Of a DNA stretch of 64,000 nucleotides, positions 1-64,000 are shown in pieces (positions within the stretch are counted from its first letter, which is position 1; each line of letters begins with the position of its first letter). The notes below the pieces were generated by a model. That model saw only the letters and a program-made list of their open reading frames with translations. It was not told where the DNA came from and searched no databases. A program made the position numbers and the translations under genes. Source of the stretch: Chrysomallon squamiferum (lineage: Eukaryota; Animalia; Mollusca); contig CM022675.1 of assembly GCA_012295275.1 (NCBI GenBank), forward strand, positions 15,748,001 through 15,812,000, in the 5' to 3' direction.

Positions 1-29
1 TTGTAACAGCGGTCTGTAGAGGCAGCCAT
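1..29 (-). CDS. Probable start of the coding region of an unidentified gene running off the left edge (MAASTDRCY...)
   Basis: ATGGCTGCC at 29-21 on the minus strand. It is the first ATG after an in-frame upstream TAG (~190), lies inside an exon with a good acceptor at 378/377, and the frame is open to the window edge. Only 9 codons are visible, so no product can be assigned. Confidence 0.45.
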
Positions 30-376
30 GTGGAATTTCTCGTCCAATGCAATCAGGCACAGAACACGAGAATCTACTTGGTTGGTAATTGTAAAACAAA
101 GTCGTGGAGGCAAGTGGACAGACAAAGAGAAATCTGGTGACCAAAACGCTACACTGACGTCCGGAAGAAAACAGAAATACAAAAGGTACTAATAAGGTTG
201 AAGGAAATACATGTGGTATTTATACAAACTATATTTCGAATAACAAATGGCATTCTAATATACGTGAATTTCATTTCTGAGACTTTGTCACAGAGTCCGG
301 TTAGATTCGATTGCTTTGGAAATTGAAATAAAGCCAAACATAATAAAACAGTAACAAACAGATCATATACAATATG
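30..376 (-). other. 5' UTR part of the first coding exon of the left-edge gene, with short uORFs
   Basis: Acceptor ...ctctcactgtctctcgtttcAG at 378-377, preceded by a (CT)n pyrimidine tract. Upstream ATG ORFs terminate at 301 and 149. Confidence 0.55.
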
Positions 377-386
377 CTGAAACGAG

Positions 387-491
<105 letters not shown>

Positions 492-599
492 ATTGAATGA
501 CAGATGGACATAGAGAGAGAAACACAGAGATAGAGATTTAATAATCAAAGGTAAAGATTAATATGACATTTTTATAATAAATATATAGATCTAATGCAA

Positions 600-838
600 T
601 TATTTATTTATTTTGTTACTCATTATTTATTTATTTACTTACATACTTATTAACATATTTATTTATTCACTTACTTACTTATTTATCTGTTTACTTATTT
701 ACTTATTTATTTATTTACTTATTTACTTATTTATTTATTTATTTATTTACTTATTTATTTATTTACTTATTTATTTATTCACACATTTATTTATTTATTT
801 ATTTATTTATTTATTCATACGTTTATTTATTTATTTAC
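600..838. repeat. Degenerate (TTTA/CTTA)n microsatellite
   Basis: Visible tetranucleotide repeat. Confidence 0.9.
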
Positions 839-858
839 CGTTCTCGCCCACTACTCAC

Positions 859-965
859 CCTAAATGCCTGTTATCCGTTCTCTCTATGAAGAGTTTAATT
901 CTGTGTTTTCGACAGCAGGGTCGCTCGTTGTCGAGTGAACTGGGCCGTGAAATGAGCTGATGCGA
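859..965 (-). other. Proximal non-coding first exon of the left-edge gene (5' end approximate)
   Basis: Donor AGG|GTGAGT with GT at 858-857, directly downstream of a CpG-rich promoter-like block. Confidence 0.55.
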
Positions 966-979
966 TCAATTATTTCTCT

Positions 980-1175
980 ATCCGCGTGTACGTAGCGCTA
1001 AACAAGCGCGCGGAATTGCGCGCGCGGCACCCAGCGAGGAGGGGGAGGCAATCAGCTCGAGTCCAGCGTCACTGGACAGTGGCTAATGCATCCAGACACG
1101 CCAAAGCTTCGGGCAGAGGTCGCGGACCGGACAGCGGTCAAACTGCTCAAACTCGCCGGAAATTTCGAGGACAGA
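980..1175 (-). promoter_or_regulatory. Proximal CpG/GC-rich promoter
   Basis: Abrupt GC/CpG-rich island (GCGCGCGGAATTGCGCGCGC, GAGGGGGAGG, GGCAATCAG) in AT-rich surroundings, just upstream of the exon ending at 859. Confidence 0.55.
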
Positions 1176-2634
1176 TATCGTATACAGTACGGTTTATAGA
1201 AACTATGAGAAACGGACAGAATAAAATTTGTCAACCACTCGTGTCAAAATTTTCGCGTTTAAAATTTGCAATTTTGATTTAAAAACGTATTTAATTTTTT
1301 TTTTTTGTTTGTTTGTTTGTTTTGTTTTAAATAAATAAATAAATTAAAAATTTAAATCATAGTCGTAAGATGTGAGGTAAAAAAAAGCAAAAATATTTTT
1401 TTTTTTTTTTTTTTTTAATTATTCTGTGTTTGATTTAAAATCATATGAAATTTCCGTTTAAAAAAAATGGAAAAAAAAAACCCCAAGAAACAACAACAAC
1501 AAAATAACAAAAAGAAAAAAAAAAAGAAAAAAGAAAAATAAACAACAAATTAAATAAAGTATAAAATTTATCAACCTATGACGTAAAATTTGTTTTTTAA
1601 CATTGCTTTTCTGATGTAAACAAATAAAAAGAAAAATGAGCAAAACATACTTTTCTTGTCGAGTGGATGAAAAACATTTTGTACATAAACCAGAAGAAAT
1701 ACGAGAAAAAAAACCAAGCTTGTCATTCAGTGGTGTAAACGTTCATAATACATCCTGATTAAAATATACTAAAATATACAAATACAATTTATAGACCACT
1801 GACGTAAGTTTGAGATAAAAAATGATTTGTATTAAAATATTTAAAAAACCTAAACAAACAGATACTTTGTCAATCAGAACAGTATTTGAAAAACCCACCA
1901 AAAAACGAAGAACAAACATACAAACAAAAACCACCTTACAAATAAGTAAAAAAAACAAGAACAAACAAACAGACAAACACAAACAAAATCGTTATAAAAA
2001 CTGTAATGTTGGTTTTCAGAAACTAAATTAATAAACAAACAGACAAACAGTAAATTAACTGAGAAATAAACAAAGAAAAAAAAAAATAATTTAATGAATT
2101 AACACATAAATAAAGAAAAAAAAAACCATGCCCAAAAACCCAAAATAAAAACAAAAACAGAAACAAAAACCCAGTAATAATAAATAAATAAATAAAGACA
2201 GTTAAACTGTGATTTATCTCGAAATAAAGAAATTTAAAATAAATAACCATAAAAGAACAAAACATTTTGTCTAGGCAACAGAAAAATGAATACACAAAAA
2301 ACAATTTCATATTTATCTGTAAATTAAATAATGAATGAATACATGGATGGATGGAAGCATGGATGAATGAACGGATGGACGGATGGACGGATGGATGGAT
2401 GAAAGAATGAACTGATGATGGATGAATAAATGGATGTATAGATGGACCTTCTGTAAATCAATCAATAAGTGTTTAAGAAAACCTATATAAATAATAACTA
2501 TATATATAACTGTGCGACGTGAGAAAGAAAACTACGTGGGCGTCTGCATGGGTTAATCTTTTCATCTGACAGGAAACTTCTCTTTTAAACAGATAATTAA
2601 AAACACTTTAATATTAAATTTTATTAAATGTCAA

Positions 2635-2815
2635 TATGTGAAATGATGAGATGTCAAAATGATGAGATGTGAAATGATGAAACGTGAAAGGATGAAATGT
2701 GAAATGATGACATGTGAAATGATGAAATGTGAAGTGTTGAAATGTAAAATGATGAAACGCGAAATGATGAATTGTGAAATGATGAAATGTGAAATGATGA
2801 AATGTAAAATGATGA
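2635..2815. repeat. 15-bp tandem repeat (TGTGAAATGATGAAA)n, ~12 copies
   Basis: Visible tandem array. Explains ORFs 2614..2829 and 2659..2856. Confidence 0.9.
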
Positions 2816-4040
2816 CAAGAGGACGACATACTATCTTTTCGCGGGAAAACGTTTAACAGCAGGATATTTTAATATACACACACCATCCCGTAGATTGGAA
2901 AACATATATTTTTTTATAGAACAGTATGGAATGAATTTAATCAGGGACTTATCTGAGATAAATATGTCAGAGTTTGGCAGGTTTAAATTAATACACAGTA
3001 TGCATAAACAGATAATAGTCTGAGATTACACTGTAGTAATTATACGAGAAAATATTTTGAACAAACTGATGAAAAAAAAAGATTTTTTTTTTATTTCAAG
3101 ATACACTCCTAAGTTATAAAGATATTATAGACAGAATAAGAAATAAAATCTCAGTAAATTCCATTCAGTCAACAGATTTAAGACTTACTTTATAAACGTG
3201 TTCTGTTGATTAGATTCAAATAAAAATGTTTCATTCAGTTCCAGTCGAACAAAAAGTCTGAATAACTGGCGGCATCAGTTAATAAATTCTTATCATCCTC
3301 AGATTTAAAACTTATTTTAAAATAATGTTCTCTTGCTTAAAGTTAATTTAGGAAAAGGTTAAATTAACATCATGCCAAATTTTTTTAAATTTTACTTTTA
3401 TTGTTCTCTCGTTTCAGCGTGAAGACCATTTCGCTAACAGCATTCAACATGTAACAAAGAATAAAAAACGCATACCGTTTATCTTTGAATTCAGCCAATT
3501 CCTAAATATGTTACATAATTTCTGCACAGAGTATCTATGCATGTGATGAAGTATGTATATATATTTTCTGTATAAAAGCAAATATCCACAATTTGATTTC
3601 TCTACAAAATATATCACTTCTCTATCATGCGAAACATCGACAGTCATCAGAGAATGATAATATATCTGAAAGATTAACGATAATCCAGTCTGAACAGAGA
3701 CATGTAATTGTTTATTTAAGAATCTGCTATGCAGTACCCTGTGTTTGATGAAGTCCATGTTACTGATTCTTCTCTCTAACTTGGCTTAGCGAGCGAAATT
3801 TCACTTCCATTTCCTGCGTGATGCTTAACAGTGGTTAAAACGTCATGAAGTTGTTAAATAAAATAGTTCTTCTTTCTTTTCGTGTACTGACTGTGATTAG
3901 TAGCATGTATTAGCAGAACTGTCTACAAAGATTGTAATTAGGTCATTCGTCCGTTACTACTTCTGTCTGTCTGTCTGAAAGTCGCGTTAAAGAAGGATAT
4001 GACTAGGACATTCATCCGTTGTTCTCTCTCTCTCGCTCTG

Positions 4041-4077
<37 letters not shown>

Positions 4078-4975
4078 GTCTAACTGAATCGTATGTTAAA
4101 CAAGGGTACGAATATTTGTCCATTATTCCTCTGTCTGACTGAAAGTTCTAATAAAAACAGACATGACTAGGAAGTCCGTGCGTCAGTGTGTCCGTCTCTG
4201 TGTCTGTCTCAGTGTTAAACATGATGAGAATATTTACTTGTTAGTACGTGTGTCTGTCTGTCTTTGTCTGCTTGGAAAACCTGTACTTATTATTTCTCTT
4301 TGAGTATTAAAAAAATAAGTAAAAAAACTGTCACGTTTTACTGCAGCTGGAAGAAACTATTAAATTTATCTTTTAATTTTCTCATGCATTCTGTTTATCA
4401 CATTTATTTTAACTTGAACATTAGCAATCATCAATACAGGACACATAGCGATAAAATAAAACATTAAATAATTTTTATCTCAACGTGAACAGAAATGATA
4501 TATGTGGCTTTTTAACTGTTATAAATATAGTTAAAAAGGTAAATTTAGCTCACTTTCGTCAAAGTATATTACATTATGCATTTAGTATACATGAGAGGTT
4601 TTACATAAGGCAAATATTAAAATCCTGTATTTAAATTGAAACCCTTTAGAGAAGATAAAATAGGAACGTATGTAAACAGTTTATCAGGGAAGCATGCTGT
4701 TGTAGCTGTTACAAGATAAATGTAAAACAGCGTCGTTGATTAGAGACGCTAATGTAGTGTTTACTTAATTTATGTGTTACAAGAACCGCACACTTTAGTT
4801 CCACTTCCATTCAACGATTCGTACAAACATCAGCAGAATAATTATTTTACCTCATTAGAGGTTTTCAAGTAAGAAAAACGATAATTATCTTGAGCAACGA
4901 CATCGACTGTAATGACGACGGCAGAAGAAAAACAGATATAATTTTTGAGCTATGTTCAGAAACAGAAGCACTCAC

Positions 4976-5550
4976 CTGCTCAGTTCCTCTCTTAAATCCA
5001 GCGACAAGATCAACTCTGAGAAATCCGTCACAAAGCTTCTTGGAAATTTCTTTTTTTCTCTTTTTCCTTCGGATTTTTGTTTAATTTTTCTAAACAAAAA
5101 TTTGAACTGGCGTTCAGTTTAGAACGATATTTCTCATACAAAAGTCACGCAGCAGTTTTGTTTCCCGTTGTAAACAATATTCTTCACTTCGTATTTCATT
5201 TTATTTCAGTTTTGCTCTGTCTCATAAACGCATCTACAAAAGCACGTCAGTTTCTGCAAATAGCTGTATTCCCGTACGTCCTCGGTGTATGTTAGTTCAT
5301 CTTTCTTTTGTCAGTCTGTTTTTTCAGTTATTAGTTATTATTGCACCACCCACCTGTTTTCGCGCGTTTGAACGTAACGTTGTCTCAGCCAAGCCAATGT
5401 TAGCAGAACGAAAGTGTTTCCTTGTGTGCTACCTCTCGTGTAAGTAAAGCCGTGGTGGATGGCGTCGTTCTCAATCGATCCTTTTAGCATTTGCTGTCAA
5501 AGACGACGGCTGCCGTGTAGACAGAGGATCATCTGCTGGATAGCCGATTG
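4976..5550 (-). other. Distal alternative 5' UTR exon(s) of the left-edge gene
   Basis: Perfect donor CAG|GTGAGT (GT at 4975-4974). A second donor CAG|GTGGGT (GT 5353-5352) and an acceptor tttttgtttAG (5091-5090) could split it into two exons. The 5' end is approximate. Confidence 0.5.
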
Positions 5551-6070
5551 ATACTGGATAATATATGTTGAGATATAGCGGAGAGGCGGGGCAAGGCAAA
5601 CTCGTCCACGTGGTTTGCGTGGAAGAGCCGGATAGAACCGAGGTTATTTACCGAGCGAAAACGAGTGGAACTGTTTTGACTAGATCACTGATCTGATCCA
5701 GCAGATAATACTGTTGTTATCAGTAGTAGTGGTAGTGGTAGTGGTAGTAGTTAGTGAGGCGTGTGCAGGCAGCGTTACGGCGACGTTAAATCTGCGAAGA
5801 CGTCGAGAACGTCCCGCCTTAACTGAGTCAGCGGAGACGAACGACGTCGTCGTCGATGTTTCTGTCGGTACTTTATCGTTTTGCAGTATGTTCCGTTTTA
5901 TTTGTTGTTTTAATGATTTAGCGGGTTAACAGCTGGGAAGTGAAAAGTGTAGCGAAGTGTAGCGAAGTGTCGAGGGACGCATAAAACGAGTTTAAAGTCG
6001 TTGTACGTCAAAATCCTGTCTCTGCCACGTGTTCAGCGACAACTGCAACACGAGCGGCGCTAGTCGAGAA
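5350..6070. promoter_or_regulatory. Distal CpG-rich promoter region, possibly bidirectional
   Basis: CpG-dense segment with CCAAT (~5394), GC box GAGGCGGGG (~5583) and E-box CACGTG (~5607). Confidence 0.5.
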
Positions 6071-6077
6071 CTGCAGT

Positions 6078-6562
6078 CTTAACTCACAGATACTCACACC
6101 ACTTTGATTTCGCTCACTGTCTGCTGTTACTTAACTCACAGATACTCACACCACTTTGATTTCACTCACTGTCTGCTGTTTATGCAGCTTTACTGCGTCT
6201 GTATGTTACTTAACTCACATATACTCACACCACTTTGATTTCACTCACTGTCTGCAGTTACTCAACCACAGATACTCACACCATTTTGATTTCACTCATT
6301 TTGCATAATCACACCTACTCACACCACTTTGATTTCACTCACTGTCTGCTGTTACTCAACTCACAGATACTCACACCACTTTGATTTCACTCACTGTCTG
6401 CAGTTACTCAACTCACAGATACTCACACCACTTTGATTTCACTCACTGTCTGCTGTTACTTAACTCACAGATACTCACACCACTTTGATTTCACTCACTG
6501 TCTGCTGTTACTTAACTCACAGATACTCACACCACTTTGATTTCACTCACTGTCTGCTGTTT
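6078..6562. repeat. ~52-bp minisatellite (TTAACTCACAGATACTCACACCACTTTGATTTCACTCACTGTCTGCTGTTAC)n, ~9 copies
   Basis: Visible tandem array. Confidence 0.93.
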
Positions 6563-6594
6563 ATGCAGCGTCGATGTTGAAATTACTGATGTAC

Positions 6595-7275
6595 TCTTAG
6601 CTTTCCATATCAGAATTCGTGAATTAGATTTTCATATCAGAATTCGTGAATTAGAATTAGATTTTGATATCAGAATTTCGAGAATTAGGTTTTGATATCA
6701 GAATTCGTGAATTACAGTTAGATTTTGATACCAGAATTCGTGAATTACAATTAGATTTTGATACCAGAATTCGTGAATGAAATTTAGATTCTAATATCAG
6801 AATTCGTGAATTAGATTTAGGTTTCCATATCAGAATCCGCGAATTAGAATTAGGTTTTGATATCAGAATTCGTGAATTACAATTAGATTTCGATATCAGA
6901 ATTCGCGAATCAGATTTGGATTCTGATATCAGAATTCGTGGTTTTAGATTTAGATTCTAATATCAGAATTCGCGAATTAGTTTTAGGTTTCGATATCAGA
7001 ATTCGTGATTTTAGATTTAGATTTTGACAACAGAACCTGTGATTTTAGATTTAGATTTTGATATGAGAATTCTTGATTTTAGATTTAGATTTTGATATCA
7101 GACTTTGTGATTTGCACTGAGATTCTGATGTGAGAATACGTATGTTAGATTTAGGTTTGATATCAGAATGTGTGATTTAGATTTAGGTTTCATATCAGAA
7201 TGCGTGAATTAGATTTATATTTGATATCAGAGTTCGTGATTTTAGATTTAGGTTTGAAATCAGAATTCGGGATTT
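6595..7275. repeat. ~33-bp degenerate minisatellite (GATATCAGAATTCGTGAATTAGATTTAGATTTT)n
   Basis: Visible tandem array that decays rightwards. Confidence 0.92.
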
Positions 7276-7739
7276 TTTTCTATTAAATTCAGGAGAATTT
7301 TATTTTACTTAAACACGAGAACGAACATATGTCTGTAATATAAATAAATAACTAATCTGATATGATGTTGTTTATAGATGATGACGTCAGCCAAATCTGT
7401 CGATTCAGAATGTTGATAAGAAAAAGAACGCGAAATATTTTCTGTTTCTTTTTGTGTGATCAGATTTTCTTTGTTAACAGACGCGACAGAACAAGTTAAA
7501 TAACTTTCATTACTAATGAAAAATACTTTCAGAAGCTGCATAAAAACCTCAAGCATTAAGTCTTCCTTTTGCTGAAGAATCTCAGACAGTATCCAGCTGT
7601 TTTTCGATATTAGAATTTCATTAAAATCGAAAATAGTCACCGCCAGTTGCAAAAAATAACAACAACAACAGCAAAAAAAAAAAAAAAGAGAAGAAAATGT
7701 CTCGCTGTCTAAAATTCTTGCTTCCTCGCTCGCCAACCA

Positions 7740-8060
7740 ACACTGGCCCGTTCACTTTTCAGTTTGCATGTGTGACGTCAGAGTGCAGAAACTGACGACA
7801 GAAGTGTCAGCCTCTCATCAGGGCTGGCGATAATTTTCAGACTGTGATGGAAAGCATTATCACTGGAAAACCTCTGATTGATCGATTGCATTCGCTGATT
7901 GATACATGAGAATCAATCGAAGGCGTGGCCTCTGGCACCTGGGGCGGGGAGGAGATTTCCCACGGGGAGGACTGTTTGACAAATGACTGGAAAGCGTCAA
8001 GATTTGTAGATGAATGTTTGCCAAATTTTACGTCTTCGTGCACTGTTCAACACATCGTAA
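7740..8060. promoter_or_regulatory. Candidate enhancer with a CRE and clustered TGATTGAT (Pbx-Hox type) sites
   Basis: TGACGTCA 7773-7780, TGATTGAT 7875-7882 and 7896-7903, ATCAATCG 7912-7919, GC box GGGGCGGGG ~7941. Unique GC-richer sequence between satellites. Confidence 0.4.
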
Positions 8061-8137
8061 ACTGAAAACAGAGGTGTGTGAAATCTGTTTTGACACTTTG
8101 AAATAAATTGAGATTTCTCTTGTATCTCTGCACTGGG

Positions 8138-8632
8138 CGTTTTATCTGAATTTAGCGTTACTTCTAAATTAGTTGTTTATCTGAATCTAGTAATAGTTAT
8201 CTAAATTAGGTGTTTATCTGAATGTAGTAATAGTTATCTACATTAGTCGTTTATCTGAATCTAGTAATAGTTATCTCTCTAAATTACTTTTATCTGAATC
8301 TAGTAATAGTTATCTCTCTAAATTAGTTGTTTATCTGAATCTAGTAATAGTTATCTCTCTAAATTAGTCGTTTATCTGAATCTAGTAATAGTTATCTCTC
8401 TAAATTAGTCGTTTATCTGAATCTAGTAATAGTTATCTCTCTAAATTAGTTGTTTATCTGAATCTAGTAATAGTTATCTCTCTAAATTAGTTGTTTATCT
8501 GAATCTAGTAATAGTTATCTCTCTAAATTAGTCGTTTATCTGAATCTAGTAATAGTTATCTCTCTAAATTAGTCGTTTTATCTGAATCTAGTAATAGTTA
8601 TCTCTCTAAATTAGTCGTTTATCTGAATCTGA
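8138..8632. repeat. 41-bp minisatellite (GTTTATCTGAATCTAGTAATAGTTATCTCTCTAAATTAGTC)n, ~12 copies
   Basis: Visible near-perfect tandem array. Confidence 0.95.
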
Positions 8633-8819
8633 ATTATTTCAGTCTACAGATTATTAGTTTTATCTCAGTGTTATAATATTTCTCTCTTTAAATTAGCTTT
8701 CTAATTGACGTGATAAAGATAAAAACAATGGGGCAGGGTTATCAAGAAGAATTTTACCTTCACTTCTGTCTTTGGTAATAGCCTAGAAACTATGTGTGGA
8801 GTAAACGCTTCTTTTTTTT

Positions 8820-8852
<33 letters not shown>

Positions 8853-9064
8853 CATTCCGGTGCACGTGTTTAATTTGAGCAAGCTAATGCATTTAGCGAG
8901 CGACTTAACGAAAGTAAAAAAGAATATTAATTCCTAAGAAGTAGAACAGTTGATGTCGGCACTTAGCGTTAATAAGCACAGCACTTTTAAGCCAAGTTCG
9001 GTAACTGCGTAACATAAAGAGAGGATCGTAAAAAAAAAAAAAAAAAAAAAAAATTAAATACACT

Positions 9065-9285
9065 GCAGTCATCGATGGGTTAAAAGATCAATTCTCCTCC
9101 GATCATCCATTATTTCCCGTTTCAGCCAGTGCTCTGTATACACAGTGTATAAATCGATGTCATAAGTAACTTCCACGTGTTGTCGTGCTAAGTTCAGTTC
9201 TTGTCAGTGTCTACTGTGTGTTATCTCCCAATCCAGACAGTGCTCCACGACTAATTTATCGAAGACGGTGGACTGTGCTTTAGTT
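9065..9285 (+). mobile_element. Degraded tRNA-derived SINE fragments
   Basis: TATTTCCCGTTTCAGCCAGTGCTC and TCCAGACAGTGCTCCACGACTAATTTATCGAAGACGGTGG. Related pieces recur at ~10015, ~26195, ~27965 and in reverse at ~14150 and ~20075-20200. Resembles, from memory, the core of molluscan SINEs. Confidence 0.5.
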
Positions 9286-9672
9286 TCTAATTATAAACTA
9301 GCTTTTTTTTTTTTTTTTTTTTTACTGATATTTACATATTTAGATGGAGTGAAATATACTTAATTAAAAACATGTTAATAAATTTTAAAAAAATGAATAT
9401 AAGGTTCCACTGAAGAGATTTGATCCTCTGTTCTTTGTAACAGTTAACGTATCAGTCACGTGTTACACGGAGCTCTAGTCTTACAAAACAGATGAGTTTT
9501 ATTTAAAATAAATTCGACTTGAAATGGAGGTGTTTTAATTTTTTTTAAAACGACTAAAATTAAACAAAAATAAAATTAAATAATTAAATAAAATTAAACA
9601 GACAAATAATAAAAGCAAAATGTCAATGTCATTGAATTAAATTAAATTAAACTAATAAATATGAAATATGAA

Positions 9673-9705
<33 letters not shown>

Positions 9706-9828
9706 AAATAGATAGATAGATAGATAGACAGATAGATAGATAAGTAAATAAGTTAATTAATTAATTTCAGAAAGTTAATAAAATAGAATAATGTAAACAA
9801 TAAATAATTATATGTACAATTTTATATG

Positions 9829-9980
<152 letters not shown>

Positions 9981-10557
9981 TTGACCGGATTCATCCGAGA
10001 CACGGCAGCCAATATATTTCCCGTTCCAGCCATCCCTGTTTTAGTCTATTTGTAAACATGCAAAATATTGTTTGGTTCTAGGTGAGTTTCCTTATTTATT
10101 CGTGGCCTCTAACATCTGTTAACACTAGATAAACAAACAGTATTTGATTTAATATTAATTCTCCCGTGCTAAAACCATACAAAACAAGGAATTTTATTTA
10201 CTTTTTCTCCTGTTACATAAAATCGTTCAAGCTAAGAATTAATTAACGTTCTTTAATGTATTTTCCTCCTAATACCATTGCGAACCTTCCGATACTTGAA
10301 AAAATCTGTACCCGATATCGGCGAGCATGTGTGTTTTCACAGAATCGATTATTCGTGTTACATTTACCCAAGATTACAACCTGCCCACTCATTGGCGCAA
10401 AAAACAAACAAATATAAAAGTTTATTCAAAAAGAAAACAGCGTTTATTAAAGTTTCATCTGTATGACACAGCTAATACACTTTTAACAAAAAAAATAAAA
10501 AAGATAAAAAGATACAAGAGAGATTAATGTTAAAAAGTGAATAAAGCATTTTTATAT

Positions 10558-11000
10558 AGCAGTAACTGTAGTAGTTGTAGTAACAGTAGTAGTAGTTGTA
10601 GTAGTAGTAGTGGTAGTGTAATACTAATAGTAGAAGTACTGGTAGAAGTAGCAGCAGTAGCACTAGTAGTAGTAGTTGTAGTATAGTGGTAATAGTAGAA
10701 GTAGTAGTAGTAGTATAGTAATAATAGTAGAAGTAGCAGCAGTAGCACTAGTAGTAGTAGTTGTAGTATAGTAATGATAGTAGAAGTAGTAGTAGTTGTA
10801 GTATAGTAATAATAGTAGAAGTAGTAGTAGTTGAGGTATAGTGATAATAGTAGAAGTAGTAGTAGTTGTAGTATAGTAATAATAGAAGAAGTAGTAGTAG
10901 TTGTAGTTGTTCTTGTTGTTGTAGCGGCAGTAGTAATAGTTGTAGTAGTAGTAGTTGTAATAGTAGCAGTAGTTGTAATGGTAGCAGTAGCTGTAGTAAA
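10558..11000. repeat. (TAG/TAA/TTG)n low-complexity trinucleotide tract with internal higher-order duplication
   Basis: Visible. Explains poly-T/Y/L ORFs. Confidence 0.9.
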
Positions 11001-11384
11001 AGGCTGATGAAACAATATACGGCTTCAAAGAAATCATAAATCAAAGAGAAAAATGTTTTCATAGCGATGTTTAATAGCGAAAATAAAATCTCGCTGAAGC
11101 TGGGCTGATTAAATGCAGACGATAAAAAAAAACATATCACATTTATCACGAGAACAAATTCCATAAAGAAGAAATTTTAAACATTTGCAGATGAAGAAAA
11201 TGTAAATGAAACAGGTTTTTCTTTTTTATTCTATTTTTTTTTTTTTTTTTTTTTTTTTTTCGGGTTTAAAAATGTTTATAGATAGACAGACAGACAGAAA
11301 GACAGACAAGTGTTTGTTAGATCGCAGTTTAACGTTCCTGTAAAGTATTTTGTTTTTCGTTCTTATCTCTTAAACTGTATTCGC

Positions 11385-11865
11385 GTAGAAGTAATAGAAG
11401 TCGTAGTGATGGTGGTGGTGGTAGTAGTTGTAGTGGTGGTAGTAGTAGTTGTAGTGGTGGTAGTGGTGGTGGTAGCAGAAGTGTTAGTAGTACTAGTAGT
11501 AGTACTAGTGATGGAAAGGAGTAGTAGTTATAGTAGTAGTGGTGGTAATAGTCATTGTAATGGTATTAGTAGTAGTAGCAGTAGCACTAGCAGTGGTAGT
11601 GGTAGTATTAGTAATAGTACTAGTGGTTGTAGTAATGGTAGAAGAAGTTGTTGTTGTTGTAGTAGTAGTAGTGGTAGTAGAAATAATAGCAGTGGTAGTA
11701 TTAATAGTAGCAGCGATGGTAGCAGTGGTAGTAACAGTAGTAGACGTTTTAGTAGTAGCTGTTGTGGTAGTGGTGGTAGTAGCTGTTGTGGTAGTAGTGG
11801 TAGTAGCAGCAGTAGATGTTGTAGTAGTAGCTGTTGTGGTAGTAGTGGTAGTAGCAGCAGTAGAG
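11385..11865. repeat. (GTA/GTG/GCA)n low-complexity trinucleotide tract
   Basis: Visible. Explains poly-V/S ORFs. Confidence 0.9.
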
Positions 11866-12855
11866 TGTTGCAGGCATGATTATGAAATAAGTTATAACTA
11901 GAGAAATTCAAAGAGAAAAGTGCACATGTGTTTTACTTTCTCGAGATGAATCCAAGTCTGAAAATAAATAACGTTTTTGTTGTTTTTATGTTTCTTCGAA
12001 CTCAGCTTTGTCTGGGAATTTACACCTCAAAAAAAATAAAGTGACTCCTGGTGGCCGATAACAATAATAATGATTACTGAAAAATCTGAGAAAAAAAAAT
12101 ATATATATATATACCTGTTGGTGCACAAACAGGTTAGGGACTAAGTAAAGCCTTGTAATATTAGTGGAATTGGCCAAGTGTGTTTCGCTAATTTCACTTT
12201 GAAAATTCAATAACAGTAACAAAAATAGCTTAATAACATGCAAATATATTTGGTACCGGTATAGTTGTGTGTTACTAAGTTCTTATATATTTGGTATGTG
12301 TATTTATAATGTTGGCATATATATATATATGCTAATATTGTGTTATGTACATATTTTTATATATTTTATATACTTTGACCTGTTATTAACCTGCTTTCTA
12401 TAAGGTTTTTTTTGTGATAAAATGTCATTCCCAGATACACCCAGATAAACACACACAGACACCTAGAGACACACATAGACGCTCGAAGCTACGGACACTA
12501 AACGACTCGTTACTTGCTAGTCTCTGTGTACATTATCTCTGGTCTGCTGAATGCGACTTATCTTTCACGTTTCAATCTTTCACAAAATTACTAAATAAAA
12601 ACCTGTCATCTCATTGATCACTCGCTCAGTCCCTGGACAGCAACGCGTTAGTCTGTTAGTCTGTTAGTCGTGAACTAATAACGGGATATTTACGTCTACA
12701 CATGAATTATTCTACGACTTGATGCAAATATTTTTTCTTTATTTCTTACCGTCTTTCCTTCCTTTTTCTTTCTCTCTCTCAACTTTCGTAAATATCTAAT
12801 CTATCTTAACCTTGGGGTTTCTTTCTATATATCTCCTATCTCTCTATATGTGTCG

Positions 12856-12942
<87 letters not shown>

Positions 12943-13289
12943 GGTTTGTTTATTCATTTTATTTTATTATATGTATTTATATTTATTTTTAAATATTTAT
13001 TCCTCATTAATTAACTAAACTATTTACTCGTGTGGAGAAAGGTCTACGACATGTAACACTTCTCTGGGTTGTCTGTCTCAATTACCATTTTATGACATCA
13101 GACGTCAGATCTCGCGAGATAAACGATTTTGTCAGCAGCCTTTCACCCTGCAGATTATCCCCGCTTTGGCGAGATCGGAGCTTGTGACGCGCAGAACTAA
13201 TACAAGGATTTAAACACCTTTAAAAACCGGTCACGACCACACAGGCAGTTCAACTGTACAAAAGTCTCGATATGACTTTACACGACCGC

Positions 13290-13400
13290 AAAGATCGATC
13301 CGATAGTTAAAACTGAAAATTTTGTCTGAGACGATTGAAGACGTCAAAAGGAGCTAAACTTGTTTAAAAATCTGTCACAGTTTGACGTGTGAGTAAACTC
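13290..13400 (+). mobile_element. Dispersed repeat fragment, second copy at ~20595-20690
   Basis: Shared ATAGTTAAAACT...TAAACTTGTTTAAA(A/C)ATCTGTCACAGTTTGACGTG..AGTAAACTC. Confidence 0.7.
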
Positions 13401-13996
13401 GATAACGTGAAAAACTTAATCTTCAGACCTCTACATCCACAGAACAGACTGGAGAAACTTTTGACATCTAATTAACAGGCTGACAGTTCTATGGATCAGC
13501 ATTCGGAATTCTGCGGTCTGAAGCATGCAATTTTTGATAACAAAATCTCTCACTGAACTGGATTGTTTTAGGACACAGCGCCGAGGAATCATATTAATAC
13601 AGGTCCCGTGATCAATCCTTATCACTGAACACAAATAATTTTATTCCCATTCCAGACATTCTCTGTTAAGTTCGTATTTCGGTTCTGATATAAGTTACGT
13701 CTTTCCTGTTTAATTAAAGCCCATGTTTCCGCGCCGAATGTCATAATTGTTTTATTATTATGATTGTTGTTGTTGTTGCATTTCTAATTGTTATTGTGTT
13801 TATTAATCTTATTGTTGTAATTGTTCTTATTATCACTGTAGTTATTATTGACGTTATATTATTTATTTTCAATATCATTATTATTATCATCATTATCATC
13901 TTTATTATTATTTCATTATTATTATGATCATTATCGTTATCGTCATCATAATCACTATCATCATCGTCGTCGTCGTCGTCACCATCATCATCATCA

Positions 13997-14078
<82 letters not shown>

Positions 14079-14785
14079 GAATTGTATATTTGTTTGGTGA
14101 CAGTTACGTATCTTTCAAAATTGATTTCGAATGTGAATTCCTTGAAGGGTTACTCCTACTGATTAGCAGCTATAGATTATTTGTACTCGATGTAGTCAAC
14201 AACAGATATTCTACACTATTTGTAAACCCACGGGTTTATTTGACGATCCTCGATGTTTTAATTACGTCATAACACAACGCACGCGTCATTAAGTCAGATA
14301 TGATAAATATTCATTGAAGAATACTTGAAAATGTCTATCACCCAGAGGCTGTGCATCATCAGTTCAGTTGTGTGTTTGTAATGAAATTATTATCTAACAG
14401 AAATTTTATATAATTCCTCTTCGTACTCACAATTTATTCATTTCCCTGTGCAGTTAGCATTACCATTGCCGTCCTTACCGGGAAATCAGAGTCCTGTTCT
14501 ATCGTAAATCAATTAGTATCTTTTTCTACGTGAGAAAATTATTAACAATCGTAATGAAGCTGTAGCTGTTAGAAATGCTGGCAGCAACACATAGCTATAT
14601 CATATCCAGTTATTTGTTCGTAAACAGTAAACCATAAAGATTTTAATTTTTCGATTTCGAAAAGATAACGCAGGTAACCGAGTTGTCTGCTCTTGACACT
14701 TTTTAAGATGCTATGTTAGAAACTTAAACTTAACTGATGAGAAAATCTATTGGGAAGACGGTGATATACATGGATACATATGTGC

Positions 14786-14854
<69 letters not shown>

Positions 14855-15283
14855 CGGTGTTAATCAGAAAAACAGTGAGTGAGAACACTGATGTAACAGC
14901 ACAGTTGGTGTTAATCAGAAAAACAGTGAATGAGATAACGCAGTGAGAACACTGATGTAACAGCATAGTTGGTGTTGATCGGAAAAGAATCGGAGCAGTT
15001 CTCAGATCATTTTGGCATTCACCGATACAGAAAGTGTCCCACGATATCTTTTTAAATTAAACACACACACACACACACACACACATACATAAACACACAT
15101 ACACACACACACACACACGCACGCACACACATACACACACAAACACATACACACATACACACATATACACACACATACACACATATTAAATCAAAACTTT
15201 CTAATTTACGGAAATATCTGTATAAAATCGAGTAGAACGTAACTCAAAGAAAAATGAGTGATATACTGACGTAACAGTCAGTG

Positions 15284-15286
<3 letters not shown>

Positions 15287-15375
<89 letters not shown>

Positions 15376-15402
15376 GAAAGAGAGAGACAGTGAGAGAGAG
15401 AG

Positions 15403-15473
<71 letters not shown>

Positions 15474-15490
15474 CAGATGGAGAGAGAGAT

Positions 15491-15521
<31 letters not shown>

Positions 15522-15524
15522 ATC

Positions 15525-15557
<33 letters not shown>

Positions 15558-15560
15558 AAA
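15287..15560. repeat. (GA)n microsatellite, interrupted
   Basis: Visible run. Confidence 0.95.
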
Positions 15561-16357
15561 AGAAACATACTCAAAGACAGACATACGTAGACAGAAAAAA
15601 GGACAGACAAACATATAGACCGAAACATAGATAAATAGACAGATAGACAGAAAGAGAGAGAGACAGATTGACGCGTGTCCGGAGACACAGAAAATAATAA
15701 ATGATTGTATTTTAATAACTTAACTTTATTTCGTTATTAGCGATCAAAAAATAATAAAGCAGATAATTTTTTTGTACTGATTATTTATTTATTTGTGTCT
15801 AGGTAAACAGATTTAGAGATAAGTTTATCTGTGATGTTTGACCATCTGCTGTGCGGCAGATAAGAATCAGAGCAAACGAGAAAGTGTGAAAATATTAATT
15901 ATAAAAACACGTGTTGGTTTCCACTAGTGTATGCTTCATATAGGAACATTTCATGCCAACAAAAAAATTATATATAAAATAAAAAGAACAGAAAACTGAA
16001 ACTGTACATAAAATAACCCAGTGTTAATGATAGTTTGCTAGAATCGGAATTAAATTAAAAACGTAATTTTTATTTTTATTTTTATTTTTTTTTTTTTTTT
16101 TTTTTAATTTGTACATTAAACTGATTTTTTATGTCTAATGGATACTTAATTTAAAAAAATTGTACATCTGTTTGTATTAAATAAATCTATATATGAACGT
16201 TTATTGTTTGTTTTGTTTTTTTAAATTTGAAATCGTGTTATAATTTTATTTTGAAATATAGCTTGGATGTATGTATGTACGAATGTATGTATGTATGTGT
16301 GTTTGTGTGTATATGGATGGATGGTGCATGTGTTTGGATGTTTGGATGTTTGGATGG

Positions 16358-16398
<41 letters not shown>

Positions 16399-16489
16399 TA
16401 GAAAATAACAAGGTAAATTGGCAATTTAGCAAAAGATAAACTCAAAATAATTAAGTGTTGACCCTAGGCAGTAAGATACGCCCCAGATG

Positions 16490-17315
16490 AGGAGTGGTAC
16501 AAAATGTTAAATCACAGAGTCAAAGCGTTACCGGCTGGTTACAAGGTAAACGTCTTTTCATTTCATCCCAAATATGTTCAGCTGGTGAGGGATCCGGAGA
16601 AACAGGCGGAGGAACATCAGTGTCTGTCACAGCACGTGCAGTACGTCCTGCTGTACCATGTTACATCCCTGCGCTTGAGCAGAGGGTTGACGTAATTCCG
16701 GTGATGTCATCTTGGTAGCGTTTATCCTTGGTCAACTGCCATCACTGATGACAAAATGGGTCCGTCAGTGAGATGACAAACCACCACACATCCAACTGGC
16801 TGATGTTGAATAACGCAAGCGTCAACAGAACGTGAACAGTACGCTGTCGCCTCCGTCTTTGATGTTGTTGACACCATTATAAGCGAGTCTGTCGATTATG
16901 TCGAAGTAGGTGTTTTGCTGGTCGTCGGGGCCGGATGCGGTGTTCTCGTAACCGACTCCATTCGTCCTGGCTCTGGTTGTTTCAACCCAAGACTGTTTTG
17001 AGCTGTGAAACTCGCAGTTTGGAACCGAGTTCGTACATGAACCAACTGAATATGGTTATTTTGTTGACGTCGTGTGACGTGGGTGTTGCTGTTGTTGCTA
17101 ACCTCTCTATAAAGATTTTATAGTGTGTTGGTGTACGTGCAGCTTGCCAACGGCGCTTTTGGGAAATACATGGCACGACGTCGTAGTGTTCGTATTCTGC
17201 AAACGGTGAAGCAAGCGTTGTATGTTATTCGTGTTTAAAGACAACGTGTCTGAGTATGATGTGGTCCCGAAACAGGCTAAACACAAAACTGCGCACCCTG
17301 CTTGAAATGCACGTG
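16490..17315 (-). mobile_element. Decayed Tc1/mariner (Tc1 DD34E-type) transposase pseudogene
   Basis: Minus-strand translation across frameshifts gives NIQRLLHRLQNT, HVTRRQQNNHIQLVHVRTRFQTASFTA (~17081-17000), RLREHRIRPRRP, DACVIQHQPVG, RYQDDI and DVPPPVSPDPSPAEHIWDEMKRRLPCNQPVTL (~16618-16523). The last matches the Tc1 WPxxSPDLxPIEHxWD motif. Stops, deletions and frameshifts throughout; no TIRs recognised. Confidence 0.88.
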
Positions 17316-17944
17316 CATGTGAAATCCTGTAACGAAGAAAATATCTTGATCTTTACATAATCAAATTTTTTTAATATCATTTGAATATTAACGAATACAT
17401 ACACACAATAACATGGACACACTCTCTCACACACACACACACACACACGATACAAAAAGATTTTCATTATATATACTCATAAACACAAACACATACAAAT
17501 CCCATATGAAAAAAGACTGTGTATATTTTCTAGAGTACTCATGAATTAGCAATAAAAATATGTATATTATATGTAGCCTGTACCGGAGAGCAAACTGGAA
17601 CAGAACGCTTTGTAATAGAAACTAATCTTACACACTGGATCATAGCAAAACAAAGGACACGATGAGTTTTCTGGTTTTTCACGTGAGGGTGAGGATAGTG
17701 GACATTGCTAGTTAGTTGAGACAGATAAATGAACATTACTTTTTTCTTCTTCTCCTAGAAAACTGATCAATCACTCACTATTCATGTAAAGAGCAGTGAA
17801 CTGTAGAATCGATAGCCGTCGCTGTTTGTTTTCTCGTTTTGACTCGATTTCCATCAAGGACCTATTAAAATCGTAATTTTTACCCATCAGTGGTCTTTTA
17901 CTCATTGGCATTTAGAGAAAAAATAATAGTCAGATTTAATTTGG

Positions 17945-18000
17945 TTATGTTCCTGTAGAGATCGCCTGAAGTCCAGGAGGTCGACGGATCGAACCCGGTA
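17945..18000 (+). mobile_element. tRNA-derived SINE head remnant
   Basis: TCGCCTGAAGT...GGTCGACGGATCGAACCC is B-box-like. A similar head remnant is at ~38797-38850 (AGCTGAGAGGGTAGAGCGGTCGC). Confidence 0.4.
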
Positions 18001-20069
18001 CAAGTGTTTTGCAAATTCCTTCAAAATGCTGCTTTAGTTGTACTGCTAAATTCTGGCGCTGTTGTTGATATTATGTGCCGTCGTCGATGTTGCATGTGTT
18101 TCTGTGGTCGCCGATGTTACAGTCACCTCTGATGATCCAGTTGCTTCGTAATTTCAGTCATTTTATTTCATATGTCAATACATTTTTTACCTCATCACAA
18201 GCGAAAAATAAAAATGCCTAAAAATGTTTTACAGTGCTGTACACATAAAATTAAGATGAAAGTTACTTTATGTACATGTTATTAAAATTGTGCAGTAATA
18301 AATGACAGGCAAACAAGGTTGAAAGAACTTTAGAATGTAATTAACAGGAAAACGAGGTAGTAACATTAGAGATATATTCTAAAAGAATGTTTAAAATTTG
18401 CTAACAAAATTTGTAAATAATAATAAAAACATTAATCGTTTGTTCTGATGGTTTTTCTGGTCTGACTTTAACGAAGTCAGTTGAGGTTTCGTGGTACAAA
18501 ATGTAAATAAAGTGATAAAAACGACAAGACGATATTTTCATGTTTCGACAGAAATAATTTTAAATTTAATGTAGAACTCTTCCCCATCAGTAGCCAATGA
18601 AAATAAAACTTTATTTCATTTTTTTGATGTTTCTGTATTGTCAGTAAAATGTTATATACTGCATATCTTCATTACGTGTGTTTTATGAACTAGTTTATAT
18701 TTATTAAAAGTTATTAATTTGTTTTTAAAACGTCTTTGAAATTTATTTATTTATTATTGCTATTATTATTATTGCTGTTGTTGTTGTTATTGATGGTAGT
18801 GATTGCCATGGTGCTGCTGTACTCTTTCTGTTCTTTTCTGTTGTTGTTGTTGTTGTTGTTGTTATTGGTGGTAGTGATGGTTGTTGTGATGGTGCTGCTG
18901 TACTGTTTCTGTGATTGTTGTTGTTGCTGTTGTTGGTAGTGGTGGTGGTGATGAACTGGGTTTTTTCTGATTTTGTTGTCGTTGCTGTTGGAGGTGGTGG
19001 TGGTAGAGGTGTAGTTTTACACTTGTTATTGATGTATAGTATATTATTTGGTAGTTGTAGTTGTTGTTTCACTGTGTTCATGTTGGTGCTGTTTTTCCGA
19101 TCGTGTAACAGACAGTATCTGAATTTCTCGTTAAACAGGGCTAGACTTTACACGGGCTATTTCGCTAGTTATTATTCATTCATCCCCTCTATCGATCGAG
19201 AACTGTTTTTTTTTGTGTAGTTTTTATTTCACCACACATTCAACACATGTTTAATCTACACAGATAAAGGGTCGGGCTTAAAGTTAAGCATCTCATACAT
19301 AATGAGAGAAGAAACCCGCTTCGGGGCTGCAGTTTTTTCCTACCCCATCCACCAAGTCACGACAAAATCGCGTTACGTGACGTCACGACAGCGCCCTCTC
19401 CGCACACGGCGTCATTTAGACGGCAACCTCGCAGAATGCGAAATCACTGGAGGTGGCGCTCCTGGTAACACTGCGGTGCTCGTTATTTGAAAACAAGTCA
19501 GTTTTAGATTACTTTGATAAATAGACTTAAGAGTCGAACACGTGAGCTAGAGGCGATCCGTGCTTCAGCTGATGTCAGCGGGATTTCAGCATTAGTCGCG
19601 TTATGTAATCCCTGCTGTTAGCCGCCAGCCACAGAATGTGTAGAGAGAAATCAAAGGTCCTGTATGATTTATGCGTCCGGTTGTGATTACGGCCTATCCC
19701 GTCAAACGATGGGCTGCCCCAATCGATACAATGACTGATAACGTATTCTTTCCTATAAAAGACCATCATCTTTTTTTTTTTCTCTCTCTTTCTTTTCTTT
19801 TTTTTTTTTCCCCTCCTTTTCTTCTCGCTTGGCTACCCACAAACGAACGATTTTAAATCTTTTCTTCAGAAAAGAACGTGAAGAAAATAATAACCGTTTC
19901 GCAGAATAATAATTAAAACATTTTTTTTTTTTTTAATATTTTAAATTCAGAGGTTATCGTGACAAAACGTTTCATTATTTTAGAAATATTTGTTTAGAAA
20001 TCTTGTTAGAAAATCAAAAGAGGAAATTAGTATAAACTGTTATTAGACACAGTTTGGTCTAGTGATATC

Positions 20070-20205
20070 AGTGTGTAAACTCGCCGCTTGCCACACGTGT
20101 TACACCTTTACTGATCACCAGCAAGAAATCTTTTAGATGTTTTTTTTTCAGAGGCAGGACACTACCTACCATGCCTTTTGATAAACCCCACGTGACTGAA
20201 CATTA
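20070..20205 (-). mobile_element. Degraded SINE core in reverse orientation
   Basis: CAGCAAGAAATCTTTTAGATG...CAGAGGCAGGACACTACCTACCATGCCTTTTGATAAACC is the reverse complement of the same family seen at ~9230. Confidence 0.5.
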
Positions 20206-20253
20206 AAACAATCTGTAATTATATTTCATAGTAAAAGTTTCAGAAATTTTAGC

Positions 20254-20254
<1 letters not shown>

Positions 20255-20351
<97 letters not shown>

Positions 20352-20540
20352 GAAAATGATAGTGTTAATAATACTGATAATGATGTGGTGATGATGTTTA
20401 TAATTATTTTGATAATCATAATGATGATGATATTGATCATGATAATGATGATAATAATGATACTGACTGTGTTAGTGATAATTACGTTGCTGGTTATAGC
20501 GATCTTATTGATAACGATTACGATGATAACGACAACGAGC
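20255..20540. repeat. (AAT)n microsatellite grading into (GAT/AAT) low complexity
   Basis: Visible. Confidence 0.9.
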
Positions 20541-20956
20541 GAGAACAAGACGATGCTGTCAGTGAAGATGATAAATGAATTTACACGAGTGTACAGATCG
20601 ATGCAGTCAAAAATAGTTAAAACTAAGAAATTTGTTTGAAGTTAAACTTGTTTAAACATCTGTCACAGTTTGACGTGAGTAAACTCCGAGATGATGCTGA
20701 GGATGATAATGATGATGATGATGATCATCATCATGACAGTGAGACTGACAAAGACAAAAGATCAGGTTTAAAAAGCTAAAATGAAGCAGACACACAACAG
20801 AAATACTCAGTGAGCAAAGCTTGCCTGAGCTGAACACGTATTTTATTTAGTAATCCCTTTCTGCAACTCACCAGTACAAACTCCTTCATCACTGCCTACT
20901 TAGTAAGATTTACCGATTAACGTCTTCATTCTTTCTTTCGTTTATTTTCTTTTCAC

Positions 20957-20987
<31 letters not shown>

Positions 20988-21502
20988 CCATTCTTCCGCA
21001 GTGAAGTAGCAGGTCATTTTCAATTTGAAACCATATGCTGATATTGACTTTAATCACGTGCCGTTTCTTTGGGTTATTTTTTAATCTTGGCTTCCAAAGT
21101 TCTTCTTTTTTTTCTCTTTCTTTTTTTCTCCTTCTTCTTCTTTTCTTTCTTTCACTGGATGCAGAATAATTCATGATTGATTATGTTGCTCGAGTATATG
21201 TTTTATCGAAGAAAATTACGTTTTATAGGGTTTCAGATACAATGATGAGATTAGTTTGACCTGTGAGTGTGTAAACTGCGTCATGCGTGATAAACAGCCA
21301 GACAGACACCGTGACGTTGATGAGGCTCGTGAAGCAAAGCGGGTTAAACAGAGATTTCTAGTGACTATCCCAGATCACTAGTCATTAATTAGACTAAGAG
21401 AAAAAACAATAAAAAAAAATAAAGAAACAAGAAAAAACAAAAAAAAAAAAAAAAAAAAATAGATAAAAGATGAAACAAAAGAAGAAAAAAAAAGAAAAAA
21501 AA

Positions 21503-22420
21503 AAATAATTAAACTTGAAATGTAATAAATGTTTCTGTCATTAAATCAAATAATTAAACTTGAAATGTAATAAATGTTTCTGACAGTAAATGAAATAATT
21601 AAACTTGAAATGTAATAAATGTTTCTGTCATCAAATCAAATAAAAACTTTAAAATAATAAAATTTGAAATGTAAATAAATAATTTCTTGAAATTAAATCG
21701 AATAATTAAACTTGAAATGTAATAAATATTTCTGAATGTAAATTAAATAATTAAACTTGAAATGTAATAAATGTTTCTGAATGTAAATTAAATAATTAAA
21801 CTTTAAATGTTTAATCAGTAAATCAAATAATTAAACTTGAAATGTAATAAATGTTTCTGAATGTAAATTAAATAATTAAACTTGAAATGTAATAAATGTT
21901 TCTGACAGCAAATCAAATAATTAAACTTGAAATTAATAAATGTTTCTGAATGTAAATTAAATAATTAAACTTGAAATGTAATAAATGTTTCTGACAGCAA
22001 ATTAAATAATTAAACTTGAAATTAATAAATGTTTCTGAATGTAAATTAAATAATTAAACTTGAAATGTAATAAATGTTTCTGAATGTAAATTAAATAATT
22101 AAACTTTAAATGTAATAAATGTTTCTGAATGTAAATTAAATAATTTAAATGTAATAAATGTTTCTGACAGCAAATTAAATAAAATGAAATTAAACTTCAG
22201 AAATCAAATAATTAAATAAATGTTTAAATGTGAATGTAAATTAAATAATTAAACTTGAAATGTAATAAATGTTTCTGACAGCAAATCAAATAATTGTTCT
22301 TAGTTATAAACATGAAAAAATTTAAACCTCGGGTAATAAATGTTTCTGACAGCAAATTAAATAATTAAACTTGAAATTTAAATGTATCGGTAAAGAAAAC
22401 TTCCAATGTAATAAATGTTT
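21503..22420. repeat. 44-45-bp AT-rich minisatellite (AATAATTAAACTTGAAATGTAATAAATGTTTCTGA[ATGT/CAGC]AAATTA)n, ~20 copies
   Basis: Visible tandem array with two alternating variants. Confidence 0.93.
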
Positions 22421-23236
22421 CCTGTAAGGTAATTGTTCTTAGTTATACAGGAAAAAAATTGAATCCTCCGGGATACGGGAAAACTTCAGAGTATCGGTAG
22501 ATCACTTTGAAATAGAAGAAAAATAAAAATGGAAAATATATATATATATTGTGTAAATTATGGGTAGATTTGAATAAGTGTTAACACCTTTGCTTTTATT
22601 TGATTGAAAACGTGAAAAACAAACAAACATTTTATGCCTAGTAAAGTTTCTGTTACGACTGCAGGCGTTTTCATTACAAATATTCTTAGAGAGAGAATGT
22701 GATGATAAAAGATCACGTATTCCTGAGATCGAGAAAATGATAACTGAAAAAAAAAAAGATATATATAAAAAAAACTTCTAGATAATGAGTAAAAATAACG
22801 AACAGACTGTGAAATAAAACCTTTTCTTTGAACTTTATGACCACTGGAATAAATAAATATAATTTAACCGACATTTAAACTCAGTTCATCCTTAGCACTT
22901 CTTAGGCGTCGAAGATTTAGTTTGAGTTTCTAATGATTACAACAGAAACGAAACCATCTGTAGATAAAGATTATGTTGAGTGCATATTTAAATAAATATA
23001 TTTTTTGTATGGATTAATAGCAAAAGATCTTGCCAAAGATCAAAAAACGCAAACAACTTACTACTCTAGTTTGATTAATTGAACTAGGAGAACTGGATGA
23101 AACGGGAAAAAAGAAAACTGGCGTACTGAGGAGTTTGAGAAAAACCAGAAACATCAAATTAAAGATGGTTTTCAATACAGCCAATAAAAAATTTAAAAAA
23201 TGAAAATAAAAATGTGAAGGTTATTTATATTGATGT

Positions 23237-23270
<34 letters not shown>

Positions 23271-23320
23271 AACAAAGTGATAATAATCATAATAATAATA
23301 ATAATAGCATTAGTAGTTGC

Positions 23321-23362
<42 letters not shown>

Positions 23363-24091
23363 TAGTTTAGTAAAAGTAATAATAATAATAATAGTAATAA
23401 TAATAATAACAAAAATAATAATAATAAAATAATAAGAATAATAGTAATGATAATCAAAATCATCATCATCATCGTCATCATATCATACCAACAGAGCATT
23501 AATATTGTTTTAAAATAAAATAGAATAATATATGAAGATATATTGCCTATATTCCTAGAGACAGATAAAGAAAAAGAGAAACAGACTAACAGAATTATGG
23601 ACGACAAATTGAGAGGCGTTCGGAGAGACTAATTGAAAAGATTGTACACAGTTAGCACAAAACTAACGAGATTAGACAAACATCACGTGAAATCTCTACA
23701 TTCCCAAACGTATACTTCAACTACTGAACACACGAAAGCTACGCGCCAGAATCAACATGGAAGTGTTTGTATAACACCAGCAACATCAGCAGACTAACCC
23801 GGGAACCATCAGGTAAACTGTTGCTGTTACATCCCTGGCGAGTGTTCGCTAACAATCTGACACTCATGTCGCAACGTTCACACACCTATCACACGGATGT
23901 GTATTGACTCTCGCTGGAAGGTTTCTGTCACTTGGAGACTGCGCACAGAGCAGATATTAACGACTGCCAGTCTCTGGAGAGTTACGCCTGCGATCACGTT
24001 TATTGTTTGTCAGCTTTTCGCTTTCACAACAGTGTGAAGTTTCTGCTTTGTGTCGCCGCGTTGTCTAACTGTGTGTGCCTAAATGATAGAG

Positions 24092-24684
<593 letters not shown>

Positions 24685-26631
24685 TTGTTGTCCTCTATGG
24701 TAGATCTAGATAGTTTCATTATCTCTCTGATTTCTGTCTGTGTATTTATTTATCTGCCTATCTCTCTCCGTCTCTGTCTAACTGCTTTTCCTAAAAAAAA
24801 TTATCTTTCGCTCTCTATCTATCTCTTTTAATTTCTTTATCTTTGACTCTATGTATTTAGCTATGAACATTCCTTGCCTTTATTTCTCATCATTTTTGCG
24901 TGCATTTATTTTTGGGGAAATTGGCACTAGCAGGTATGTATTTAGAACTGAATATTCTCTGTTTTATGTACGTCTGAATAGACTCTGCACACAGACAATA
25001 TTCGGGAACGCACTGGCGCAGGAGGACAAAGTCCAATCACGACGTCACAAACCCGTCAGATGCCGCTGACGAGACTCGAACGTATGGCAGCCATTCACCC
25101 TCACTCCGTTGCTGACGACAATATCACTTGATCAACAACTAACCTATTCTAGCTTGTATGTATGTATGTCTGTATATACGTGTGTCTGTATGTATTTGTG
25201 CATATGTGTGCATGTGTATATATGTATGCAATTTTTGTTATTTAAATATATATGTTGTATGTACGTATGTATGTATGAATGTATGTATGTACGTATGTAT
25301 GTATGTATCTATGAATGTATGTATCAACTGATAACTATTCAAGTAAGTATACGCCCACATACACGTGAACGCCTAATTAAATCCATAACGATTTCACTGT
25401 CACTTTTTTGCTGGATCATCTGGTGTAAGTGTATTAATAAAAAAAGCATTCAGATATATCTACGTATTTATATTAATTGACTGTTATTTATCCGAGTTCA
25501 CTGGAGATTAATTACTTCCTTTTCCCTTTGACTTCTCCAGTCTGTTGTAAACTACTGGAAGATCAACGATACACGTAAGCTCATAACGAAAAGAATACAT
25601 CACCAGTCGCTGCAGTATATTTCTCTTTCCGGATTGCCTGTTCAAACGTTAATAATGTGCAAACATTTGTTATCGCTAGTAAATATATTTTAAAAGGTAA
25701 TGTTTCTTAGACTAAAGGCGCGTTCTCACTGTACGACTCAGTGTTACCATTCGTTTGTAAAAAAAATTCCTTTGTGTGATTGTGTGTTTGTTTATGTGTG
25801 TGCGTGTGTGGGTGTGGGTGTGAGTGTGTGTGGGTGTGGGTGTGTGTGGGTGTGGGTGTGTGTTTGTAATTTTAATTTCACTTTCAAAATTAACTGATTT
25901 TAGTTAAATATCGAAAATATTTCTTGAAATATGAGTCTAGGGATTTGGCTAAAATTCAAGATTTTTAAATGTTTAAGTCTATAATTTTACTAAAAGTTTC
26001 GATTTTTTGATATCTGAGTGTAGATTGCGACAAAATGTAAGTAAAAAGTTATTCTAGTTACTGAGATACACATTATATCTGAGTAGTCTAGATGTTTATA
26101 TGAAGTCTTAGAGAAACTAGAACGAGGCTCTGTTAACATAGTGTTTTTCTTAGATGCGACTGGTCTAAGGATTTATCTTCCACAACACACATTTGTCGTT
26201 CCAACCACGACAAATGAATAATTTAATTTAAATTGTCAGTGGTAAGGTAAACTAAATGTTCACCTGCTTCATACTGAAGAGAGAAGCGAATTTCTATTAA
26301 TTTTCTAATAATGATATGTGTGACGTCATAATACTGTCCGTCAAAAGTTGTTGTGTGCTATAAATAGATGCTTCCTTCTTTCGTTGATCTTGGTATAGCT
26401 CAGATGTGCATACTTGCGGGTGTTTGTCTGTACTAGTACGATAAAAGGTCGTTTGGTGCTTCCCGCCAACTTTTGATTTTTAAAGTTTTCATTTACTTGC
26501 AGACTGATTGTTAGAATGATTTATAACTGAGTCGATATCTGATCTGTCAATGTTTGTACGATCAGTTCATCAATTAAAGGAAAAGCCATTTAAGTGTGTG
26601 CTTGTAACTGACGTAATATTATCAAGAACAG

Positions 26632-27015
26632 CTACCACCACTAGCACACTGCTACACAACCTCCACCACTACACCACTGCCACACTACCACCACTACCAC
26701 ACTGCTACACAACCACCACCACTACACCACTGCCACACTACCACCACTACCACACTGCTACACAACCACCACCACTACACCACTGCCACACTACCACTAC
26801 AACAACCACCACTACCACCACCACTGCCACACTACCACTACCACACCCACCACTATAACCACAACTACCACCACTACCACCACCACTGCCACACTACCAC
26901 TACCACACCCACCACTATAACCACAACTACCACCACTACCACCACCACTGCCACACTACCACTACCACACCCACCACTATAACCACAACAACCAGCACTA
27001 CCATCACCACCACTA
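26632..27015. repeat. CCA/CTA-based tandem repeat with ~63-bp higher-order units
   Basis: CCACTGCCACACTACCACTACCACACCCACCACTATAACCACAAC occurs three times at 26821-26990. Confidence 0.85.
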
Positions 27016-29040
27016 CAACAACAACAATAACCGATAATAATAAGAAGAAGAAGAAGATGATGATGATGATGATGATGATGGTGATGATAATAAATTTAAT
27101 AAATAAAAGCTGCTCTGAAGATAATTTACGATGCAGTGTATAAAATATGATTTTTCTGAAGCTGTCACATTATTAAATGTGCTGCAGTTTTGTGTTTCAT
27201 TTTCTACCACACACAGAGAGACATTCACGTCCCAAAAAGTCAGTTAACATAAATTGGCAAAAAGAAGCAAGTTAAAAATCGTCATTGATAAGCAACCAAC
27301 AAAACTTCAGTTTTTGCTTATTTTCTCGAAATCACGAAAAAGTGACTTGCACTGGTAAGTTCAGTAAACTGTTTGACTTTCGTTTCCCTCCAGAGAACCT
27401 TTGCTACTTTAATAACCTAATCTAGGAACTTTTTTTTTCCCCATTAACATTATTAACGTTACAATGTGGGCGGAGTTACGTAATCGTGCAATAAAATTCC
27501 TTCAGAAACAAGACATAGTTAGACTTACGAAATATTCCATTAATGGACTGGTTCCCAGTTCAAAATTAGGATTATTTCACAAGCGGGTGAATGTACTGAA
27601 TCATTATCTTTGTGCTCTGGAGTGTTCAGAACGCGACAGCTAGACGTGAGAATATTTTAACGAGGCAACTCATATGCGCGTGTTGTTATTAGGTAACTTA
27701 TCTCCAGTGACGTCATCATAACACAGAAATAACAAATGTCTGATTAACAGACGACAGATGAATGAGTTTTTCTTACACGTCATTGGGCACGCGGCATTCA
27801 TAACTTTGTCTTAACGTCTGCTTCTCTTTTTAGATTATGGTTCTTACATATTGCAGCCATCTATATTAATTAAATTGCAGGACTGACATATGAACGGATT
27901 CTAGCTCGCGCATATAGTACATACATGCAGGATCTATCCTCTTCGCTCTCTGTGTCTATATATTTCCCGTTCTAGAAAGTACTGGGGGAGAGGTTTATGA
28001 ATATACTTATTAATGTTCCTGTCTAGAGAAATATATAAGATGTTCAAAATGTGCAGTTTATTTCAGTTGATAAATGTCTGTTACAATCTGAAATTTTCAG
28101 AATTCTTCAAAACCAAAATGTTCTCCCGTCCTTGCCTCTTACATAATTATTGTTGTCGTCTGCCGTGTTTTCAATACAAATAAAACCAAATAAATATGTC
28201 GTGGCTGCAGAGTAAACCAATTTTGTTAAATGTCGTTCTCGTCGTTGCAGAAAGAAAAAAACAGTTCGGTGTGTGTCGTTGTCGTTGATGAAGACAAAAT
28301 CAATTTCTTACATGTCAAAGTCGTGCTGTGACAAAAGCAATAAAGAAAGAAAAACTATGTCATTTGCAAAGGACACCATGCAAAGATTAAATATCTCCCT
28401 GTGCGTGACGTAATTATTAGAGATAGCGAAAACATCGAGCAGTTTGTAAGTAAATACACACTAAAACATACACACATACACATACACATACACAACACAC
28501 ATATATATATCTACATAGATACATACATATATATATATATATACATTCATATATAATAGACAGATATACAGCAAATATTTAGAATGAAACAATAATAAAT
28601 AAATAAATAAAAACAAAATTACTAGTTCATTCTTCACAAAACAAATCGTTTACCGACCTCGAAAAAGATGGAGTGCTAATTAGGGGACGTAACTCTTATC
28701 GTTTCGTGACCTTTTTCCAGCCAGCTGCGCTGACTTCAGTTTGAACCTAACATTTTGCGCGTGGCAACTCGGCTGCCATTGTTTATTTGTCGCAGGGCAG
28801 TGACATCTGTGACGTGTGCGCAGTTCAAGAATGAAAGAATTTACGTCTGCAGAACCGAATAAAATTGCGTGACATCGGATTAAGATTAGTCTATGTGAAG
28901 TAAAATAATTGAAATATACACACATATACAATACATGTGTCACATTTGTCTTTCTTTTTTCTTTGTTTCTTTTATTTATTTCTATGTGTTTCTTTATCAG
29001 TTATTATTTACTATTTTATTCGTTTCATTTATTTGTTTGT

Positions 29041-29071
<31 letters not shown>

Positions 29072-29841
29072 TATTATTTTTTAAATGAAGATGAATGGCT
29101 ATGACCCTCAGACAGAATAATATAGCTGAGATGACCTTTGTGAAGGTCATAATGACGTAATCTAGTATGCGTCATAAACTAGAAAGAACTAGAAACTAAT
29201 GTTACTATTTGTCAATACTGTCACCGGTTCCACAGATTTCGGCTAAAGTTTTCAGACTTCCTGGGTTATCTATCGCAGAAACACTTGTTGCTCATCTTTA
29301 ATGGCGCTTGTTGCTCATAAATACTTTTAGCTTCACTTGCAAACATTGGCAAGTCTTTCAAATTTGTTGTTCTCCATTTTTAATCTGCTAACTTTTAACC
29401 CGACCAAGAGCCTCGTTGTGTGAAGCGCAGATACCATACATTGTCTGTGAAAGTAAGGTAGAACTTGTGGAAATAAAATAAGTAAGAAAACTTTTAAAAA
29501 AATCTCTATAGCAGTATTTAGTTGTATTTCAAAGGTAGGACGAGGCTGTGAGGTGTTGAATTAAGTGTATTCAAACCTAATCACTCTGTTATCTGGTCAA
29601 ATCATTAATCACACATCCAGCTGATCCCGTAGATGCCGGATTAGTGATGATTGATCTGTAGTAGACGATGGAAATAAAACGTTATAGAACAGATATGTTA
29701 ATATTTGTTGAACTAGAAAGAAATTTAAAAAAAAAAAAAAAAACCTTTAATATGAGAGAAAAATAAATAAAAATATTATTATTTACAGTGAGATATTTAT
29801 TTGTTTATTTATTTACTTATTTAGTTATTTATGTATTTATG

Positions 29842-29875
<34 letters not shown>

Positions 29876-29972
29876 TGTATGTATGTATGTATGTATGTAT
29901 GTATGTATTATTATTATTATTATTATTGTTTTAATTAAAAAAAAAATTATTATTATTTATGTATGTATGCAT

Positions 29973-30019
<47 letters not shown>

Positions 30020-30457
30020 TTTGTTTATTTGTTTGTTTATTATTTAAATACCAGCACATGTATGTATTTAGGAACGAATATTTTTTTTAATATTTTGTTA
30101 CTTTTTGTACTGTTTTCTTCTATATGTTAATCATAAGCTAACTTGGTCTGTCTGTCTGTCTGTCAGTCTGTCAGGTCGAAGTAGGAAATAAATAAATTTA
30201 AAATACGTGTGCAGAGAAATCTAAGTGTATCTCTGCGTATACGTCTGTATGTGTGTGTGTGTGTGTCTGTGAGTGTGTGCGCGTGTAACTCTGCTGTGAA
30301 TGTGTGTGTGGATGTTGAATCCGTGCTTGTTTATTGGTTTTTATAACGTTATAATAAATAGAGAGTCTTATAGAAGGAAGGCTAGATGGATGAATGAAGA
30401 GTGCGAGTGAAAGAGAATATGAGAGAGTATAAGAGAATGAGAGATAGTGAAAGACAG

Positions 30458-30506
<49 letters not shown>

Positions 30507-33500
30507 GTTTTTATTATTATTCAAAGTTACGACTAAATAAGTTGCTGATGAAACGTCACTTAAATAAAAACGTAGTTACATGAAATGTTACTTAAATAAA
30601 AACGTAGTTACATGAATCGTAACTTAAACATGTTAGTCAGTGTGCGTGTCCGAGCTTGTGCAATCAGAAATGTTTGTACAGCGAATTGTTTTCAAATTAT
30701 GAATGCGTTAACCCAGATTTTAAACAATATTAACATACACAGCAATAAACGTGTGTCTCTCCGTTTCATGTCCAAGGGACAGTGATGAATAGACCAAACG
30801 AGATTGCAGATTAATGTCGAGACGCGAAAAAAGCCGCCATTTCCGGCAGCGCGTGGAGGGGTGTAACCTGATAACGTCTGTTTGCTGCGCGCGCTTGTGT
30901 CGGAGTACCAGTCGTGACGGCCATGACAGTGGAAACACGACGCGGGTTTATTAATATCGATCTTTTCCTCTCTCTCACTGTTAACACTATTCATCGTTTA
31001 AAAGCTGCCAAAATACCTGTCTAGTCCATAATTATTAAGTAATACGCTGCAAAATGCATTGATGCAGTGTCTGAACTTCTGTTGTCAAATAAAATGTTTT
31101 TGTCGGAATTATCCTGGATAGGAATTAATATTAATTTATCACGGATTCGTCTAGAAATTTGAAAATTCTGAAGGGAGAATATTTATATATTACATGTCAG
31201 TTTCAGCGATATTAAATGAAATTTTGAGAAATTGAAAATCATTACATGAACTCGGGCCCATAAAATTACGTTACTTTATTTATTTGTATTTTCTTGTCTT
31301 CAATCATATCATATATATCTTACTTTGAAGTCCGCTAAACACAATTTGCATTCAATAAATTAAATAGATTTTAACCTATCAGACAAATATAAATTTGTTT
31401 TTGTATTAAGATTTGTTTGTTAAGTAACGTCATTGTTATTCTGTTACAGAATCCCAGAAAAACGTGATGGTATTTTCTATTTTAAATTACACTGCAAGGA
31501 AACGAAAAGAGCCGAATAGAAGAGGTGATCTTTCGACCAGTTAATTTTACATCAGACATGAGCTGTTATATCCGAGTTGTGACTTGAGAAGAAGAAGAAG
31601 AAGAAGAATAAAACCAACAAACTAAAATAATTCAGTTTAAAAAAGTTGAAATCGAACAGTCTGAAAATTTCTACGAAGCAGACACAGAGATGGCATAAAC
31701 GGGGACATTTTTTTAAATTTATTTTTCTATTTATTTCTATATTTATAATTTAAAAAAATTTTTTTAATCTAAACTTCTTTTAAAACTTTCATTTTATTTA
31801 TTTATTTTTATTTATTTATTATAGTTTTTTCTTCTTCTTCTTCTTCTTTATTTCAAGCAGACACGGCATAATACGAGAAATTACTTAATCAGTTTGAAAT
31901 CAGTTTGTTCTGACTTCTCTAAAAGCCGCTGACTGGACAAGTTAATATTCGGTAATTGCTGCCATTAAATCCTCTGTCCACATAATTCTGTCGTTTTCTT
32001 TCTCAGGTTCCCGCAGCCGATGAACGCGGCCAGCAAAGCGAGGTAATCGAGCGAGATTTCAGATGAATCCACTTAGAAACAGGTAATTGTTCCCAGTCGC
32101 TTTTAATGACAACCATTAACTTATATGGACTTGCTGAATGACATACTGTCTTCGTTGTTTTATTATAGAATCATACACGACAGCGGCGAGCTTGTTGTTT
32201 GTAAATTCCTCCATTGTAGCACGCGCACCGGATGAACCAGATTTCAGATAATATTGTTTTGATGGCTTTCTCTGAGAAGAATAAATAATAAATAATAATA
32301 ACAAAAAAATTGTATACTCAGATACCTGAAAAGTAATTAACGACATTTTTTTATTGAATTTACTTATACATTTACAATCAATTTATTATTGTTTGTTTGT
32401 ATGACAAATATTAGTTTATCATGACCAGAGATGTCGGGATTGTTCAAAATGTACACTAATTGTTTACCTGATTTCTAACCCTTTTAAAACTAACTACAAA
32501 TTAGCATGAGATATTTGTTAACGGAGCATATGGACACATGTGTGTGGTATAGTTTATTAGCTTTAAGCCTTTCGACTCGTATACTTACATTTCACTCATT
32601 AAATAATTACATTTGACGAGTGGTTGGAGGCAGAACAGGTAAATATGTGGAGAACGAAGGAACTTTTTAATAATAACAGTTTTTCTTTTCTATTCTGTGC
32701 AGATATCTTCCTGATGTTTATTGAATTTTCACTATTGTACAACAGGTACAGATATATGTACGTGTTTGTGTGTGTTTGTGTGGGTGTCTATGTATACTTT
32801 TTTTAAAAGAAAACTCCTGGACCATTGAAATAATAACAACAACCACATCAACAACAGTAAAACAACAACACAACAATAACAACAACAACAACAACAATAA
32901 TAATAATAATAAAAGTGATAATGTATACAAAAAGAAGAATTTGTAATAATGATGATAATGAGATGATTATGTAATTATTACATGATGATAATAAACTGAT
33001 GATAATAATAACCAACATACGATGATAAATCTTTTAATACATTACAAATTGTGATCATGATCATCACCATTACGATGTTGATGATATATTAAACATGACA
33101 AGAATAATGACCAATTCGACTAGGTCAGGAATAACTGTAAAATGATGAGTATTATCGTACATGGTCATAATAGGATGGCAATGATGATACGATGAAGATA
33201 ATGACAATGACGTTGATGATAATGACGACGGTAATGACAACACTAAATGGTTAAAACCAAATGTTAAAACAAATCAACACTGTCTCACATTGCAGCTTTT
33301 TATAGTATACAGTCAGAAGTCGTGTTGCCTGACTAGAATCAGTTAGGACAGAGCGCTGTCGTTTCGATTGTTTCAGAATGTGTACACTCGCTTTGTTCCT
33401 GCTAATAAAGTTGAACAAAGCGTCTGGCTCATACGTAAAAGTGTGTTTTTTTTTGTACGGGTACAAAACAGGTAATCGCTTTTTATTTTTTTTAAGAACT

Positions 33501-34731
33501 TATCCGTTTTACGTAAAATGTTAACGTCTACTTAGAGCTTAGATATTCTGACGTGGGTGTACCAAGCCAGGAACTGGGTTGTCTGTGAGATTTCACACCT
33601 CGCAAAGAAAATACGTAGAAATTAAAATCGCCGTTATTTGGTATTTACTTGGATGTTTGTTATGTTTTTAAATGCAAGAGTTTTGACTGTTTCTTTACTT
33701 GGTTTGTGCTTATGCTTTTAAATGTAAGAGATATGACGTTTTATTACCCATTTTCTTGGGTCAGTCATAGTTTCTAAATACACCATTAACTGACTATCAT
33801 CTTAGTTCTATTACTGTGTTATATTATCACTTATTCTCTGGGTATTGTTTATAAATATGGAAATATCACTGTTTATTCTGATAACCTCTATGTTGCCACT
33901 GAAACAAACAGGAGACAAACGTAAGTTGATATTTTTGTGGACGGTTGTCAAAACCAGTCGAGTCGTCACGAGAAAACTGTCACTTCATGTTTGCTACGCT
34001 TTAATACGTTACCCTGGCTTTTGTCACAGCAGGCATTTATTTTATTTTTTTACAAAGACATCTCTCTCCTTCAGACGTAAAATCTTACAGCTTTTCAGTT
34101 TCTCAGAGTTTGCAGCGTATTACTCACGATCTGTGACATCAGTTTATATTTGTTATCCTTGAAACAGAAATCTGAGAGATTAAAAATGAAGAATATTATA
34201 TCACAGTGTGCATAATTATATCTGACGTTAATTGTTATTTTTGCAGGATGAATTTCCCAAACGCGGCATAGCAGGACCAGCGTCGTGTCTACTGCCAGAA
34301 TTTGCAGAATTCTGCAACGTTAATTTATTTCGCATATAAACTGCATTCTGTAGATGTTTGTTTGTTTGTTTTGTTCTTTTGTGTTTTTTATAGAGGTTTT
34401 TTTGGGGGGCGGGGAGGGTGGTTTATTTTCAGTGCAGAACGGTATGATAATGTCTACAAATGTCTTCAAATGTCTGCAAATGTCTACAAATATCAAAAAA
34501 CAAAGCACAAGACACGAAACTGTTCTCAGCGAGAAGGAACTGTAAAACTTCTCCTTTTTTTATTATTATTATTATTGTTGTTGTTGTTGTTGTTACTACT
34601 ACTATTACTCCTACTATTATTACTTTTACTGTTATTGTTGTTATTACTATTACTGTTACTGTTATTATTTTCTTACTATTATTATCATTATATTTATCAT
34701 TATCATTATTATTATCAACATTATCATATTC

Positions 34732-34778
<47 letters not shown>

Positions 34779-35844
34779 CCACGTGCTTATTCTCTATCTG
34801 TCTGTCTTTGTCTGACCTTGTTTACATGACATCTGCATCAACAACGACAACAACAATTATTATAATAATGATAAGACTTTTCTTTCCGACAAAAAAGAAA
34901 AGAAGAAGAAAGCTAGTATGGAAACTATTTTGGAATAATTAAATTAAGAAGCACAGAGATTATTTAATTTGGCACAAACGTATCAACTTAGACATTCTTT
35001 GCTGTTTGAATGACAGAACAAATTTAAGCACTGCCTGGACCGTTTGTTAGTTAGATACACGAATGACAATGTATATATGTGAAACAATCGATTATTGCAA
35101 TAAAATTTGCTTCAGATAAGAAAAGTGAAATTATAGCTGACATTTAGATATTTTCAACGCCAAATAAAAAGATAAATAAACAATTTTACCCTTTTTTCAT
35201 CCTTTTTTTTTTTCTTCGCAGAAAGTTACTGGATACAGAAGGCATTAATATTAATAATAATAATGTTTTTTTTTTAAATTCATTTTTTCCCGGTTATAAC
35301 AACAACAACACTAACAACAATAATAATTAGTATAATATTAACAACAACAACAACAACAACAACAATAATAATAATAATAATAATAATAATGACAATAACA
35401 ATAGCATCCACAACAACAACAATAATAATTAGAAAAAGAAGAAGAAGAAGAAGAGGAAGAAGTAGATGATAATGGAAGCAAAATAGAAGTAGACAAAGAA
35501 ATAAAAATAAATTGCTACACAATAATGATGATGTCTTCATAATATGATGATATTGTTGCTGTTATGATAATGAAAAGATTATGAATGTGCCATCGTTTTA
35601 CAAAAATTTGCAATTCTTTGTATAAATATATAAAAATATAAATATATAAATGCAGTAAACGATGATAATAGTTAATGTTTATCTGCAAGGAGGCGATCAC
35701 ATTTCAAAGAAAAAAAGTACAAATTTAAAAATAAAATTATCTAATATAAAGATACCAGATAACGTCATTTTAGTATTCTTTAGTAAAGAAATCAGTAAAA
35801 TAGTAGTAGTAACGTCATTTTAGTAGTAATAGTAGTAGTAGTAA

Positions 35845-35934
<90 letters not shown>

Positions 35935-36521
35935 TGTATGTATTTATTTATTTAAACAAAGGCTAGTAAAGGAACAACTATACACATGAAGAGGCATACA
36001 TACATATGCATACAAACAAACAAACAAACAAGCTATAAACATACATGCATACAGACACATACGCAAACGCATTCATTTACATATATACAAATACACAAAC
36101 GTATACATACCTACATAGATTCACACACATATACATACGTACCTACCTACATACACACACACACACACACACCCACACACACACACGCCCACACACACAC
36201 ACACTTTCGCTCCACATCGGGGCAATCTGAGTTCATGGTGCGAGGCCATTTTAATATTTATTAAAAACAAAAATGTTTTCCTGCCATGCAAAATAAGTAA
36301 TTTACGAGATAAAAAGTAGGTGTAGGACATGTGTTATGCATGTTTTAATTTAGGAAGCATCAAAAACTGCCTGGGGGTGTGAATCAAGGTTTTATAATTG
36401 TTGCGATGGAACGTGACAACAGATTGAAACATAAATTAGGAAATAAAAATTTAGGCAACGTTTTTAAGTTATACTGATTTAGTTACTTATTGCTTACTGT
36501 CTTATTTATTTATATCCTTTA

Positions 36522-36560
<39 letters not shown>

Positions 36561-36577
36561 CATCATCATCATCAACA

Positions 36578-36633
<56 letters not shown>

Positions 36634-39600
36634 GTTATTGTTATTGTTATTGTTATTGTTATTATTGTTATTATTATTACTATTATTTGACTTTCGCCGT
36701 TGGTATATGAATTCATTTCTTTTATGGATTTAAAAATCAGTCATCCAATTATCTTTTTTCTTTTCTAAATCAAATAAATTATTTTCGAAAGAATAAGAGA
36801 GTCACAGTACTATTTAAAACTTAAAATTTACATTTAAAAGTGGAAAAAGTAATGAGAAATGTTTTTTAAAACTCGAGAACAAAAACAGGTACGTGTTTTT
36901 TTTTAACAATTACGTGATGAGAAGATTCAGTTTCAGAGCAATTTTCTTTTCAAATCGGAACTTTCTCTCCTACAGCGGAACAAAAATGACGTCTGCGCGA
37001 GTTGCGTAGCCGCAGGAATCACAGCACGCACGGAGAGGACAGATTTAAAAAATAAAGCGATGTGAAGAGAGGTGACTTTTTAATTGCATCACGAAATAAC
37101 TTTATTTTTGATTTTTCACTAACGAGTTTTTAGTGGTAAGGGTGTGGCAATTGCAGTATTTGTAACAGTAGTAGTAGTAGTAGTAGTAGTTGTTAGTGGG
37201 GATATAATGATAATACTAGCAGCAGAAGCCGCAGTTGTAGTAGCAGTAGTAGTAGTTGTTGTTGTTGTTGTTATAGTGATGGTCGTGCTAACGCACGTAA
37301 TAAAAGAAAAAGAACAGCAACAATGAAAACTAATTAATTAATATGAAAGTTAGCCAAAGAGCAAATCCAGATTGTACAGTTTCTCGTTTCTGTGATATAT
37401 CTTTATTTTATTATTTGTATTTCCTTAGACTGCATGATGTATTAAGAAAAATAAAATGTCATCCTATTTGATCCTGTGCTGTAAAATAAAAGTACAAAGG
37501 ATTCTGTTTCTATTTCGTTTATTAATATAACCAAGTTTGACTGTGTACCGCTTATTAGTACATTCAAATCAATTCGGATTCAATGCTGCGTTCGATTTGC
37601 GTACACACTCGTCACTATTTTTATTTATTTATATATTTATTTATTTATTTCTATTTTTAATGTATTAGTTTTATTTAACATATACATATATTATTTTATT
37701 TTAATTTTTCTACTAATTCTTCTTCTTGTTGTTCTTGGTAATGATGATGATGTTGCTGATTACAGTATTCTTCTGTTTTCGTTATTTTTAACATTATTAT
37801 TTTATTTACCTGATGAAATTTTGTCCTTATGTTAATTCGATTGTCAGTGGACAATAAATAAGGAGAAGAAGAAAAAAAAGTGAAAAAAAAAGAGATAAAT
37901 GTCAGACTACAAATGAAATTATCAACGTGAAATATATGTCATTCCCACCTAAATAATATAAATAAATAAATAAAAATAAAGATAAATAAATAAATAAAGA
38001 TAAATAAAGATAAATAAATTATAAAAATAAATGATTAAATAAATAAAATAATAAATGAAACAAATAAATAAATAAATAAAAATGAAGATAAATAAATAAA
38101 TAAATGGGTGACTGAAGACTGAATGAATAAAAATAAATAAATTATTAGTGAGTGAATGAACGAATGAATGATAAGTAAATAAATAAATAAATAAATAAAC
38201 AGAACAACTAAAACAAATAAATAATAAAAAAAAAAAAAAGCAACCAGCGAGTGAATGAACGAATAAAACAGCTCTAAAAAGCATCAATCACGGGAGAGGT
38301 ATCTGGAAGCATTCAGTCCTCATGCTTTCTATTACATGAAATAAATTTTAACAATTTTCTGCTCGTTTGCGCTCAAAGTGCACCGAAACTCTAATGTGAT
38401 AAGGGAGTGACGTAAAATCGTTGATTGTCGTCAGGTCTTGAGAGGAACATTAACGTCCTGCGTAGGAGTAGCCAGAGCAAATATCGTGTAAGAAACACAT
38501 TAGTATCCGTTCTCGATGAATCAGCGACCTCTCTGATCCGTACAGCTGTCAGTCCAGTAAGTGACAGGTCGTTTAGGAAACGTGTGAAATATTGTACATT
38601 ATCGAATAAACTGACACAGCGAGAAGGAAGAAGGAATGAAGGACGGAGTGAAGAACAAAAGATGGAATAGACGAACGGCTGAACGAAGAAACTAGGAAAG
38701 AAACGAAAGAAAAAAAAAATGAAAAGAAAATTAAGAAACAAAAACAAGAAAGAAAAAAGATACAAAGATGAGAAAGAAAATATGGTTTATCATTCAGTAG
38801 AGCTGAGAGGGTAGAGCGGTCGCGTACAAAGTGATAGGTCGAATAATCAATAATCTATAGTCAATCATCCTTAATCAGTAATTAGTAACAAATAATCAAA
38901 CATCTTTCTAACAGACTTTGTTCCTCAACGACTAGTGTCCGACACTGATACACCAATCGTATCGGATAGTAACAAACGAGGAGACAAAGAACATGTTTTC
39001 TATGACAAGCGAAAAATGAATCTTTGCTGTTAATGCCTGAGTATTCCTTGAAATGACTGCAGCGAGTTTCCTCTCATATCACCAGGAACATCACTTAATA
39101 CCTCTTAACACATACTCATTGTGTGCTACGTTGTTAATTTTTGGTATGAAGCATGCGAAAGAATAATACGCACGTGACCCTTTATGACGTAACTGGAACG
39201 AAACAGCACAACCTCCTTTGAAATCTGATTCAGCAATAGCAGACGTATACTTTGAATTTGAAAATATCTGAAATGATAAAAAGTGTAAAGAAAAATAACA
39301 GCAACAACAACAACACAAATAATACTAATACCAATAATAATAACAAACAATAAATGAATCAAATATAAGTAAATAAACATATATAAGTATGTATGTATGT
39401 ATGTATGTATGTGTGTGTATGTACATGTTTATATATATATATATATATATGTACATGTGTGTATGTATGATATGTGGGTGTGTGTGTGTGTGTGTGTGTG
39501 TGTGTCTGTATGTGTGTGCAAGTGTGTGTAAATCGATAAACGAACAATCAATCAAACAAACAAACAAATAAACACGAGAGACGAAATCATTTTTCTTAAT

Positions 39601-40009
39601 TTCCTTTCTGCCAAATGTAAAAATATTTTATTTGTTAGCCTCACGTATTTGTATTTCATTTTTTACACCGAGCCTCGTTTTGAGATCTTTCGTCGTAACA
39701 TCGTTTTGTACCGGGCCTCCCTGGGTGGGAATTTAATCATGACAAATGGACGAGTTCGCATTTTGTTTTGTTTTTTTGGTTTCTGAAGTTTCTTTATCAA
39801 GAACCCTTACAAAAACGTTTATGAATATTTACGACTTAGTGAACACAGTCTGAGAAGCTACGAAAATTACTACCTGCAGTGCATAACGTTTACGTGCAAA
39901 TTTTAACTGAAAGAGAATAGGTTACAGTTTTAATAGACTAAATAATAAATAATAAATAAAAATTGAAAATAAATGTTGAAACGAAATATATTCTGTTGGG
40001 AGTTACAAT

Positions 40010-40057
<48 letters not shown>

Positions 40058-40299
40058 GTACATACATATATATACACATAAATATATATATCAACAAATG
40101 ACTGAGAAATCACAATATATTTCAAAAATTGACGTAAATAAATAAATAAATAATGAAAAGAATAAAAACAACCGCAACCAAAACAAATAAACATATATGT
40201 ATACTCACATACACACACACTCACACACCTGCACGCACTGACACACATATACATACAAATATACATATATATACATACATACATACATACATACATACA

Positions 40300-40335
<36 letters not shown>

Positions 40336-40358
40336 TATATATCAAATCTGTTATAAAG

Positions 40359-40455
<97 letters not shown>

Positions 40456-41014
40456 AAAGTTAAAACGTATATACACTATGCAGATATTACTTGTTAACGA
40501 CCAGATAAAGTATGTAGCAATGATATGTTTATGAGAAGACTGAACCATCACCAGTTTTTTATTTGCGTATTTTAAAAACAATAATCGCTGTAAATTTAAT
40601 TTCCAAGTAAAATGATATTTCCCTCTGGTCAATTTTCAAACACAATATTGCAGGCAAGCAATCGATAATTTCATGCTTCTGTTTCTTTCTATTCTTCTTT
40701 TTTTTTTTTTTTCTTCTTTTTTTTAATGTGAACTTGTTGAACTCGGCCATTTGTATCTTGGGAACGACCCAGGATCCATTAAGCTGATGCAATTATATGT
40801 CCTAAAAACAAAAGAAACGAATTTTACAAGAAATGTTAAATTTGAAAATTTCGGTAAACTAATTTTTCAGGATTTTTCTTTTTCATTTTAGTTTTCTTTT
40901 ATTCTTATTTATTCCTTTTTGTTTATTTAATTTTCGAATTTTATTTATATATTCATTCATTCATTCATTCATTTTTTTTATTTATATTTTGTTTTTATTC
41001 TTTGTTTTTTTTGT

Positions 41015-41079
<65 letters not shown>

Positions 41080-42164
41080 CCTTAGATTTCATTTTAGAAT
41101 GAATCATTTATGTTTTGTTCACCATATTTCATTCTTTTTCTTTCTTTCACATTTTTCTTTTTCTATCTACATTCGTCGAATTTCTTTCTTATTATTGTTT
41201 TCTTTTTCGTTTTTTTTTTCACTTTTTAAACTTTTTAACACTAACATTGTAAGACACTGATTAACGATTCTGTTCTGCTGTCGCCTTTATGGCAGTTCTC
41301 AACCCTCTTCTCATACTATTTAATTTCCTCTTCATTTCCTGTGAACTTTCAGTTGTATCATACTGACAGCATCAAGCCATACCGCGGCCTTTCCAGCTCT
41401 CGTCAACAACAACAACGACAGTAGTAGCTAATTATTTTGCGCACACAGACGGAGGGAAGCGTCGGAGTCAATCACTGTACAAAAGCGGGATAATTACAAG
41501 CTTAATGGCCGCGTTTGTTCCTCCAGTTAGTCGTTTCGGTAGAAATATTTTAGCATACAGTTCGCTAAGGTCCCGAATTTTCGTTTCAGTTTAATGAAAT
41601 TCCAAACTGAGATGTGAGACCCTTACTTCGATAACGAGGCAGGGAAAGGTTAATTGATGATTTGGACAATAAAAACGATAGAAATAGAAATAATAATAAA
41701 TAAAATGAATTAGACACAAAGTTAATGCTATAATTATGTTCTAGCAAACGCGAACACAACAACTGTGATAAAGTAACAACCACGACAACAACAAAGAGGA
41801 CGGAGAAAAACAAGACTTCATAATTAATGCAATATATTATAATAACTTTGTTTTATAGCAGATACTGTTTCACGAAAGTTTAATTTTGTTTATTTCCAAC
41901 TAATTTACAAAAATGATCATTCAGATCAAAACAGAATATTTGTTTAAGGTTGTCTGAATAGAACAACCCATAATAATGTCTCCCCGGTTTTCCTTTACTT
42001 ATAATGGCAAAACATAAAGATGCAGAAAGTAGTGAAAGTGAAATAATAAAAAAATATAAAAAAAATAAAATATTTGCCGCTCTAAGAATATGTCGGCACA
42101 AGCTGAAATTCTTTAAAATTCAATAACCATGGCTACGATACTGGCACGTTAGGACGCTACCTTT

Positions 42165-42246
42165 TCTTTGCGCTCTAAGCACGTGCACCTTTACCTTTGC
42201 GCTCTAAGCACGTGCACCTTTACCTTTGCGCTCTAAGCACGTGCAC
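42165..42246. repeat. 29-bp tandem repeat (CTTTGCGCTCTAAGCACGTGCACCTTTAC) x~3, each with an E-box CACGTG
   Basis: Visible. Confidence 0.9.
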
Positions 42247-43874
42247 ATAAAGCTTAATGGTTAATCCTGGCTGCACGTAAGTAAAAGCCGCAGATCAAAG
42301 CATAATGTTTAACGATTACTGGCGTAGGAAAGCAACACGTGTGCTCCAACATTTCTGTGAGGAAAATAAGCCAGAGAAGATGAACTACGTCATTAGAAAC
42401 TGATCAGAACTGTAACAACATCATTGAGCTACAAAATTAATCCTAACAATGTTTTCTGTGATTGCGTAATGATTGAATTATTATACAGAGATAACGTGAT
42501 GGTAGTTCTGATACTTTAAGATCATCAAAGAAAGGTGTACTTTACAGTAATTCCAGCGTATTAGCGTACTAGATTGCACAAATTAACCGACACGATTTAA
42601 CCGTGTACTGGACGGTACTGTAACTTAATGGCGTCAGTTTTATTCCAAGCGTGATTTCGTTAATGACTATTATCGTTCTAAAAATCTTCGCTCGGATTAT
42701 TACGAAGATTTCTTCATCAGTGATCGCAATCTAAATTCTGAGAAGGTTCTTCTGATGTCTATTTGCGTTCATTATTGTACAAGTTTTCTCAAGCATTAAA
42801 CAGACATTTCAGATTGTGTTAAAATAAGCGATGCAAATTAGGCTGCATTTGTAAGATAGTAAATTGCGTTAATGCAATGTCTCTTGTTATCGCAGATATT
42901 ACTCCGTCGATAGTAATTAAAACTGACAGATTACAGTCACGTACCAGACCCAGAACAAACCACAAGAATGGAATATCGATATTTTAAATTCACTGTTACA
43001 GAAAAAGAAACAATAAAAGAAAAAGAATTGGAAGTTCACAAAATTTAAATAAAGATGAAAAAAAAAAGAAAGAAATGAAGTAAAAACAAAAATAACTAAT
43101 TGACAAAAAATAGTAATAAAAAAAAGTAAGAAGAAGAAAAAACAATATTCGATTCGTTCTTATTCCCTTATTCTCCTCAGTACTTTTCACTGTTAATAAA
43201 CTTCGAAAGAAAAAAGTATCCCAGTGGAAAGAGAGAGGGTGGAAACAAGAATAATAATACGAGATAAAACACGCAAAGAATAATAATAATCATGACGGTA
43301 AACCATTTTTTATCTTACGTGGTATGGCCCTTAACCCATACCATAATAGGGCCTCGTTCAAGTTGTGGAAAGTTTCTGAGCGATGTTTAGATGTACTGTT
43401 TTCTGTGTTTCTTTAACTTAGCAAATTGGTCCTAACTTATTTACTAAGCCACGGATTGCAGTTTAGTTTATACCTACATTAGAATCCGCTGTTAATTAAC
43501 TTTTTATTTTTTATAATATTTTATATTGTTGTACTTTTAACATTTTTGAAAGAGTCAGTATCATATTTACTTTTTACCTAAATAGCTTACTTTAATACAG
43601 TTTAACATCTCGGAATTAATCTGTATGTATCCTTAAAGTAAATAAATAAATTAACCATTCATTTCTGCAAATATTTCTAACAATATATAATAATTAAATA
43701 TCTACTGCTAGTTAAAAGTAATCCAATTACTGTAATCACTTAACAATTAACGATCATTAGCGAGAGACAAAAGGAATTTTTGTCATTTCCGCTCTGCTGA
43801 CTTCAGGGAAGTCCACGACGTGTTTATTTAACTAAAAGACAAAAGAGAGGAGAGACCACAGAGAACACAGAGAA

Positions 43875-44345
43875 GACACGGGTGGGATTGAGGACACGGG
43901 TGGGACTGAGGACACGGGTGGGATTGAGGACACGGGTGGGATTGAGGACACTGGTGGGATTGAGGACACGGGTGGGATTGAGGACACGGGTGGGATTGAG
44001 GACATGGGTGGGATTGAGGACACGGGTGGGATTGAGGACATGGGTGGGATTGAGGACACGGGTGGGATTGAGGACACGGGTGGGATTGAGGACACGGGTG
44101 GGATTGAGGACACGGGTGGGACTGAGGACACGGGTGGGATTGAGGACACGGGTGGGACTGAGGACACGGGGGGGATTGAGGACATGGGTGGGATTGAGGA
44201 CACTGGTGGGATTGAGGACACGGGTGGAATTGAGGACACGGGTGGGATTGAGGACATGGGTGGGACGGGTGGGATTGAGAACACTGGTGGGATTTGGGAT
44301 TGAGGACACGGGTGGGACTGAGGACACGGGTGGGATTGAGGACAT
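43875..44345. repeat. 18-bp G-rich minisatellite (GACACGGGTGGGATTGAG)n, ~26 copies
   Basis: Visible near-perfect array. Explains four overlapping repeat ORFs. Confidence 0.95.
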
Positions 44346-44881
44346 TGGGTAGGATAGAGGACAGGCAATTTATGTTGGTAACTACATTTTGCGTTATCTT
44401 TGTTTAAGTCGGAAGCAGGGACAAATGGTTATCCTGTTTCTGTATGCTCCGTTTGATTTGTTGATCAATTTGATGTAGTCTGTTCATTCTCCACAGAGAG
44501 TCTGAGTTATATATTTATTTCTAACAAAACCTGTTAGGGAAAATTAAAAGAATTAAGAATTATATTATTTCATTTAACACCAACTCCCACGTCCTCAACC
44601 ACTAAATAATAAGAATACACGTATAATATAAATAATTATCTTTGCAATATAAATATTATGTTTTGTTTTGGTGTTCATAGCGGATAGTTAATATTATATA
44701 TAGTTTATATCTGTAGTAAAGGCAAATATATATATCTGTTATAATCAATCGTCAGTTTGTTAATTGCACAGTCAGCGGGTTACCCAAAGGCGCAAACACT
44801 AGACAAGGAACGAGCCATATTTTAATAGGGTTGTTAGCACTTGAAAGCTAACACCTCTTATGTGCTGGGTCCCATGACGAC

Positions 44882-44920
<39 letters not shown>

Positions 44921-45011
44921 TTTCTATGTCGGTATTGTGATTAAATTTAAAACGATATGTAAGATATATACTGTTTTTTTTTATTTATTTATGTATATTT
45001 ATTATTATTAT

Positions 45012-45058
<47 letters not shown>

Positions 45059-45152
45059 ATAGTAGTAGTAATATTGACCGATTTTTATTACTGTTATTTT
45101 AGCGTGAGAGATAAATATGTGTTAGCAGATGAAATAATATTTATACAATACA

Positions 45153-45520
<368 letters not shown>

Positions 45521-46014
45521 ACTGAAGTTAAAATGTATATACTGTGGTAGCAACCAACAACACAACAACCGCTGAGAATCCTGCGTCTTACTCGTTTGCT
45601 TTCACTTGGTTACCTCACCGTGGAAGCATCTCATGTTTTGTGCAGTATTTTGCCAAATTTCTATGGATCCTAAGAAAGTGAGTGCAAAGGACAGTGCTGA
45701 GAAGAAGAAGCGGATTAAATATAATAAAATATTTTCTATGATTTATAATAATAATTAAATAAATAAATAAATGAAATAAAAATTTTAAAATTTAAAAAAA
45801 AATCATAAAAAAAACAACAATGAAATGAGAAAGAACCAATAAAAACAAAATAATATATAGTCCATCACAATTTTATATATTTTTAGAGCAAACGTATTTC
45901 TTTAACGTTTTACACATCATTTTGTGTAATTTCTTATGTAAATAACTCAACATCTCATCAGTTCCTTACATTACACACACCTCACACACATCACTTAACA
46001 AACAGTTAACACAT

Positions 46015-46690
46015 CTACACTGATTATACAGTCTAGATATATATATTACTGACTATACAACACAGACATATAACTGAAATTGTGTAGATATCTTTCTTAC
46101 AGATATTTTCATGACTGTTTTGATATTTTACTGAATATACAATATAAATATTTAACTAACATTGTTTAGATATCTTACTGAATACAACATATAACGATAC
46201 TTTATAGATATCTTACTGACTAAACAAGATAGATATTTAACTGACAGTGTGCAAATACCTTTCTTACAGACACAAGCTGTTTCGATAGCGTATTGATTAT
46301 ACAGTAGGCACATTTAACGGTTTGTAGCTAACTGACTGACTATACAACACAAACATTCAAGTAAACTCGTGTAGATATCGAGCTGAACATACAACATAGA
46401 TATTTAACTGAAATGTGCAGACATTCAGCTGTTTTTAAATACGTTACTTATTATACAATAAAGAAATTTAACTGAAATGTGCAGATACATTACTGACTAT
46501 ACAACTATAGACACTTAAATGAAATTGTGTTGATATATTTCTAATTGTAGATATCCAACTGACTGTATAACATAGATATTTAATTGACTGTGTAGAAATA
46601 TCTTACAGACTATAAAACAGAAATTTTTAACTGGCTGTGTGTAAAGATACCAAACTGACTATACAACAGAGGCATCTTACTGAATGTACA
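46015..46690. repeat. Old degenerate ~47-bp tandem repeat (TTACTGACTATACAACATAGATATTTAACTGAAATTGTGTAGATATC-like)
   Basis: Recurrent ACTGACTATACAAC / GATATTTAACTG motifs. Confidence 0.75.
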
Positions 46691-46969
46691 TTTGGAAAGA
46701 TAATGTTACCCGTATTTACACTGTCAGCTTTGTTTTTCAACTGTTCTCTGGAGTCAGGTAGTCACAATAGCCAGGTCAGACAGTCGGATAAATACAAAAT
46801 CCTATTAGGTGTCGAACGTGCTCAACAAAATAACAGTGAAATGAAGAGGATCGTCTGTTAAAGCAACTGAGAGTGGTTTGAAAGACAAATAAATGTCGAG
46901 AATTCGTGTCTGGTCAACAGTGTCTTTGCCAGTCAGCAAACTGTACCGAACTTCTTGTCAGTCGAAACA

Positions 46970-47105
<136 letters not shown>

Positions 47106-47786
47106 CGCATGTACGTACATATGAATGTATGTATGTATGTATACATATTACTCTTTGTATGTTTGATGTATATTTGTATCTGTGGATGTAACTACAAACA
47201 TACACCAAATAAAACGTAATATGGGTATATACATATGTATGTATGTATGTATACATATTACTGTTTGTATGTTTGATATGTGTATTGCTCTATGTATGTA
47301 CGTACAAAAACACACAAAATAAAACGTAACATGGATGTTCAGTATATATTTAGCTATTTTTCGTGTCATCAAACAAGGTTTTCTATGAACCATTCGTACA
47401 CAAATTTTGTCCACTGTCATTCCCCTCTTCTGGATAGGATTCGCCATAGACTGAACCTTGAACATTTTTTTGAAAAATGTCATTTGGAATCATCTAAAGC
47501 AATAATGATGTGTGCCTTAAGCGAAGACTCACTTGCAGATAATCTCGTTAAAGCCAAGATTAATTAACTGTTTGACAATCACAGAGTGATGAACTTAGAC
47601 AGACATGAGAAACCAATGAATGGAAAACGTGGAAAACCAACCAAATCAGCGGTCAAACGGTCAGTTTTGTGCAGCTGGACACCGCGAAGTTCTACAGTTA
47701 CTGACTGCCGCCCAGAAATAACTAGAGAGAGTTTTCGTATTATAGCAACATTCTAATTTACTAAGTGGTAAATGTAAAAACAGATT

Positions 47787-47878
<92 letters not shown>

Positions 47879-49138
47879 AAGAGCAATGCAGAGAAAGACT
47901 GATAGGTAGAGATACTAACATACAGACAGATAGACAGCTTGATATATGGATATATAGATGGATGGATGGATGATTGAACAGAATAGCAGATAGAAGGAGA
48001 GTTAAATAGATGGATAGACACGCAGGCAGAAAATTGACAGATAAGAAATAGATAAATCAACACCTGATATTAATATTTTTGACAAATAAGACTGAAGTTT
48101 TGTGAACTGGTGAAGGAAGACGAATACATACACTCTTTCACTGTGAAAGAAACTGTCGACTGTTCCACTGCGCCAGTCAGAGACATCCTTTTCCTTCTCT
48201 TTCTTTTGATCACATCTTGATTGTGTAAGACACAACACAATTGTTAATTCGAACAATTTTAATGACGTCGAGTGGACGATGTTAATACAACAGTATCCCT
48301 TGAGGTGGTCACCGTGTCGTTGTATCGCCACCGGTCATAAAACGTATTGATCACCGTTAATGACCATTCTGATGATTAACTGAGTAACAGGCTGCCCTTA
48401 AACCACAAACAACCCTACACTAATTTCAGTTTAATAATTCAACAGAATTACAAAGATAAAAACATGAAGTCAGTCGGATTAATCATGATTAAGGCTCAAG
48501 GGAGCAAGGTGAGTTGGCAGGGAAGGTAACTCGTGATGCATGTTACCAGTGACAAATTAATAGTTAATGGGGTTTTTAATAATCCCATTTCATTTAAATG
48601 GATGTGTAAAAGGCTGCGGGTTACTGAAATTAACACATGAGATAAAAGATTTCTAGCCCAAGGTCGGGTCCGATATTCATTCAGTGACCATTAGTAAACT
48701 GTTTTGTGATTAGTGTGTTGTCATGTAGCAAGAGTACTGCTAGCTCGGCAAGTGAATGTATTAGACAGACGGGCAGAAGGGCAGATAGAAAGACAAAAGA
48801 AAAATACAAGAAGAAATATAAATTGATACAAAGCAGATAGATATGTAGATATAGATCTGGAGTCAGACAAAAAAAAACCCAGACAGATAAGTAGATTATA
48901 GATAGATAGACAAAGGAACAGACAGATAGACATTTTTCTAACAGTTTAATAAGTTTTCTGAGAGGTCCATTACAAGCTTAATTTTTTACACAAGCTAAGA
49001 AACAACATTTCTCTCAGATTCGGATTTTTTTTTTTTTTTTTTTTAGTCTAATGTTTCTGACGAAGATTAAAGTTTAGGATTTAGACCAATAACTCAGCAT
49101 GTTAATTAATACAATGCAATCGAAATGTTCTTATTTCC

Positions 49139-49235
<97 letters not shown>

Positions 49236-49317
49236 ACCTACCTACCTACCTGTCTAACTTTATATCTATCCGTCTATCTATCAACCTACCTATCTATTTA
49301 CCGAACTATTTATTTAT

Positions 49318-49394
<77 letters not shown>

Positions 49395-50731
49395 CATCTA
49401 TCTCTAGATCTTAAATACAGAGACACTCAGTACACGTATTCCTACTTGGCGTAAATTTTACAAGAAACTATTCATCGGAGACAAATAATAAATGTTATCG
49501 TCATCGCTTTTAATTTGAGCTCACAGGATGTTGCAGCAGTGAACTGTTATTTAGAGTAATGTTGTAAAATGTTCAATGGATAACGGAAGGCACTGGTATG
49601 GTAATAAAAATGATAATGTATTGAGGAATGGTTTTAAACATCGTAGTAAACTGATAACGGGATTATGTTGCCGGATCTCGAGCCCTTTACCTATAATTGC
49701 ATTGTGGGAAAAGTTTGCTAGTTACTCACGTCACAACGAAACCGACACAAGATAAACAAACAGGTCGACACTAGTGGACAGATTTCAGTGATGAAACGAG
49801 CTTAGCCAAACAGAAATGTACACTTAATAAAGTCGATGCTTTGAAATGTGTATTTGCAGGCTGGATTGGAAACATATCCACATCTTCAGAATGGACACGT
49901 AGCGATCACTGGGGTTCATGCACGGGTCAGTTCGAAGTGTTCAGTTCCAAAACAGTTTAATGTTTTTATTCGGTTCTGGCGTTCGCAGAGAAATGTTGTC
50001 GGAACATAACAAGGTTTTGTAATCTATCACTTTGCTGCTACAGATCTATGTTAATCTGAGGATACTGCACAGGAACTGCTATTAACTAGAACGTGTTATA
50101 TACAAACTATAAATATAACTCTGTAAAATTTTTTATCAGTTTGATCTTGAGGCATTATTAGTCTTCGTCATCGTCATCATTATTATCATCATCCACATCA
50201 TCAATTTTGTTTTTAATATTTTATCTTCTTCTATTTCTTCTTTTTCGTCTTCTTCATTTTTCCTTAATTGTGTTACAACAGATCATTAAGACAAACCAGT
50301 TTTCTTTAATTGTATTTTCCAAGATCTGTACGTAGAACAACTGACATGGAACCTAACTTACTAACATATTTGTTTACTAGCAGATTACTTAGATATATAG
50401 TTCTAGCAAACTAGTGATACAAAATTACAAAACTGCTGATAAACTGTTATATTTTACATTATAGTTTACTTTTTACTTTAGAATTACCCAAAACGTTATA
50501 CTATCAAATTACTAATAATGTTTTACTATACAGTTACAGATAAAATTTTATTACGAAATTATTGATATTTTCACAATAATCCTAGCCTAGCTTTGTTGAT
50601 AAAAGTTTTGTATTTTCCATTCTTCATTCATAAAGAAAATAAATTATACGGTTTCTTGTTCGTACAGTAATACAGAGAGTAGATTATAATGCCGTGAAAT
50701 CATGATATAAATGAGTTCGTTTTTATTATTT

Positions 50732-50766
<35 letters not shown>

Positions 50767-51124
50767 TTTTCTTGTATTTCATTTTATTTATTATGTATTA
50801 TTATTTATTTCTAAACCAAAAGTAATTATTATTTACGAAATGGTCGATAACAGCTAAAATTTCAACTGGTCATTGAACTGGGCAAGCTATAAAATATGTC
50901 ATGTAAAACAAATCATGGTTATATACTACTACTACTGCTACTGCTACAACTACTACTGTAATACAATGTATTGCTTGAACTAGATTAGCCGGAACCAACC
51001 GAATTATTATGATTATAAAGATGTTCCTTACAGAGTTACCGTTCTTGCAGTTGGCAGTCCGGTAAATACTTAAAACATTTGTCATTAATGTAATAGTTCT
51101 TATGTCTTTGAATCGACAATAAAA

Positions 51125-51210
<86 letters not shown>

Positions 51211-52229
51211 TACACTATGTGTATTATATTATTCCTGATTTTCGGATTTTTGATACATCCAAAAATAAAATAATAAGTAAATAAAACATATATAATAACC
51301 TTTTTTTTCTGTACGGCAATAATTTACGGCTGAAATTTCCACTAGATGGAATCTTGTTCACAAATTTTCATTTATAACAGTCTCCTTGAAAATTGACAAT
51401 ATTTTGTGGATTTAATCAAATATTTCTCTCTCCTTTTCTTCATTTTTTAAATTCTTTTTAAATCTTTATTTTATTCTAACCAATACTTGTAATTAATCTT
51501 TCTGATCTATCATTATTTGATCAGATATAAAACCTCAGTGCTATATTTGAAGTATAAATTATGTTGAGTTTCGTCCAGAAAATCGGAAAATGTTGAAATG
51601 TGTCCGACCTGTGGCATTCCGGATAAAATTTACGAGCTGAATCGGAAACAAAGACCCCTCCCCCATACCCAAAAGAGTTTGTACCAAGGTTAAAACAATT
51701 CCTATCCGGGGCCTGAATATTCAAATGAAACTGGTGTTTTGTTTTACAATATGGATAAGAGTAAAATAAGAAATTGATAAGCCAATAAATTAATACTTTT
51801 TACCGGTGATAAAAATAAATAGAATAGTCAGATTAAATAGAACAGTCAGATTAAAAAAAAAAATTTCGTTGGCATGTCCGAATACCAACAAATAAATGAA
51901 TTGACGCAAAATACAGTATTCAATGTTGGGAACGCGTTGTTTTATGGGTAAGTGCTGTCTTGGGTACGGGATTTCTAGGATACAAGTTGCTTAGAATTGC
52001 CCGTAACCTCTAACGCTCTAACACGTACATTAGCGACACTAAACATTCTCAACGTTTATTGGATAAACTGAGAAACCTCACCTATCTCTCCCTTTGATAC
52101 CCATATGAATTCAGTTGTACCGATTCTCGTGTTTAATGTTTTTTGCATCACACGCTGTGCGTCCCTAATAATCGACTATTCCTCCATGTGACTCAAAGTG
52201 TCACCGGATCTGCTATATTCTCGATAAAA

Positions 52230-52308
<79 letters not shown>

Positions 52309-53404
52309 TGTAGCTAAGTTCCACCAGTGTGGTGCTCCAAGACTCTGGAGGAGTATTTCACAGAAACGTTCGTCATGATCTGAACGCAGACGACAGTAAT
52401 TGAAAAGTGAATTGTTTAAAAGCACTTCGTTGTATATGACAAGCAAGAGAAAAATACGACATCGAAGAGTCCTAATTTTATTATTTATTTTACTTTTAAC
52501 AATGATCAGCAATGTAATAATTAAACTGGCCCTAATTTCATCTTTGGTGTCGATGTGTTTTATTCAGTATAGTTTACCTACTCATAGCAGTTCAGATTAT
52601 TTGTAAAGACAGGATATTTCTGTCTTATTTTTGTTTTGTTTTTAAATATTATCTACAAATAAATAATAAATAAATAATAAGTTAATAGTAGTAGTAATTG
52701 CTGCAGCAGTAGTTGTAGTAGTATTATTGTCACAGTATCAGTAAGCTGGGGTCTATAGGTGTTAATCGGGTATTGCCTCTTATCTGGCATGGAAAGATCT
52801 GCGACATTTTAACATAAAAAAATATGAGCATGAATTTGTTGTTTCTATGAATACAAGTAATCACCGCGTTACCAATACCGTCCTGCACCCTAAAAGAGCT
52901 GTAGCTTTAATTTTATTTTATTTTGTTATCGTCGTTTCCTGCAAGTTCTCCATTGTAGGGGAAGTAACTCAATTTACGCGTTCCATAACAACAACACGAA
53001 ATTGAATGTAGTTTGGAAAGGGCTTAATTATTAAAAATACTTGAATTGGACGCATACCTGGGATAATCAACTAATAATATGCATTTATCCTTTTTTATTT
53101 CTATAATAATAATAAAAATACGAGATAATGATATTAGGTATTCCAAAGCGCCTGTGATTTTGGTCTCCCGATTCGATCTATTTTTTTCTGACTTTCGCAC
53201 ATACAACATAAATGTTTTTGCTTCCAGAAAGTGAAAGAAAGCTTGAAAGAAAGAAAAAATATATATATATATATATATAATAAAAAATATGTAAAGACTC
53301 TTTACTGTTTCATAACAACAGAAAACTTTCAAAATTATAGCACTGGAAAGAGCAATATTTCTTCTCTTAAAGAAGAAGATAACAGAAGCAACAACACAGT
53401 CTAA

Positions 53405-53462
53405 CATTCCACGTGAAAATGACGTCATAAGAGCAACATTCCGCCCATCTACGCGTTAAGTG
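53405..53462 (+). promoter_or_regulatory. Housekeeping-type promoter: E-box, CRE, GC box
   Basis: CACGTG 53410-53415, TGACGTCA 53420-53427 and CCGCCC 53441-53446, immediately before ATGGCTGCC at 53463. Confidence 0.6.
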
Positions 53463-53562
53463 ATGGCTGCCGAAGCTGGCTTCCCTCCGAGTCAGAAAGC
53501 GACTGCTCAAGTTGATTCTCCTCAACCAGAACCTCCTCATTTCTGTCCTAAAGATACTGCTG
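53463..53562 (+). CDS. Exon 1 of a small spliced gene, putative microprotein MAAEAGFPPSQKATAQVDSPQPEPPHFCPKDTA (may be non-coding)
   Basis: ATG at 53463, open for 33 codons plus 1 nt, followed by donor CTG|GTGAGT at 53563. Confidence 0.5.
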
Positions 53563-54059
53563 GTGAGTAAAGTTATCGTTCTTTTCGTAAAATTTCCATT
53601 TAAGGCAAAACATTAAATTTAAGTAATTAAATCTGGGCTGGTTAATAAATGATCAAATTTATTTAAGCACTTCTCGGAAAGTGTTACTTGCATACAGTCT
53701 TAGCGAGGCCATCTGCACAAAATCACTGTAGGTTTTGGCCACTTTATTTATTCGTTTTGCTGGAAAAAGCGAAAAATCAAGAGTCACCGTGAACTGTTTC
53801 TCCTGTATTATAAACCAAAAGTAACCTTCTCAGTTATGAGTGTTTATTTAGTAGTATTTACCTTTTAATTCGACCTTTCAGTGCTTGTGGCAATAAATAT
53901 TGGAAATCATGAAGGCATGAGTGTGGTTAAAAAGTGTCAGTTGAAAAAAATAAAATTGAAAATTGATGTAATGCATTATCAGATACAGTATATTAAAAGC
54001 TTCACAAAAGCTACTTAATATTTGTTCACACCTTGAAAACGTACTGACTTGTGTTTCAG

Positions 54060-54127
54060 TGCTGCCGAAACTGAGAAAAATGACATATACTAGTATTCAG
54101 TGGAACAGTATAAAGCAGAACAAATAA
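54060..54127 (+). CDS. Putative exon 2 completing a 55-aa ORF (...VLPKLRKMTYTSIQWNSIKQNK*)
   Basis: Branch point TACTGAC 54042-54048, acceptor gtgtttcAG 54058-59, in-phase reading to TAA 54125-54127. An alternative acceptor lies at 53880-81. Confidence 0.35.
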
Positions 54128-54199
54128 TCTGTTACAACATGCACAAGCATAAAGACAACATCAAACACAAGAAATTAAAAACATGATTTATGATCACAG

Positions 54200-54566
54200 A
54201 AACAATGATTTACAAACATACATATCAACACGAATATATATTTAATTTGAAAATGTATGACTCAGAATTAAGAAGTCACTACCACTGAAAACTCAGTTCT
54301 CAGACACTAAAGGTTCACTTGTGTATCGTATCGAGTTCGGGCTCGGACACATCCAGCCAGCGGACCTCGTCTTCTGGATTGTTCACTTTATGTCTGAGAG
54401 TGTCTGTTATTAGTGTGAGCCTCGCCCACTCAGCGCAGTCACTGGAGTCAACAGACATGCATCATAAGGCCTGGCAAAGATTTCACCAACTTTTCAGCTA
54501 TGCAATCTTTTATACTTATGTTCTGATTCCTGGTTCGACATTTTTGTAGAATCAACAAAAACAATA
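54200..54566 (-). other. Exon 2 of a convergent minus-strand small transcript (lncRNA or smORF; 3' end uncertain)
   Basis: Acceptor gttttgttttctctgttgcAG at 54568-54567. Contains a 47-codon ORF MSVDSSDCAEWARLTLITDTLRHKVNNPEDEVRWLDVSEPELDTIHK*. Confidence 0.45.
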
Positions 54567-54604
54567 CTGCAACAGAGAAAACAAAACATTATATAGAATA
54601 TATT

Positions 54605-55040
54605 AATTACGTATAGTTTACATCAATTACTTATAGTTTGAATCAGTTACATATACTATACATCAGATACGTAAAGTCTACATCAGTTAGGAACAGCATA
54701 TATGAGTTCCTTATAGCATACATGAGTTATATGTGGCATACATCCCTTATATATACTATACACCAGTTACGTATACTATACATGAATTACACATAGTATA
54801 CGTGAGTTACATATACTATACATGAGTTACGTATAGAGCGCTTCAGTTACGTATACTAGACATCAGATACTTATAATAAACATCAGTAACATACACTATA
54901 CATAGCTAACATATACTATATGTGACTTACATACAGCGATGTGTACATCAGTCAGATGAGCTACATATCGTATATATGAATTGCACAGAGCAGACATGAT
55001 TAGTAGATAGTATACATGAGATAAGTTACATATATTTTAC
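54605..55040. repeat. Degenerate ~20-bp tandem repeat (TACATCAGTTACATATACTA)n in the intron of the minus-strand transcript
   Basis: Recurrent ACATCAGTTAC/ACATGAGTTAC units. Confidence 0.8.
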
Positions 55041-55619
55041 ATTAGACATTGAACAGGTATGCCGCTACCAAGGTAACGTTGATCAGAACAGAGTTCAAGA
55101 GTAGTCTTTGTTTAAATAAATGAATAAATTAATACAAAAATAAACAAACAAATAAATAATAACTAACTTTAAGGCATGTGTTTTCAATTCTGTTTTTTTA
55201 TGGGTAGGTGCGGAAAAGAAATAATCTTTGCTTTTTTTTATCATATCCTTATATCAAGATATATCGCCAAATTAAATTAATGTACAATAATAATAATAAA
55301 TAAATAATAATAAAAAAATAAAATAGAAACGATACATAATGTATTAATACAAACAGATATTTCTATATGGTATCAATACTTGCATATTGTAGTACATGGA
55401 CCAACAGGAACGATAACTCGTAATGGCACAAATTGCGTCGCCGGGAAAAATGGCTCCAGATTACTCTTTTTTAATGGATACAAACTACACCTGAACGTTC
55501 TTTTCAGTTTATAATGCACGCATTTGCACAAAAATAATCCATTTTGAAAAGTTTGATTAAGCTGAAAAAGTAGTTAGGTAACGTGCAATACATCATGGTT
55601 TATGAACAACCACCCTTAC

Positions 55620-55760
55620 CTTTATTATTGTAAATCATAAACAAATTCAGGAAACTGACGTAAAATTGTTGAAATTTGGAACTGCAATGTGATGGTTTCT
55701 GAGCATACACTGAAATTTCAGATCGAAATTCAAAATGGCGGCGTCTACCTTCGGTCAACG
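55620..55760 (-). other. Exon 1 of the convergent minus-strand transcript (5' end approximate)
   Basis: YY1-type GCCGCCATTTTG (plus strand CAAAATGGCGGC 55731-55742) near the 5' end, donor AAAG|GTAAGG with GT at 55619-55618, and upstream CRE TGACGTCA 55975-55982. Confidence 0.5.
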
Positions 55761-55818
55761 CTTACAAATGTTTAAACATATATTCCTTCATGATGTAATC
55801 AATTCTGCACGGATTATT

Positions 55819-55874
<56 letters not shown>

Positions 55875-56044
55875 AATATGTCTTATAATCAATACCTCGT
55901 ATATATAGATGTCCATTACTGAGAAGCAATTGTTGCAAAGGTCGAAACATTTTGGTGGGTTTTCTTTTTAACTTTGACGTCATACCATCTCGTTCCCATT
56001 TCGTACTATATATATATATTTATTATTATTATTTTTTTCTTCAA

Positions 56045-56076
<32 letters not shown>

Positions 56077-56639
56077 GTAATAGTAGTAGTAGTAGCAGAA
56101 GTAGTACACTAAACCAATGATGCAACAATGCAATACTGTAATATAAATTCTATTATTCTTTTGTATTTTAGTTATTAAAAGTATAAAATAAATTTTTTAT
56201 TGTGTAATGATGCAGAATAATTTTTTCCATCACTTTTTTTTATGGGTGTGAAATTGTTTTGCGTTTTGGATTTTCTTTTTGCCTCACCAACTTGTAATTT
56301 CTATACCTGTATCAATTTGTTTAAAACACTCTTTTTTTATGTTCTAACAACTTATATGTGTGTGTCCATTTATGCAAAATAAACATTATTTTTCCTTCTG
56401 AAAATATTGGGTATGTCACTCTACCTGTTAGCTGGGGTCTATAAATGTTAATCTGCTATTGGGTCTTGCTTTTTAAAGCTGCCAAAAGGACTGCTACATT
56501 TTGACAACATCTGAGCATTAATTTGTGTTTGGAAATAAACATTCTGATGATGGTTAAGTGTAGTTAATTAGTGTCAGTGAGAAAAATTATGCTCATTACA
56601 TTTGAAATTTGATTCAAAACATACTACAACACAATAACA

Positions 56640-57213
56640 ACATAGTAGGGAAACATCTTTTTATTCAGTCTCTTCTTTGGTTGGACATTTGCTTTATAAT
56701 GTTCACTCATATTCAAACAGGTTCTTTAAAACATCTGTTCGAAAGTCAATTCTTTAATTTTATCCAAGGGTAATTCACCGTCTGCTCCATTTACATTCAC
56801 CCTAATCAGCATGTAACTTTTCTAAGCACTATTACAGTATAAATCATTGTCTGTTCAGTTTTTGTCCCTGTGTTCTTAACATACTCTCACTGCAAACCAG
56901 TTTGAAGCCTACTGTAGTCACTTTTATATATGTATATATGCAAGTATTTTTTATGTGTGCGTATCTATTTATGTATGCATGTATTTATTTATGCTTGTGC
57001 ATATTTATGTATGCATGTATTTATGCGTGTGTTGTGTATCTCTTTATGTATGTATGTATGTATGTATGGCTGGCCACCATTTTTATTTTTCCATGTATTT
57101 TGGTAGCACAGCTAGTCTTCTTGGACTCTTGGTATGTACTGTCACAGAATCACCCATGTTGACAACATCTGTGTACAATGTCAACATCTGTGAATGTTCA
57201 TCACGGGTTTGTC
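56640..57213 (-). other. Distal terminal 3' UTR exon, most likely of the hnRNP A gene
   Basis: Acceptor gtgtcttttacttacAG at 57215-57214. AATAAA at 56665-56660 is followed by a GU-rich downstream element (tatgttgttattgtgttgtagtatgttttg). Confidence 0.55.
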
Positions 57214-57832
57214 CTGTAAGTAAAAGACACACAAAATAAATAAATTTAAAAATAAAAGCATGTCTGATGCCATTTAGACTTTCACTCAAACAAAAAACAA
57301 AATGTGAGTAAAGGCAACTCTTTCAAAATGTGTAACATTCAAAAGTTTTGAAGATTAACAACTGAATGGACTGAAGAATGTTAAAATAGCCGTGACTACG
57401 CATCAGATAATTCATATCAGATAGCCATTACTGCATAGTAATGATCTGCTCACAGCCCCAATTTCTGATGTTTTCACTGCTGCAAAACCATTCAGATACC
57501 ATTCGATCTAGCAAAGAATACTTAAATTATATAAATAAGCATGTAGGTGGCCAAGCTACAACAGTTTAATTGAAATACTTTAACATTTAATGTGCAGCTT
57601 ACAAAAACCTTTGGAAGTTTTTTTTTTTTTTTTCGTTTTCGTTTTCAACATCAAATTGGTTCTTTGTGACCAATTCTGACACTGATTTTATGATGCTCTT
57701 CTGCTAAGTGAGTTTGGCTACTCCTGACATACTAATTTCAGTACACTCCTTGCAAGAAAATTCATAAACTTCTGTTGGGAATCACTAACCTAGACTGGTT
57801 TTGTATAAACTGGCTGTGACAGTAGTACTTAC

Positions 57833-57905
57833 CAGAAATGAAACAAGATTGGTACTTATTTCTTTCAACAAGGCTTCAGTTCTATTCCAGGTTCTTCAGA
57901 TACAC
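57833..57905 (-). other. 73-nt non-coding (3' UTR) exon
   Basis: Acceptor ttttttattttgaatatAG (57907-57906) and donor CTG|GTAAGT (57832-57831). Stops in all three frames. Confidence 0.6.
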
Positions 57906-58499
57906 CTATATTCAAAATAAAAAATACAGAAATTTTATGTTTGAAATGTACTGATCTGTAATTACAACAAGTTTTCAGCCAGTTAGAATTTTATTTTCAT
58001 AGATTCAAACAATCTAATGTGTTATGTACAATTAAAGAGAGCCTTTCTTTTTTTATTTAAAATGTCAAAATATTTCTCTGGTGAAAGCCCTACAAAAACA
58101 AAGTCTAACGTGTTTTAGATGTTTCCAAATAGATTTGTTTTTTTGTTCTAGCCAACAAATTGGACCATACAGTTAATAATTTATTCACTTTTTCTTTTGG
58201 TTTACTAGTTCAAATTCATTTTTAACAAAAAATAGAAGTCTACCATTTGCTCAAATCACCATAGTAAATTTTAAAATGAATTATGTATTGTTGTTCATCT
58301 TAAACTGCACACCACAAACTGGCTGAAAACTTAAATACTGAAAAAGAAATTTAAATAAATAAATAAAAGTAAATATCTTGTGCTATTTTATTACATATGA
58401 AATTAAAGGTTGCTATTTTTTTTTTTTTTTTGTGGACATCTTAATAAAACCTAGATTAATAATATCTGCTTAAGTTACAAAAAAACCTATGATCTGAAC

Positions 58500-59570
58500 A
58501 AATTATCCTAACATATTGTGTTTGTATGAATTTCCTAATATATCCTATGATCTGTATAAACTGTCATAACATATCCTACTATCTACATAAATTAACATAT
58601 TCAGTGATCTGTATAAACTGTCCTAACATATCCAACAAGTATACAAACTATCTTAACATTTCCTATGCAAGTAAAAACTGTCCTAATATATCCTACATGT
58701 ACAAATTGCCCTAACATTTCCTACAAACATAAAAATTGTTCGAACATATCCTACTTACGTACAAATGGTCCTAACATTTCCTACACAAGTTCAATTTGTC
58801 CCAATATATCCTACATGTGTATAAATTGTCCTAACATTTCCTGCATACATACAAATGGTCCTAACAAATTTCCCTAACATATCCTACTTATGTACAAATT
58901 TCCTAACATATACATACAAATGGTCCTAACATATCCTACTTATGTACAAATGGTCCTAACATTTCCTACACAAGTACAAATTTCCCTAACATATCCTACT
59001 TATGTACAAACTGTCCTAACATATCCTACTTATGTACAAACTGTCCTAACATATCCTACTTATATACAAGTGGTCCTAACATTTCCTACACAAGTACAAA
59101 TGGTCCTAACATATCCTACTTATATGTACAAACTGTCCTAACATAGCCTACTTATGTACAAATCGTCCTAACATATCCTACACAAGTTCAATTTGTCCTA
59201 ACATTTCCTACTTATGTACAAACTGTCCTAACATATCCTACACAAGTACAAACTGTCCTAACATATCCTACTTATGTACAAACTGTCCTAACATATCCTA
59301 CTTATATACAAATGGTCCTAACATTTCCTACACAAGTACAAATGGTCCTAACATATCCTACTTATATGTACAAACTGTCCTAACATTTCCTACACAAGTT
59401 CAATTTGTCCTAACATTTCCTACATAAGTACAAATTGTCCTAACATATCCTATGTGTACAAATTGTCCTGACATTTCCTACTTATGTACAAAGTGTCTTA
59501 CTGTCCTATCTGTATGAACTGTCATAACGTCCTCATCTGTACAAACTAACATATCCTACTATCTGTATAT
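58500..59570. repeat. 30-bp minisatellite (TCCTAACATATCCTACTTATGTACAAACTG)n, ~27 well-formed units plus degenerate flanks
   Basis: Visible array. The minus-strand unit reads CAGTTTGTACATAAG-TAGGA-TATGT-TAGGA. Confidence 0.93.
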
Positions 59571-59777
59571 TCAAATTTTTCTAACATCCACTTCAGATAG
59601 AATTATACACAGCAAAACTGATGCTTAGTCACAAATGTTTCTATTTAGTTTTAAAATATCAAATTATATTATACTTTAAAACAGATTCTTTTAGCGACAA
59701 TACCTAAACAGCAGTAGTATTATATAACGTAGGAATTTCCTAATAAAAGAAAGCACCTGCAAGAAACCCTATCTTAC

Positions 59778-59872
59778 CTGCATTTAAAGTCTTCTGTGAT
59801 AAATTTCTAACACTATCATCAGTAGTTAAATATAGCTGCTACCTGGACGATTTTGCCTCTAACTTCTGCTAC
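59778..59872 (-). other. 3' UTR exon, or 3' end of an extended UTR exon, of the hnRNP A gene
   Basis: Strong donor CAG|GTAAGA (GT 59777-59776). Possible acceptor ...tttctcttgttctcatgacatgtacAG at 59874-59873. Confidence 0.45.
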
Positions 59873-61329
59873 CTGTACATGTCATGAGAACAAGAGAAAC
59901 AACTCACACGGTATACAGACAGTTCATGCAACCCGAACCTGAAGGTTGATGTCCAGATATACCAATGTTGTATTTTTAAGTTACTTTTGTGAGTGGATGG
60001 TGTAGTTGACAATTTCAAACATTCTTTACTATATATTATTAATTTAATTTTTTTTTTTTTTTTTTTTTGAAAGCTATAGTTAGCAGTAAAGCAAATGTAA
60101 GGAAGAAAGAGTGGAATTGTAAATATATACAGATCTTTAACATCTAAGAGAAACATTTTTTTTTTACAAGTAAGAATTCAGTTTTATTCGAGATTTTTTA
60201 AAAATTTGACGTATTTTCTAAAACTAAGATTTTTGACTGATTATTCTGGATTGCTGTATGTTTGTTTTTAATAAAATTTCAAAGCCTCAAGAATAAAGGA
60301 AACATTTTTAGTGCTAATCAATTTACATAACATCTGAATGTTTAGAATCAACGAACTCAGGGAAATGCTAGTTCAGGTACTTAACATGAAATTATCTGGC
60401 CATGTGTAATAAAAATTAGTTACGAGTAAACTGTATCAAAGGCTACATAATCATACTCTATATTATGCAAAGCAGGTAAACCAAATCATTTTTTGTAACT
60501 TTTCTGTTTTCATTAAAAATTTATGCAGGATAATGGCATATATGTATTTACTACAAATTTGTTATTTTCAAATAAAAAGAAAAAATGTAAGAGGTAAGAT
60601 TTCTGGGGTTTTTTTTATCATTCATTAAATTTACCATTTAATGATGAAGAATTCATCAAATTAAAAGTATGAATGGAAAGATTAAAAAAAAAAGATCTAA
60701 TACTACATCATGCAAACATTTAAGTAGTAAGTGACACTGATAAATATTTATTTCTGATGACAGACTGAACAATGAGATGCACACAGTAAACAAGGCAGGA
60801 CATTTTACAAAAATTAAGATACGAAAATCTAGGAAGTGTCCTTTTTTTTCTCAATATAAAATACTTTCAGAATTGTTTTCTTGTTTAACATCCTTGTAAT
60901 ATCCCAGGTTAGGTCCATGATACAGCATTAATGATATATTTTGATCCACAAGAATGATAATCTTTCCATCAAGAGTAAAAATAAACAGTTGGTTTTTTCC
61001 TTTCATTTCAGTTTTAAGAATATTAATTCTGTAGATTGTGTGAATATTAGAAAAATTTGTCACAAATACTTCAGCCATTTTCATACGAAACAGAAAAGTT
61101 TGAACAGTAATTTCAACATGATAGGATTAATTTTCATAAAACTAGCTGACCATCATCTGTGATTTAGGTAATCTGACGTTGTTGACTTATAAGTAAAACT
61201 TCAGTTGTAATCTCATTTCTGGTTTGGTTAATGCAGCTTTGCAGAATTTCTTTTGTGAATCTGAGGACAGTTCTTCTGACTGAGGTTTCACATATAAACA
61301 ATTATCTTCCAAGCATAGTCTTCATAGTC

Positions 61330-61839
61330 TCATAATTTTGGTATAAATTTTTATTCTGACTTTCCTGCCTTTCAAAGATTTTTTTTTGTTTTCCTGAATA
61401 ACTTGCCTGCCTCAAATAATGAAGATGAATGCCTGTCATTGCCTTTTGGTTTTAGCAGTATTTTTCATAAAAATCTGATTCCGGAACTATCTGTTTTTTT
61501 CTTTATTTTGGATAGATAGCAACTTCATACAGGATATATTTTAGAGCTCTACCTGTTTTTGAAGTAACTTTTATTTTTTAAAAAGTAGTGATTTCTGTCA
61601 TGAGTTTTAATCCTGAATTACCTGCCTGCCTCGAGTTATTTGTGCTGAAGAATTTTTTTTAATTTCCGAATTACCTGCCTGTCAAGATGGATTTGATTGA
61701 ACCTGCTGTAATTTTTCATTTAGTTATGAGTTAACTGTCTGCTTTTAAGTTCCTGTTGTAAATCTAATTGGATGAAAGAATTGGTTCTTGATGAATTTAG
61801 CCCTGTCCATAAATGTGACTTCTGATATCATCTGCCTGC
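61330..61839 (-). other. Main 3' UTR exon of the hnRNP A gene (3' end approximate)
   Basis: Acceptor ctattttaactatatttAG at 61841-61840 pairs with the donor at 62069. AATAAA candidates near 61575, 61507 and 61355. Internal CAG|GTAATT donor-like sites at 61674 and 61621. Confidence 0.6.
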
Positions 61840-62092
61840 CTAAATATAGTTAAAATAGAACTGAACATTAACTGTAACATGAACAATATGATTTGTTGTA
61901 AGATTTTGAAATAAGGTAAATATTAAACCCAAATGAAAATCACTAGATCCACTCTGTAAAGAGTAAGAGGTAATGTATTACTTATTATCAGCTCTGAAAC
62001 AATGTATGATCTCATGTTGAATTACTTGAAGAAGAATGGATTAACTAAGTAAACAGATTATTGTAATACCTGAGATTATCTTTTTCCACTGT

Positions 62093-62175
62093 TCAGTGCT
62101 TTCCATAGCCCCCACTGTAGCTGCCACTGTATCCACCACTGCTACCACCTCCACCATTTCCTCCACTGTATCCAC
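62093..62175 (-). CDS. HNRNPA1: hnRNP A1/A2/B1-family (Hrb87F/Hrb98DE-like) protein, last coding exon: GGYSGGNGGGGSSGGYSGSYSGGYGKH*
   Basis: Acceptor ctttgttacAG 62177-62176, phase-1 continuity with the previous exon, TGA at 62095-62093. The exon continues 23 nt to donor CAG|GTATTA (62069). The symbol denotes the family, not strict orthology. Confidence 0.8.
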
Positions 62176-62424
62176 CTGTAACAAAGTGGATTAGAAATTT
62201 GAGAGAAAAAACAAACATCCTCCACCACAGAAGTTTAGTAACTGAAACTGAATGCTTCAACGTTGATCCCCATTAATAGGAAACAAGATGATAATTTATT
62301 TAATCAACCTCAGAACTTTTTATGACAATGTTGTTATTGCCTATGCTTTATCTTTTTTCAGCCATTTAGTACAATTCCATTGAGTCACTAAGTCATTATT
62401 AACATACAAGCTGTATTTAATTAT

Positions 62425-62557
62425 GTATGTCTCTGCACTGAGATCTGAGCTGTGAAAAGGGAATACAGAGCAGAATTCTCAACACAAAATCTTACTATGG
62501 CACCGAAGGGAAAGTTCAAAAATCACTGAGAAGATACTTGAACAGCAAATGGTGCAA
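62425..62557 (-). ncRNA. Intronic H/ACA box snoRNA, copy 1; predicted guide for 28S rRNA AAGGGAAG-psi-CGGCAA
   Basis: 5' hairpin GCACC-AUUUGCU-GUUCA...UGAAC-UUUCCCUUC-GGUGC, H box AUAGUA (62498-62493) 15 nt from the pocket top, a second hairpin, and ACA at 62430-62428. About 132 nt and sense to the host gene. Confidence 0.82.
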
Positions 62558-62618
62558 AAGGCATCTTAATAAAAATTAATATGTATTTTAATATATTTAT
62601 GTAACAATAATAATTTAC

Positions 62619-62831
62619 CTTGGTAAGGACCCTGACTTCTCTGGGAGTATCCACCACCCTTCATTGAGCCACCCCCATAACTGTCTCCATAGCCTGATCC
62701 AAAAGAATTGCCTCCCCAATTTCCCCCACCCTGAGATGAATAACCTCCTCCATATGAGTCACTGTAACCTCCACTCTGTCCTCCATAGCCACCACTATAT
62801 CCTCCCTGACTACCATAACCACCACCTCCAC
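62619..62831 (-). CDS. HNRNPA1: hnRNP A1/A2/B1-family protein, Gly/Tyr/Ser-rich low-complexity exon with M9-like PY-NLS
   Basis: Acceptor tttgtttttcAG 62833-62832, donor AAG|GTAAAT 62618-62617, 213 nt, phase 1-1. Translates GGGGYGSQGGYSGGYGGQSGGYSDSYGGGYSSQGGGNWGGNSFGSGYGDSYGGGSMKGGGYSQRSQGPYQG, like the M9 segment (GPMKGG...RSSGPY) of hnRNP A1. The RRMs lie outside the window. Confidence 0.82.
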
Positions 62832-63018
62832 CTGAAAAACAAATACTTCAAATATAGACAAATACACAGTAACATCTTATTACAAGTAACAAATTAATGC
62901 CTGTATACAAATCACAGACAAAAGTTGTATCTATATAATCTAAAGCTATATATCTACATGCCAATATCCCACAGCATTGATTTCATCAAACTGTTTTGAA
63001 ACAAGTGAAATGATGTAT

Positions 63019-63147
63019 CAGTGTCTTTGTTCGGACAACTGTACTGGTACAACAAACCCAATGCAGAATTCTCAACAAATTTTATTATCGCACCAAAGGG
63101 AAAGTTAAAAAATCACCAATCAGACAGCTGAACGGCAGACGGTGCTT
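63019..63147 (-). ncRNA. Intronic H/ACA box snoRNA, copy 2
   Basis: GCACC-GUCUGCC-GUUCA...UUAAC-UUUCCCUUU-GGUGC hairpin, H box AUAAUA (63088-63083), ACA 63024-63022. Confidence 0.8.
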
Positions 63148-63704
63148 TGATTTTATTAGCTTCAAAACTGTATTAACTATGTGACTGTTTTTTTGGTAAA
63201 CAGCAAATGCTTGAGAATTAGAAACTTTAAAATGTATCATTACACCTACATTCTAATAATTTATAATTCTAAAAAATAAGTAAGCCTATTATTGGTTAAC
63301 ATGATGAATGTTGTATTTTCTTTTTCTCTATCTTTCTAAAATAAATAAAAATAATAACAAACTTGCTCACCAAATTAAAAAAATATCCTGACTAGTTTAT
63401 TAGGGAAAAGAATTTAAAATTATTAAAAGACTGTTCTTCATATTTTAGTACATGTGTCAATCCAAAGATTTATCATTTCTGAATTTGTTAATAATACAAA
63501 TTAAATATTTTGATATAACTGACTTACTAAAATAAAATTATTATTATCAAAATGAAAGATTAATGTATTAATTAAATTCAGCTTTTAAAAGTAATCTGAG
63601 AATGATTTTATACATATGATAAATGAACACGTGTCACAAATTATTATTAGATTTTAATTATTTGTTTTGTTGTTTTCCTTCAATTTAAGCTGTTTCTATT
63701 TTGA

Positions 63705-63834
63705 AAATGTCCATGATCTGAACATTACACTGATTATGGTTTCAGTGCAAATTTCTCATCTCAGGTTTTTAATGTTGCACCCAAGGGAAAGTTCAGATAT
63801 CACAAAGAAAATATCAGAACGGCAAAAGGTGCAG
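63705..63834 (-). ncRNA. Intronic H/ACA box snoRNA, copy 3
   Basis: GCACC-UUUUGCC-GUUC...GAAC-UUUCCCUUG-GGUGC hairpin, H box ACAUUA (63775-63770), second hairpin with GCACUGA/UCAGUGU stem, ACA 63710-63708. Confidence 0.8.
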
Positions 63835-64000
63835 CCTAAAATAATGTTACAAAGCTAAATGTAATTAAACAAAAATTTACAGACATTTTATGCACTGTAA
63901 AGTGAACTACATTTAGTATCTTAAAGCTAAATGAAGAATGAAATAAAAATATGAAAAATCAGCCCCCACAGGTCGACTATCACTTTTCCAGCTATCAGTA

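What the first reader, a model, noticed from the sequence alone, without database searches (positions are those of the whole stretch)
58500..59777. Minisatellite that forms a tandem UAGGA array in the 3' UTR intron of an hnRNP A1-family gene: candidate repeat-encoded autoregulatory sensor
Seen: the 30-bp repeat lies between a CAG|GTAAGA donor (59777) and the next acceptor (57906) downstream of the hnRNP A stop codon. On the transcribed (minus) strand each unit carries two UAGGA pentamers (..AAG-UAGGA-UAUGU-UAGGA..), roughly 50-60 in ~1 kb, and these are the best-preserved part of the otherwise variable units. The canonical UAGGGU motif sits 7 nt inside the same donor (59771-59766). Established: hnRNP A1/A2 RRMs bind UAG(G) cores (SELEX consensus UAGGGA/U), spread cooperatively, and vertebrate HNRNPA1 and HNRNPA2B1 regulate splicing of their own 3' UTR introns. 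Inference: the satellite may be a multivalent landing pad whose copy number tunes feedback on the protein level.
Basis: partly seen in the sequence, partly recalled or inferred. Interest (0 to 1): 0.8.

Follow-up and report, generated by a model that had tools for sequence, protein, structure and literature searches.

The report
Snail hnRNP A's own UAGG array
A likely snail gene for the RNA-binding protein hnRNP A carries about 55 tandem copies of that family's target word in its transcribed tail, in a stretch the RNA data show kept rather than spliced out as proposed, and it likely helps the protein damp its own production.

Summary
The array is real: a 30-bp minisatellite (about 59580-58490, minus strand) with 54 UAGGA on the sense strand and none antisense, downstream of the last coding exons of an hnRNP A/B gene. 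The proposed intron 59777-57906 was not seen. In 4 of 4 RNA runs (contigs, one study) the donor is read through, and in 3 of 4 the acceptor. One contig joins the array's end to a different, spliced intron (57832-57214) 4 kb past the stop codon. So the array sits in a long 3'-UTR form with an NMD-type junction, the layout known from human HNRNPA2B1. The non-repeated flank around the donor is itself (U/C)AGG-rich. One gastropod-like orthologue (L003) has a non-repeated UAGG cluster at a similar place, but it does not align, and 8 other long gastropod-like UTRs lack one. Variants that spread through the array avoid UAGGA (0 of 10 vs 9 of 20 columns), but rare mutations do not. Best reading: a lineage-specific amplification of an older hnRNP A feedback module (0.45). 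Neutral amplification is close behind (0.35). Binding, feedback and copy-number tuning are untested. New variant of a known kind.

The parts
62619..62831 (-). Gly-rich coding exon of an hnRNP A/B gene with the M9/PY-type nuclear import segment
   Evidence: Translation; last 31 aa best match Haliotis hnRNP A P0020, score 141, z 15.8 against shuffles; its donor is joined to the next exon in X3
62070..62175 (-). Last coding exon; stop TGA at 62095-62093, donor 23 nt later
   Evidence: joints in X3 and X4
61840..62069 (-). 3'-UTR intron 1 (230 nt), too close to the stop to trigger NMD by the 50-nt rule
   Evidence: Joint 61838/62069, CT..AC cut +1, in X3 and X4
61540..61839 (-). Proximal 3'-UTR CAGG cluster (10 CAGG within 300 nt; CAGGCAGG motifs shared with gastropod-like mRNAs L003, L006, L007, L009)
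   Evidence: p = 0.001 against dinucleotide shuffles; CAGG ranks 1 of 256 4-mers
60747..60752 (-). AATAAA, inferred proximal poly(A) signal
   Evidence: RNA contigs of X2, X3 and X4 end at 60812, 60675 and 60735 while X1 runs on; one study only, so a weak hint
59703..59941 (-). Non-repeated (U/C)AGG cluster: 8 sites in 236 nt, 6 of them AG|GT donor-like; includes the donor at 59777 and TAGGGT at 59771-59766
   Evidence: p = 0.001; contexts; crossed unspliced in 4 of 4 RNA runs
58490..59580 (-). 30-bp minisatellite, two UAGGA per unit 10 nt apart (58 UAGG in all); no open frame
   Evidence: covered by RNA contigs, distal part in one contig with the spliced 57832/57214 junction (X2 record 10)
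57833..57906 (-). Candidate acceptor (AG ends at 57906) and the 73-nt segment up to the used donor; acceptor not seen used
   Evidence: crossed unspliced in X2, X3, X4
57214..57832 (-). Distal 3'-UTR intron (619 nt), about 4030 nt after the stop; predicted NMD trigger
   Evidence: Joint 57212/57832, CT..AC cut +1, in X2, X3, X4; distance
56434..57213 (-). Terminal non-coding exon of the long form (end not mapped)
   Evidence: X2 record 10, X4 record 21; no ATG ORF of 40 aa or more in this exon

Best explanation
The array is a 30-bp tandem repeat holding 58 UAGG sites in the transcribed, extended 3' UTR of a likely snail hnRNP A gene; it likely arose by amplification of an older (U/C)AGG-rich element and likely serves as a landing pad through which the protein steers its own RNA into a long, predicted unproductive form. 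Shown: the gene family, UTR intron 1, read-through to the array, retention of the array and splicing of the distal intron 57832-57214. Inferred: (1) most mRNA ends near AATAAA 60752 and makes protein; (2) when hnRNP A is abundant it coats the donor-side cluster and the array (paired UAGG 10 nt apart suit two RRMs); (3) this favours read-through and keeps the strong donor 59777 silent; (4) the long RNA, with a junction 4 kb past the stop, is destroyed by NMD or held in the nucleus. The repeat form would add valency but need not be essential.
For: Both human A1 RRMs prefer UAGG, tolerate CAGG and can bind bipartite sites spaced 4 nt or more (PMC5503513, passages and section 6). The seven named RRM1 side-chain contacts (F17, F59, R55, E85, K87, D42, R92) are kept in the Haliotis orthologue, with E85 to D in Pomacea, Nucella and L003. 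The layout matches HNRNPA2B1: a small UTR intron near the stop plus a distal NMD junction that rises on A2 overexpression (PMC3091714 section 10). The non-repeated flank is (U/C)AGG-rich and so is the proximal UTR, both p = 0.001. L003, grouping with Pomacea and Nucella hnRNP A, has TAGG as its top 4-mer of 256 and 8 TAGG in 243 nt starting at a donor-like site beyond its AATAAA signals; it is the only one of 25 long UTRs with a TAGG cluster at p < 0.05, and antisense shows none. A random 30-mer of this window holds two or more TAGG on a given strand with probability 0.0017; no other array listed in the window has TAGG in its consensus unit. Common unit variants: 0 of 10 TAGGA columns vs 9 of 20 others, Fisher p = 0.012. 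UAGG is predicted more exposed than the rest (unpaired 0.48, AG core 0.69, all 0.36).
Against: No binding, perturbation or NMD data. This gene's own RRMs lie outside the window. The comparative support is one transcript, which does not align with the window (p = 0.15-0.57). Of 9 gastropod-like UTRs of 900 nt or more, 8 show no TAGG cluster: L007 ends at 1096 nt and seven are divergent paralogues. No other UTR of the 77 loci holds a UAGG tandem array. Rare substitutions are not depleted at TAGGA, the common variants are linked so the Fisher p is too small, and other arrays in the window are as patchy. The window's own copy has TAGGA broken at 58634 and 59524 where other samples have it intact, 2 of 5 single-base differences in the array. 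YAGG is also the core of splice-site consensus, so the clusters may reflect unused splice sites. Other UAG binders (Musashi, DAZAP1/Hrp48; recalled) could be the ligand.
Confidence: 0.45

Rival explanations
1. Neutral minisatellite: one of many in this genome, grown from a seed in an already UAGG-rich UTR. It may bind hnRNP A but does not matter for regulation.
For: The 64-kb window holds about 13 other arrays with period 10 or more and length 150 bp or more (my grouping of overlapping rows), so one in a 5.7-kb extended UTR is expected. The adjacent unique flank supplies YAGG-rich seed. Rare mutations are not depleted at the motif. No array in other UTRs. The array differs between samples at single bases and at one truncated unit near 58866.
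Against: Two UAGG per unit, all on the sense strand, is rare for random seeds (0.0017; 0.012 for shuffles of the unit). Variants that spread avoid the motif. 58 sites in a transcribed region are hard to see as inert if the family motif holds (inference).
Confidence: 0.35
2. One reading: 59777-57906 is a real regulated intron. hnRNP A on the array controls its splicing, and the spliced product is missing because it is rare, condition-specific or removed fast by NMD.
For: The donor matches 8 of 9 consensus positions, like the used donor 57832; such sites occur at 0.27 per kb. The acceptor has a T-rich tract and would define a 73-nt exon ending at a used donor. Contigs drop rare forms (tool note). 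UAGG near donors silences splicing through hnRNP A1 (PMC1079783, abstract).
Against: 0 of 4 runs show the joint; 4 of 4 cross the donor and 3 of 4 cross the acceptor unspliced. The equally NMD-type distal junction is seen in 3 of 4 runs.
Confidence: 0.12
3. Built-in sponge: the long form is a nuclear-retained RNA that stores hnRNP A on its array, as Drosophila hsr-omega-n does with its UAGG-nonamer repeats.
For: hsr-omega has locus-specific, fast-diverging tandem repeats past the first termination site that keep ATAGGTAGG-type nonamers, even in species without repeats, and Hrb87F/Hrb98DE bind them (bioRxiv 10.1101/695486, passages). The snail array plus the non-repeated cluster in L003, with TTAGGTAGG twice, has the same pattern.
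Against: No localisation data. The array is only 1.1 kb, against more than 5 kb for hsr-omega. It has no YAGGYAGG nonamer. The long form is spliced at its distal intron.
Confidence: 0.08

Closest known systems
Human HNRNPA2B1 3'-UTR AS-NMD autoregulation (McGlincy 2010, PMC3091714; section 10 and passages read)
   Same: Same protein family; small UTR intron too near the stop for NMD; extended UTR with a distal spliced intron that would make the stop look premature; A1/A2 motifs in the distal region
   Different: There the element is conserved unique sequence and feedback was shown by overexpression and UPF1 knockdown; here the sites form a lineage-specific minisatellite and feedback is untested
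Human HNRNPA1 intron-10 autoregulation (Suzuki and Matsuoka 2017; seen only as cited in PMC8068773 and PMC9634572 passages)
   Same: An intron just after the stop codon (here 62069-61840) next to (U/C)AGG motifs
   Different: That control acts on the proximal intron, reportedly without NMD; the array lies 2.3 kb further downstream
TDP-43 3'-UTR autoregulation (review PMC7547044, section 14 read)
   Same: Own-protein sites in the 3' UTR with a proximal poly(A) site and distal, unstable, alternatively spliced forms
   Different: Different protein and motif; no minisatellite described there; poly(A) switching is only inferred here
Drosophila hsr-omega-n lncRNA (bioRxiv 10.1101/695486, passages read)
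   Same: Locus-specific tandem repeats past a proximal 3' end, rich in UAGG words bound by hnRNP A-type proteins; the motif outlives the repeat unit between species
   Different: A separate non-coding gene acting in trans in nuclear speckles; much longer repeats; here the repeat is inside the hnRNP A gene itself
PNCTR and other short-tandem-repeat RNAs (PMC6224606; search listing and start of abstract only)
   Same: High-density RBP recognition array in a transcript
   Different: Non-coding RNA binding another gene's protein (PTBP1, recalled); not cis feedback

Membership tests
hnRNP A/B gene family | Gly-rich C-terminus with M9/PY-NLS segment | tested here: met
   Best of 120 proteins is Haliotis P0020, z 15.8; P0020 matches human hnRNP A1 at E 1e-82. 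The segment alone gave no Pfam or PDB hit and only a 0.84 Atlas lead
hnRNP A/B gene family | Two N-terminal RRMs with UAGG-reading residues | not testable with these tools
   RRM exons lie beyond base 64000 and no genome is held; residues checked in orthologues only
3'-UTR AS-NMD autoregulation (HNRNPA2B1 type) | Spliced junction more than 50 nt past the stop in a long UTR form | tested here: met
   57832-57214 spliced in 3 of 4 runs, about 4030 nt past the stop; link to the coding exons is by overlapping contigs, not one molecule
3'-UTR AS-NMD autoregulation (HNRNPA2B1 type) | Own-protein motifs enriched at the regulated region | tested here: met
3'-UTR AS-NMD autoregulation (HNRNPA2B1 type) | Conservation of the element between species | tested here: inconclusive
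   Motif cluster in L003 only; no alignment; 8 of 9 long gastropod-like UTRs negative
3'-UTR AS-NMD autoregulation (HNRNPA2B1 type) | Isoform rises with own protein and with UPF1 loss | not testable with these tools
   Needs perturbation experiments
   No 59777-57906 joint in 4 runs; both sites crossed unspliced; rare forms would be missed
Dispersed genome-wide satellite | Copies elsewhere in either orientation | tested here: inconclusive
   31 of 31 window matches lie in the array; none in metagenome contigs; depth of run X5 over the array is like unique DNA (the tool warns depth is no copy number); genome not held
hsr-omega-type architectural RNA | Nuclear retention and speckle formation | not testable with these tools
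   Needs FISH or fractionation

The most novel reading that the evidence does not exclude
A minisatellite has taken over as the feedback sensor of an hnRNP A gene. The read-through RNA is a small hsr-omega built into the gene it controls, and array length, which appears to differ between animals, sets the protein's set-point as a heritable dial.
Probability: 0.15. Interest if true: 0.8.

Novelty: new variant of a known kind. Interest (0 to 1): 0.45.

Why it matters
Feedback elements of splicing-factor genes are usually highly conserved unique sequence. One made of a mutable tandem repeat would show that site number, not sequence, can be what is kept. It would offer a natural dose series for cooperative hnRNP A binding and would extend hnRNP A 3'-UTR autoregulation to molluscs, for which my searches found no report.

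Tried and rejected
No whole genome was held, so the genome-wide repeat survey and the gene's RRMs were not checked. Direct search with the Gly-rich exon gave nothing at E 0.001, in Pfam or the PDB; a 40-aa region at E 10 gave one weak hit, P0002, whose BLASTP match was not significant, so identity rests on the shuffle-controlled comparison. The repeat pattern has no match in metagenome contigs. Rfam gave only low-complexity matches below threshold in 54000-64000. Coding role of the array: rejected, 4-17 stops in each of six frames. The 95-aa ORF across a poly-A run near 60160 is treated as chance. Alignments of the donor region and distal exon with L003, and of the donor region with L009, were not significant (p = 0.07-0.57); the proximal UTR start gave p = 0.015-0.11 against four mRNAs. 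Copy number per animal could not be read from contig depth and was not used. Depth steps near 60730 are not taken as proof of a poly(A) site. Earlier scan notes held nothing on this locus. PMC2120007 held only abstract and references. In one search my spliced UTR dropped one base at the junction, which undercounts CAGG by one.

Full report
1. The sequence. Tandem Repeats Finder gives a period-30 array at 58529-59497, 32.2 copies, 75% matches. Wrap-around alignment over 59580-58480 gives 37 full units. On the minus strand 59570-58490 holds 54 TAGGA and 58 TAGG, with 0 on the plus strand; background is 1.2 TAGG per kb. Successive UAGG are mostly 10 or 20 nt apart (23 and 18 of 57 gaps). All 31 matches to the core 15-mer in the window lie in this array. 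The longer pattern is absent from metagenome contigs. Run X5, which covers all 30 bins and which I treat as DNA, shows 48-69 over the array core against 9274 over a dispersed repeat at 55336-55669. The tool warns that depth is no copy number, so this is a hint only.

2. The gene. Two Gly-rich exons end in a stop at 62095-62093. Standard searches failed on this low-complexity piece. A weak hit, P0002, led to 120 hnRNP A/B proteins. Against these, the last 31 residues of the first exon score best with Haliotis P0020 (141, z 15.8 against composition-kept shuffles), and P0020 matches human hnRNP A1 at E 1e-82. The host is therefore likely a snail, as earlier notes on this genome also say (unchecked). 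The RRMs lie outside the window. In orthologues the RRM1 contacts named for UAGG (PMC5503513 section 6) are kept: 7 of 7 side-chain contacts in Haliotis, E85 to D in Pomacea, Nucella and L003.

3. What the RNA shows. Five runs hold the stretch: four RNA runs of one study and one of unknown kind; all are contigs. Spliced joints seen: 62618-62176 (X3), 62069-61840 (X3, X4) and 57832-57214 (X2, X3, X4) (whose joint table has these last two rows only). No joint links 59777 to 57906. One contig in each of 4 of 4 runs crosses 59777 unspliced, and contigs in 3 of 4 cross 57906 unspliced. X2 record 10 runs from 58789, inside the array, through 57906 to the spliced distal junction and on to 56434. Overlapping contigs link 61850 to 59370 (X1 record 8, X3 record 17); the array core is in short pieces and no contig spans the whole. 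Because contigs join across the distal intron while the array region is kept, DNA carry-over is an unlikely explanation. So in these samples the array is in a long 3'-UTR form whose junction lies about 4030 nt past the stop, an NMD signature by the 50-nt rule (PMC7547044 section 14). Contigs drop rare forms, so a rare 59777-57906 splice is not excluded. A proximal 3' end near AATAAA 60752 is inferred from contig ends in 3 of 4 runs of one study and is weak.

4. Is UAGG favoured inside the array? TAGGA columns average 0.91 against 0.80 (column permutation p = 0.01), but ATGTT and TGTTA are better kept and the pair ranks 2 of 30 rotations. Common variants fall in 0 of 10 motif columns and 9 of 20 others (Fisher p = 0.012), yet columns 6-9 vary together, so events are fewer than columns. 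Rare substitutions are equal per column (19/10 vs 38/20), and seven control arrays show similar patchiness. Of 5 single-base differences between the window and the runs within the array, 2 are in TAGGA, with the window holding the broken form. All four RNA runs also diverge from the window at a truncated unit near 58866. These are alleles or assembly errors. The verdict is suggestive, not shown.

5. Chance. A random 30-mer of the window holds two or more TAGG on a fixed strand with probability 0.0017 and exactly one with 0.035; shuffles of the unit give 0.012. Arrays are common here, so an array in this UTR is unsurprising, but a UAGG-paired one is. The unique flank explains part of it: 59941-59703 holds 8 (U/C)AGG in 236 nt (p = 0.001), and the proximal UTR holds 10 CAGG in 300 nt (p = 0.001; top 4-mer of 256). 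The array probably grew from such sequence (inference). Six of the 8 flank sites are AG|GT, so splice-site likeness is a confound.

6. Relatives. One scan gave 77 loci from the best 80 of 406; 51 had 300 nt or more after the stop and 25 had 900 nt or more; shorter ones were left out of the tests. L003 groups with Pomacea and Nucella hnRNP A (support 86/87, 93). Its 2564-nt UTR has 17 TAGG against 6.9 expected, TAGG is its top 4-mer, and 8 lie in 243 nt (p = 0.001), starting at a donor-like site at L003 2873, beyond two AATAAA. It is the only one of 25 with such a cluster. With five patterns tested per UTR the p value would not survive full correction; it rests on the prior hypothesis. It is not repeated and does not align with the window. 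Against this, 8 of 9 gastropod-like long UTRs show no TAGG cluster: L007 stops at 1096 nt, and L015, L020, L024, L039, L033, L035 and L045 form a divergent paralogue clade without the R-x-PY ending. No UTR has a UAGG tandem array. CAGGCAGG near the stop is shared by L003, L006, L007 and L009.

7. Mechanism. Shown: family, introns, retention of the array in a long spliced form, motif excess. From the literature: A1 RRMs prefer (U/C)AGG and bind bipartite sites (PMC5503513, passages; PMC9634572, passages); HNRNPA2B1 feeds back through a distal UTR junction (PMC3091714 section 10 and passages); UAGG silences nearby splicing through A1 (PMC1079783, abstract). Inferred: excess protein coats the cluster and array, favours read-through, keeps donor 59777 silent and sends the RNA to decay or nuclear retention.

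8. Novelty. hnRNP A/B feedback through the 3' UTR is known in vertebrates. My searches of the open library found no report for molluscs and none of a minisatellite as a self-sensor (listings only; subscription papers are not covered). It works like the HNRNPA2B1 circuit in layout; membership awaits perturbation tests. New variant of a known kind; interest 0.45.

Noticed in passing
window 63695-63838, 63008-63148 and 62420-62560, minus strand: Three related elements in introns of the hnRNP A gene (76 invariant columns). Two fold as hairpin-hinge-hairpin (z -3.4 and -2.9; the middle copy -1.25 with another fold), with ANANNA hinge boxes and ACA near the 3' end by eye: likely H/ACA snoRNA copies. 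No Rfam match; target not identified.
   Followed up: partly
window 61674 and 61621, minus strand: Two strong donor-like sites (8 of 9 consensus positions) inside the proximal CAGG cluster; splicing from them would remove the inferred proximal poly(A) signal. Not seen used.
   Followed up: partly
window 55336-55669: High-copy dispersed repeat: summed depth 9274 in X5 with many loose ends.
   Followed up: no
L009, about 80-101 nt after the stop: Shares an 11-base word with the window's donor 59777 and its TAGGG; alignment p = 0.07, likely chance.
   Followed up: partly
L015, L020, L024, L039, L033, L035, L045: A divergent gastropod-like hnRNP A paralogue clade whose tails lack the R-x-PY import motif and whose long UTRs lack UAGG clusters.
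   Followed up: partly
window 62093-62110, minus strand: The protein ends in GYGKH, whereas most mollusc orthologues end in YRR or a close variant.
   Followed up: no
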